Below are positions 1-64,000 of a DNA stretch of 64,000 nt, piece by piece. The notes beneath the pieces were generated by a model. That model worked only from the letters and a program-made list of their open reading frames with translations, was not told the DNA's origin and did not search any database. Where the stretch lies: NCBI GenBank assembly GCA_976226885.1, contig OZ320314.1:41292001-41356000 (forward strand). Direction: 5' to 3'. The first letter of the stretch is position 1, and each line of letters begins with the position of its first letter. Origin of the DNA: Iphione sp. A-MEVVRFRX5. Its lineage: Eukaryota. Made by a program: the position numbers and the translations under genes.

Positions 1-189
1 CACCTCCAATCAAGCTGCCTTCCCACGCTCGACTGTCCGGAGTTCATTCCTCTCCATGTGCCCGCGGCAGCCGCCATTTTCCCACCCAGTCGCCTTGCTC
101 GTGGGATTAGTACAGGTAGAGTAATTAATTAGTGCCTCCGGTAATTATCGTTTGCCACTGGAAGCCACGTTGGCATGGCAACCAGGTCT

Positions 190-320
190 CATTCTGGTTC
201 TAGGTGGTGGTGGTGTTGGTGATAGTGATGGTGTTGTTCGTGGTGTGGGTGTGGGTGGTGTGGGTGTTGTTGTTGTTGGTGGTGTTGTTGTTAGTGGTAG
301 TGGTGGTGGTGGTGGTGGTC
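190..320. repeat. Low-complexity (GGT/TGT/GTT)n trinucleotide tract
   Basis: Seen directly: runs of ggt/tgt/gtt triplets; translates to Thr/Pro-rich low-complexity peptide on the minus strand (ORF 145..339). Confidence 0.85.
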
Positions 321-3300
321 CGAGTGCGTCTGTGACCACGGTTCTTATACCTGAAGCTGAAATGTAGACCCATGGACATGGCTGCCAGAGTTGATCTGAT
401 TGTGGTGAGGATGAGGTAATTGCCAGGCTAATAGAGACTGAATACCGTCATTGGCACAGGCCTTGTCACTGCGACTGTTTTACTGACTGTGGGTGTGTTT
501 GTCGCATGTATTGCCACTGCACCTGTGACAACCACTGTAGTAAGGCCGCCCTTCTAGTTATACGGCCGTACTGACTGCATGTCCAGTGCTAGCTAGGTCT
601 GAACCGAGCAGGTTTATCACTAGTATCTCTCGATCAAAAGAGTCCATCTCAGAGTCAAGCCAACCCATCAATCATTAATCCCACCCTTAGGATGAAGCCA
701 TGTCACTTTTAAGCTCATATTTTTCGATGAAGCAGCAGTCATCACCTGAAGAAATCAACGAACCATGAGGATGACCCTTGCTTTTCTCCTCGATGCTACA
801 GGTGTCAACAGACAACGGGTAATAAGAATATGTCCAGAAGGGGCATGAGGATACTACATACTTTACGAAGCCACAAATGTTCGCTGCCTCTTATTTCCAG
901 CGGGATAACTCAGCAAGAACAATATCATTTCAGTTAAAAAGTCTGAAATTAGCTTAATGTTGTTCATTTGTCCAACAAGACCGAGTGCAAATAATCAAAC
1001 CTAGACTTCAGTCCTTGAAAAGAGCCACTGACTGCCGATTCTTGCCCTTTATTCCAGCATATCTTGGTAACGGGAATGATTTTACCGTTCATGACATTTT
1101 AGATGTTGATTTCCGTTCTCCTTACCTGGGCGATTCGAGCTAAATTAATGGTTTGTGCGATTCTGCCATTTAAAACATAAATGAAGGAGAAATGCTTCCT
1201 AAATGCAAATGAACTGACAAAGACACGCGGTTCCGTGCATTTAACGAGAAAAGTAAATGGGTTCTTAAGTGTGTATGTCCGAATGTTTATATCAAGAATT
1301 CTTTATTATATTGTGCTCAAATGTATTTACCTTATCTGACGAAATAAAAGTTCCTAATACTGTGTCCGAAGTAATCGGCATCTCATCTACTATTCTTTCG
1401 TGTAACCTCCACCTATTGAAAGTTTCATGAAATGTAAAGGTCTCATTCTTCGCAAAAGTGCAAAAGACCTTAAATAAACGCTGAATGAATCAAACTGTCA
1501 TTACTTTCCCTGCTATGTTGAAGTCGGAAATCAGCAAAAGTAAAATTTGCGTTTACTTTTCAAATATTCACCACCGCCTCTCCTGACATTTACGTTCTAT
1601 GTAAAAAAAAAGTGTCATTTGCAAATGGGGCGATATCGCCTTCCCTTGGAGACAACCCTGCTGTGCAATGAAGCACAGCTCTTTCTTTTACATCAATTTA
1701 AAAATCTCTCTATACAAGGCTCACCGAAGTCTGCTGTTTGTTTGCTTCGCGTGTTTTGTTTATGTGACGGCAGCTGGTGCATATCATAATCGATTGTATA
1801 TTTGCGCAGTACCAGCTGGTGTTGCAGACATTATTCAAATTCCCCTTGGGAGTAACACCGATGAGTGGGGTGTGTTGTGACTACATATGTTGCTGTCGAG
1901 GTATAGTTTGCCCTTTTTATTAGCTGTGTTGTTAAGACCATGTTCGTGAGCAACAAAGCCTTTATGCGGCCAGGTGCGTCTGTGCACATGGATATTGTAT
2001 CCACACGTCGACTTTACGTTGGCAGAGTTGCTTTGTCCTTCGTTAATCATTATCGATAGAATCGTGAACTGTTGTCCCGGAGGCCCTTCCATATGGGTTT
2101 TCTGATCGCCCACCTATCAGTGTACATGTACGTATGTACATGTATTTTCCCGTTCTTTGTACTTTTCTGGTTTACAAGGGTTAACATCAATGAAGAAACC
2201 ATCCAGAAGTGACAGATAAAAAGAGGTGAACATGGTTCGTGGACTAATGTTGATGAATCACAGGAACCGGTGGCGGGGGAGGAGAGAGGGAGACGCTCAT
2301 ACGATTCTGTCGAGGGGAGTTGTTTGGGGTGTGTGTGTGGGGGGGGGGGGAGGGGGTGTCGGGGCATGTGTAACTAAGCACGCTGAGTCCCCAGTGCAAT
2401 GCAGACATATGGCACCTGGGTTGACTTAGTAGGTCACATATCACCAATCGATCGATGTAACCATGGTAATAGCACTGAACGTTACGAGATACAGGTCTCG
2501 ATCACAGCCAAGGGAGGTGAGTAGTTTACTGAAATGGGGGTTTGCACCAGGTAGACAATTCGGTAGAGATTGGTGCCTAAGTGCGCGGAGTTCTTCACAA
2601 ATAGAGCCACGTATATACGCCCAACTTTATGATTGTATGTATCGATGAGCATAGTTCACGTAATGTTTGTATGGTCTATTGATGCTACCAACTATTTGAA
2701 CTGTCTAATTTGTATATAATTATGCATTATGCAATATCATATTGATTTATAAAATCCCTCCCCTGCATAAATTACTTCTAACATTGACGCTATTAACTTT
2801 ACAACTCCCTGGTTACCGTATACTCAAGACAACACAGCAATTCAACAAAGGGCTCACCTGAAGTACTTTATATTCTATTCAAAACACTTCTTCCTTGTCT
2901 CATTCATGAATATTTCTGATGGTCCCTGCGGAGGGATAGGAACAGCAAGACTTACTGTATTGGAGCAGCAATAAGTAGGCGTCTTTTTGAAAATGTGGCT
3001 ATGTTTTCGATGAAAAGACAGCTAAGTTTCCTACCCAAATTGACTAGTTTAACCAAAGTTTTTCTATCAAGAGATTGTTCCTTTCTTTGTTAAATTTCAT
3101 AAAACACCTTTGCACTACGGGTTCGATGAAATACCTTATAATATATCTGGGATGAAGTTTTCTTCCGATTTCACTGTCAAGGTATGGCCAGTAGCAAGTA
3201 TAGTTGTAAATATCAGCCACAGAACACAGTCCCTACTCATTCGGTACACTTAAAAAATGTTATTACTAATGCTTTTCTTTTTGGAACATAAGCAGCTTGT

Positions 3301-6300
3301 TAAAGACATCATTAAAATGTTTCAACAGCATCAAAACGTTTTGAAATTGATCACAAAGAAAAAAATTATCAAACAACCGATCGAAAGTAGCCTAGAAACA
3401 TTTTTATTTAAATGGTTTCTGATGAAACCAGTCACGGATAATTATCGAAATACATTTGAAGAAAGTTAAGACCTCCAAGAAAGGTTACAGAAGACAGTGG
3501 ATGATTAACTGTATACGGAAAGTAAGCCCAGTCAGGAGATAGTGGCTGCAAGACCTATTCTACGGTCTGACGTTGTCAAGTATCGTGTGCATCTACTTTT
3601 TTGGCATGAATATCTCGGGTCACAGCTTGGTCTGTTCAGTAATCAAGGATTAGGAAGGTAATTGTTGATATCTGGTTAATATTTTAATATCTAGTTCAAC
3701 GGAAATGTGTAAGGAGGTTTCCCTTTTTGTAAAAATGATGGTCCGCGATAACAAATAGTTTATAATTATTAACTCTAATCGAAAGGTTTTGTGATGTGTT
3801 TAGGAAAATCGTATCTACAAAATTGCATTATTAGAATATTTAACTTGTCGTTAGGATACCCGTGTGTTGCTGAGTGCTATCTCTTCAACTCATGCTTGCA
3901 AGTCACAGCCATAGATCACCACTGGTGGCACAACTGAAAGGAGCTCCTAACATCTTTGAGGCAGTGTACTAATCGCAACATCAAAGATCTACTTGTATCC
4001 TTGAAAGACGCTTAAAGTATGAAGTAGTCAATAAAGTAGTAGATAATAATTATGAATGCTAAATCTTCAAACAGCTTGATAAGAAACGTTTCATAAACGT
4101 ACTCTACCCATGTTAGCATCCATACGACATTTGATAGATTGAAAGTCTAAGAATAACTTCTTTTGCCATCTAAATTTTGTTATATCACTGAATAATCGTT
4201 TCCTATGGATGACCTTCAGGTATGATCAACTAGATAATTTGATAGGGCATTTGTGGTTTTTACGGTTACACTGGTTTGGATAGTCACAAATACAGCATAA
4301 ATGATCCAACTATAAGGGATATCGTATTGAGACAGACCACAATAATTTACAATGATCTTTTAACCAAGTATATTGATAATGTACAAGATTTTCTTTTACT
4401 TAAACTAGATATACTTAGGTGTTGTGTTGATGGTAACACAAATATAAATGACCTTCTCTCTTCATGAAACTCTAACGTGCTCTAATCTACTATACAAATA
4501 TTCACATCTTAGATATTTGGACTGCAAATTATGAGTTGCTTGAGTATCTAAAACATCTTACTTGTAGACACTGTCCTTATCATTTTTATTTATTGATTGT
4601 GCAGTTTGGATAGTAGCAGAACAAATTCCCCGTCAACAAAAAGTGGTCCACTCATGTGGTCAATTTATAGCAGGAGCCAAACAACTGCACTAAAACATAC
4701 GCTGATTTTGAAGACAATTCATAATTCAACAGAAGAGATGCTAACCTTAACAAATGGTCATAATTATATGGTAAGTAATAATATCATCCATAATTCTGAA
4801 GATTCACACAGTATATATTCTCCATGTACTCTCCTTGTGTTGGATGCAAAGAACCTATTATTTATACTGTACTGTTGATTCTGCACACAACATGTAAAAG
4901 AAATTTGGTTGTCCTGAATTCATAAGAATGAACCATAGGTCTTAGACTAAGCAAAAAGTCACTTAAAATCTGCCAACTTTGCCATTGCAGTGGAGTGTGG
5001 CACAGGGATGCTGTGCAGTGTCGAGTGCACCGTGCGTTATGCACTGTGCGTTGATGCACTGCCGCAGAGGAGTGCTGCACTCCAGGGTGCCCTGGTCCTA
5101 AATAAGGACTGGAGTCGGGGCACCCAGGGCGATTCAGGGAAGGGATAATAACCAGCTCACAACCACCTTTTCTTGTGAATAAAGCTTCCTTATTGTACAT
5201 TGTGTCATGTCTCTGTTATGCAGCGGCCACTACACCATATGTTCCCCTACCAATAACCAAGTCTAACAATTCTATAACAATGACTAACGATAACCCAGTG
5301 CGTAAATTAATACTGATGCCGTTTAGATTATCCACTTAAAATTTCTATCATGAACTACTCACCAGCACTGACAATCAGTAGAAAGATTCACAAAGCAAGA
5401 CTCAAACAATCTATAGCCACTATATATCGTTGATCTTTCCTTTCCATGTTCATAGCCACGACCCCGGGAAGTGTTCATAACAGACAATTACAAGAACCGC
5501 AACCACCACCATTCAAGACTATTAAAATATTTTCAGATCTCATTGCATCATTTTCGTTACCAAAGTTTTGGATGAATGCAAGGTTCGGAAAAATTCATAG
5601 CACATAAAGACATGTGCATGGCAAATAAACAGTATATGTTTAGCGTACAAAATACAAGTCAATTTAGCAACGACACAGACAGTACCATTTTAAAGCTAAG
5701 CTATCAGTAACACTACACGTCAAGATTTCCAGTAATAGTGCTTTGTCAAGGATATAACCATACTGAGGGTTGATGCTTGTAGGTAGTTAATGTTAGACGT
5801 TTGATGAGTGGTGAGTGATCTGGACGGTAGCTGTCGTAACGAAAATGTCATCAGCAGCTACTAAAGCCAGTGCTAACACCAACTGCAACAGTAACACCTG
5901 CCCGTCGCAAAGTGACGCTCTGTGCAGCACCGGTTTTCTAGGAGCGACCACCAAAATATCCATGAGAGCGCTGCGGGGCTGTCTATCGATCAACAATACG
6001 GATCGATCACAATGATCAGGTGGGAGAGGGACTGGGAGGCTAGTCATGGGGCTGTTGAGACGGCTCCCCTAATGTTTATGGGTTCGTTCGTGCACTGTAC
6101 TACAGCTGCTACCACTTCACTACGTACGCAGCGGTAGGCACCACGCCTTACAGCTCAAAGCTGTCTTCTGGCAACGGACCGCCACCCCTTAAAGCACCAT
6201 CACATACCCAGAAAGCAATCCTCTTCTGATAATTCAATTTCGTCTTCTCGAACGGAACTTATATAATATCCATATGAAACGGAGAATGAAATGGTGGCCT

Positions 6301-6862
6301 GCCAATGTCACACCTATTCGGCATAATGGCATAACGTTTACATCAGCACCAGGAGCTGACAGGCACAGCAAAAAAAATGTATCACAAACGAACACAACCC
6401 CCACACCCACCCCTCTGCTTCATCACGACAAAGTAGACTTTTGTGTGAGTCCTTTCTCACCCACTAACTCATTGACCCACCAAAACCAGACACCAGACGC
6501 CATACAACATTATCCTTGCCAAATGCTTCATTACAACCCGCTCACCACTTCGTATCGACTGACACGGTGACGTCGCACAAACTAAAAGGAAAAGGCTAAG
6601 AGACAAAACCGAAGTCCTACATCGAACTGATCAGACAGATTCCATGCAACTTAACGCATAGTAGTATGGTCCATAGTACAGGGAGTCTGTTTTTTTCCGA
6701 GGAAACCCAAACCCTTCTCTTTACAATAGCTCAGCGACCCATACGTCATCTGTCAGACACCCGAGTTCCACTTGGATGACAACAATTTGAATTCTATGGA
6801 AAATTAGGTTGCTTTCAAGTTTCATGTAACAATTATTGCCATAGCTTTTTAAGATATTAGAC

Positions 6863-7850
6863 TAAATAAATAAATAAATAAACATTTATTATCCAGGGGG
6901 TCGCCCTTTTGGGTGTTATTCATCCTGTGGATACATTGGTGGGTGGTTACATTTTTCACAATATATCCAGTAGCAATTACATGATTGAGGAATGGGTATG
7001 AAGATGATGTAATTTCACAATATGATTACAGTACAAAAGCAAAACATTCTGATACACCCTAGATGTTACTAGGTCAATAGTTGAAGAGATTAAGGACAGT
7101 GATAGGACACGTTTGCTTGAAGAGATTTTTATCCGATATCATTCTGAATAAGGGGTCAAGTGAGTTCCAGTTAGCAAGGGCTTGATAGGCAATGGATTTT
7201 TTTATTCTCTGTGTTCTGGGTCTATTTAGTTTGATTAGTAAACCATCACCTTGCCTCGTTGCCCTGTTTTCTACTAGAGGGAGCATGTTCAATTGAAGTA
7301 GTGAGTGGATGATATTTAAAGTAAAAATATACTGTCTTTTCTCCAAACTGGTAATGCCATAGTACAGGTGAAGCAATTTTATACAGTCTGTGTTATACTT
7401 CTCCCTATTGATAGGAGAGTTTTTATTCATTTTTTGACATCATGAGTAGTACCCTGTTTTGTAATTTTTGCAACCTTGACAGATTAGCTTTTGTATTGCA
7501 CTCTAGGAACACAGTAGTATAATCAACTTGCATCCTAATGATGCTAGTATATAGCAGCTTAACATCTCTCACATTCAGGTAAGATTTTACTTTGTTTAAT
7601 ACATATATCTTTTTTGACATGTTGGCACACTGTTTGTTCAGTTCAAGGTCAAATTTAAGTTGCATATCAAATAAGACACCAAGATATTTGTATGATTTGA
7701 CATAGCTAATGAAGCCACCATTGATATTGATAGTATCCAACTCTGCAGTGGATACATTGTTACTTAGCACAGGTAGGATTTTTGTTTTATCTACGTTTAC
7801 TAACAGAAGATTATTGTTACACCAAGTAATAATGTCCATGCATGCCTGTT
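6863..7850 (-). mobile_element. 5'-truncated non-LTR retrotransposon (L2/CR1-group LINE), ~1 kb 3' portion
   Basis: Minus-strand ORF pieces carry LINE RT C-terminal motifs (WCNNNLLLVNVDKTK, YKYLGVLFD, LYTSII...DY, LQKLQNR, KSIAY...WNSL...FK). The minus-strand 3' end has AATAAA (6885-6890) followed by a (TTTA)5 tail (6863-6882). It begins after the YADD region, as expected for 5' truncation. Confidence 0.85.
7074..7839 (-). pseudogene. LINE ORF2 C-terminal fragment (RT thumb and downstream), frameshifted near 7425-7435
   Basis: Two overlapping minus ORFs (7423..7839, 7074..7430) in different frames that read as consecutive parts of a LINE ORF2; the shift lies at an A/T homopolymer. Confidence 0.8.
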
Positions 7851-9299
7851 TGTTTTTTTATTCAGTTCAGAAGTTGTGGCAGCAGATACAAGCACGAGAG
7901 TGTCATCAGCAAACAAGGTCATTGGATTTGAGTTGCAACTAGGGATATCGTTCATGAAGAGAGAATCTAATACTTAGAGGATTATTTTGATTTACCATGT
8001 GAAACATGATTGTGATTTGTTATGATGTGTTTTAACGCATGCAAACTAAATGTTCTAAAATTGAGAATCAGAGCAGAACCCATGGCGACCCACTAAAAAT
8101 AGCACGGTAACCCAGTTTGGGGTCATGGCCGAGGAGCCAAGAACCCTGCTATAGTCTATTTAGTGATCTGTATTAACATTTCAGTGCACTGCCTAATATA
8201 TATGTATCCATGATTTTACTCTGAACTTTACTACAAGCACGCTCCTAGTAACGCAAGCAGGGGGCCTGGCAGTTGCACTTCTTTAATAGTCAACCCGACT
8301 GAATACAAACACGTGGGCCCATCCATGAATAACTGAGCCAGGCTGCGAGACTGCCATGTTTTCGATGTACTTGCCCTCTAACCAATCATGCATTGCCCTC
8401 CGGCCGTCAGATTGACTAAACATACTGGATGTACAATGCCATTAGCAAAACATCAGTGCGTCTCTTAGGATTCCCCTGCGGAACGCACTAAAAGAATCGT
8501 GCACAAAAAAATAGCGTCCCAACCAACACCTGCTATAACCAAAAAGTTATTACCCGACCCCCACATATATGGGAACCCTCACCCCATTCCTACAAGCCAA
8601 CTCTAGACACACCCGCCCTTCCTCCAAATCTACTAATATATGGGCCGGTCGTCAACCTTTGCCAATAGAAAATTAGTTTAAATGGGACCTAGACAAATTA
8701 GCGTCCATTTGGTTGATTGAATGCGATAATTGTTAGGACAGCGTGCCTTTCCTCATTAGGGCTTTGACCACCAGGAGAGGATAGGTGGGATATAATGTAG
8801 CCGGTTCCAAGGAGCATGTAGATCGTTCAGTGGCTGATGTCTATACTGGTCTCGCCATATTATTATATTAGTGATCCTAAATGAGATAAGATTTGCCGGT
8901 TTGAAACCATGATTGAAACCGTCAAGATACTAACTACCAGGGCCCTCGCGTAAGCTTCACAAGGATCGATGCCGCTAATACAGTATAGATTACGCCCAAC
9001 CACCCATAAGAAAGGAGTTATATGTATTAAGATTTCTCATCATTTATAATTACAATAACAGTTACACGTGCATATGATATCATTAAATATATTCTAGATG
9101 CTGACATCCGTAAAAAAACTAATGGAGTTTGAAAAGAACAAGATGAAAAAATTGACATTTCTTAAGCTCCATATCTCCCTTCAAGATAATATTAAGAATA
9201 ATTTATTGATCCATCTAGTCGCTTGTATTGAGCAGTTTTCAGCGAGTAGATCTAATGATTTAACAGGTGATAAAGAGCTGATGATACAAATATAGACGC

Positions 9300-10500
9300 T
9301 ATTCGTGATGAGCATTACAATGACATAATAAAAGTTACTGTCAGGCAAGTGCTTATAACCAGGAAAGAAAATATGTTCTAAAATTAGTAATTAGAATGTA
9401 TACACTGAACTTTACTGCATCCAACAGATCCTTTCTGTCCGGGATATTTCCAATAACTGGGCCATATCCATTCCATTTCCTTGGATCAATGTATGCAATT
9501 GACTTCAGCATTTTACTAGAATTTGGTATAGGTAATGAATAGTTTTGTCTAAGCAATTAGGGATGGCATCGAGTGATAGGTCAGGAAATTTAAGTCCTGA
9601 AAGCCGAGGGCTGGAAAGAAGTGGGGCCTGAGGTTTGAGGGGTTAAATTTCTGACCCAGCATGAGATATAGTCGTTAAGTGCAGTTCTGATATTATTTAA
9701 ATGGGAATATTACCTTTTGCAGGGCATCTGTGGTTGATTCATCTTTGGACTCAGAAATGGCATGTTTACAATTACTGCCATCTTCAACTAACAATCTGTG
9801 CATGTCTGACCCAATGATGAACCTACTGAGCATGCACATTAGACAAGCATTTGGTACATTTTCAGTTTGGACTGAGCATGAAGCCCTAAAGATGCTACTA
9901 AAAGTAGTCAAAGAAATCAAAATATCCACCTGAATTACCGCTGCACAAGTCTGAAAAGTGTGTTACTATTAGTCCCTTCATCTTATTGTCACCGAAAACA
10001 AGCTATTCTGTCCATATCTCCATGGTGAAAAGTTGAGTTGACACTTAACTGCCATCTTGTTTTTTAAAAAATCCAATGAATATTTATGGCTTCTGCTTAT
10101 TAAATGAAAATGAAATAGGCAATGCTGCGTCTCTAGTTTCAATACAATCGCTGGGACATTGAAAGAATTGGAATGTCACTGCTAACCATATTAAAACCTC
10201 CATCTAGTCTCTATTCTTTTTCAGTATCTTTCTTGGCATGTAATTCGTAATATCAGATGAAATATTATGAACTGTTTTACCTGTATTAATAATGAGTTGT
10301 TTTTTATTATACCACCCAACTAGCTTGATGCAGGCAGTTTGAATTCTTAATGTTATTATTTAGGGTACTTGTCAAACATATAGAGAAGACTGTCATCTGC
10401 AGAGAGTATGCAATCTTCTTGCATTAAGTGGACCATCTTGTTAATTAACAGTGAGAATAATTGTGGCCCAAGTGTAGGCCCTTGTGTAACTCTCCTTTTC
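9300..10500 (-). mobile_element. Highly degraded LINE ORF2 remnant, interrupted by later insertions
   Basis: Manual minus-strand translation: RVTQGPTLGPQLFSLLIN...SADDSLLY (~10380-10500; degenerate QG/YADD), WYNKKQLIINTGKT (~10270-10320) and LPIPNSSKMLKSIAYIDPRKWN (ORF 9353..9556), collinear with a LINE ORF2. The middle part is not recognisable. Confidence 0.55.
9579..9656. mobile_element. Small palindromic (foldback) MITE-like element
   Basis: ggtcaggaaatttaa (9579-9593) is the reverse complement, with one indel, of ttaaatttctgacc (9643-9656); the centre contains gccgaggg. Confidence 0.5.
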
Positions 10501-10508
10501 TCTATGTT

Positions 10509-10832
10509 CCTAGAGATTCATCAGCTGATATAGGACTTCACTCTGTCTAAATGTGGTCTCTTCCCCAGTTTGGTCTCCCCTGGAGATTGGTCATTATACC
10601 TTATATCTCATCACAGAACAACGTTCTAAACGTATATGTATACTACCTACAACAATCTGACAAATCTTCCGATTCTCTGTGGAAAATCCTGCACCTAATT
10701 TATCTGTAGGTCAACGCAAATAGGATTTATAAATAGGTGCCGGATTCATGTACAGTCAAAGTGAACGTGCACTGAAGCTTTAAATGATTGAATCTGACCT
10801 AGAGAATCATCAGCTGGAATAGGACTTCACTC
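10509..10832 (+). repeat. 35-bp imperfect direct repeat pair
   Basis: 10509-10543 and 10798-10832 match at 32/35 positions by manual alignment. Confidence 0.85.
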
Positions 10833-13499
10833 ATTAAGATAGCAATCTCCGAAGATAGCAGTCAAATAAATATTTGGTCTAAGATTAAACACACGATAAA
10901 GCATGCGTTCCACTGTTGAATATTCGTCCATTGCCAAAATCGATGGGCGAGCTTTACCGATGTGTTTTAGCAGGCAATAGTCTCCTTTCTTGTGGATCCG
11001 TGTAATCTATGAATGGTCGATACTAGGTTGGATGTCCAATGTTACAACTCAGTTTTTATCGTCTTCCTATTAAACTATTGAAGTGAAATCATTGAATAAA
11101 TAGTGGAAGCTTTTATACGAAGCACCACACACGTTGACTAAAATGGCTAACAAGGTCATTTATTTAAGTTTGCCTCTATGTTCTACCTGTGTACTACATG
11201 GGGATGAAATGGGGCCACCGAGATCGGTTATCCGACTTGTGACGAGCACAAACAATAGTTCCACTGTCCCTTGAACCCGTGTATGAACTGTGACTACAAA
11301 TCAGTTGGAAGGTTAATATAATTTGTCTTTCTTCAGATGATTGTGAAAACGTTTAATCTGACACCAATGTGTGGTAATTTACTTACATTCTCCAGTGAAA
11401 AATATTAAATCACATCTTAGAATTCGGATGAGAGTAATTTCTTTGAATCAAATCGTAACCAGGGCTCCATCCCTTAAGTAAATGTGTCTTTTTCTACTCT
11501 AGAATATGTTACCTTCCACCAGACGAGGATGGGGAGCACAGTAGCTACGTAGAAAAATGTACCAGTAGATCACTTAGAATGCTCCTATACAACAGGTTAT
11601 ATCTATCAAAGTGAACCTAAAATTTGCGTCTAAAAATTCGCATCTGTTAGAGCTGGTAGCGAGCTATTCACGCATTACCACAAAAATCTGGCCAGCAGTA
11701 CTAGTTTAATGCTGCCAGCCCTCTTATAAGCTGGTTCGTTCGTTGCTTGGCAGTCATCAGGTGCCCTGACCCTTTAGACTCGCACCCCAGAAGTCTGGTC
11801 ACCTGTCTTTCAAATAACTGTGAGCAACCCACATTCAAGTATCAACTGACAATTTAGATGGCGATTTTAATTTGCTACTATTTGTTTCATGTCTATGGTT
11901 TTGATCTCAGTGTAGCATCGAATTCTTCTGCTGAGCATTTCAACTGAACTGTATTTTAAAGCTACTATCCGTCTATGCAATTTCATGGAGCAATTGCCTA
12001 GATGCTATAACCATCTTCATACCACTGAATTGAATCAAATGACAATTCTTTCTCCAATATAATGTATGGCATACATATTTGTGCTTTTTTTCTTTCAAAA
12101 ACAACTTGTGATGCTCTCTATAAAAATCCATAATCAATTAAGTCCCATCCATTTACTAATTACATTAAATGATTAGTGAATGAAAGATGCCTAATCTTCA
12201 CAAGGACCTGCAGATTATCCTTTAATACACCGGATCAATAACGATGAAAGAGAGCGCCATATTACTTATGGAGTTTCATAAGATGCGTAGAATCGATCAG
12301 TTGATGTGAAGCTCTGCATGGATTCACTTGGGCCAGCCTGTCTACCCCTCATTCAGTTCGTCTGTCATTCACTAGGTAGCAACACCGTTGCAGGTGAATT
12401 TTTGTTTTCATACCAGATGGCGGGGTAAACCAGTCGCACGAACTTCCAGATATTGAGATTATTACTGATGAACTGGTGCTCTGCAAGGGAGGAAGCAGCT
12501 GTCTATGAAACTAAGGTAGACGTGGTTAAAATGTCGAGTATACTAACGCCAGTGATGCTAGAGTGGCCATGTGCATTGCCTCCGACACACTGTCGGTGTT
12601 CTGTTAATCTATATTCTAACAGGAGGCAGCACAGTCTCGTGCAGATTTTTGCTTTCATAACACCAGGGGGCACGTATGTTCTCGAATATGATCATGTGCC
12701 ATGTGGTGAGGAAAAGCCTGAACTCTCGAGTTGTTTTGGACTTGATCCAAGTTTAAACGCGATGAGGTGTAGCATGAAACTTCGATGAGCCGTTGGAAAA
12801 GAGAGGTTTGCTAAAAGTTGGTTTTCTGTTTTGCGGTATAAGTGATGACAGATGAATCAACTGGGCAGTACAAAACAGACCCAAGTGTTACGACGTATCG
12901 AATAGATTTTCTCTCATCACAATTGGTAGTGCTAAATAAGAGATTTGCATGAAGGCGACTTGAGGTATCAAACTGCGGCAGCGACAAATACTTTCAGTAG
13001 AAAAAAACGAACTGCCTGCGCAGATCCCGAAGCGAATACATGTACAATAAACATAAATCCATAGCTTCCGGCTTAGATTAATGGTAATTATACGTCTTGT
13101 ATTGGGGTACAAGTGTACTTAGTCACCCGCGGCCTCAGGCCAATATCAGCAGACAAATACCCATAGCACATTATGGAGACAAACCCTGATTAGACCATCG
13201 ATCCATGTTTCGCTTGACTGTTTAAGGGTGGCTCTTTGTTGCTCTCCATCCACCGTGAAACCCCCAAAGACCAAAACACAGCTTGTATAGGCTAACCCTT
13301 CGCGGGGCCTGCCCCTTGGAGATCAATACGGGGTATCAAAGCTACTGCCAACTGAGTGTTGGGTGGGCAGCGGGCTGTCAATTAGTTGTGACTATGGGCG
13401 AGGCGTGAAGTGGGCAGTAGCGGGCTTCGGGTTTGGCGGTTTTATGGGCGATCAATAGCTTAACACATCGATTGGAGAAGGAACGCGCGTGTGTGTGTA

Positions 13500-13506
<7 letters not shown>

Positions 13507-13566
<60 letters not shown>
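13507..13566. repeat. (GA)30 microsatellite preceded by short (GT)n
   Basis: Seen directly. Confidence 0.97.
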
Positions 13567-13570
<4 letters not shown>

Positions 13571-13729
13571 GAGGAAGGAGTGAAAAAAGAGGGGTAGAGA
13601 ATAAGTAGAGGAATAGTAGCCCGAAGAATTAATGTTGGAGTGTGTGCTTCGCCTCGTTTAATCCCTACTGCGCGAATGAATTACACATCAGGGCTTACTA
13701 CTATATTAATATGCTCAGCACTTTGTTAA

Positions 13730-14025
13730 GGCGCCGTTCAGATGTATCCCTACAAACAGTCTGTCCATGGGTCCGTATCCATAGAAAATATCCTGCTGAT
13801 CCGTTTTATATGGATACCAGATGGCTCTTTACATTGCTTCCTATGGGAAACAGATGGGTATCCATTGAAAATCTGTCCCAGGTGGTTCTTGACTATAGAT
13901 ATGTATCTATATCCATTTTGAAACAAATATATGTTAACAGATTAGTATAACTGCTGTGGCTAGATTAAAAATGTCTACTGAGCCCTATCAATTTTCAGGA
14001 AATGCGGATAGATGTGAACATGGCC
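13730..14025. mobile_element. PIF/Harbinger-like MITE (~296 bp)
   Basis: Imperfect 20-bp TIRs (ggcgccgttcagatgtatcc vs reverse complement of right end ggccatgttcacatctatcc, 15/20) flanked by TAA on both sides (13727-13729, 14026-14028). A TWA TSD and GG-starting TIRs are Harbinger hallmarks. Confidence 0.6.
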
Positions 14026-14875
14026 TAACGCCTGTTGCCAGGTCTGTGCTTCTTTCTCTGTTTATCAGTGGCTATTTATAGAGCACGTGGCCAATGTTGT
14101 ACCAGCTTCTTAATATTGCTCTTCGGTATGTGCGTCCATCATTGTTTTATGTTGAGGTTCGAGAGCTGATAAATCCGGTAGATATTTTCTGGGTTTTTTT
14201 TCGCCAGGGCTGCAGAAAGTCACAAGAAAAACATAGGCACACTAAATTATAACACCTTGCGTCACCTTGCGAATTTTTGACGAGATATACATGTATATGC
14301 AGTCCTTGCTACCTGGACCCTCGAAATCCAGAGATATTAGTTACGTCGATCAACTCTGACCCTTTATAATAGTAGGGAGATTCAAAGAAACGCGCAGTAA
14401 AGGGGTAGGGCAATTACATGTAATAGGGTGGGGGAAGGAACAAGCGGCAGCTGAGGTAAGATAAGAAAGCGGAAAGGCAGATGTGAAATTTTTATTTTTA
14501 TTTCTAAGAAAAATACTAGAAATGCGGTCTTATTGCAAAGGCCCACTTTGTTACGTTGCCCATGAGTTGCTTATTCTGATGAGTTGTATAGCAGGACAAT
14601 GATAATACAGGACATGGTTTACATAATTAATCGTCGTATATATCTACGTGGGAAGCTGAGGAAACTGTCACTCTGTTAATTAGAGGACGGCGTAAGACGG
14701 AGAAACCAATCTAGCACTGGACAAACAGTGGGTTCACAGCGATGTAATGTGTTTCGTCTCAGGAGCTTGGTTTTGGCTGGGAAATAGTTACCACATGCGG
14801 AGTCTATGCTTTACAAGTCGGGCAGTCGGGGCAGGTGGAACACAGTACCAGTCGTGGCTGTTAAAGCATCTCTTA

Positions 14876-15510
14876 GGCCGGCATTCCATGTACACGGAAT
14901 ACGTGTCCGGAGCACGGAGGCCATCCGGAAATTATGCCTGTTTTCCCGTGTCTCCGGAGAGATGCTTTCCATGTGTGCGTGCGTGCATGTGTGTGTGGGG
15001 GGGGAGGGAGGGAGAGGGAGAGAGAGAGAGAGAGAGAGAGATTGTGTGTTTTTTTGTGGAGGTTGAGGCATATTGGTGGAAATTGTGCAGTTTTTGTGGA
15101 GGTTGAGGTATATTGGTGGAAATTGTGCAGTTTTTTTGTGGAGGTTGAGGCATATCGGTGGAAATTGTGCAGTTTTTTGTGGAGGTTGAGGCATGTCGGT
15201 GAAAATTGTGCAGTTTTTAGGCAAATGATATGCAAATTAAAAAATCTTTCACAACATCTGTCATATGACAGACAGTGTCTGTCCTGCTCCAAACCGCCAT
15301 CTCTCTCTTCTACTGGCCTCTGTGGGTCTCCGGAGTCCGGAATCCGGAGAAATTTACGGCCCAGGTTCGTTTTTGGCCCACGGACCCGGACCACGGACCC
15401 ACGGACCCGGGTCCATGGAAAGCCATCAAGAAGAGTGCTTCAGATCGTTTTTTTCCGTACTACGGAGTCCGTACTACGGACACTGTTTCCGTATGCATGG
15501 AAAGCCAGCC
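14876..15510. mobile_element. PIF/Harbinger-like MITE (635 bp) with internal micro- and minisatellite
   Basis: 34-bp imperfect TIRs (27/34) starting GGCYGGC-TTCCATG; TTA TSD at 14873-14875 and 15511-15513; no coding capacity (the overlapping ORFs are repeat artefacts). Confidence 0.8.
15049..15213 (+). repeat. Minisatellite, 4 x ~41-bp unit (ttttgtggaggttgaggcatattggtggaaattgtgcag)
   Basis: Four tandem copies seen directly inside the MITE. Confidence 0.92.
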
Positions 15511-16375
15511 TTACTGCCCTGAAGAAAGTACAGTAGCAATTCAGAATTAAGACCACCAATGAAATCACCAACGTCCCCGTGTAACTGTGAGTGCCTCGCC
15601 TATATGAGTTGGTTATATATAATATTAAATAAACTATTGAAACCAGCCAAACCTGACCTGAATTCCGAGTTGTCCTCCAAGTTGAACTGCCCACAAGGCA
15701 AGTTGCTAATATATAAGTAAACTGACTAGGAATTTGGCTGTACGAAGTGTGTTGCCATGGGTTTCCAGTTGAATGATTGTATTGACGCACAATTCATTCT
15801 TGTTCAGGAAAAGGGCTGAATATGTCTTTGCAAATGTGGCGATATTTTGGGGGTAGTCGTAGTAAAGCAGTTATGTGTAGATAACTGGAACACGATTAGA
15901 CAATGTCCAAGAACAAAACTATAACTGGAAATTAAAAGAGTTTAGCACTGACGCATACGATCGAAAAAATATAGAAAGCTGTGAGTTTGGGCGAGAGAAG
16001 GAACACATACTTGGGGAGTATACACGGCTTCCCCTACTTCAGCTCAAGACCCCCAATCTCTGATAACCTCCCCCAGATGCTGGTGGGCATAGTCGGTAGG
16101 CTACATTGCGGGTGGCAGTGGTAATGGAGTTCACAAAGAGCCACAGGAGGGATCAATGCATTCATGGGCCAGATGATCAGCGGTATGGAACGACTGGGGG
16201 TTACGGAGGTGGTGTAAGTGGTTACGAGGGGAGATTTCAGTTGGGTGGGTAGGAGGAGATGAAGGAGCGAGGATGGCATGGGAAGAACAGACAGAAGAGC
16301 TAGTGCAAAGCTAAGCTCACGATAAGGACAAGCCTAGATAATGATAATGATAGTGCTACTAAGAATACATAAAAA

Positions 16376-16532
16376 CACTATCGAAACTTGCGTAGGAGAC
16401 CAAACTTGGGAGTGGAGAATTTTTTTTCACTCCGCAGGGTTGGTCTCCCTTGCAAGTTTTGGATTGGAGGATTGTGGTATCTGTGCTGGGTCGGTCTCCT
16501 CTGCTATTTGATGTTTTAGAGGGTGTCGACTG
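16376..16532. mobile_element. Degenerate Tc1/mariner (pogo/Tigger-like) MITE
   Basis: Right end gagggtgtcgactg|TA reads CAGTCGACACCCTC in reverse complement; internal inverted 9-mers ggagaccaa (16395-16403) and ttggtctcc (16440-16448); left TIR degenerate. Confidence 0.4.
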
Positions 16533-17049
16533 TATAAATATACAGGTCTATACATATAAAGGAAAACAACCAACGTTATAAATAAATGGTTCTATTTTCC
16601 CAGTACTTACTCCAAATGGAAAGAGTACAATATTTTAATCGCAAAATATTAAAGAATAAAGAGCCTAACAAATACAGAGCCATCACTAAAACAAGTTGAG
16701 GGCGATCTGAACGTCAGAATTAAGTACGTTAGCTTTCGATCCGTGCGGGAGAGCCGGCATGTTTTGGAGGTTAACTAGAGGGCAGCAGACTTAAGTAAGG
16801 TCAATAGCCTCATAACAACCCCGATAAGGAGTATCGACAACACGGCACTAACGCGTTACCCCAGCCTATTTTCAATCTATAGGCGATCCTAAATATTCTC
16901 AGTAAATTTCGAGTCGCACGAAGATGCTTGAAACGTTCCCATTGTTACGCTACCTATTAAAAGCGTTGCCTTAAGGTAGTTCTGCCCGTAGATGTCTCAT
17001 CCCATAGTGGGGTGATTATTGAAACAAAAATTACTTATCTAAACATATA

Positions 17050-17330
17050 TTTGGAAATTGTATTTAAAATGATGACCGATACATATCTTATGTTTAGGAA
17101 TTGACTATCATTGAAAATATTTGGCATGTGTTGCCCCACTTTTTCAATACAGAGTAGGAACCTCCCTTGGTTATGTAGCAGACACGTTATATCTGCCCTG
17201 AGCTCAACCAAGCAGAATCTCCCCTTATTGTATACACAACCAATGCAAACACCAAAGGTGTCTGCTCTAATAGAATCGTGAACGGACAGACGATGAGCAC
17301 TGTCAAAGGCGTACGTAGTTGGTATACCTA
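17050..17330 (-). pseudogene. Possible very old LINE RT remnant
   Basis: A stop-free minus frame reads YAFDSAHRLSVHDSIRA...VYNKGRFCLV...HNQG, loosely resembling the KAFDSV.H...LY...QG segment of LINE RT. No clear YADD. Confidence 0.2.
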
Positions 17331-20300
17331 GCTGGACCTATAAAAATCACTTGAGTAAAATAGCTTTATTAAATCATCTTTTTTTTTTAATCCCCTGTTC
17401 CTTGTAAAGAACCTGATCAGTACCACTCTTCAATTCATGTTATAACACTAAAATAGAAGGGTAGAACTGAGGGGTGCTTTCAGCTGGCCAAGAATTATCT
17501 AACCTTACCACCACTTACAAGGAGCCCCTGATCTAATTCTACTTGAAGCTAATGGCTGACGTGACGGTATGAAAATTATCCGTACAATTCCAAATGTGTA
17601 AACCTAAACACATGAATTATTCAGTTTCTTTATGCCAGGGGGAGAAGTCTCTCTTTGGACATTCTGATAAGATATACTGGTGCAACTCACCTTGTACGCA
17701 ACTCAACTAGGAGGGCAACTCAGAAGGAAAGGCAAGTGTGGCTGGCTCCAATTATTGAATTTACATAATATAACCAACTGCCGTAAGCAAGACAGCTCAC
17801 AGTTTAGAGCAAAACAGTATTGTACAATTGGTGGTCTTAGTTACAACTGTATACGCATTCCTGTAAACAACCATACTTCTCTCTAGAGGTTATTCTAATT
17901 TGGACAAGGACTGACCTACAGAAGGTATTACTTTAGAGAAGTACATAATTTATTTCGTAATCAAATGAAGGCCCACATTGAATATATATGTAATATACAA
18001 TATCTAGCAATCCTGGGCTGACCATGGTCCTTCTCAGCTACTTCCCTATTCTAGACTTGTCCAAGACTCCATCCAGAGTATATGTTTACAGAAGATCACT
18101 CAGACTCTCAGACCAATAGGAGACAACCCATATCTCATCAATCAGGTCTCACAACCCCATTCGAGTGGATTATGCATGGCATTTACAACCATCATCATTG
18201 CAGTAAAGCATGGTGCTCATCCGGTGGCATCCCTGCAATTATTTGTGCCTTTCCTACTGAACGTCGGTGCGAAAAGACGCTGTCATCTCGTATACAAGGG
18301 ACGGAGCTCTGACCAACAATGTACATCATCGATGAAGACAGACGGGCGAATTAATAACAAAAATACTGGTGGCGTCTCTTTCTATATGCATCTGCTGACT
18401 CATACGAGAAGAAAACAGAGCAAGAAGTCCAGGAATATACAATACATATACATGGTAATCAAAACATGATAGTTCATATGCTGTGCGGTCATGAATGTGT
18501 GAATGTGTGTCCATACTGCTACCTAGACTTACTAGTTAATCGGTCAGGAGAGATATAATGTCACCGGTGTTTGTGACTTCCTTAGCGCTTATAATAATAT
18601 GTGCACTTGGCAAACTAAGAGTAAGAAAATTTTTCTTCTCTTAAAGCTAAAAGTTTAATGCATGCAATACAGTTTGACTGAAGATTTCAAACGGAAAATT
18701 ATCGTAGGATCGCTTTTTGTTTATTTTCCAAATTCGGCAATCGTCTGTTTAAGCATCTATCTGATTTGGCGGGAAAAAATAGCAACAGGTTGTTTTTGGA
18801 CTATGAAATGCCTTTTGATTCCACCTGCTCCTTTTAAGACGTTTCCTTTCATCACTCATAGCTTTCTCCGCCAAAGGTCATGGCTTCCAATTCAGATCCA
18901 ATTCAGCTGGTTTGTCCAAGGGTTAAGAAATCTCGATCTGTTTATTTCTCCATCGCCATCATTAGTCTGCGATTCGCTTTACACTGCACGTCCTCTGAAC
19001 AATACTCACTGATTGATGTGTGTGCTCCACTTTGAATCAAACACTTTCCGCTGCTCATTCATGCTCAATTATATCACTCGCCTAGTGTCGGTATTTCTTT
19101 TTGCAACGATGGGTGAGAGATGAAGGATACGGGAAAAACAAAGCGGTGATTAAGAAGGAAAAGACATATTGGTGCGGATGATACAGTAGATCCAAGAGAT
19201 TAACTCCTATACGGGCCCATCAAAACTATCCCCATAGCATCTTGATCTTCACTCACACTAACACCTAAATTTTTCACTTACTGTAAATAACTTTTACATG
19301 TCCAGCTCGGACACAAATCTGGTGTCAAAATTTGTAGTCCCTGCTACTACCTGTTTTTTACTAGCATCTAAGTAAAGCTTAGTTTTCCACTGGAGCAGTG
19401 TACCTTTAAAATAACGATATCTATGAGGCCACATACATGTTTAGTGTTCTGCCTGTCATGCACATTTTAAATAAAACAGCCTTCACAGGCATAGGAGACA
19501 TTTTGCTACTTGAAACCCTCCGTATGAATCAACACACTACGCATAATTCTTGGGGTCAAACTCCTTGGATTTAGGCGTGGTGTTTCTATACGTTTGGAGA
19601 TTATCCCATGTCAATAGTGGTAGAGAATATAAACGGACTGCTAAAGGTGGGCGACTGTTGGAGTGACTATTGATTAAAATAATCAGACTTCTTCAATGTC
19701 AGGCTTGGATGTAGTCATCAAAAAGTAAGCTTAAACGTTCTACATCATTTGCCGCATAAAGTATCGTTCCTCCCTGTGGTCACGTAATTATATGTGTTTT
19801 TCACAACGCTATACCGTTCACCCAAAACATCTGCATGCTTGTACTCAACCACTTGCTCACCATTCCGCCCACCGGGTACTCCACCAATTACCAGCGGTTT
19901 TTAGGGTTTGGTTCTGAGCATTTGAATCGGTCTTCCTCTGACAAATTCTTACATATATTTCTTTGTACTCTGTGACTAGACTGTACTTCCACAACCCCAA
20001 CCCTGTCCCGGCACAACCGCTCTCCCACACCATCACATCGCACCACATCCCACCTCGGCCCACAACCTTCCCCCATACTCTATCCCCTAGTGAGTTTGGG
20101 GCTCGGTTCACAGGCTCAATCCCTGCGGAACTAATGACGGATCAGCGGAGTCCCACAGGGAAACTGGCTACGGGACTGTAGAGATTTGACGGACTTGGTG
20201 AACCAGGAGAGTTCTGTTTTTTGCCAACCCATCTGTGCTATCAATCACACACAGATACCAAGAACCCATGTTGCATGCACGCAGGTCATGTGGGCTATGT

Positions 20301-20784
20301 ATAGGCATTTTATAGTACATGTACACTCCCAAACGGGTTCGGTTTGGAAGGGTTTATGCATATATATGCCATATAATTAGTATAGTTTTTTAATATATAT
20401 ATTTGTTGATCTCCAGGGTTAGTCACCAAGGTGCTATTATGTTGCCTAGGTTTCATGACGTTGTTCGTTCTTCTCAACTGCCACTCTCTCAGGAAATTTA
20501 GAGAAAGGATGACAAAACAAAGACGTACACTTTCTCTTGAATAAAACCTATAATTTTCTTAGGTTTAGCTAAGGTGAAAATATAGCATCTAAAAACTATA
20601 CTTTCGATTACAGATGCATCCCTTTAGCTTGATCGTCCCATATCTTCTCATCTAGCATCTTAATTAATGTTAAATTAATTATGCGATATCGTATATTCAT
20701 AATCATAATTATCCTCTCCTATCCCCATCTGAGAACATGAAATTTATTTCACGATAATTGAAGCAATGAGTATATATAATTAAT

Positions 20785-20803
20785 CACGTGGTCAGTGACG
20801 TCA
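20785..20803. promoter_or_regulatory. E-box (CACGTG, 20785-20790) and CRE-type palindrome (TGACGTCA, 20796-20803) at the DIRS left end; candidate terminal promoter
   Basis: Motifs seen directly; function is inference. Confidence 0.4.
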
Positions 20804-20838
20804 TACCAAGGGAAGAGCCGTGCACGCTTCTAGTCATT
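20794..20838 (+). repeat. DIRS left inverted terminal repeat (45 bp, after a 14-nt left extension)
   Basis: Reverse complement of 27344-27388 at 43/45 positions. Confidence 0.93.
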
Positions 20839-22090
20839 CTGTGCTTATCATTTGGAGTGGACAGACGTATGTCTGTGTGCTCCAGATGTTCTAGTCGATC
20901 TCCACCTCCCCTGACTATATGCCAGGGAAAGGGGGGATCATCTGAGTATGCAAAGGCTCAGGAGGCTCCCCTTCTGGCCAAATGTAGCCCTGGCATATTC
21001 ACAAGTTTGTGAGATACTTTCTTTGCCAGAAAAAGCTCTCACCCTCACACACCCTGCCATCTTGGGGAGTGTGAAAAACTGAACATGGTTACACATTGGT
21101 AATGTCACTTGCCTTGCTCAGTAAGTCTCCTTGAGGTATCCTGGAACAAAAACGGGAATAATTCCTCGGAGCCGGGTCGGGCCTAGGCCCGCACCCGAGT
21201 TCTGCACCGATCCGGGTTCTACGGGCAACTTCTGCCCGAAAATCCAAAATGGCCGCAGAGCGCCGAAACTCGGTAAGACCAATGCGGGTCAGACCCGCAA
21301 GGTTCTCCCGAAAATTCGGAAAGATCCGACGAACTCGGGCTCTCGGATTTTTTCCGGGCCGTACGGAGCCGAAACTCGGCAAGCACGTTGCGGGTCGGGC
21401 CCGCAGTGCTCCGGGACTGCTCCGGGATCATTCCGGATAAGTTCGGAACCGAATCCAAAATGGCCGCAGCCCACCAAAACTTGGGGAAAAGTACGCACAA
21501 CGTACACACTATGTTCCCACAAAAGCGCAGCTCTGAAATGACATGCAGGCGGGTACAAAGTCCAACCCCAGTACGGGGTCCCCCACGGGCGCCCGTGTCC
21601 TGTGATGTCACGAGAGCGCAGACGTGGGTGGAAGCACCCAAAAATGTTTGTACCATCCCCCCGGAGGTGCAGCCAAAGTCGCGGCGCGGACCCGCAAGTA
21701 GACTCCCTTCGGGACCACGGCCACTTTGTTATGGTCCCCCGGCCATAAGTCTGGCCAAAATGCTCCGATTGCGCTGAAACTTGGTGTGCATATCCGCCTT
21801 ACTCGGGGCTATGTGTATTCCAAAAATAAAGTTGATCCGACAAATTACGGCGCAGTTATGCCTGAAACAGTGGTTACACTTTTGCCGGGGTCGAGTGCGG
21901 GAGACACCATGTTGGGAGACCTCGGGTCTCAGAGAGCAAAGTTCTCAAAAACTTGCACATGGGTCTCAGGAGCGCGCATATGAAATTTCGTGTGCATAGG
22001 ACCAACGGTTCAAAAGTTATCGTGAAAACACTGCCCCTACCTATACTTTTGGCACTGATGGCAAGATGGCCACAGATGGCAAAGGGGGGG

Positions 22091-22222
22091 GGACAGTCCA
22101 AACAGGCCAAGGGGACAGTCCAAACGGGCCAAGGGGGACAGTCCAAACGGGACTCCCCCCCTTATCAGTTGTTGTCTCAAGTCCGGACCTGGGTGTAAGC
22201 AGCCCGGACCTGGGTGTAAGCA
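22091..22222 (+). repeat. Short tandem repeats in DIRS leader: 3 x ggacagtccaaac (22-23 bp period) and 2 x ccggacctgggtgtaagca (21 bp period)
   Basis: Copies at 22091, 22113, 22136 and at 22183, 22204. Confidence 0.9.
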
Positions 22223-22337
22223 CTCTGGAGGGGTTCATAAGGAGCCCCCTGGACAGGGTTCTGGCATCTGCTGATCACCTGCTGACCAGCTAAGAAGACC
22301 AGGAGCAACTCCGAGTCATCAACTCTACTTGATCACC

Positions 22338-23898
22338 ATGGCCGAACAAGCTACCGAGATAGAAGTGGTAAAGTTCAGCTCAGGGCCCGACACGGACTCT
22401 GAGGTGATTTTCCCTTCATTGCAGTGTGGACAAGTTCCTCCCCCTGGGGGAGATCTTGATGACACACAGCCTGACCCAGCACTGCAACTTGGCAAAGTCA
22501 TCCTCCTCTGGCAAGGGGACCTCTACCAAAGGTTCCTCCTCCAGGTCGGCGCCCCCCAAGCCATCCGGCTCGGGACGACAGGGGTCCACACCCAAGCCTG
22601 GGGCAAACCCCAAGTCTGGGGACAACTCCAGGGCAGGGCCCTCCAACTTGGAGTTGGCCTCCAACGCCATCCCGGAGCCCAGAGGAAGACCGACTAAGAA
22701 GCGGAAGCGGCGGGTCCGCTCCCGCTCCAGGTCGTCATCGTCGTCGGAATCGTCCAGATCCCGCTCCGACTCGAGGAGCCGCTCCAAGAGGTCCCGGTCG
22801 GGTAGTTGGGGGAGTCGCTTCTCCTCCAACGACCAGATGATGATGGCCATGCGGTGCATAGCCGAGACCTGTGCGGAGCGATTGGGACTCAAGCGCCGCA
22901 GCTAATCTCCCCCGCCCAGAAGGCACAAGAGGAGTCGCCATTACGTCTCCAGCTCGGAGAGCGAAGCAGAGATGACGGACGGCTGGGGGACGATGGAGGA
23001 GACCTCCTTCGTTCCGGAGACCCCGATGGACATGGACGACCCTCCGGCGCCCTCGCCGGGGTCCGACCCGGTTCCGGCGGCCCCAACCCCAGTGGGACCG
23101 GCGCCACAGCCCGTGACCTGTGGAGGCCTGGACGAGTTCCAGGCCGAGAGACCGGCAGCGGAGGACCGCACGACAACGGCGGCGTCCCCAGCAGTGGTGC
23201 AGTTGGTCACCACTTACTGGAACTACCCCTTGACCAGAGCCAAGGCCAAGGAACTTACGGACAAACTGGAGCGTCCGGAAAACCTGAAGGTGCTGAAGCG
23301 CACCAAACTCAACCCGGAGCTCGTTCTGAAGAAGGGGGACATCAACCTGGACAGGCAGACGGCGGAAATTCTCCACCTCAACCAGTTTGCTTCCCTTCCC
23401 CTGATCGAGATCGCCAGTGCTTACGATGCGGGCACCCCCCTGGACCCTAAGGAGGTGGTCACGTCGCTCCAGCTGATGGGCAGATCGTCCTTTCTCTCGA
23501 ACCACCAGTGAAGGGACATCATCCGCTTCAGGCTGCCCCCTGCCTACCGCCGCCTCTGCCAGACGGGGCCCCAAGACGATTGGGAGCTCCTCCTGGGAGA
23601 GAACATCCCAGACAGGGTCCGGGAGTGCTCCGAGGCGCGCAAGTTGGAACAGACCCTCATGACGAGGCGTCCCTCGTGGCCGGCGGCGCCGCCCCAGAGA
23701 CAGTCAGCACCTCAGGCAGGAGGTTCTGGCTACAACAGCAGCCAGCAAAGCAACTGCAGCCATGGGAGGAGCGGTAGCAGAAGCAGCAACAACAACTACA
23801 AGCAGCGTCCAAAAAACGGGCAGCGCCGGCAGGTCAAGAGACCTGCCAACAACAGCAACAACAAGAGCCAGCACGGCCAGCGCCAGAGGAAGAAGTAG
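22338..23898 (+). pseudogene. gag: DIRS ORF1 (gag-like), disrupted
   Basis: ATG in strong Kozak context (caccATGG, 22338). One frameshift (~22440-22500) leads into a single frame that continues to TAG 23896-23898 through in-frame stops at 22903 (TAA) and 23509 (TGA). Contains an RS-rich/KKRKRR segment and RDIIRFRLPPAYRRLC...LLGENI, resembling by eye the conserved DIRS1 ORF1 block. Confidence 0.8.
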
Positions 23899-25886
23899 AG
23901 GTGAGTGCCCCTACCTCCTCTCCAGTTGTTTGTGATGTTGTTGTACATGACATTGTGCCCTCGCTTGACTCGGACCCCACTCTGGACTTTACAATCACCC
24001 CTGGCCCCTTCAGGGCCGGCAGAGTGGCTGACAGGGCCCACAGGTGGGAGGCAATCACTGAGAACCAGTACATCAAGAACCTAGCAACAGGAGTTACCTT
24101 GGATCTATCCGGACGACCGGAACAGAGCCACATCCCCTCTGTCCCAGAGTCACACAAGGACTTTGGTATTTTCCGCAAGCTGGTCGACGGCTTGCTGGAA
24201 GAGGGGGTGGTGAAGGAGGCGACGGCGTCGCCCAGGGCTTTCGTGTCCACGATTTTCCTGAGGCCCAAGAAGGATGGCTCTTTTCGGATCATCCTCAACC
24301 TCAAGAACTTTAATTTCTGGGTCCCTCACCAACATTTCAAAATGGAAAACTTGACCTCGTTTCTACCACTAGTGGGCAAGGGCTACTACTTCACCTCGGT
24401 GGACATTGTCCATGCCTATTTCTCAGTCTCGGTCAGGGATCGGGACAGAGACTTCCTCCAGTTCATACTGGGGGAACATAGGTATAGGTTCACCTGCCTA
24501 CCCAACAGACTGGCATCCGCACCGCGGATGTTCACCCAGATGATGCGAGCGGTACTGGGGGACGTACGACAACGCACTGACACCATTGTGTCGGCCTACT
24601 TGGACGACATCATTGTATGCCACAGCGATGCGAAGGTCATGGAACAGGGAACGAAGGTCCTGGTGGAGACACTACAGGACTTAGGGTTCCTGATACATCC
24701 CGACAAGTCAGTGCTCAGGCCAGTACAACGCATCGAACACCTGGGGTTCGTCATCGACTCCGAGTCGCTGATGGTCCGCTTACCGGAGGCAAAGGTGAAG
24801 GAGATAGAGGAAACTTGCAGGGAGTTCCTACACAAGGACCCCATCTCAGTCCGGCAGCTAGCTGCCTTGGCTGGCAAGTTGCAGGCTACCGCCCAAGCCA
24901 TACCCCTAGCCCATCTGTACAGCATGAATATCGTGCTGGACAAAAACCAGGCCCTGCGGGCTGCAAGGGGAGACTTCGAAGGCCCAGCCTCGCTGTCGGA
25001 GCGATCCAAGAGAGACTTGCGATGGTGGCTGCGACATGTGAGCCGAGACGAAAGGGCCATCAAAGACCCGCCCGTACACGTCAAGATCTACACCGACGCA
25101 TCCAAGACGGGCTGGGGAATGTAAGTGGAAAAGACAGGAGAATCCTACGGGGAGGCCTGGTCGACTACCACGGCCCTTAGACACATAAACGAACTGGAGT
25201 TGTGGGCAGTCAAGGCTGCCCTGTGCAGGACCAGACCCCTCTGCACAGGGAGACATGTCCGGATACACACGGACAATACGACGACGCTGCTCACAATCCA
25301 GAACAAGGGCTCTGCCAAGTCCCCGGCCTGCAACAGCTTGGTCAGGGAAATCCTTGTGTTCTGTGAGAAGCATGACATCACCCTGACCATGGCCTTCTGC
25401 CCTGGGGTGGAGAACACGGAGGCAGATGAGGCGAGCCGACAATTCAAGGACTGTGGGGAGTGGGCCCTAAACCCCACTGTGTTTGCCACTCTCCTCGAAC
25501 AAAAAGGGGGGGGGCACCTGAACATTGACATCGACCTATTCGCCTCAAGATTTAACCACAAATGTGCCCGTTATGTGTCGTGGTCTTATGACCCATGTGC
25601 CTATGCTATGGACGCTTTCACCCTGGACTGGTCCGGGATGAACGCACTGATTTTCCCTCCTTTTGCTGTCATCCCTAGGGTGCTGCAGAAGATCCGTCGG
25701 GAGAGGCCGCGGGGGCTGCTCATCATCCCTCATTGGAAGACGCAGCCCTGGTTCAACGCGGCCAGGACGTTGCCCCGACGAGCGGAGCAGAGGATCCGGG
25801 TCGAGAGGGACACCCTGATCCGGGGACACCATGGGTCCCTCGGGTGCGTAGACGGCAAGATGCACCTGTGGATACTGACCCTCTGA
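23778..25886 (+). pseudogene. pol: DIRS ORF2 (pol): reverse transcriptase + RNase H + DNA adenine methyltransferase-like domain; one premature stop
   Basis: RT motifs PKKDGSFRIILNL, DIVHAYF, LPNRL (degenerate G>R), YLDD (24597-24608), HLGF. RNase H TDAS..GWG, HINELEL, TDN, ADEASR. MT-like DLFAS (25533) and IFPPF (25650). ORFs 23901..25124 and 25125..25886 are the same frame, split by TAA 25122-25124. Frame open from 23778; first ATG only at 24342. Confidence 0.95.
23811..23847 (+). promoter_or_regulatory. Candidate -1 programmed ribosomal frameshift signal (A AAA AAC + 8-bp hairpin)
   Basis: Heptamer 23811-23817 is correctly phased in the gag frame; pol is the -1 frame and open here; hairpin GGCAGGTC-aaga-GACCTGCC at 23828-23847. 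Confidence 0.6.
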
Positions 25887-25900
25887 AGTCCAAGCTTTAG

Positions 25901-26848
25901 GGGGTCGGAATACCGGGAACGGTGGCGGACAGGATGATCCAGGGCTGGGCCAAGTCCACGAGGAAGCTATACCTGTCGCTACTGTCGAAGTTCGAGACGT
26001 TCTGCGAGACCAAGAACGTTGACTCCAGTGCCCCTACCCTGGTGCAGGCACTGGAATTTCTGGACAGTTTGGCCCGAGCAGACATGTCCTACTCTTATGT
26101 GAATGCCCCCCGATGTCTCCTCTCCAGCTTTGTCATCCTGGAGGGGAACCTCACTTTGGGATCACACCCCCACGTGATCAGGCTCATGAGAGGGGTGAGA
26201 TGCGGGAAGCCCTTCACACCACGATTCGAGGAGGTCTGGGACGTCGCCCTGGTCCTGCGTAAGCTCGCGACCTGGGGCAAGGCCCACACCCTCAGCCTGG
26301 AGGCCCTCACAAGGAAGACGATCACCCTGTGCCTCTTAGCCTCGGGGCAAAGAGTACAGACACTCCAGGTCACGAAGAGATCAGACGTCCGCTTCGAGGC
26401 TGACGCTTGTCAGATACGAGTGACGGGACGCCTGAAACACTCAAGGGACAACTTCGAAAATCCCACACTAGTCTTCAAGCCATTCGAGGACAGGACCCTG
26501 TGCTTTTATGAACATTTGGCCACGTACATCGCGGCCACAGACGAGTTCAAGCACAAGGGTCAGTTGTTCGTGGGATACTCACACAAGACTCCGGTCACCT
26601 GCACGACCCTCGCCAGATACACAAAAGAGACTCTTAAGGCATGCGGCCTGAACACGGACTGTTTTACGGCCCACAGTACTAGGTCGGCCTCCACTAGCAA
26701 GGGCCTACAGATGGGGCTGCCCCTAGACACAGTCTTGAAGGCAGGGGGCTGGTCAGGCGAATCAACGTTTGCCCGATTCTACAAAAGACCAATCAGCTCA
26801 GACCAGAACTTTAGCAGTACTATACTGGGCAGTGCCCACACGACCTAA
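25901..26848 (+). CDS. DIRS ORF3: tyrosine recombinase (lambda-integrase family)
   Basis: Open frame from 25901 (first ATG 25934) to TAA 26846-26848. Catalytic set intact: R in SGQR (26351), K in LKHSR, HSTR (26672-26683), W in GGWS (26750), Y in RFY (26780). N-terminal W..STRKLY...F..FC typical of DIRS YRs. Confidence 0.93.
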   Translation, partial: GVGIPGTVADRMIQGWAKSTRKLYLSLLSKFETFCETKNVDSSAPTLVQALEFLDSLARADMSYSYVNAPRCLLSSFVILEGNLTLGSHPHVIRLMRGVRCGKPFTPRFEEVWDVALVLRKLATWGKAHTLSLEALTRKTITLCLLASGQRVQTLQVTKRSDVRFEADACQIRVTGRLKHSRDNFENPTLVFKPFEDRTLCFYEHLATYIAATDEFKHKGQLFVGYSHKTPVTCTTLARYTKETLKACGLNTDCFTAHSTRSASTSKGLQMGLPLDTVLKAGGWSGESTFARFYKRPISSDQNFSSTILGSAHTT

Positions 26849-26967
26849 GACGCACCAGTCAGGTGACCAGCTGACTAATGAACTGTAGTCATACTAGTTT
26901 GGTGGTGGATTTTTACTGCTCAACACGCATTGTCCTAGTGTGTTTTTACATCTCATGTGTTTTCAGA

Positions 26968-26973
26968 AATAAA
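26968..26973 (+). terminator. Candidate polyadenylation signal AATAAA in DIRS 3' UTR
   Basis: Hexamer 120 nt after the YR stop and upstream of the ICR; use not demonstrated. Confidence 0.3.
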
Positions 26974-27140
26974 GGCCTACGGCCAAATCTTTTCTCAATT
27001 TGGGCCTTGAGTGCCTTTATTGGGGTAAAAGGACTTTGCTCCCAATCCCCCATCGCCTTCGGGCTCACCTTGGGCCTTGCGGCACTCCTCGGAGAGCTGA
27101 GCAAGAGTCCAGGTGTCGGGATACTAGCGCGGTACACAAA

Positions 27141-27249
27141 TCTTCCCTTGGTATGACGTCACTGACCACGTGATTAATACTCTAATTACACTAGTTTACG
27201 ACGTTTGATTAGAATTAATCTAGTGGGAATAGTGACGTCATACTAAGGG
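27141..27249 (+). repeat. DIRS internal complementary region (ICR)
   Basis: 27141-27178 is the exact reverse complement (38/38) of 20779-20816. 27178-27249 is the reverse complement of 27370-27438 with 2 substitutions and one 3-nt indel. Confidence 0.95.
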
Positions 27250-27343
27250 CCCGCCCTGGGTAACCTCGATTCCACATTGGCGTAGGACTCGGTTCCCTTC
27301 CTCACCCAGATCAGCCAGTATCCCGGCACTAGAATTGGCAAAT

Positions 27344-27438
27344 AATGACTAGAAGCGCGCACGGCTCTTCCCTTAGTATGACGTCACTATTCCCACTAGA
27401 TTAATCCTAATCAAACGTAAACTAGTTTAATTAGAGTA
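27344..27438 (+). repeat. DIRS right ITR (27344-27388) plus 50-nt right extension
   Basis: Inverted match to the left ITR; the extension is complementary to the ICR. Confidence 0.93.
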
Positions 27439-28516
27439 ACAGTTTCTAAAACTCTGTGGAGATTGTTGCTTACACACACATTTTTTACACACAATTTACG
27501 CCATGTTATACTTGTCGTTCTATTAATTTGCAAACTGAACATGACTTTTTATGAATCGTGCGCAGAACCACCGGAATATGACCTCACCCTCATTTCATAA
27601 CTGGCGTTAACTACAACGTACGAGTAAGTAGATTTTAGGGGATGTCTTACAACGTAAAACCGTTTTATTGACTATTGATTCAGTTCCCATTTTGCAGATC
27701 CCGAAAGCCTATATGATAGCCTAATTGCGTGACCAAATCGTTCCACACAATCCAACCTCACTATCTGAAATCCTATCTAGTCAGCTCAGTATTTCTGGAA
27801 CTCAAAGCTCCATTTTGTCAATAACAACAATCATACGCAACTTTCTTCTAAAACGTTCAAACTCACTTAAATGGACACACTCACAAAATCTTTCTCCGTC
27901 ATGTAACAGGGTTTGCAAGGGAGGATAGTCTATGAGGACAAAGAAAAGCAGGTATGTGCTGCAGCAACCCCTTAAAATGTCATAGACTACACCCCCTTTG
28001 AGGTGTCTCGTATTTACAGCAGATGCAGATTATGTATTCAAGTAACCGATATCCAATCTGCATAACTGAAATTCTGAGTAGGCTTCGCTAATAGGCTTCG
28101 AAACTAGTGCACGATGCAAACATGACTTCTCTCTCACGTGCCATGTTGTCAGTTTGCCGTGACATTTACAATTATGTGTGGGACCACCAATTATGTCCTA
28201 CAGTAGACGAAACTTATATATATAATTATATACATTATATATTAATGTAGTAAACAAGCATCCTATTAGCTGCCCCTCTGACGTTTGTATGTAAACAGCT
28301 TTGAGAGCTCACATTCCTTTTATGACGCAGCGGCCTCATCTACGATGGGGGAATTGTACTCTTCAACCTCCCTATTGCAAGACTGCTTTTGCTAGAAAAG
28401 CAGGGTTGCTGCAATACTGGGATATTTGGGTTATATCAGACATATTATTTCGTTAATATGTACTGCCATTCACAATTATTACAGCATGGAAATGCTTAAA
28501 TCCAATAATGCTCTGG

Positions 28517-28675
28517 AAATCATGCAAAAACAAATGCGAGCTGCTCGCCATCCAAAGGACGGTAGATGCCAAGGAAATGAGCAAAACGACCCGGAGCCGC
28601 TCTGACTATGGTCGGTGTTTGAATGATATGACAAATGATGCCCTGGCTAAAGACGGCCAGCAATGGCGCACTTGA
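28517..28675 (+). pseudogene. RTE-clade LINE ORF2 C-terminal remnant
   Basis: Manual translation KNKCELLAIQRTVDAK...LAKDGQQWRT* resembles the RTE C-terminal pattern R...E.LI.G.V.GKR...LA.DR..WR. Confidence 0.45.
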
Positions 28676-31600
28676 GTTATGGTAGCCCTTCCTCAGTCGA
28701 CACCTGCCGTTGGTGTTTGGCAAGACGGTGCGAGGTGAGATACTAATTGTCAGTACACACTACACAAGTAGAAGCGAGCGGGACAAGAGACGACTGGAAA
28801 TTTCACACTTGAGACTGATGGCGTAAGGTGAGGGGTACTACAGCAGGAATACCTCTTGTGGGGTCAGAGGGTGGCGGGTGCTACTGAGCTAGGAGAGCAC
28901 TGTTCTTAACTGGGATTCAGTGTCTAACTGACAATAGGCCTCTGGTGCCTGCTTCAGTGTTAACGTGACGGACATGGAATTTTCCAGAAGATCAGGACCT
29001 ATGCTCAGAAAATGTTATATATAAGAGGCACTCAATGCCGATATGATTTTCATCTCGCACACAATGTTAAATGCTCTTTGCATTAACATGTTGACGTGCA
29101 TATACCAAATGCAAATGCTAAATTATCAAAAGATATAGGTGGACACCAGGAAGGTCATTTGCTAAGTCCTTCCCGTTCGCTTTGGCCGAAAAGCTACATT
29201 GGAAGGGCATAACAGCTATAGTTTATATTCTGTCTAATTCATTACACTTTCAACTAGGACACCGAGTTGCTCTAGTCAATTCAATTATATTCCGCTCCTT
29301 TCGAATCGCTCTGTCTTTTATTTTTTCCCTTACTTTTCACTGGTATAGTAAGTATGTTAGAAGTGTCCTCTTACTTCCTGTTCCCACGTTACTATTGTCC
29401 GAGGACTTGGTCTGGCTGCCATTGGCCAGTGGTCTTGTGATCAGGTGGCTCTGTATGTGAAGAATTCCACTGATCCACTCACTCTGCTCCAACAACTCAG
29501 GCTCAATCCTGAAGGCACAGCCCTTCGCCTCGACCCTGTGAGACAGCAACCTCCCCCCCCCCCCACGCCACCCTTGCCTATGTCCGACTTTCAGCTGGCT
29601 TCATTTTCCACTAGCCCGGGCCTTACTACTGGTCACGCAGGGGGCTAAAAGAGGAACCGGAAATCAAATGGGTGGAAAGCCTAATAGAGGCCGCTACTGC
29701 GCCGGAACAATCAGGTTTGTATCCAATGAGAAGCAAGCTTTCTAACCGACCAGTTTGTTGCAATTTGGCGGTGAGGAGGTGAGATGTAGTTGAGAGAGGG
29801 CAATGGGTTTCTCTAGTAGCGATGAAAGACCGCTCTATTCCAGTTGTTACTGAAATAGTATAAGGCGGTTTCTCAAACCGCCCCTTCTAGTGTGCCGAGA
29901 AAATACTGTGATTTTGATTAATACCAATAAAAGACATTACTAAAACCCTTTTTGACTCACAGGAATCCGGTTTTTGGTAGGAAGAATTGTAGTAACGTAT
30001 AACTTGGCCTCGCCCATGCTGTACCAGAACTTAACTTCTAACCTTTTTCAAGCACAGGAATGATTCGAAGCTTTTCATTTTCAGTTTCGGTGTAAAATTC
30101 CATTTCTTGCCAACAAGGTAGGTCTCAGGCTGTTTTGTCATCCAAGAAATAAACAAAAATTGACACTCTAACAAAATTAACATCTCAAAATATGCTCAAT
30201 AAGTACTTGCTACTCTACACTGTACCTTTTGTCTTGGCATTCTGAAAGCGCTGGCTCAATTTGAGGGCATTTATGCTACAAAGTATCAAGTCCCTATCCG
30301 CCGAATCAGCGATATAATTCATCTGGTGAAAGACATCGTTGTTACTGTAGGCTAAAATAGTAATCTTAATACAGGTAATAAAAAGAGTTGTTACAGCTAC
30401 GTTATCCGTGTAATAAATCTCATTCAAGGCTAAACCATCGTGAAAAGTAGCATTGCTAATCAGAAGGATACTCTCAGGGGAGGTCTGGCAAATCCCTAGA
30501 AATGAAAAGTTTCTATCTCTTCTGTCTATATTGAGGTATGTTTATCATTCCTGGGCCAATCATTAATTGATGTACACAATATGACCTATGGAAAGCAATA
30601 ATTCATACAGAGACTGTTGTAGTAAGATTGGTGATTTTATAGTTATTCATTCTGTTGTACAAAGGATCCCTGCATCTACATGTGCTAGTTATTTCCCGAA
30701 TAAATGCAGCAATTGTCTAACAGAGCCACTGTCATAGATGAATTATTGCTACAAAGGTCCGTATCCAAGGACTATTTTTATAGCAACCACCGACAAGACA
30801 GCTGTAGTATAAATTACCATATGAAATCGCTAACTTGACACAGGCGGGAAGATCCGATTAGGTATGGATTAGATACGGTGACGCAGTGTGGCAGTGAAAT
30901 GTTTTAGTTATGAATGATCTTGGAAAGAGATATACTCTAGATCTAAAGCATGAGCCATACATCTCCACATATGGAGCATTTTTCAAGTGACCCATAGACC
31001 ACACGGGGTTTCGATGTCCATATGCCTAGGACTTTCAATTTTACAGACATATTATACTGTAGCATTTACACGTTTCGCTGCACATCCACTTATAACATGA
31101 ACATGGAGTGACGGACACCGACCAACAGAGATACTAACAGTATAACCTCAGCAATGCGACCACCCTCTATTCCAAGCTAATTTGGTCTGAATAGTGCCTG
31201 GTTGCACTGCTGAAGGGTTTTTATAAAGGGATTATTAATTCGATTCCAGTTAACTTGGCTGTAATAGTGAGATGGTTGGTGATTTCAGGGTGAGGGCTCA
31301 ATGTACTTTAACCCTATCCGCTTTGCCCCTGGCGGCATATGGGAGAACTATTATGGCATAATTTTTACGTTATATGCTAAGGAAGCGGCGTGTTTTGGAG
31401 GAGGCCTCACGTTTGGAAAATACAATAAAATGAGAATTTTTCAAATATAGGCGGCATGACAACTTATTTTAACATAACAGTTGCATTGTATTCGACATTA
31501 TTCACATTATATCAGACTCTTGAAGGATATTCATCAATGCATTTTCATTATTGGGGTGACTTCATGGAATTTTACCTGACAAGGCAAGCGGCATGGCTCG

Positions 31601-31831
31601 GATAGCAATGCATGAAGTATTTGTGAAACTGTCAATTGGATATTTTAAAAAATTGGATTGACGTACATGTTTTAGTTAAAGGACAACACAATGCTGGTCA
31701 AATTATATATTTGTATACATATGGATATGAACTTACTTGGTTATACAAGTGCATACGTACACATACATATATATGCATAAGAGGAAACAAACGCAGGGCC
31801 TTCTTCACTCCTCTCTACTGAAACAAATGTA

Positions 31832-32510
31832 CAGTAGAATCTTACTTTGCGACCATATCAATTACCGACCAAACCGACCATTCCGACCATTTGAGCTTGG
31901 AACCGAAATATTCTCAATACTCTTCCTATTTGTTTCACTATCATTTCCAACCATATTGATTTCCGACCATTTTCAGCCTCCGACCACTACTCCTAGGGTC
32001 GTATTCTTAATATTTTACTATTGATTTCCGACCACTCCATGCTCCATGCTCCGACCACTCCATGGAGGTGTCAGCCGGCGACTTCTCTGATGTCTAGGCG
32101 TCAAGGGCACCTAAGGGCGACCTCTTTGATGTTCCTCACACCTTGGAGAGGGTGGTGGAAGAGGTTGGAGGTGTTAAAGGTGACCTCTCTGATGTTCCTC
32201 ACACCCTGGAGGAGCTGTATCTCACACCTCTTTGAGTCACTTATAGTCATCAAATTCAGCAATTTTGGACTTTTAGTCATCAAATTCAGCACTTTTTTGA
32301 CTTAAAGTAATCAAATGCAGCACTTTTTGGACTTGAAGTCATCAAATTCAGCACTTTTTGGACATTTCAGAGAGTATGCACAATTAAGTAGAGAGAGAGG
32401 GAGAAAGGGATATTGTTTCAAGCCCAGACCCCCTACAAAATTGATTTCCGACCAAACTTGCTATTGCGACCATTTGGGTCGGTACCGACCACTGGTCGGA
32501 AATTTTGTAT
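31832..32510 (+). mobile_element. Tc1/mariner(pogo)-like MITE, copy 1 (right end degenerate)
   Basis: TA|CAGTAGAATC left end; repeated ttccgacca motifs; 4 x 30-31 bp minisatellite at 32245-32363; internal similarity to the adjacent copy. Confidence 0.5.
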
Positions 32511-32710
32511 AGACATGTATTATACATGTGCGAATATCATATTTTGTGTACCTACCACATACTCTAATATTAGACTTGCATATGTCCCTAGAAGTGTGGT
32601 GTGCCGATGTGGGGTTTTTCCTGTCAAACCAGATGTATCGGGGGTGTTTCCACAACTGCATGATGTGCATTTGTGCTGGGTGCATGTAACAAAACGAGCT
32701 ACATAAAATA

Positions 32711-33455
32711 CAGTTGAACCTCTATTTCTGATTGCGTTGATTCCGGACCACATTAATTTGCTAAAGTGACCGTTTTAGCTCGGAACCGAAATTCTGTCTA
32801 TAGTTAATCAATGTGTCAAGACCCAGATTTCTGACCGATTTCACCCTACAACCACACTGTCAATGGTTGTTCCTATTGTATTTTAATGCCTATTTGCTAC
32901 CAGAGGTGTCAGGAGACCATCTCTGCTGTGCATACTTAAGGGCTGAAGAGTGACTGTTTGAAGTCTGAACCTACCGATTCACAGTCTAAACCCAGTGACT
33001 AACAGCCTATACCCGTCATCTAAAGGAATATTCATTGTTTAAGGTGTCACCAGAGGAGTTTGTGACCAGAGGTGTGAGCAAACTGGTCTAAACCCACTGA
33101 TTCACGGTCTAAACCCATCAATTCATGTCTAAACCTGCTGTTTAAAGGGATATTCATTGTCTAAGCTGTGGGCAGATGTGTGAGGGAAGTGTGACTTGTT
33201 CATGCTCATATACACTTTGTCACTTTTAGGATTTTACAAATTCAGCATTTTAGGACCCTTGCTCTTCAAATTCACAACGTTTAGGACTCTTACCCCCATC
33301 AAATGCAACACATTTAGGACCTATATTTACTTTCTAGAAAGAGAGGAAGGAAGGGAGTTTATTTCCAAGCTTGACCAAATTATTTTCAACTTTTCCCACT
33401 ATTCTGACCACTTGAGCTAGGACCAGAGAATTGGTCGGAAATAGGGTTTTTACTG
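32711..33455 (+). mobile_element. Tc1/mariner(pogo)-like MITE, copy 2
   Basis: TA|CAGTTGAACCTCTATT left end and AATAGGGTTTTTACTG|TA right end (reverse complement CAGTAAAAACCCTATT); diverged ~30-bp minisatellite at ~33220-33325 related to that of copy 1. Confidence 0.6.
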
Positions 33456-35834
33456 TACATCAAGAAGATGGAGGGTGTCCCTAGAAGATCCAGTAGCACA
33501 GAAAAACAGTGAATTGTGGCAGTGAAATGCATATATATGTGAACTATGATTACACTAAGGATGTGTAATGCATCATACTTCGAAACATTCATACATACTA
33601 TTCTCCCTTCCCTCTTCAGAGAACCCATGTATGAATGGGAATACCCTGTCAAAGTGCGTACGTAGGAGGGTGAGATGTTCCACACACTATCACCCTCACA
33701 CACGCACATACAACACCGTTGAATACGCCTTTGGAAAACTGGCCTTCGCTCATCAGAGCTGTATACTCTCGGCTGGCAATGTATAAATGATGGCGAACTT
33801 GTATCACATCAATGAAAGGACCATTCATGTTCCATATAACAGAAATGATCATTTTCAAACTTGGGGCAGTGCTGGCATTTCAAACAAAGCTGGATCCAAA
33901 CGTTTAATGTAACAAAGAGTGTGTGTGTTATTTATTCTGGGTGCTATGCTGTATACATGGTTACTCCGGCGCAGTACCCAAATGCCACCACGTGAAGTTA
34001 GTCGTGGGATGTTTCTACCCATAAATATGCAAGAGCTCGATAAAAAGGAGCAAATCAGCAAAAATGGTAGAGTAGGGTGTACATGTACGTGGACTCTTAT
34101 AGGGGGCCCTATCTCACATTCTGAACCCGTTGCAATCTACAGCGTGATCCCATCATCAAGGTATTTAATAATGGAGGCAATGCCACGTTATGCGTCGTGA
34201 CAATGTAGAATTCGTTATAATATGGGTGCCCAAAACTCAACATCTTTCAATAACTTGTATGCAAATGGTCAGTGGAAATTGATTTAGAGAGGAAAAAGTA
34301 TATAGCGCGTCAAGACTGAGCACTTCAGGATGGGCAATAATGTACTTGCTGGTGATTTAATTCTATACATGTGTATATCTCTAATACACCCGCCGTCAGC
34401 TGTTAACATTGACCTGCATCGACCTGCATACATTGTATGGGTGATGTACACGAAAACATGATGTTCCTTCATGCTATTCAGTGAGAATTTCAAGTATGAT
34501 CCGTGTGTGCCCAGGCTGCTGTCGCTGCGGGTTCTCTCCGCACGTGTTGCCTGTGATTAGATTAATGCTGGATTACGTGGCCAGGTGAGCAGGATTAGTG
34601 TAATCCATCTCTCTCTATCTTACGGCCACCGGGCACGTGGCTGTAAAGGTATTATGTAATTACTCACACCCGCTAGAGACCGACCGATCAGCCATCTCCT
34701 GACATGTCTAGAGTGGCGAATGGTGTAAAGCCTTACAAGAACAAGCCACTGACACAATCCCCGAGATGGAAAGCCTACAGGAACACCAACCAACTCCCCC
34801 CGGCCGCCATTACAAAATCAAGACCCCCAGAAAACAATGTTAAGGCGGAGTCCTTGTGTATCAACAGCATGCAAAACTGGGAAACCTTAATGAATAGTCC
34901 ATGATATTAGTACAGATTTACTACAGCTGAAGAAAACCGGTATTAACTGTAAACGTCGATGTAACTTAATCTACAATGTGTCATTTTCCAACTAACATGT
35001 TGTTGCACTGAACTAACGAAGAGTAAAATCCATGAACGTTTACCATATCATAGCCAAAACAATCAGTATTTTTGGAAGCACAAAGTAACAATGTCCCAAT
35101 CCATTTAGTTATTCATGAAGACAGGTTGCATTGTCAGTCTTATAGCCTTGCGACACATAGACTCATAGTATTATGGAAATCACACACCTACATGTACACA
35201 AATTCATACTTACATGCTTGGTTTGAGGCTGGGGCGGGCTACATTTCGAGTGAGGCCTTGCCGTCCCGGGGTGGGCCGGCTGAAAAGGAAAAGAGACGAG
35301 ACAAGGATGAACATCGGTGTGACAATACGAATGAGAAATCAGATGGGAACTGTCGAATACGCATTAAATTCACAGTCGGAAATGATTCACCAGTCAACAA
35401 TGCGCAGGCAGCCGAAATAAGAAAAAGACACGGGCAACAGACGCTCAATGTATTACATAATGTACTGTACTAACGTGAACCACAAGTCGAATCTTTACAT
35501 TACCAGCGCTGGTTGTTGAGCATATAAAGGCCTGTCACAAAATAAGAATTATTGTACAGGAACTCTGACATTAATACTATAAAAAGTGCGGAAGCAAATT
35601 TTACGACCGGCAGGAGTAATCGAATATGTGATGCATTCTGTTTCATGACTGAGTGAGGATGTCGGCGAAGAAAGCTCGTATTGTCTGCTGTGGGTTTTCT
35701 TTTCTGGCAGGAGATCCACTGGATTATCCTGGGCATTTCCATAATATTAAGTACGGAAACATTTTAGCATTTCAAGCGACGTAAGTGAAATAGTCCACAG
35801 TTAATTAAATATATATATGCACATTCATAATTAT

Positions 35835-36189
35835 GGGTGGGGAGTTAGCTCAGTGGTAGAGCACTGGTCCACTGACTGAGAGGTTGCAGGTTCAATCCCA
35901 GGCCTAGGACTCCTGATCACAACCAGATAGATTTACTGTAGCCCAAACCCAGAGTGGTCCACAGCTCGTAAAAAGGCCGTGGGTGTATAGGATTCTGTCC
36001 CCTATGCACAAAAAGACCCCAGAAGCCTATTCAAAATAAGAGTAGGGGGAAACCCCAGGTATTCTGGTCTCTCAATTCTCAACAATAGATGGTAGTATGC
36101 TACCCCAGGAGGATATGGAAGATCCCTGTCGTATGATAGGTGAATATATTCCTGGTAAAAGATACAATGAAATGAAATGAAATGAAATG
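35835..36189 (+). mobile_element. tRNA-derived SINE with MetaSINE-like central domain and (AATGA)n tail
   Basis: A box TAGCTCAGTGG, B box GGTTCAATCC, no acceptor-stem closure. Body gtggtccac...aaaggccgtgg...ctgtc...tgca..aaaagaccc...aagagtagg resembles from memory the MetaSINE core. (AATGA)n tail at 36166-36189. Confidence 0.75.
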
Positions 36190-39100
36190 TCTAAGGTTTG
36201 AATGAACCAATTGTGTCATGGAGCTCTATGAGGCTTGGCCATTGTTTACCATTAATTGTCTTTGAATGCTGGAATCACTGAAAATGTTGCACATTTCATT
36301 TCTATACGTGTATGTTTCACCATTCAGCGAGGACACATTAATGGAAAATGTTTTAGTGCTTCCAGCAGTAAGAAACACGTGAAGCTGGACATTATCCAAG
36401 GGATAGGTCAATTGAGCGAATTCGGATCTTCAGCTAATAGGGCCGACCACCGGCATCTGTACACTACGCGCACCTGCGTGGCATCACTTGGCCCGCACCG
36501 CCATCTAGTGGTAGATGGCGAGGTGTTTCTTCCCACCTGTCATTGACAGGAGCTTGACGTCTAAGCAACTCGCCCAGTTTCTATTACTTAAGATAATAAC
36601 CCATCAAGGCGACCAGCGTCAGACGTTCTTGAGGCAGATCTAGCGATGTTGTAATAGACTGGAGACCGTCTGCACACTGCAGTAAACACGGCTATTGGCT
36701 TGCCACAATCATGCTGTATTTATGATCCAAACATGCTAAAAAGGAGAACTCACTAGTACAAACGAGAACATAACTAGAGTATTTACTTTTCCTGTCCAAA
36801 CGTCTCGTTATATAAATAACCTGGGGCAAGCGTTATGTAAAACAGCCCCATTAGTATGTCTTTGCATACTCCCTGCCCTGCTCAGACAGGAAGGTCTGCA
36901 GCAGTCATTAATGTTGTATAAGACTACAGTCATTCGACGTTATTGCTTCCTAATTAACTATATGCATTACGAACCACGTGACTGTTCATCAAGGTAGGAC
37001 TATAAGGATCTAGAGGTAAGGATTACGTTGAAGTGCACTAGCTGAGCCATTAAAAACATGATTTCCTAAAAGAGCATTATAGTCTGATACTGTAAACTGC
37101 TTCAGTTGTATAGATGGGGAATTGTACTTTGGATTATGAAACGGGAAGGAGACATATATAGTAACCACCCAAGTCACTCTTTTTGATGGAGTGAGGAAGA
37201 AGAGACGGGTGAAAGTATATGTATAAATACAAGTAACGACAAATTAAGTCTATCTTCATAAGTAAACGAGTCAGTCAACATAATTGGAGAGTTATACATG
37301 TACATGTATTACGTAAATCTAATAGCTCCTTACGTTCCAGTGTCATTTAGACGCTGGAGTAAGTATTATATACTGAAACACGGAACAAAGCGAGGTAGTG
37401 AGGACACTTGGTTGGCTACTGCACCAATCTAGGCGGAAATCTGAAGGGGCATGGTGGCCATTATATCCATAATATATATCCATCCATAGGGTGATTCTAT
37501 TAAAATTCACATGCTTAACTCGTGGAATTTTGTACATGAATAACAAAGCCCCCTTTCTATAATGAAATACCTTCAAGACTTACCTCCACACACACATCAC
37601 ATTCAATGGTAGTATGGGACGTTTACAAACTCATAATGCTTCTGTTGATTGTTCTCTCCGCTTCAAACATACTTTAGGCTGCTACCGTCTTAAGCTTAAG
37701 TAGGTTTTGTAAATCTAATAGCCTTTCGGAACTGTCTTCGTTCGTGTTGGGACAAGGCTATGGATGCGATATCTCAGGGAAACCTGCAATGGCCATGCCT
37801 GTTCTTTTGTGGCTTGCTGAAACACTTCTTCCCAGCGTGTTTAGAGGAGGTCTCTCCATTTTGAAATAACACGGGCCGAAAGATAGCTCTTTAAGGGGCC
37901 AGTGATCATGTGACACATTGAGCGCACACTAGAGGGCAGTTGCCAATGAGGAAGGGAGTGGGGCGTAAAGAAGTCGTGAACTGAGTTAAGTCAATCCACC
38001 GTGTGCATACCTCAAGTCAACTGTCCGTCATGTGATCAGATATCAATAGGAAATTAGAGCGTATTATTCAAGTTTCGAATTGTCATTGTTGAAAATCCGC
38101 GTCAAAATACAATGCAGAGTGATGCGGTGAATAATCACATGAATTTCCAGTCTATGTATACTTGTATAAACAAAACCTCTGGAAACGAAAAAAATCCTCT
38201 GTTGTCTCAGTCTACCTTCTGCTAACCCACTTTTTAAAAAAATAACTAAAATAAAAGGAAACTTTTGATTCGAGGTTTCCCACAAAAAAAGTGATTACAC
38301 GAAATGCATCAACAGGCACTTCATAGACAGACTTTAGTTCCAAAATGTATTTTCGAGTGATGGTATCTCCAAATGGTAGTTATGCTTCATATAGACAATA
38401 TGAAGTTGTGGGATTCGTGAATAACAGACAAACATTGGTAATAGACAAAAATAGACATAAGTAAGTTTTGCATGGGAAATGTTGCACCATGGAATATTTT
38501 CCCAGTTTGGTACACTTTAGAGCTAAAATAAGAAACCTTATTTAAAAGAATCGAGTCGTGACAAGGCTAAGTGTAGAAAATAATCACTGAAAGTCATTTC
38601 GACTCAAACATCCTTGAAGAGAGTAGCTGCTATCATAATATCGAATACTGTATTGCATACTTTTAAGAGGGCGTCGCCATGGGTGGAGTTCACATGTTAA
38701 CTAGCTCCATATTTAGTGCAGTAGACTCTCACCAGTGCTACCACTCGACAATAAGGAGAACCCTTCCACCAGAGCCCATTGACATGAAATAAAAGAAAAA
38801 ATATCTAAGGAGGAGGTTAGCTCTGCATTAAGGGCAAAGTGTGGGTCGCATTAGATGGTTGTTACTGTGTATCGATATACCTAGTGCTATATTTCAGACA
38901 TCCCCTTACCATGATCAAGGTTAGAGGCTTTTCTGCATATCCACCTAGCTGCTCATCCCTAGCTTGGCCATTGTTGAGCACCCGACTCATTCCTTAGATC
39001 CAACCCTTGAGTTATTGATGGCTGAGATTATCATTTAGATGCAGAGTCGTCTACCTACCCTAAAACGAATCCACCTAGATCCGTTGCAGTGCTACAGTCA

Positions 39101-42100
39101 GATCGACGGTATCGTTTCTATTCATATCTCCTGCCGCGTCGTCGGTTTAAAGCTGTGCATGGGACCGAATTGGTAGGTGCAAGAGAGAACAATAGCGTTA
39201 ATCAGCATTGCTTGGTGGGTTCCCCCATTAAGCTGCCAGAGACTATAACCATGTTGTTAATCACCTACGGGGCCAGACTGCCACTAAAACTTTGTATACA
39301 TACAGAGGCTATCAATGACGATTTTTGTATGAGTCATCGATGCCTTGTTTTTATGGACGGGTAGGCTCTATAGATTGCTGCTATACTTGTTATATAACAT
39401 TTTACTTGATGCGCGTTGGACCTTGTTATAATGTTAAAGACATACAGAATCACCACTGTAAGTCCTTCCCCACGCTCAATGAGAAGGTGAGTTGATAAGG
39501 GCTCACGGATGTGTATCCAGTGATATTTTACATAGGAGCGTATGATTGTGCGTATACGTTACATACCTGTGTTATGCATATGTCTGTATACATGTATACC
39601 CGTGTATAATTTACCATGACACTCTTCTTTTGTATAATACCCATTTCCCTTTCAACTCTATCCACTGCCTTCGTTTCCGCCGCGAAAATCATCGTATTCG
39701 CATAGGCAATGACAATCTCAGTTGTCATTACATTGCCTCATCACGCCCAATATCAAAAGCAGGCGCTCCGTACGGCTTGAATATGCGGCATGGAGAAGAC
39801 GAGCAGAGGGCTCCTTTCACGATGCTTGTCTACCCGCACAGCTGCAGATGAGTTTGCTCTACGATGGTGCAGGGAACTCTATGGGATTTCTGGTTTCCAG
39901 GATCCAGTGGAAAAAGCAGTCTAAATTGACAAGGGAATGAGGCATATGTCCTGTTTCCGAAATATGTACACGTCCTAAAGAATGTAGTCCGAAACGCATC
40001 TATACATGTACAGTCTAGACATATGTATTCGTTTAGGATAAGGTAGCTACATGTATATGATTATGAAAGAGAGAAAAGAATGGTATTACTTACAAGAAAG
40101 AATGATGATACATGTATCTTGAAATGTGGTGACATTTTGTCGGTAAAATATAACAAAAAACAATCTATATATTAATAAGGTTACAATAACGCACACTTGC
40201 AGCGTACTTTGAATCCCTCTTACCAAGGACCAACAAAAACGGGTCTTTTTACCAGTACCGCTTTCAAATTGGATACCATTCTGTAAAGAAGAAGCAGTGT
40301 TATGGATGGCACCTTAAACCTTAAATTTGTAAGAATTTTCCTGAAGATTTAGGAAATGGAGGAGCTTTACTTCTTTTTTCATCCTTGAACTGGTAACGCT
40401 GAGGCGATCCACCCTTTTGTAAGAATCTAAATATAGTACACATGCTCTCAGAGTCTCGACGACTAATTTTAACGTTTCCAACCGTGCAATTTACCAATCT
40501 TCGCATTATTTACATCATTTGCCTTCCCATGCAGCCGGTAGGAAAACTCCAAATAGGAGTCATTTCTCTGTCACCAGAAGATAAATTCCCCACTCGATAA
40601 CATGGCTTTTGGACAAAAATGTCGTCCGCTGGCACGTGTCACGTGACCTGTAGGTTGCGCCATGACAATGACGACTGCTGCAACCCGGTTGCCAAGGGAT
40701 GCAATATTTGCCGCTCTTACGACGTAGGAATAATCTAGGATAGAGACATGGACAAGGACCGGCAACGGTAGGGGTGAAAGAATGGGATATCCTCGTAACG
40801 AAGGTGTTTTGGTAATATGTATACGTCGGCTACATGTGTAAACTGAAACATGAAAAAATTGGTGTGAATATCTATGTCTGGTTTCCTCTTAAGCAGTAAT
40901 ATTTTATATTTACTGGTTGTTTGTGTTGGTGCCAATATACTGGGTCCTCTTCCCTTGTGTACAGGTCTCTGGACACCACACGATAACGATTTAATGTGAG
41001 AGAATGAAAATGAAGTACATAAAAATAACAGCTATGTAGAACAATTATATAGATCATGAAACAAAAGCATTGTAAAATTCGAAACTTCCTGGTCTCTATT
41101 ACATCTACAATGTACATAGAGATACACAACTATATATGCATGGGACCTATATTAGGGTATTACACTCTTGTGTTCGTTTTGTTGCAATTAGGATTTACTG
41201 CCTCACATCGATCATGTATAGTTCTTTAATAAAGGCTTGCATTTATAATTTACTAATTTCAACTGGAAAAATGGTATCAACAATCACTGCATCACGACGA
41301 CAAGGGTCCAGCAATGATTCATCGCCCTGAAGGCCCCCTACTAAAACTTTGTTAATATATTCATACACTGAAATTCTGGAGTGATACGACATATTAAGAA
41401 TTTAAAGACATAATGAAATGTGATCACGGTGTATACGGACCTGTGATCTGCATGGAAATTAATAGAGAACTGTTGGCGACGGAGGCAAGTACAAAAAGAT
41501 AATATAGGTTATGGTTGGAGGCGGGAGAACGTAGAGGACAGTTCGCGCTGGCCCCATTGTGGGTTGTTAGTCGTATCTCCGACTGGTCAGGCCCTTTTTG
41601 GCATTGATTGATGGTGGCCGCTGGCCCTCTGTACAAGGCCTGGATAGGGTGTTCTGGTCAGCAATAGGAGTGGTGCATCGGCCTCATCTAACCTTGTGAC
41701 CCGCCCATCCCCAGATCCTTCCACGGTGGTGCGAGGTCCCCTACCAATCGTGCAGGTTGCTGTGTTCCTGCCCCCACCGGCTCCTCATGCCTTTTTATAT
41801 TACTGCCTCATTACCTGTCTGTCGTGCGTGTCTCTCTTTCAGACTTTCTGTCTCTTTCCCTCTGGCTCTCTCACGCGTTTGCCTCTGTTTTGGCGGCATT
41901 ATTTCACACTTTGAGACTCATCTCACTGCATCTTCAACCTTTTTGCGAGGTTCCTGTAAGAATTCTGGTTAGGTCTCTGCACATCTCACTATAAGGAGTT
42001 TTTTTCTATGCCGCCGCCAAATCTGTTCCAGTTATATTTCGACTCCTCTAACCACCAGTGTGATCCATATAAAGTATGTCTCCGCCGCCAACCCTATCAT

Positions 42101-45100
42101 GAGTCATCGTTTTACTATCACCCCCTCCCCACTCCTCCCATGCACCTCTATAGGAAGCCGTAGGATCTCCCCTCAACCCGACGTACCGAAAGTACTTCAT
42201 CGTCGATCCAGAATATCCCACCCACACCCGTCATGGATACCCCTACCTTCCTACCCCTCCCCCTCGGTCTCCTGCCCCTTCCTGTCCACCAATATCCCAA
42301 GCCCATCTTTATACCTCCCGCCTAGCCACCTACTCCTTTCCTACCCCCACCCACCCAGTCCCACCAAAACACACCCTTCCCGTGATCCTTCTCAGTCGGA
42401 CCAATTGCAAAATCAATGCCCTCACGGGACACTCCTCTCGCGAGATCTCGCGGGACCTTGTTGTAGCTGCAGTGCCCCCTCACATCCAAGCTATGAACCA
42501 GCTGGAATGTCCTAATTGTTGCTGTATGACGTCACGCGAAACGTTTGCGCTACGCGTTCGTATGATGTCACGTCTCGTTCTAACATCGAGCTTGAAGGAC
42601 GCGCCGACTTGAGACTTGCTGGTTGGCCGAAAAACGAGAACCCCTCCCCCCCCGTGAAGTCCTTTATCGTGGAACGCGCCAAGTCCATTCAGTAGATTTC
42701 TCCAGGGGCCACATAGCAGCACGTGGTACACCTCCACCATTACCGAGTGGATCCTGTCTCTCCGGCCTGATTCGGGATAATTCAGATTTGTGTACAGATT
42801 AAATGACCGCAGGGTCATTAAGGTAATCCCAAAATAAATGAGAATTACTGAGGGGAACGTTAATTCTGATTAGCAACAGTTTTCCATTACAGCTGCCGCC
42901 ACAGAGCTTTTGTCTAGTGTCTGCCTTTATAGTTGTTTGACACCTACACCAGCACCTTGTGCAAAAATAAGCAGAGCTTACTATACCGGTCCAATGATGG
43001 TAAGGAGAACGTGTGAAAACGGTACGCGACGTGTTCATAATGTGAATATTACTAAGACAATGATGTAATATATTTTGCGCCGTATTACACTTGTATAATC
43101 TAGCTTAATGTAAAAGAAATTCAAACCCATCGCACTCCAAATCGATTTTTAAACATCATTTTCTACATAACCGCTGTTGTTCTAAGGCAGTGGCTAATAA
43201 CACTATTTATTACGTCTAAATCGGTCTTACTAGAATTTGAATGGTGCAGGAGCCAGGTGACGCAGACTATGATAAAACGAATGTGTATATCTTGGGATGC
43301 ATTCTATAAAACACTTTTGTTATGAACATATCAGTATGTTGATACAAATAAAGATGAGAAATTTTTAATACTATCCATATGCTGTAGTTAATTGTAGTGG
43401 CTACATTTACACATACTCTTGGACATTTTTTCTTTTCTCTAAATATCATTAAATGTTTAAAGGAATTAGAAAACTATAAAAACCTTATTCATTTATTTCT
43501 ATAAACACTATTGATGTTAGTGTTAATAAATGTATACATATATAAAACGGTGTTGGATAAAAAGCGCTTGTTTTAGCATGTGGGTTTTGCATAATTCCCT
43601 TATTTGGGGTATATAACTTCATAGAAAGAAGCAAAGTTCTGAATGCATATTCTGCCAAACAGACGCGGAACAAAGCCTGGTGTCAATTTTGACACTTTTC
43701 ATCATATGGACACGTTGAGACACAACACGGTAGCATTCAGGAAGAGAAGAGGTATTGCCACGCTCATCACATTGTGAATTTTTTTTACTAACAGCAGCCC
43801 CGGGCGGTCGAACAATGATCATATTACGTGGCTGACACCCAGGAAATAACAGTAGGGATAGACACCTGTTCAATTCTCTAACTCTCGTTACCGGAGTGTA
43901 CATAGACCCGCCTATGGGAGAAATTCCATCTATTAAGGTCTTGGTTATGATTTATGGTCATTTATATAGGACTCCTAACTCCCACGTACTGTAGAACCTC
44001 GGAACTTTGGACAGATTTTGTTCCCAGTAAAATGGTCCCCATTCATGATACGTCCCCAGTCCTAAGAGGTACAAGAACTAATGGATAACAGCCTTGGTTC
44101 CAAAGGGTGTCTTGTGTTCGGGGGCGTGGCAATTCCAGTTTTACTCTATGCGACAAGGTGTTGAGCGAGTTTAGTTGAGGGTAAAACTGCAACACGAACT
44201 CGAAGATATTACGTCAGAACTATCAAGTGCTGATTGTAAGCAAATCATAACGTGGCTGTTTGGTACTATCTTAAAGTGAAAGAGGATCGAGCCAGCTTCC
44301 CCTGCATACATTTCAGGAACGGAAATACATGTATCAATAATACAGCTTTATAGTGAACGAAACTTACGAAAGGTGGCAGTGTAGTCAAAGGCGTCGCTAA
44401 TTGATAGCTCTGCCCTCGGAGCATGAATTAATATGGCGGCTTGCGGACCAATTGATGGAGAGTTTGTCACTTCCTTACGCCGCCCCAGGGACAGTCTGGT
44501 CGACGTTTGTTGATCCAAGCAGCATCTCGCTAAAAGCTCCCCTTTTTGTACATCTCTGTCGCTCTTTCCTCTTACTGTCGTGCGGCCGGGGGGATCTTAC
44601 ATATATGTTTTCAGAAAGGTGTGTTGATAACCTTCATGTGTGCAATGCCTATGACTAGTGGGCTTCATAGGCCGGTTGCATGAACAGTTTACCCCTATTA
44701 AGCGTTATGCTTATGAAGAAACAGTTTATTGCATTTGCCTAATTTCATATAAATCAGAACATAATTGGACATTTTCCAGAAATCAACCTATCTTTGCTAG
44801 CACATACTGTGGTAAATGACTAAATTTATGTTCTAAATTCCACATGAGAAGTATTTTTTGGAAGGATGAAACGTTTGTCTTTTCACCGAAATAATGTCTT
44901 TCTCGTGAATGAAAAGTATCTCAGAATACCTTTGACTATCCATACCGTTTAAACATGTGTCAATGCAGTTCTCATAATTACCGGTTTGGTTCGAACATGC
45001 ATTTGCCTACCCATTTAAAGAAGGAAAAAGTAACAGTTAAAAAAAATAATTTCATTGACTGAAATGTTTCACTTGAACCAGAAATGAACCGTCTGTTTAA

Positions 45101-45603
45101 AGGGCTAGTTCGGGACTTAATGTCCATGGTGTGGTTCCCAGATGTTCGCACCATAATTAGAGATTCTATTCATTTTATGTTGGATATTCTATCAGCCATT
45201 AATAGGAGAGACATCGCATTACACACTAAAATAGTTTTGGTTTTAACATGTTAATGAGGTGACAACCAACTACAAATACTAAAGTATTAACACTGTCTAT
45301 AAGCTGGCGTTGATTGCATTAACCTATACTATGAAATATCAAAACCATCCACCTATTCCTGTAAACGCTATTACATTTTCATTGACAGATAAACATGTAT
45401 AAGATGTGATACATAAAAATAAATACTTATTTTTACGATACAACCTTCAGGTAAGAACATCTTTCATAGTATAATATGTCTGTCGGAGAATCTCGAAACA
45501 TATTCAATTGAAGAATCCAATCTATGTGCATCTACAACTGTGAGCACAATAGAAGTTAATGATAGGAGTACATAATACACCATAGCTATATTGACACCTC
45601 TTA

Positions 45604-46184
45604 GGCCTGGTTTCCATGAGACTGGATGTAACCAGGATGGTCTAGAGATTTGGCAGGTTTTCTGGACAACCATGGACGACCACAGACACTTGCTTTCCAT
45701 GTGTCTGGATATACAGTTTGGTCTCTTCTCCTTTGTATGTATGTGTGTGTGTTTGTGAAGCGTCAAGCATATCTGTGAAAACTGTGTGTTTTTAGTAGAA
45801 ATTGAAGACTATCTGTAGAATTTGGGCATTTTATTATGGAAATTGTATATTGCATACTTGTGGAATTTGTGGAAACTGAAACATATTTGTGGAAGTTGTG
45901 CATTTTATGCAAAATATATGTAAATTAGATATTTTACATCATCTAACATACGTTAGGTAGTTTCTTTTTGCCCTGGCCTGAGAATAACCACTACTTTTAT
46001 GCTACTAGTGAGTCCTGAGTCCAGAGAGATTTACAGACAGTGCTTGTTTTTGAACACCAGATTCTGGACCCCAGACTCTGGACATGTACGCATGGAAACA
46101 GTCTAGTCCTGGGTAACATTACTTTTTTCTAGAAGCACATACCTGGAATCTGGAGGAAAAGTCTAGATAGATGGACACTGGGCC
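45604..46184. mobile_element. PIF/Harbinger-like MITE, diverged relative of 14876-15510
   Basis: TTA|GGCCTGGTTTCCATG left end; right end atggacactgggcc (11/14 to left) followed by ttc. Shares internal gctttccatgtgt, GT tract and gtggaa..ttgtgca...atatg.aaatta block with the 14876 element. Confidence 0.6.
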
Positions 46185-46286
46185 TTCAAGGGGCATACAT
46201 TTACTAGAAAAGAGATACAGTATCTACTTGATATTGCATACAGTTCTGATGATATGCACTAACAGATGAATTATGTCTGGTATTAA

Positions 46287-46867
46287 GGCCCGGTTTCCAT
46301 ACATGTGGTGATGTCCATGAGTATTGATATGCATTGCCTTGCATTATTAACAGTATATAGTGAAACAATGAGACAGTTTCCATATCTGTGGTGGCCGTCT
46401 GTGTGCCTGGCCATGCGTTGCCATGTGTTGCCCATTTTTGGTCCAGGTCCATAAACTTGCTGCAAATGCATGGCAACACACTCCAATGCACTCATATTTC
46501 TTCATTTTTACTCACTTTTCCTCATTTTTCAACATGATTTATGATATGTCTGCACATGTCCACACATGTCAGTCCTTTACAGCACTTTTTCCCCATCATT
46601 TTTGCTGATTTTGGCAGCTTTCGGCATCGTATTTGTCCTTTTTCATCATTTTTCCCATCATTTTTCCTTATTTGGGCGGCTTTTAGCATCATTTCTGTCC
46701 TTTTTCTTAATATCTCCTGTCATTCACACACAACAACGCATACACATTGATGGACACCCCTGTGCATCGCCAAGCAGTAAAAGTACAATGTATACAAATG
46801 CACTGGAAATGCACATGGATGTCTTCCACACTTCACCACACCTTGCCATAGGTATGGAAACTGGGCC
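46287..46867. mobile_element. PIF/Harbinger-like MITE (581 bp)
   Basis: 16-bp TIRs ggcccggtttccatac / gtatggaaactgggcc (15/16); TAA TSD at 46284-46286 and 46868-46870. Confidence 0.8.
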
Positions 46868-48213
46868 TAACTCTCTTCATGTGGGTCTAAAGGATGACAA
46901 AGGGTCTGATGTTTCCCGGGAGTAATAATCTAACTTGCTAACATAAAAAAGCATACTAAAGCAGAATCACTGTACTAAATATAAAATCATTATTCGTTCT
47001 TTGAACGTCCATTTTCCCAGTTGCAGTGCACCTTTTCATGTGTATGCATGTGGCTAAAGTGCAAATAACCAGAAAAGAAACTACATGTATTAAATGGAAA
47101 CTACTTGAAACATTTTGCTCTGCGAATTGCAATGGTGTAATCAACAGACCTGCAATGAAGGAAACAAACTTTAACATTGATTACCTAAAATAAGCCTTCC
47201 CAAGGGTGGGGAAAGAAGGCACAAAAGAAATGAGAAAATCGCAGTCAAGAGGTGATGACGAGCTTCGAAAAACCGGGTGAAAAATTGGGAATAAATGTTT
47301 GAAGTTTCTGGCAGAATGAAGACGTTGTCCGAGCAAAAACAATATGAGTGCTTTAATTATCCATGCGGTTCACTTAATTGTTTAAGAGCTCCCCCTGGTG
47401 TTGATTAAAGGAAGTAAGAAGGCCGTAGTGCTGGGATTGATGTAATCTTCCACCTTAAAGTGGTTAGTAAGCAACCATGTGGTCGCGTGCCATTTTCTGT
47501 CCATGGCAAAATTGTTTTTTCTCAAACATATTTTGTATCAGGCTTTCAGAGGGGAAAAACAACGTTTGAAGGCAATGTGCTTTAGAAGACACCTGGTCGG
47601 TTAGACGCTAGGAGGCATCTTGTACAAGTATTGACATAAACGGACAGGAAGCCTATCCAATTAGGCAATAGAGGCAGTCAACAGGTCAGAGCCATGGCTT
47701 CTGGCTCCTGGGTGGGCCTTACGGTAAAAGGTGTATGTAAGTACTCCATGTATTTGATTGCAGATACACAATGTCGCTTCGTAGGCATAAGCGTCCAACA
47801 GTCCCCAGATTGCATTGGCGATGGTGCTAGGCCACTTAAACCTCTAGGGAGGTCCCATGACCGGTTTTGTTGGAGGAGAAGGCAGAGAAAAGAGGAAGAG
47901 TGGGAAGAGAGAGGGAAGGGGTTTGAGGCTGGGTGGCTGTCGTCCACCGCCGGTTCGACGAGCGACAACAAGCGGTTGTCACGGCCGGGCGGGCACGCGT
48001 GACAACCCTGGAGCAGGCGGTCACCGCTGGCTGGCCCCTGCCCGCCATGTCCCCTACAAAACACCCACCCGCCGCCCCGGGGATCAAAGCACTGGAGCTT
48101 AGCAGTGGCACGGACGTCATGACAACCTCCCAGGCTTTGGAGATCAGGGCGGGAGCTGGGGTCAATAGGGTGTCTGTCTTTTGTGATGTAGTTTGGCAGT
48201 ATTGGTCTTGTAC

Positions 48214-48294
48214 ACGGAGAAAAACCAACCTCTTTGGTGTTCCCTGTTCCATTCGTACAGTATGCCAGAAAAGCCAATCCAATATGACTTGCAT
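48214..48294 (-). pseudogene. Possible RTE-like LINE C-terminal fragment
   Basis: LDWLFWHTVRMEQGTPKRLVF resembles the RTE motif LRW.GHV.RM...R.PK.+. Confidence 0.3.
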
Positions 48295-51200
48295 GCAAAA
48301 TTCTGGGGTGGCGATGCAGTAACCGTCTCTTTTCTATTCTCAGTCTTGGTTTCCCTTCTGTTTCACCAATGACCCAGAATTATTGTTGAGAAGGATTATA
48401 GACCCAGAATTGATGTATGTAATTTGATAGGAAACGGCCATCAATGATTCACTACAGTCAAACCATGAGAAATCGTATGTTACTGTGTTGTTTTTCACTC
48501 ACAACGGAAATATTTACCAGTTCTTAGCTTTCCTATTAGATATGGCACGCGATCTCCACTGTTAACATGATTTTAGAGACCTCCGTGAGAGATAAGCTAA
48601 ATTCTAATATTGTGCAATAATATTAACCTGAGCTAACTGCGGACACTGTGGTTGTTGAGACGTAGAGACCGATCGGGTCGGGGTAGCAGACACTTCTTAG
48701 TCCCTAATATCCACCATGAAAACGGACATCCCGACATGAAGGTGTAGGAACACAGACCTTTTTGCCTGTTATATCAGATTCATGGTAGCATTAGTTTCTT
48801 AGTAAGAGCCGGAGGCAACCAAGCACTATTTATTTTACAGGATCCACGTCACATCTAGCTGTGTGCAAAATCCATAATATCAGCAGCTGGATGAAAATAA
48901 GGGTGAAACGCACCAATATACAATTGAACTTCTTTCAGAATTCGGAAGTATAAATTTCTGGGGAATGGGTGAATTCTTACTGGACCACAGGATTCAATCT
49001 CTATGAAGACATTCATAGCCAAAGTGGTCATGACAATATTTAATAGGAGATGAGATAATCAGATTTCAGAGGGAAAGAAGAACAGACATCGAATATAAAT
49101 GTGTAGAATGATTAAATAAAGAATTTCACTGTGGTATAGAGCATTCCAATACACTTCCCTGTAGATCTTTAAATACGCGCACACATGTTGCTCTATCCTG
49201 TGTACATTATATGTATATATACATGTAATACATTTATATGCAGCTAAATGTCAGCAAAGTAGACCTCAGTTCAAACGCATGTACATGTGCAAGCGTCATG
49301 ACCAACAGATAACATACCCATGGCACACTTACCTACAACGCAGTCACTTCACTGTGGGCACCCACCTATCACCATCTACCAAAGCCACTCGAGGGCCCGA
49401 ATCTCATCCTGGACCCCATCCATCAATAGGACCTGGTGCTGAGTGCTGTTTATTGGGTAACTTTGGCTGCTACTGCCCAACTTGGGGGAGGGTTCAGCTT
49501 CTCGCCCCTTGTTCCTCTCCCTCTCTGTCCTCCTCTGGTATTTAGGGATTTTTAAAATTTTACTGTCTAATTCCTTGTAACAAGTTACCCAGCGCTATTT
49601 ACTCTCTTTTATAAAGTTTTTATCTGCCCATCTGCATGTGCTTCTGACTTTTCTATCATTTCGGCCACCCTACGTTCCCTCTTTACACTGCTGGTCCCTG
49701 CCATAATATAGTTTGTTTTTCTCTCTATTCTTCTTTATCATTACACCCCGTGAATTGTTATACACTGCATCGTAGTCAGCTTCTTCCGGGTGACTGATAA
49801 TGAGTGAAATTCTATGAAAGGTCCGAGTCTCCGATGACACATACTCAACGCTATATTCATTGATATTCAGAACATGAAAAGTAGTGCGACCGATTACACC
49901 CGTCTTTTGACAATTATTCTACAATGTACATCTTGATAGGTTTGTTGAGACACACGACTCGTCACTTGCTCTCCTTAGCACCGCAACAAACATTTCCTTT
50001 ACCAGTGGCAAAAATTAAACTCACTGTTGTCATTATGTTGTCTTAATCTTAGAGGTCCAAGTATCAGATATGATTCGGATACTGGTCCCCTAATAAGTTT
50101 AGGGCGCAGTAGGCCTGCTGAGACCCAAATATTGCTACCTGCCTTTATGTTTGCAGGCATATCGTGTACCACAGTTATCCCTTAATTGGTAACCCTTACC
50201 CGATTTATGTACTTCTGGCATGCCATACTAACTTAAGTTGCGGACAGTCAAAGCTCTAACGGAGCTCTTTTTCCCTCTACTCCTTCCCATAATGACTCTT
50301 TTACCTGAGAAAACCCCTCTACGTGCACATGATACCATGATCTGATGATCCACTTCATAACTTCATCATATTTGGCCTGGACGACTTAAGTTGAGTATGC
50401 ACCAGTCAGTCTACCATTTCCTTTTACTCCGAATCAAGCTGTTTAGTACCCGGTGTCTAGATATTAACTGTTATCCTGTTATCTTATCCTCAGGGTTTAT
50501 TTGTTGTTATAAAAGTTCAACTAAAGAAAATATTCATGGCTAAGAAAAAGAAACGTAACAGAAACTTATTTGATTGTGTATGCATGAATCAACGCATATA
50601 CATGTAAATTAATAACCACTCCCCGTAAGACGTTGAAACACCGCGACTGGTTACCTTTATGCTGGTTCAGGAACCGGAAGCGTAGGGCTGCCAAAGCGTG
50701 ACCAGTACATTGCAACCAAACACCTACAACAGGCTTGAAGAGAAGACACAAATGAACCTACCATTGCCACTGCGAGCTGCCCACCTATCGAGCTCCTATT
50801 TGCTCATATTCCCCAGAGGGCCATGACGAGACCAACCTTAATCTGAGGGAGGCCACCGTCTCCTGCGCGGAGGGCAATTTAAACATTTCTTTCAATGGGA
50901 AGCAACTTTCCGTTGGCCGTTTCCTGAAAAAGAAACCTTAAATAACATACACCTATTCATATTTCTTACTGGACTGAATATCTTGAAAACAGTTCGTGAC
51001 CACACATGGTGCTTTCTGGTCGCTTTCCATATAAAAGGCACGCCACATAAAGATGAAAATGAGATGTTTCTTGTGTCATTGATTTTGTTGCACATATATG
51101 TATACTTATATAATCATCAGATTTTCAATTAAAGGAAGTAGTGATATACGTTGTTTTTAAAGAGGAAAAAATACCTTCCTACAAAAGGGCTTGGCACTAG

Positions 51201-52479
51201 CGCCAGTTGAAGTGACTGTGGCCTGCACTGGGAGGGAATATTGAGGGCCGCAGAGCTCTTGCAGACCTCTCTATTGGCTTGTTGACGCCCAGTTATCACC
51301 CCGCTGGGCAGATAGCACAGACCCCTTCAGGCACCTATTCATCGGACAGATTGAAGCCATGAGCTGGCTTCTATTGATCGCTTTGGCGCTGGATGAAACC
51401 TGGTTTCTCTCTTTACTCCTCTCCCTCGACTTAACTCCCCACTCCTTTCCTTCTGTCTCTCTTTCTCTCACTCTTCTCTTCCTCTGACCCTCTCTTTTTT
51501 CCATATCCCACCAGCTTCCAATTGTGCTCTTCTTCCCTCTACTTGTTTCTTTCCTTTTTTCCTCTTCTCCGTCTTATTCTAGTATTCCCTCACTTCACCA
51601 TGTGATCCCGACCATCGGTAAAAATCTCTCTCCCTACTTCAATCTGAATGTATATCTATTTTTTCTGTATGGCATGTCAAAAGCCCTGTTCATATTTGTC
51701 TCCTTTTGGCTGTGAATTTTTGTCCAAGTGACATGCCCTATACTAATTTTTCGAACCACTGTCCACCTTCTCATGTGCTTCTAACCCCTACTAATCTAAA
51801 TCCTTGTATTTTCCTCCCTCTCAACCCCGCCAGATCCGCACGCCTCTCTTGCAATCAAGCCTTAACCGTCCAATCATCTACTGTACCCCTCGCCCTCCCC
51901 CCGAGCCCCCGAGGCTGGAAACCCCAGTTCTGATGGTATCCGAACTTTCTCATTTTCAGGGGCGGTGCGGATGAGAGCTTTGCTCGCGGCCGTCGTAATG
52001 GCCACTAGTCGCCTGGGGACCAGGAGGCCGGGGAATCCCCAGACGGCATACCCTAAATCCGCCTGATTTTCTCGCCTCCTTCCCCTCTATACCTCCTAGC
52101 ATAGGTAGGCTAGTGATCTGTACACCCTACCTACTCAACACGTATATTCAAAGCTAAAGATTCATTCCTATGTTATTAAAGATATCAATTATAATACGTG
52201 GACGCAAACGTGCAAATAGTGACACAGGCACGCACACACACATATATGTGTGTGTGTTCAAAGTTGCTGTTCCCACTCCAAACCCTAACCTCCCTTTCCA
52301 TGTCCCAGTGACACGTTACTGTACAGTGTTACCCTCCCCCCATGCCCCACGTCTTTTCTCTCCAATTCAAACGTCTAAACCAACCCGGGTCTTTTGGCCT
52401 TTGACCTGTTGCCTGGAAAGGGCCATCAGTCCGCCTCTCTCTCTCCTTAAAACCGACCTACCCTACTCACCCCCCCGAC

Positions 52480-52640
52480 CGATCCCGCCCAGGGGTACCC
52501 CCCGCCCCCCCCCCGTCTGCCCGGTGGTGAGCCTGCCCGGCGCCGCCTGTCGATTCTCCGCCCGGTCGCCAGATCCGCGCCGCGCCCGCCGCTGACGGTC
52601 AGCGCCGGTCGGCGGCGCCGGCGCGTCGGCCGGCGTTGAT
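52480..52640. other. Very GC/CpG-rich island with nested inverted repeats
   Basis: ccggcgccgcc (52537-52547) / ggcggcgccgg (52611-52621) perfect inverted pair; inner cgctgac-g-gtcagcg hairpin. Confidence 0.7.
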
Positions 52641-55600
52641 CTGCCATTTATACGGACTGGCTTCGACGGATCAATTACAGGTCTCACATTGCAAAATGCC
52701 ATCGATCGCGCTGAACTGTATCAATTTATTTGGACGCCTAGGAGAGTACTTCAATCCACGTAGCAGCCGAAAAGCATTTACTTTTTATGAGTTCGTTCAT
52801 GGGATTTTATCCTGGACTATTTATAGACTATTGCTGTTTTTTTAAAGAAGCTCGTTTTATTTAGTTGCTAGAGTAGCACTCCCCTTGTACTTTCTCTTGG
52901 TACCTGTGGTCACTTCTCCTGGTGCCTTAGTACCGTCACACCAGTGAAAGTACATGAAACCTGTGTAACACATGTAACCGATTGTTTGACCTTCTCTTCT
53001 GACCTTGACACCACCGAATTAAATGCCCTGCCAGAGAGTGGGGTGGGTGGGACGGAGTGAGGGGTGGTTGGTAGGTCACCCATCAAGCAACAAACGAAAC
53101 AAGCCCCGCTCAATAGAGTGGGTCCCCTGGCGGGCATCTGGTCCTATGCTTCCGGTAGGCGTAGGGCATCTGCCAACGTATTTCCGGCTAGGGGGGTGCC
53201 GCCGTCGGCGCGCACCGGAGTTTGATCGGATTAAAGGTGGTCCTGCCTTAATCCCTTGCCGGTCGGAGGGGTTTAAAGCTGCAAATCTGGCATCGCCATT
53301 TGAAGGCCTGCATTTTGGGGAACGACATTTATGCGAATGGCAGTACGTAGAACCCCACCAACACAGTTTTACACAACCACATATGTGTAATTTGCAAGTG
53401 TTGCCATTACTGCTACACAATTACTGAACACACATCCTTCTATATGTACATTAGAAAGCACAACTACGAACGCACATTGACTTACTTCGCGACGTGCACC
53501 ATAAGGAATGCTTGTTTCTGCAGCTGCCTAATATACATATGTAATTCAAATGTCAATTCAAATCGATTTTAATTCGAACAGGTTAATTTTCAGGTAAAAG
53601 TGTAACCTCTGTTAAGGACCCTCTCCCTGCTAAGATCTCAAGAGCCCTGTGAGAATGAACAAAATTAGTGCTCTTTGTAGAGAAATACAGTGAAATGCCC
53701 TAAGATGCCCTTTGGTTTTCACCATAACACTGACCCTAAGTCCCCATTGCAGTCTGTCCGTATTGTTGCATTTGACCAAACAGTGGAATCCAAGACACCC
53801 TCTAAGCCCCCCCCCCCCGCCTCCAAATAGGTGTGCTTCCGGTTACAACCCGTCCAAAACCTAGGTAGGAAGGGGGGATTTTTTTGCTTCCTCCCTCTTG
53901 TTTTCAACAATGATAAAGACAATATAAAGAAGGCTTGTTAGGTTTGTTCTTCACTGTATGCATTGTGCATAGGGTACACAGACTAACATTTCTTTAAAAG
54001 AGTTTTGCTCCTTTCTGCATTTGAGCCATCACAATAATAATAAATATCATATCAGCCAATGGAAAGGCCATCAAAAAGGGCTTTTATGGGGCTAAAACAT
54101 GTCATTTCTCTTAAATAGACTTAAAAAATAATCAAAATCTATACAAACAATTCACATTGCTTATGAAATTTGGGATTTATAGTCTTTTATATTGACTTTG
54201 TGCATTTCACTCCTTCTCTGTCTCTTACCTAAATTAGACATTTAGCTGAATTTCCTTAGGTGCATGTTTTCTTATGACCATGACAGTGTGTATTTCTGGA
54301 ACAATAGATCATACCAGGACTGTTTCTTTACATGCATGTACTGTGTAGTGTGTACCGTATAGCATATTTTTATAATGTTTTGCAAAGCAGTATAGGAAAA
54401 GTTGGATTGAAATGGCCTTGTTAGCTATGTTTCATGCAAAACATATTCCTCACATTTCCTCACTTTCCTAACATTTGTTCAGCAGTTTTGCCATTTTTCT
54501 GCCAAATTCGCTTGGATCTTGCTAGGGTTTTTTTCGTGAAAATTTGTTGTTTTGCCATTTGGGCCTGAATTTGCATTGATTTTGCCATTTTCTGGCCATG
54601 TTTACTTGACATTCACTGTTTTCTTGTTATTTAACCCAGTTTGCCTTAGTTTTGCAGTTCTTTGGCAAAATCCGCATGAATGTTGTCATATTTCTACTGA
54701 ACTTTTTTGGCCTAATCAGGACATCTCATATCATGGACAGTCAAGAGAAAGAACCAAGTCTGTACATTCTCATTTAAACATTCCTGCTATTCAGGACATT
54801 TCTCCACATGGTTATTTTGGATCAGTCCCTTTGCCATCCGTATAAGGGAGATTGCACTCTATATGCAAAGCAATTCATCCACTTCATTCCATACTCTTGG
54901 TATCAGCCCTTATCTTCGCATGGCAATGATGCTGTGGCTTCTGGAAAAGTTTGTCCACATCGGCAGCGTAGGCAAATTATATAATACAGTTGAAATCCAC
55001 AAGGGGACCAAGCTTAAGATTGGCAGTTTGGTCTCATTAGGTACACTCTAAATAAAGTGAAATGAATGATTTGTTCTCAGAAATCTTGTTCTCTTTCCCG
55101 GTTTGATCTCTGTGATCTGTTCAATAACTGGATCTCCATTGTATTGTTCCCTGCCAATCTGTGTCAGCCCATACCCGCACTGACCTGTTCTCACACGAAA
55201 TCCGCGATATGTCTAAGGCAATGGTTCATGCCAGATTGGCATAGCATAACCGCAACACTTTTTTTTAAAACAGCTGTGATGTTCATTGCCACTCGGGTGG
55301 ATGCATGGAGTACGCAACTAGGGTGACCTGAAATTGACCGGAGAGTGCTCAAAGCTCACCTGGAACTGGTGACGTCGACACCTTTAAGTACTTAAATATG
55401 TAGACACAAAGAGGACTTGCCCAGAGTGGCGTGACCATAACTGGAAAGTGACTGGTGCGTACGAAGGATTTCCAGTCGTGAATGGCCATCAGTGACCTAT
55501 GTAGACATTACGGAGTCATGGCCCAGCATAACTGAGAGAGGACTACAGAATGGATAGAGCCCACATTAACACTTAGCAGTCTGAACAACTTACAACATCC

Positions 55601-56619
55601 AAAATGCAAAACCTGGATGTTATCCATCATGTTTGTGTGTCTGTTTGATATAGTTAATCTTCCGCAAACCTATTTAGGTATTTGCTTTACATTAGAGTGA
55701 TTTCCGTTAATTCCTTATATCTTCAGCTTTATGTCCACACAATTCCCCACATTTTCATATTGTTAGCCAACGCCAGACAATCAGATTACACAGCATTACA
55801 TAAAATGAGCTAAAACAATGTTAAATATGTCTGGGAATAAAGGCTCCAACCAGCTGTATGAAACGGTGTTTGGGACAGGTTGAAATTTTCTCTTAGTGCA
55901 GATAATACTTTATTCCACTGTCTAAGACTTGAACTTGAATTGCTTACAATTAAATATTGCTAATAATTATGACGGTAATATTAGGGGAAATCTAGTCACG
56001 CTTGGTGAAGAGTAAGTCTAGTTACTCTCTGCTATATGGCCATAAGATAAAGTGCCATCAATAAACCTATATAAGATTAACTGCTGCACAATAAGGAAAT
56101 ACTTGTCTATTTTCTAAGCCATTCTCTGTACCATTCAATCCCGACTAAGGCAGTGCAGATGGGACACTTCGGGTAATGCGCCCGGTAGTCATTACCCTGA
56201 AATGAGGATAGACATGTGACTGTCAAAGGTGATTGTTGGTACTCTTCCTGTCCTATAGTAGTGACATCATGCGAACAAATACGGTAATCCTAAGCAAACC
56301 TCAAAATACACCTTCAGATTCGTAAGGAGGGCGACTCTTTTGTTTTAGGATTTCTATGCAAAGAGAAGGGATGAACAGTTGGCGATCATATGTCTACAGT
56401 TAAATACTTCACAATCCTGCGTGGCAGTCTATAAGACTCAGAAAATGCAATATGGACTTACCTGGTACAGACCATTGTCAGGACTATTAAAGCATGGCAG
56501 CCATCTTTTTTCTCTTTAGGCCTATATGGCCAAGTATGCGAATATATCCATGAAAGTCATTGTTTGGATTAGCGTTGGAAGGTGTTGAAAGCCATTAGAC
56601 GATTTTTCATTCATGCAGC

Positions 56620-56704
56620 AGCTAGGGGTTTTGAACCCACTTCATCTACACACCTGTCAGTGCCCTTCTGTCGGCGTTCTAACCCACTAGACCACTGAGG
56701 CCTC
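56620..56704 (-). mobile_element. tRNA-derived SINE head (degenerate)
   Basis: Minus strand shows A box TGGTCTAGTGG and B-box-like GGTTCAAAACCC at tRNA-like spacing; no cloverleaf closure; body not recognised. Confidence 0.55.
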
Positions 56705-56744
56705 ACTTTGATTACATGATATAAGTACATGTAGCAGTAAAGGC

Positions 56745-57335
56745 AGAGAGGGAGGGGCCAAAGAGAGGGAGGGATACAGAGGGAGAGAGTGAGAGAGATG
56801 GAGAGAGAGAGGAAAGAGACAGGGAGAGATAGAGGGAGAGAGGGAGGGAGGGGAGAGAGAGAGGGACAGATAGAGACTGAGGGAAAGAGGGGAGAAAAAG
56901 AAAGAGAGGCAGAGAGACAGGGGAAAAGGGGGGGAGAGAGGGGGAGAAAGAGGGGGAGAGAGAGGGGGAGAGAGGGAAAGAGAGAGGGGGAGAGAGGAAA
57001 AGAGAGAGGGGGAGAGAGAGGGAGAAAGAGGGGGATAGGGAGAGAGGGAGAAAGAGGGGGAGAGAGGGGGAGAGAGGGAGAGATAGAGGGCGAGAGAGAG
57101 GGGAGAGAGAGGGACAGAGAGGGAAGAGAGAGATGGAGGGAGAGAGAGAGGGGGAGAGAGAGAGGGGAGAGAGAGAGGGGGAGAGAGGGAGAGAGAGGGA
57201 GGGAGAGAGGGGCCATGCTTTAAGTGAGAGGGAGAGAGAGGGAGAAAGAGGGGGCGAGAGAGGGAGAGAGAGAGGGGGGGAGAGAGATAGAAGGAGAGAG
57301 AGAGGGAGAGAGAGAGAGGGAGAGAGAGAGGGGGC
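56745..57335. repeat. ~590-bp almost pure purine (G/A) low-complexity tract
   Basis: Seen directly; ggggccatgctttaagtgag occurs twice (~57208 and ~57331), indicating local duplication. The ORFs here are compositional artefacts. Confidence 0.95.
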
Positions 57336-57349
57336 CATGCTTTAAGTGA

Positions 57350-57475
57350 GTTACATACCTCATAGAGGGTGTACTTTATATATTGTAATAACAGGGATAT
57401 ATGTGCTCGGCTGTGCCTCGCACTAATCCCTGCTGTTACAATATATCGCGTACAACCCTCTACTCAGTATGTAAC
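57350..57475. mobile_element. Small palindromic (foldback) MITE-like element
   Basis: ~50-bp imperfect inverted arms (57350-57398 vs 57426-57475) around a core gtgctcggctgtgcctcgcac. Confidence 0.7.
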
Positions 57476-57556
57476 TATCACTTACATGATATAAAAACTA
57501 TGTCATCAGGTTATGTTAAAGAGCCCTTTCTGGTTAGAGGTAATGATTTAGGGCTA

Positions 57557-57711
57557 CAGTGAAGATCCCGTTAAAGAGCACAACAGGGGAGACCAAACCA
57601 AGACAGAGACCAAGATTTCGAGGAACAAACCTTTCATTCTACTCTAGAGCATGTCTAAAGTGACTAAAATTGGCCAGTCTCAAGCGCAGTCTCCTGCACG
57701 GGTCTCAATTG
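57557..57711. mobile_element. Degenerate Tc1/mariner(pogo)-like MITE
   Basis: TA|CAGTGAAGATCCCG ... CGGGTCTCAATTG|TA with internal ggagacc/gtctcc motifs, similar to 16376-16532. Confidence 0.4.
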
Positions 57712-60700
57712 TACAGATGCCTATTTACTCTTGCAAGATGAAATTGAGCACCTTCTGATAAGTCGTATCACAATATGGACACACCAATATATATTCATCC
57801 CTAATGCCAGCTTGAACAGATTGATACAAGACCTGAACGTTTATAACCAACTATCCAAGCGTAAAACCAATTTATCACTCACTTCAAACATTGTTTACAA
57901 TATTAATAGTATTGTAATTCGCTGTATTTCCGATGATAACAGAGATGACGTGTAATACTGTGCTTACCGATGCCAGCAGGAGTGGGAAAAACAAATTGCA
58001 ATTTACTTGAGAGTAGTAGTATTTGATATTCACATTTCGTCAGACACGTCCTCTAGAGAACAACTAAATTGAGAAGCTATAAAAAAACCGCAGTTTATAA
58101 TTCCTTCCTTCTGATGTCACACAAAAGCACCGCTTCGAGCAAATGTCTATCACTGTTGGAAAAGACTCGCCACCACAACATCCGCCCTCTACCTTCCACC
58201 ATCCGGATTGCTGTCAGCATCAAATTGGCTAGTGTCAGGGTCCGGAACAACATGTGTCATATGTGTAATAACGGCGCTGGGCCTTTATAAATCCATGATG
58301 GGAATGATACCATGCTGTTACTCCCGTGTAGAAGGACAGAAATATAGCAAATCGAGAAGGAATTGATTATAAAATCCGGCATTTGGCAGAGAACTCAATT
58401 TATGATCATGTCACTTGTCTTGTAATTGTCCACTAGTAAATTTTAAACTACTTTTGCAAAAGGTTCCCATATTTATGGTGGTATTACGTAGTGCAGCCCC
58501 ATATATTCTACTCTGCTCTAGCTTTTGTCTTAATCTGTCTACTTGTAAAGTATCCTCTCCGTGTACCTTTCTTTTCTTTCCTACTTTTCTACTCTACAGC
58601 GAATTCTAAACTCAGAGAGGCGTTAGTTAAGGCAATTTTGCAGCCCCAATACTATATAACCCGTAATATATAAGAAAGAGGAGAGGAAGAAAGTGGTCAC
58701 TTTGAAGATTAAGACTTTTCAGCTCTAATGCGGTATAATTTAACCAACAAGTAAGACAAGACATCTCGCCATGTGCTTAAACTTAATAATAATGGATAGT
58801 TTGGATGAATTGTTTGAATAGAGTCTTATATTGTTGAATAGATTCTTATACCACATTTATAACCCTGGATTTTTCGGCCTCGAGTGGCAGCAACAGAAAC
58901 CACATGAGTAAACGTATGAGTAAAAGCCTTCTGGGGTGACATCTTTCACGTGAAGATACCGAGAGATAAGAAATGACGGAATGATTCACGAAGCAGCAGG
59001 TGAGAGTGGAGGTAAAACGCCGACAATAGAATGAGCATGTGCCAATAATTATGGATAACGACAGAAATACAAGGAAAGGGAGAACAGAGGTTAATGTAAG
59101 AAGATAAGAAGAAAAGGAGGATAAACTACGAAGTGTGAAGAAATCACAAGAAGAGAATGAAGAGGCGTCTAGAATGCGATCGCTTGATGGCAGGAAATGG
59201 GAAAATAAATAGGCTAGGTCGATGCGAAGAAAAAGCGAAGTGATAAAGGGAAAGGAGACGTGGACGAAATATATAGGAGAAGGTGAGTTTCAGATACCAG
59301 AGTGACGGCAGCACCTCTTATCGCCTTCTGTGCCGTCCACACCCCATCCACCCAACCCTCCCTTCCGAGGTGATACTAATCGTACTCAGCCTGACACGGG
59401 GCTGACCCTCTTGTGCGAGAGGGAACCAGCTAGTGAGAGCCAGGACGGGGAGAGATCGCATCAGGGGTCTGCAAAAGTTCACATGAAATTGGGGATATGG
59501 CCCTGACCGGGAAAGCCACCTCCGAGGAGTAGGAGGAGGTAAGAGGATTTCCAAGTTATCAAGATTTAGAGGGAGTGGCTGCGCCCTGTGAGAGATAAGG
59601 ATGATAAGGAATAGAGACGGAAAAACGGTACTTTTAGGGAGGGATAGTTACTGCAGATGGTCTGTGGCGTGCAAAGATACTGAGCAGACCTGCACGGCGA
59701 CCTTAAGAATTAGGCTAAATTATGGCACTCTCCACGTCGCCGCAGTAGACTGATACAAATAATGAACAACAATCTACAAATAAACCGACTACCAACTGCT
59801 GCACATCATGATCGACAAGACAGGAGCAAGGGATTGATTATACATATTGAAAGTAGTTGCATGCAGTAAGGGATTTCTGAAAGATGGAGTCATTCAATGA
59901 TGAAGTGAGCCTACAAATATTTTCAGATTTGTACGGTATATAAAAGCAAGGCAAGAGATATTAAGATATAAGAGTAGCAGCCAAGACATAGCACTGTGTT
60001 TTTGCTTGTCACTGTGTGGCATTTCATAATTGCAGTCCTGTATTTATGAACGTATCAAAGGAATATTACCTCATAACGATAACGGCGGTGTGATGTTTAA
60101 TGGCATGGGGCTATGACTGCCAGCATTTGTTATATGGAGCAATCCGTAAACTTCAACGTGCCACACTACAGCGGCGACTGGTGCCTCAAGGTATTACCTT
60201 CAAGATGGCAAATGGTGACTTCAGGCATTCCCCATTATAATATGGTTGATACCTTCGGCCATCACTTTTTTGCCTGCTATTTTATTCGGCCATTTTCATC
60301 TACAAGAATGGACCAGCGTATTCCTTTTGTAAATTTCGTGAGGCAAGACTGACCAAAGAGAATAATACATGTAGCACCTGTACTGGAACTAGTCTATCTG
60401 GTAAACCTTTTTTAATCTATATGGACAGGGCATTTCAGACACACTGTTTACACTATTCTCTTTTATTGAAAGTTGATTGTCGTAAAACTGGCCATTATAA
60501 CGCTGTTAATGGAATGAAGCAAAATATAGTTTCAATTGAAAATCTCCATATACATGTATGGGTACTATTCATGGTAGTCTTCATGTCGGTCTTTGGGTAA
60601 CAAAGAGGTCGTTTCTATTGTACATATGTTATGAAGGGACCTATATGCACATCCAATACTTACCACTAAACCATTCAATAAAAAAAACCCAATACTCTGA

Positions 60701-63354
60701 CGAGGTTACTCTTCTCCCGAGAGATAATGTTTTGATAGGGTTACAGATCTCCTATGAGAATGATTAGGGACTATACACCAAATGCCGTGGGTGCGGAAGC
60801 ATATCTGCGCCTCTCAATCTACTGAGTGAGGGGGTCAATGTCTCACACTGCTCCTGCCTGTGATCTGTCCTAACAACCGGAAGTGACGAGACCCGGATGC
60901 CTGCCACTGGAACGTGGATATCGCCGCTATCTTTTACGGACGCTGACATCGACTTCCGGTGCATGTACCAAATGAAGGGTTCTCCTTAGTGGCGATGTTA
61001 AATGGTTCTGGTATTGCATCCTGTGCCCGTATGGTGCGTACGTCTTCCATGGGCTTCATCTTGATGCAGACAATATCACTCATTTCTAACAGCTAGTCCA
61101 GACATTGGCATATACTATGAAGGCGCATGGAACGCACAAAACGTCACTACATAGTGCGAAAAAACATGTTAACGTGAGTATATGTACTATGCAGTTAATA
61201 AATGTAAACGTTCACAATTACCTAAAAACTAAATGATATTAAGATATTACTAAAACGTAGATTTCTTGTTTCAGGAATATTTCTTTCAAGCAACACAGTA
61301 CCTTTAGAGGTAACTGCACTCTGTCAGCAAATGGTGAAAGTCTTAAAGATTACCTGTTAATCTAAGTGTCGTTTACATGAATAGGTCATGGTAGGAAAAG
61401 AGTATAACCCGACGCCCAGACGAAATTTCGATAACGTCCTCTACTATCGTGCATACTTGACGTCCCAGCTGTATTACCAAAACCTTAATCTTCAGCTACA
61501 CAAAAAGCTGCTAAGAGTATCAGTCATAAAAACCATCTTATACAAGTCTGGCCAAAAAAAATTAAAGTATAAAAATAACTGACTAATGCAGGGCACTTAA
61601 ATCAAGACTGACTCTTTCCGGTGGCTTGCCCCCACTACGCTAGGGCCAGACTATCGACAATGCCCAAGGCCTGTGCCACGTCTGCCACTGGGGCGTGGCT
61701 GGTCAGAAAACGGTCGAGATTAATTACGCCGGCCGACTCTAAAACAACCCTCGTGGTGTGGAGGTGGCTGCTACGTCGCTGTAGCGCTGTGGGAAGCAAT
61801 AAGGGTTAAGGGACCTTGGGCGAGAGAATTTGGCTGGAAGATTAGGGTTAGGATAGGAGCGTAGGTTTAAGAAAACGACTGTATTTGCGAGCATGCAACC
61901 TGAAGAGTAGATGGTCATATCCAGAAAAAGGGTGTCAGCAGGGTATATAGGATGGGGACCAGGTGAAGAGATAAGGATAGGAAAACTTAGGCACGGCTAA
62001 ACGTTTCATTATTATATTGACAAGGAGAAACAAGAATGAAACAGACTTAACGATAGGAAGGGTAAGTAATAAAGTGGAAGAATAACACGAAGAAGCGTAG
62101 AGTATGATGGAACGCAACGAAAGAATGGCAGAAATCTGTCCTGTTACATCACACGTACGTCACACTTTTATAGGATTAAGGATATATTATAGTTAGAAGT
62201 GGTATTTTCCGGAGTAGTATTATGGCTAGTGTATTTATAACACGTCTGTGATGCACAATAAAACATATGCGTTAACCCTTCTATATGGCTAACTCCTGTT
62301 TAAATAAGGAATTTAACAATGGAAGCAATTTTTGCTTGGTTAATGTCTAATGGTTGCTGTTAAGGGTAGCATTTTTAATGCCCTGACGTTTCTGATGGTA
62401 TACATTGGGAACGTTTGAGTCGAACGCACGTTTAAATGGTCCGTGCTTAAATGTGTTGGTTTCCATGCTACTATTGGCAACGTTTGTAAAACATGAAACG
62501 CGGACGTGAACAATTTTGCTCGTAAGATCTGCGAGATGCAGTAAAACAGTATAGACAGATCCACGGGTCTTACATTCAGAACCTGTGAGATTACTCTATA
62601 TGGAGCTCGCAATTCTGGACAGACCAATCTGTCTGAATCACACGATTGCTTCAAGGCTTAAACCTTCGAACTAAATTGCCTCCTCTCTGTTGGCGGCAGC
62701 GTTAAATGAATATAAACGTCAGCTTTTACTAACAGAAAGGTAGGAACCCTAGTATTACTTCTAGGGAATAATTATGTATAACAGGGAAATAATGGAATAC
62801 GATTTTTTGGCATAGATCTCGAAGAATTTTGTCTGAATTTGTGCAAGCTGTGCGGTTTTGCACAGATCTTGCGGAGTTCCACCCATATCTGTATAAACTG
62901 AGTTATTTTGTGTAGATCTAATCCCTCATTATTGACACACTGATATGAAACGATTTGATAGGAACGAGAATGTAATTTTCTAGAATTGCGTGCAAATGTC
63001 CTACAAGTAATTTGCGTAAGAGATGGATAAAGTTTGTTCCAAAAGAGGTCGGGGTGCACTTTCGGTTACATCATACTAAATGGTGTCTCTTGACCAAAGT
63101 CAGTATGGCGTCGGTGAGCCTGTGGACAATACCGATACAAATCACCCAGTCCATAAATGTATATATATATGATATGTCTGACGAAGATGATAACATATTT
63201 CATCTACAGATGTAATAAGAAACATTGGCTTTATTCAGTGATACCTTCTTAGGGATTACATCCAGTCCCCATGGTTTTGTCTGTACAAGGTAAACTATTT
63301 AGTCTGTATACACTGCTTTATACGTAGGCTACAGACTTTTAAGTTAGCTTCTAG

Positions 63355-63618
63355 GGGATTTCTCCATCTGATGAGACATAACCCCATAACATGTGATAAA
63401 ACTGCGAAACATTTCACTTCAACTGTTTGAAGGTTCTGATGCTCTCTCAAGCTAAGGACATCAAAGAGAAGAGCAACATAGCTGCCCTTATGAATTATTA
63501 TCTCACACAGTCTAACAAAATGATTGTATCTACATCAACCTACAGAGACAAATTATGTGGGCGATATTGCGTGTATTTTAGAAGCAAGGCACGTGGCTGT
63601 GCTGTAATACATGAATAG
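63355..63618 (+). pseudogene. Possible Polinton/Maverick (adenain-like) cysteine protease remnant
   Basis: One frame reads GISPSDET*...LTQSNKMIVSTSTYRDKLCGRYCVYFRSKARG, resembling the N-terminal GVFPxD and C-terminal CGxYCxYF..+ARG motifs of Polinton proteases. Several stops; catalytic HW motif not seen. Confidence 0.4.
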
Positions 63619-64000
63619 GACAGGGGGCAAATACTTTTATTCCCACGAAGAATTTGGTTAAGGTAGTCCATGGATAACCTTACATGGAACACCGAAAAGA
63701 ATACTTCAAATGGAAGGAATGGGAAGACTGTGTGGTACAACCGAATAAGCAGGGAATTAAAGCATTAGAAAAATATAGAAAGGATGAGTTGAAATGGGGA
63801 CGAGGGAACAGTTCGATCTTCATTGTTTGAAGCCTTTTCCCTGCTTCGACCGCGTCAAGACAGTCCTGATTGCTGACACATCGGCAGTGCCTGCAAAAAA
63901 GATAAATAAACCACGCTCCACACTCACCACTATTGAGCACACAAAAAAGGAGAGAGAGGTATTAAAAGACCCTCTAATTATCGCTCAGTCGCCAATGGTA

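Follow-up and report, generated by a model that had tools for sequence, protein, structure and literature searches.

A conserved slippery heptamer and hairpin at the end of the gag-like gene very likely cause a -1 ribosomal slip in a family of DIRS1-like retrotransposons, and this slip would quite probably yield Gag-Pol from unspliced RNA and, after a predicted splice, a fusion of Gag to the tyrosine recombinase (YR). We describe the family from one copy on the + strand of the window, by which we mean the whole 64,000-nucleotide stretch of DNA that was analysed and to which all positions refer, and from its relatives in the same genome and in other hosts.

The element extends from about 20779 to 27441 and is DIRS1-like: it combines gag-like, RT-RNase H-methyltransferase and YR ORFs with inverted ends plus an internal complementary region (ICR). 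Its ends were placed by alignment to sister copies, and this alignment together with sequence complementarity identifies the inverted terminal repeats; the left repeat (20779-20844; sister copies start at 20772-20780) is complementary to 27338-27388 and 27123-27178, and the right repeat with its extension occupies 27338-27441. The ICR (27123-27249) matches both ends of the element, with 27123-27178 pairing with the left end and 27201-27249 pairing with 27370-27418. The first ORF (22338-23898) has no Pfam match and is named gag by position only; it measures about 550 codons in intact sisters and ends at a TAG (23896-23898) present in 35/35 copies. The second, pol (23778-25886), lies in the -1 frame with respect to gag, encodes RT, RNase H and methyltransferase (Pfam RVT_1, E 2e-18; RT_RNaseH, E 4e-4; and Dam, E 0.012, the last two falling below curated cut-offs) and ends at a TGA (25884) present in 28/28 copies. 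The YR frame (25679-26848; Phage_integrase, E 7.6e-9) is in turn -1 to pol. A 1.5-kb leader (20845-22337) that is common to sister copies and contains short internal repeats precedes the gag ATG. The host genome is very rich in DIRS-like elements (first-look candidates: 3629 for YR, 150 of them scored, and 21512 for pol), and the window also holds ordinary simple GA-rich repeats and 30-41-nt tandem repeats (13462-13627, 15038-15218, 32233-32363 and 56750-57370).

The copy in the window is dead, and our claims therefore apply to the family. Relative to sister copies its gag carries an 89-nt deletion near 22495 as well as private stops at 22903 (1/32 copies) and 23509 (1/35), and because of this deletion and these stops upstream the copy is unable to use the shift site. 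The pol frame is open from 23778 to 25124, with a private stop at 25122 (1/34); in this copy neither the upstream frame leading to the site nor the -1 frame after it is fully open. A TAG at 25898 in the YR frame is found in this copy and one other. Among the 70 clade copies with an in-frame heptamer (see below), 34 have at least 480 gag codons from an ATG, and 28 have at least 660 open -1 codons after the heptamer.

A heptamer and hairpin at the end of gag

A preliminary description of this DNA had placed the overlap of gag and pol at 23778-23898, with pol in the -1 frame, and both statements were re-derived from the ORFs. Within the overlap it had reported A AAA AAC in gag phase, a 10-nt spacer and a perfect 8-bp hairpin, all of which we confirmed in the sequence. 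The heptamer (23811-23817) is read by gag as CCA AAA AAC (P-K-N; codon start 23812) and is followed by the spacer (23818-23827) and by a GC-rich hairpin, the predicted stimulator (23828-23847), whose arms (23828-23835 and 23840-23847) pair at 8/8 positions around a 4-nt loop. Its fold is more stable than that of shuffled sequences (z = -4.0 for 43 nt; z = -3.0 for 83 and 121 nt). There are 203 X XXY YYZ heptamers on the window's + strand, and the one at 23811-23817 is the only one with a strong stem, defined as -14 kcal/mol or better at 5-10 nt downstream, a cut-off chosen after the stems were seen. When the gag overlap was recoded synonymously in 20,000 random trials, an in-frame heptamer arose in 3.9% and a heptamer with a stem in 0.06%; moreover, the signal opposes gag codon bias (AAA makes up 18% of Lys codons, and CCA 14% of Pro codons). 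The MMTV and HTLV gag-pro sites likewise use A AAA AAC. In the part of PMC5009743 consulted, A AAA AAC counts among the heptamers most prone to shifting. The same part gives 5-9 nt as the usual spacer of -1 sites and 3-14 nt as the span across all systems, so the 10 nt of the window's clade are outside the usual range, as had been remarked at the outset; this may point to infrequent shifting, or the conserved bases of the spacer may have a role not yet recognised.

To sample the clade, we took 36 of 41 other DNA-search matches and 40 of 150 listed YR protein-search matches, which gave 76 loci in addition to the window; of this set with the window included, 76 have the gag-stop anchor. An in-frame heptamer is found in 70/76 copies (63 AAAAAAC, 5 AAAAAAT and 2 AAAAAAA), and among these 70 the stem is paired at 8/8 positions in 66 and at 7/8 in 4. 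All 40 copies chosen by YR protein likeness, and not by the signal, retain both heptamer and stem. The six copies without an in-frame heptamer were all picked by DNA and comprise two point changes, two indels and two whole-signal deletions. The near-identical copies L057 and L060 are missing the whole heptamer-stem block.

Conservation across copies had been suggested as a check of the signal, and heptamer, phase and stem turned out to be kept in five subfamilies, with compensatory changes, while the flanks barely align. These subfamilies are 62-73% identical in YR, and in their comparison heptamer, nearly invariant spacer and stem form a distinct block, within which the stem is spelled in three ways and three different loops are found. 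On 9 distinct rows, 72/72 cells are paired and two of the 8 pairs are changed on both sides (pairing in slid controls, 18-44%; shuffles reaching two compensatory pairs, 35/500), and because the rows are related these compensatory changes amount to two events only, on a small tree. On the predicted fold and the two compensatory pairs, the putative 3' RNA structure is kept by selection. Stops common to copies are absent 3' of the site, except for a few at CGA codons in 3-5 copies.

We also looked beyond the clade within the same genome, where 70 pol matches were scored among the 21512 first-look candidates and 40 loci were taken, forming 24 clusters. These distant families are 31-35% identical to the window's pol and fall into four groups apart from the window's clade in a tree that was built by a quick method with no named DIRS1 reference included and used only to show five groups. 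In 37/40 of these loci pol is -1 to the longest upstream ORF, and in 11/24 clusters A AAA AAC or G GGA AAC lies 52-55 nt before the gag stop, with a spacer of 6-8 nt and a GC-rich stem of other sequence. A heptamer with a stem occurs at 13/854 overlap codons (11/25 representatives) vs. 0/22,627 codons in the bodies of gag and pol. In the remaining 13/24 clusters pol is in the -1 frame, yet no canonical heptamer with a strong stem was found.

Metagenome contigs from other hosts supplied 80 loci in 49 clusters, of which 11 were too short and 38 were read; the viral contigs searched contained no relative. Where the gag ORF has at least 300 codons (20 clusters), pol is -1 in 16, +1 in 2 and in frame in 2. 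Among the 15 intact families with a -1 pol and a true overlap, 12 have a strict heptamer (2.2 expected), spelled T TTT TTA, A AAA AAC, T TTA AAC or G GGT TTT; the spelling varies among families, and the slippery property is thus kept while the peptide differs. Two of the three families without a heptamer have a T6 run followed by G, and the -14 stem cut-off is passed by only 4 of the 12 with one.

A predicted splice to the recombinase

The transframe stretch ends at a predicted splice donor (23898-23906), which closes the exon at 23900, 2 nt beyond the gag stop, and is in phase 0 with respect to the -1 frame. The predicted acceptor (25646-25679) consists of a pyrimidine tract over the FPPF codons of the methyltransferase region and an AG at 25677-25678, with the exon resuming at 25679, and the predicted intron of the window (23901-25678) is therefore 1778 nt long. 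In the 76 copies the donor is spelled GTGAGT (41), GTGGGT (32) or otherwise (3). In 31/31 representatives the first AG after the FPP motif is a YAG that opens the YR frame in phase 0 and is preceded by 75-95% pyrimidines; it must be said that this pyrimidine richness follows in part from the FPPF peptide, and the phase from Arg/Ser codons. Where the serine after FPPF supplies the AG (12 representatives), its codon is AGY; in the 13 others with a serine, it is TCN. GT donor, pyrimidine tract, YAG acceptor and matching phase are thus all present and conserved, and we consider the splice from 23900 to 25679, predicted from these sequence features, to be probable. One locus, L106, is missing 17 nt that include the acceptor AG. 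An alternative acceptor at 25900/25901 was discarded because the L067-L079, L080-L091 and L092-L105 subfamilies have lost its AG and its tract has 60% pyrimidines. A second, loose hairpin, predicted at 23886-23920, covers both gag stop and donor; it shows some covariation among 8 sequences and could tune splicing.

It is possible to imagine that the frameshift serves Gag-Pol only, that YR is made in another way (from the ATG at 25934, by re-initiation, or by a second -1 slip at the pol/YR overlap), and that donor and acceptor are by-products of codon choice; we regard this as improbable. In its favour, the ATG at 25934 (the first in the YR frame, situated within its conserved part) is kept in 26/26 copies, 38/40 distant loci have YR in the frame -1 to pol, and Poulter and Butler 2015, as quoted in a passage of PMC13003380, proposed that the YR ORF of Ngaro elements is expressed by a programmed frameshift. 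Intron-less genomic copies, sought in the window's clade with one tight pattern, gave 0 matches. Against an independent start, the YR frame varies like coding sequence 5' of ATG 25934 (third-position heterozygosity, 0.50 vs. 0.17 and 0.26), and across families the first ATG after the acceptor lies anywhere from codon 0 to codon 208. The signal of dual coding in 25679-25886 is weak (pol third positions, 0.35 vs. 0.39-0.44 elsewhere), and the YR extension is therefore kept open and is not conserved in sequence. The pol/YR overlap of the window contains no heptamer, and a second -1 slip there was rejected. Nor do the donors look like by-products, for in the intact other-host families a phase-0 donor follows the gag stop in 11/15 vs. 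0.3 expected, and none has a donor in another phase.

A gag-YR junction is also found in a database protein. When we looked for long YR proteins, 4 of the 7986 candidates scored were hits, and one of them, RefSeq XP_072015819.1 (Amphiura filiformis), is gag-like over residues 1-375 and is in the YR frame from about residue 448; the switch to that frame falls on the residue that follows the acceptor in its closest locus, L179. This junction, which speaks against YR being made separately, is known as a protein model only, and its family may be of a type without a frameshift. Two further database proteins, P0122 and P0123 (931 and 1320 aa), show a long-overlap layout in which the YR frame is open across the whole pol region.

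Other routes to pol and layouts in other lineages

The preliminary description held that pol could not initiate an intact RT on its own, and this is borne out in the window, where the first pol ATG (24342; codon 189) is 3' of the start of the RVT_1 match (codon 163) and no ATG precedes the RT. We therefore weighed the possibility that pol is reached by internal initiation (at an upstream ATG, or at a non-AUG codon of a shortened RNA) or through splicing into the overlap, the signal being kept for the Gag peptide, for packaging or for splicing control. An upstream pol ATG had been named beforehand as evidence against the shift; none is common to the clade, but 17/70 copies do have one in the open -1 frame, at positions that differ by subfamily (8 copies of one subfamily at -198, 4 copies of another at -240/-249 and 2 in a third, with at least some of the remaining 3 apparently indel-shifted). 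These ATGs sit more than 1 kb inside gag, and neither the window's subfamily nor that of L067-L079 has them. Furthermore, in the window's subfamily shared stops shut the -1 frame 11-20 codons 5' of the heptamer; the 5' limit of the overlap, a TAG at 23775, is subfamily-specific (16/31), and another stop is found at 23751 (15/36). As for a splice acceptor within the overlap, the seven AGs at 23775-23830 are preceded by only 15-35% pyrimidines, and this candidate was rejected. The 13/24 distant clusters without a canonical signal leave room for such routes; on the other side, heptamers with differing peptides recur at the same place in unrelated families. We consider this whole set of explanations very improbable. 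Transcriptional slippage on the A6 run in place of a ribosomal shift, to which the six-A run of the window's clade and the G runs of 4-8 in ten group-2 clusters might point, seems to us scarcely credible, as six A residues are short for polymerase slippage, the run is phase-locked to gag codons and has a covarying stem on its 3' side, and in other families it is replaced by G GGA AAC, T TTA AAC or G GGT TTT.

A -1 ribosomal slip at the end of gag thus remains our preferred reading for the heptamer-bearing families, in which the donor is after the gag stop and in pol phase; in two of the distant groups, groups 2 and 3, the donor is before the stop and in gag phase. Group 2 (L107, L109, L112, L114-L119, L124, L126, L127, L131 and L132) has gag and pol overlapping by about 250 nt, and at the 5' end of this overlap 14/14 loci shown have, in gag phase and without a strong stem, the sequence G GGG TTY (G GGT TTT in L126), which is situated about 230-270 nt ahead of the RT. 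With its donor just before the gag stop and in gag phase, group 2 would therefore need no slip to make Gag-YR. In group 3 (L111, L128 and L130), G GAT TTT in gag phase immediately precedes the gag-phase donor, 30-60 nt before the RT and with no clear stem.

Other layouts were seen in other hosts. In three loci (L176:900-1260, L179:1400-1800 and L195:620-1000) gag and pol are read in a single open frame, and the gag/pol boundary has a pair of donor-like sites separated by 5 nt, the second of them in phase with YR; the first could give free Gag. In L162 and L205 the gag stop is in frame with pol and there is no overlap, a layout that may represent either readthrough or a mutated copy.

Proposed expression and comparison with known systems

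In the mechanism that we propose for the family, ribosomes would start at the gag ATG and most would stop at the TAG at 23896, giving Gag of about 550 aa in intact sister copies. A fraction, meeting the hairpin, would slip by -1 at A AAA AAC and then read 30 codons of transframe sequence up to 23900. On unspliced RNA the slipped ribosomes would go on into pol, about 690 codons from the heptamer, to give Gag-Pol; where 23901-25678 had been removed they would read about 389 YR-frame codons to give Gag-YR. The donor 3' of the gag stop is in phase with the methyltransferase-region acceptor, and the one shift would therefore feed both Gag-Pol and Gag-YR, such that the slip would set the ratio of Gag to enzyme and splicing would divide the enzyme share between RT and YR. 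The production of Gag-Pol by a -1 shift, as put forward in the preliminary description, is supported at the level of the family; that description was incomplete in that this copy is dead and that YR is likely served too, via the splice.

More broadly, we think it reasonably likely that in DIRS1-like elements across animals a single -1 slip where gag ends controls access to both enzymes and an intron comprising almost all of pol chooses between RT and YR, and that some lineages have been rewired, either by placing the donor 5' of the gag stop and reaching pol through a non-canonical slip at G GGG UUY or G GAU UUU, or by fusing gag and pol in frame without any slip. Such a scheme would account for the expression of pol and YR, neither of which has a usable start codon, and it offers short testable signals (a 37-nt cassette, one donor and one acceptor) from which three proteins are predicted from one RNA. 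If true, annotation would also need correcting, since the recombinase would then be fused to Gag and carry about 85 additional residues read out of the pol overlap, and would not be a free ORF from its first ATG. DIRS1-like elements are common in animals, and the making of their start-less RT and YR is unexplained in the literature that we searched. Neither a frameshift signal nor a splice for these elements was found in that literature, although Goodwin and Poulter 2001, Poulter and Goodwin 2005 and Poulter and Butler 2015 may already propose a gag-pol frameshift. The passages of PMC3266345 on DIRS1-like ORFs give no frameshift signal and no splice for expression, and the word 'DIRS' is absent from the part of PMC5009743 searched.

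Compared with the DIRS1-like YR retrotransposons treated in those passages of PMC3266345, the window's element has the same gag, RT-RNase H-methyltransferase and YR frames, inverted terminal repeats and ICR; the three ORFs described there often overlap, whereas the overlaps here are short only. Ngaro elements, as quoted in PMC13003380, share start-less downstream ORFs in -1 frames and a proposed frameshift; however, the Ngaro slip is proposed at the RT/YR overlap, where the window's element has no heptamer, and YR would here be reached via the predicted splice from the end of gag. With the canonical -1 sites of retroviruses and LTR elements, as set out in the part of PMC5009743 searched, the site shares an X XXY YYZ heptamer in gag phase, a 3' stem-loop and a pol in the -1 frame without a usable ATG. 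It departs from them in its 10-nt spacer and in a pol without protease or integrase; moreover, unlike at canonical sites, the transframe stretch ends at a splice donor, and one slip would therefore serve two enzymes. Partial splicing of a single RNA to give different downstream products is familiar from retroviral env and from copia-type elements. In contrast to those subgenomic RNAs, the predicted intron here comprises nearly the whole of pol, and in the window's clade the spliced product would also need the frameshift. The slip itself is textbook decoding; what is new is its occurrence in this order of retrotransposons and its coupling to a predicted splice that skips pol.
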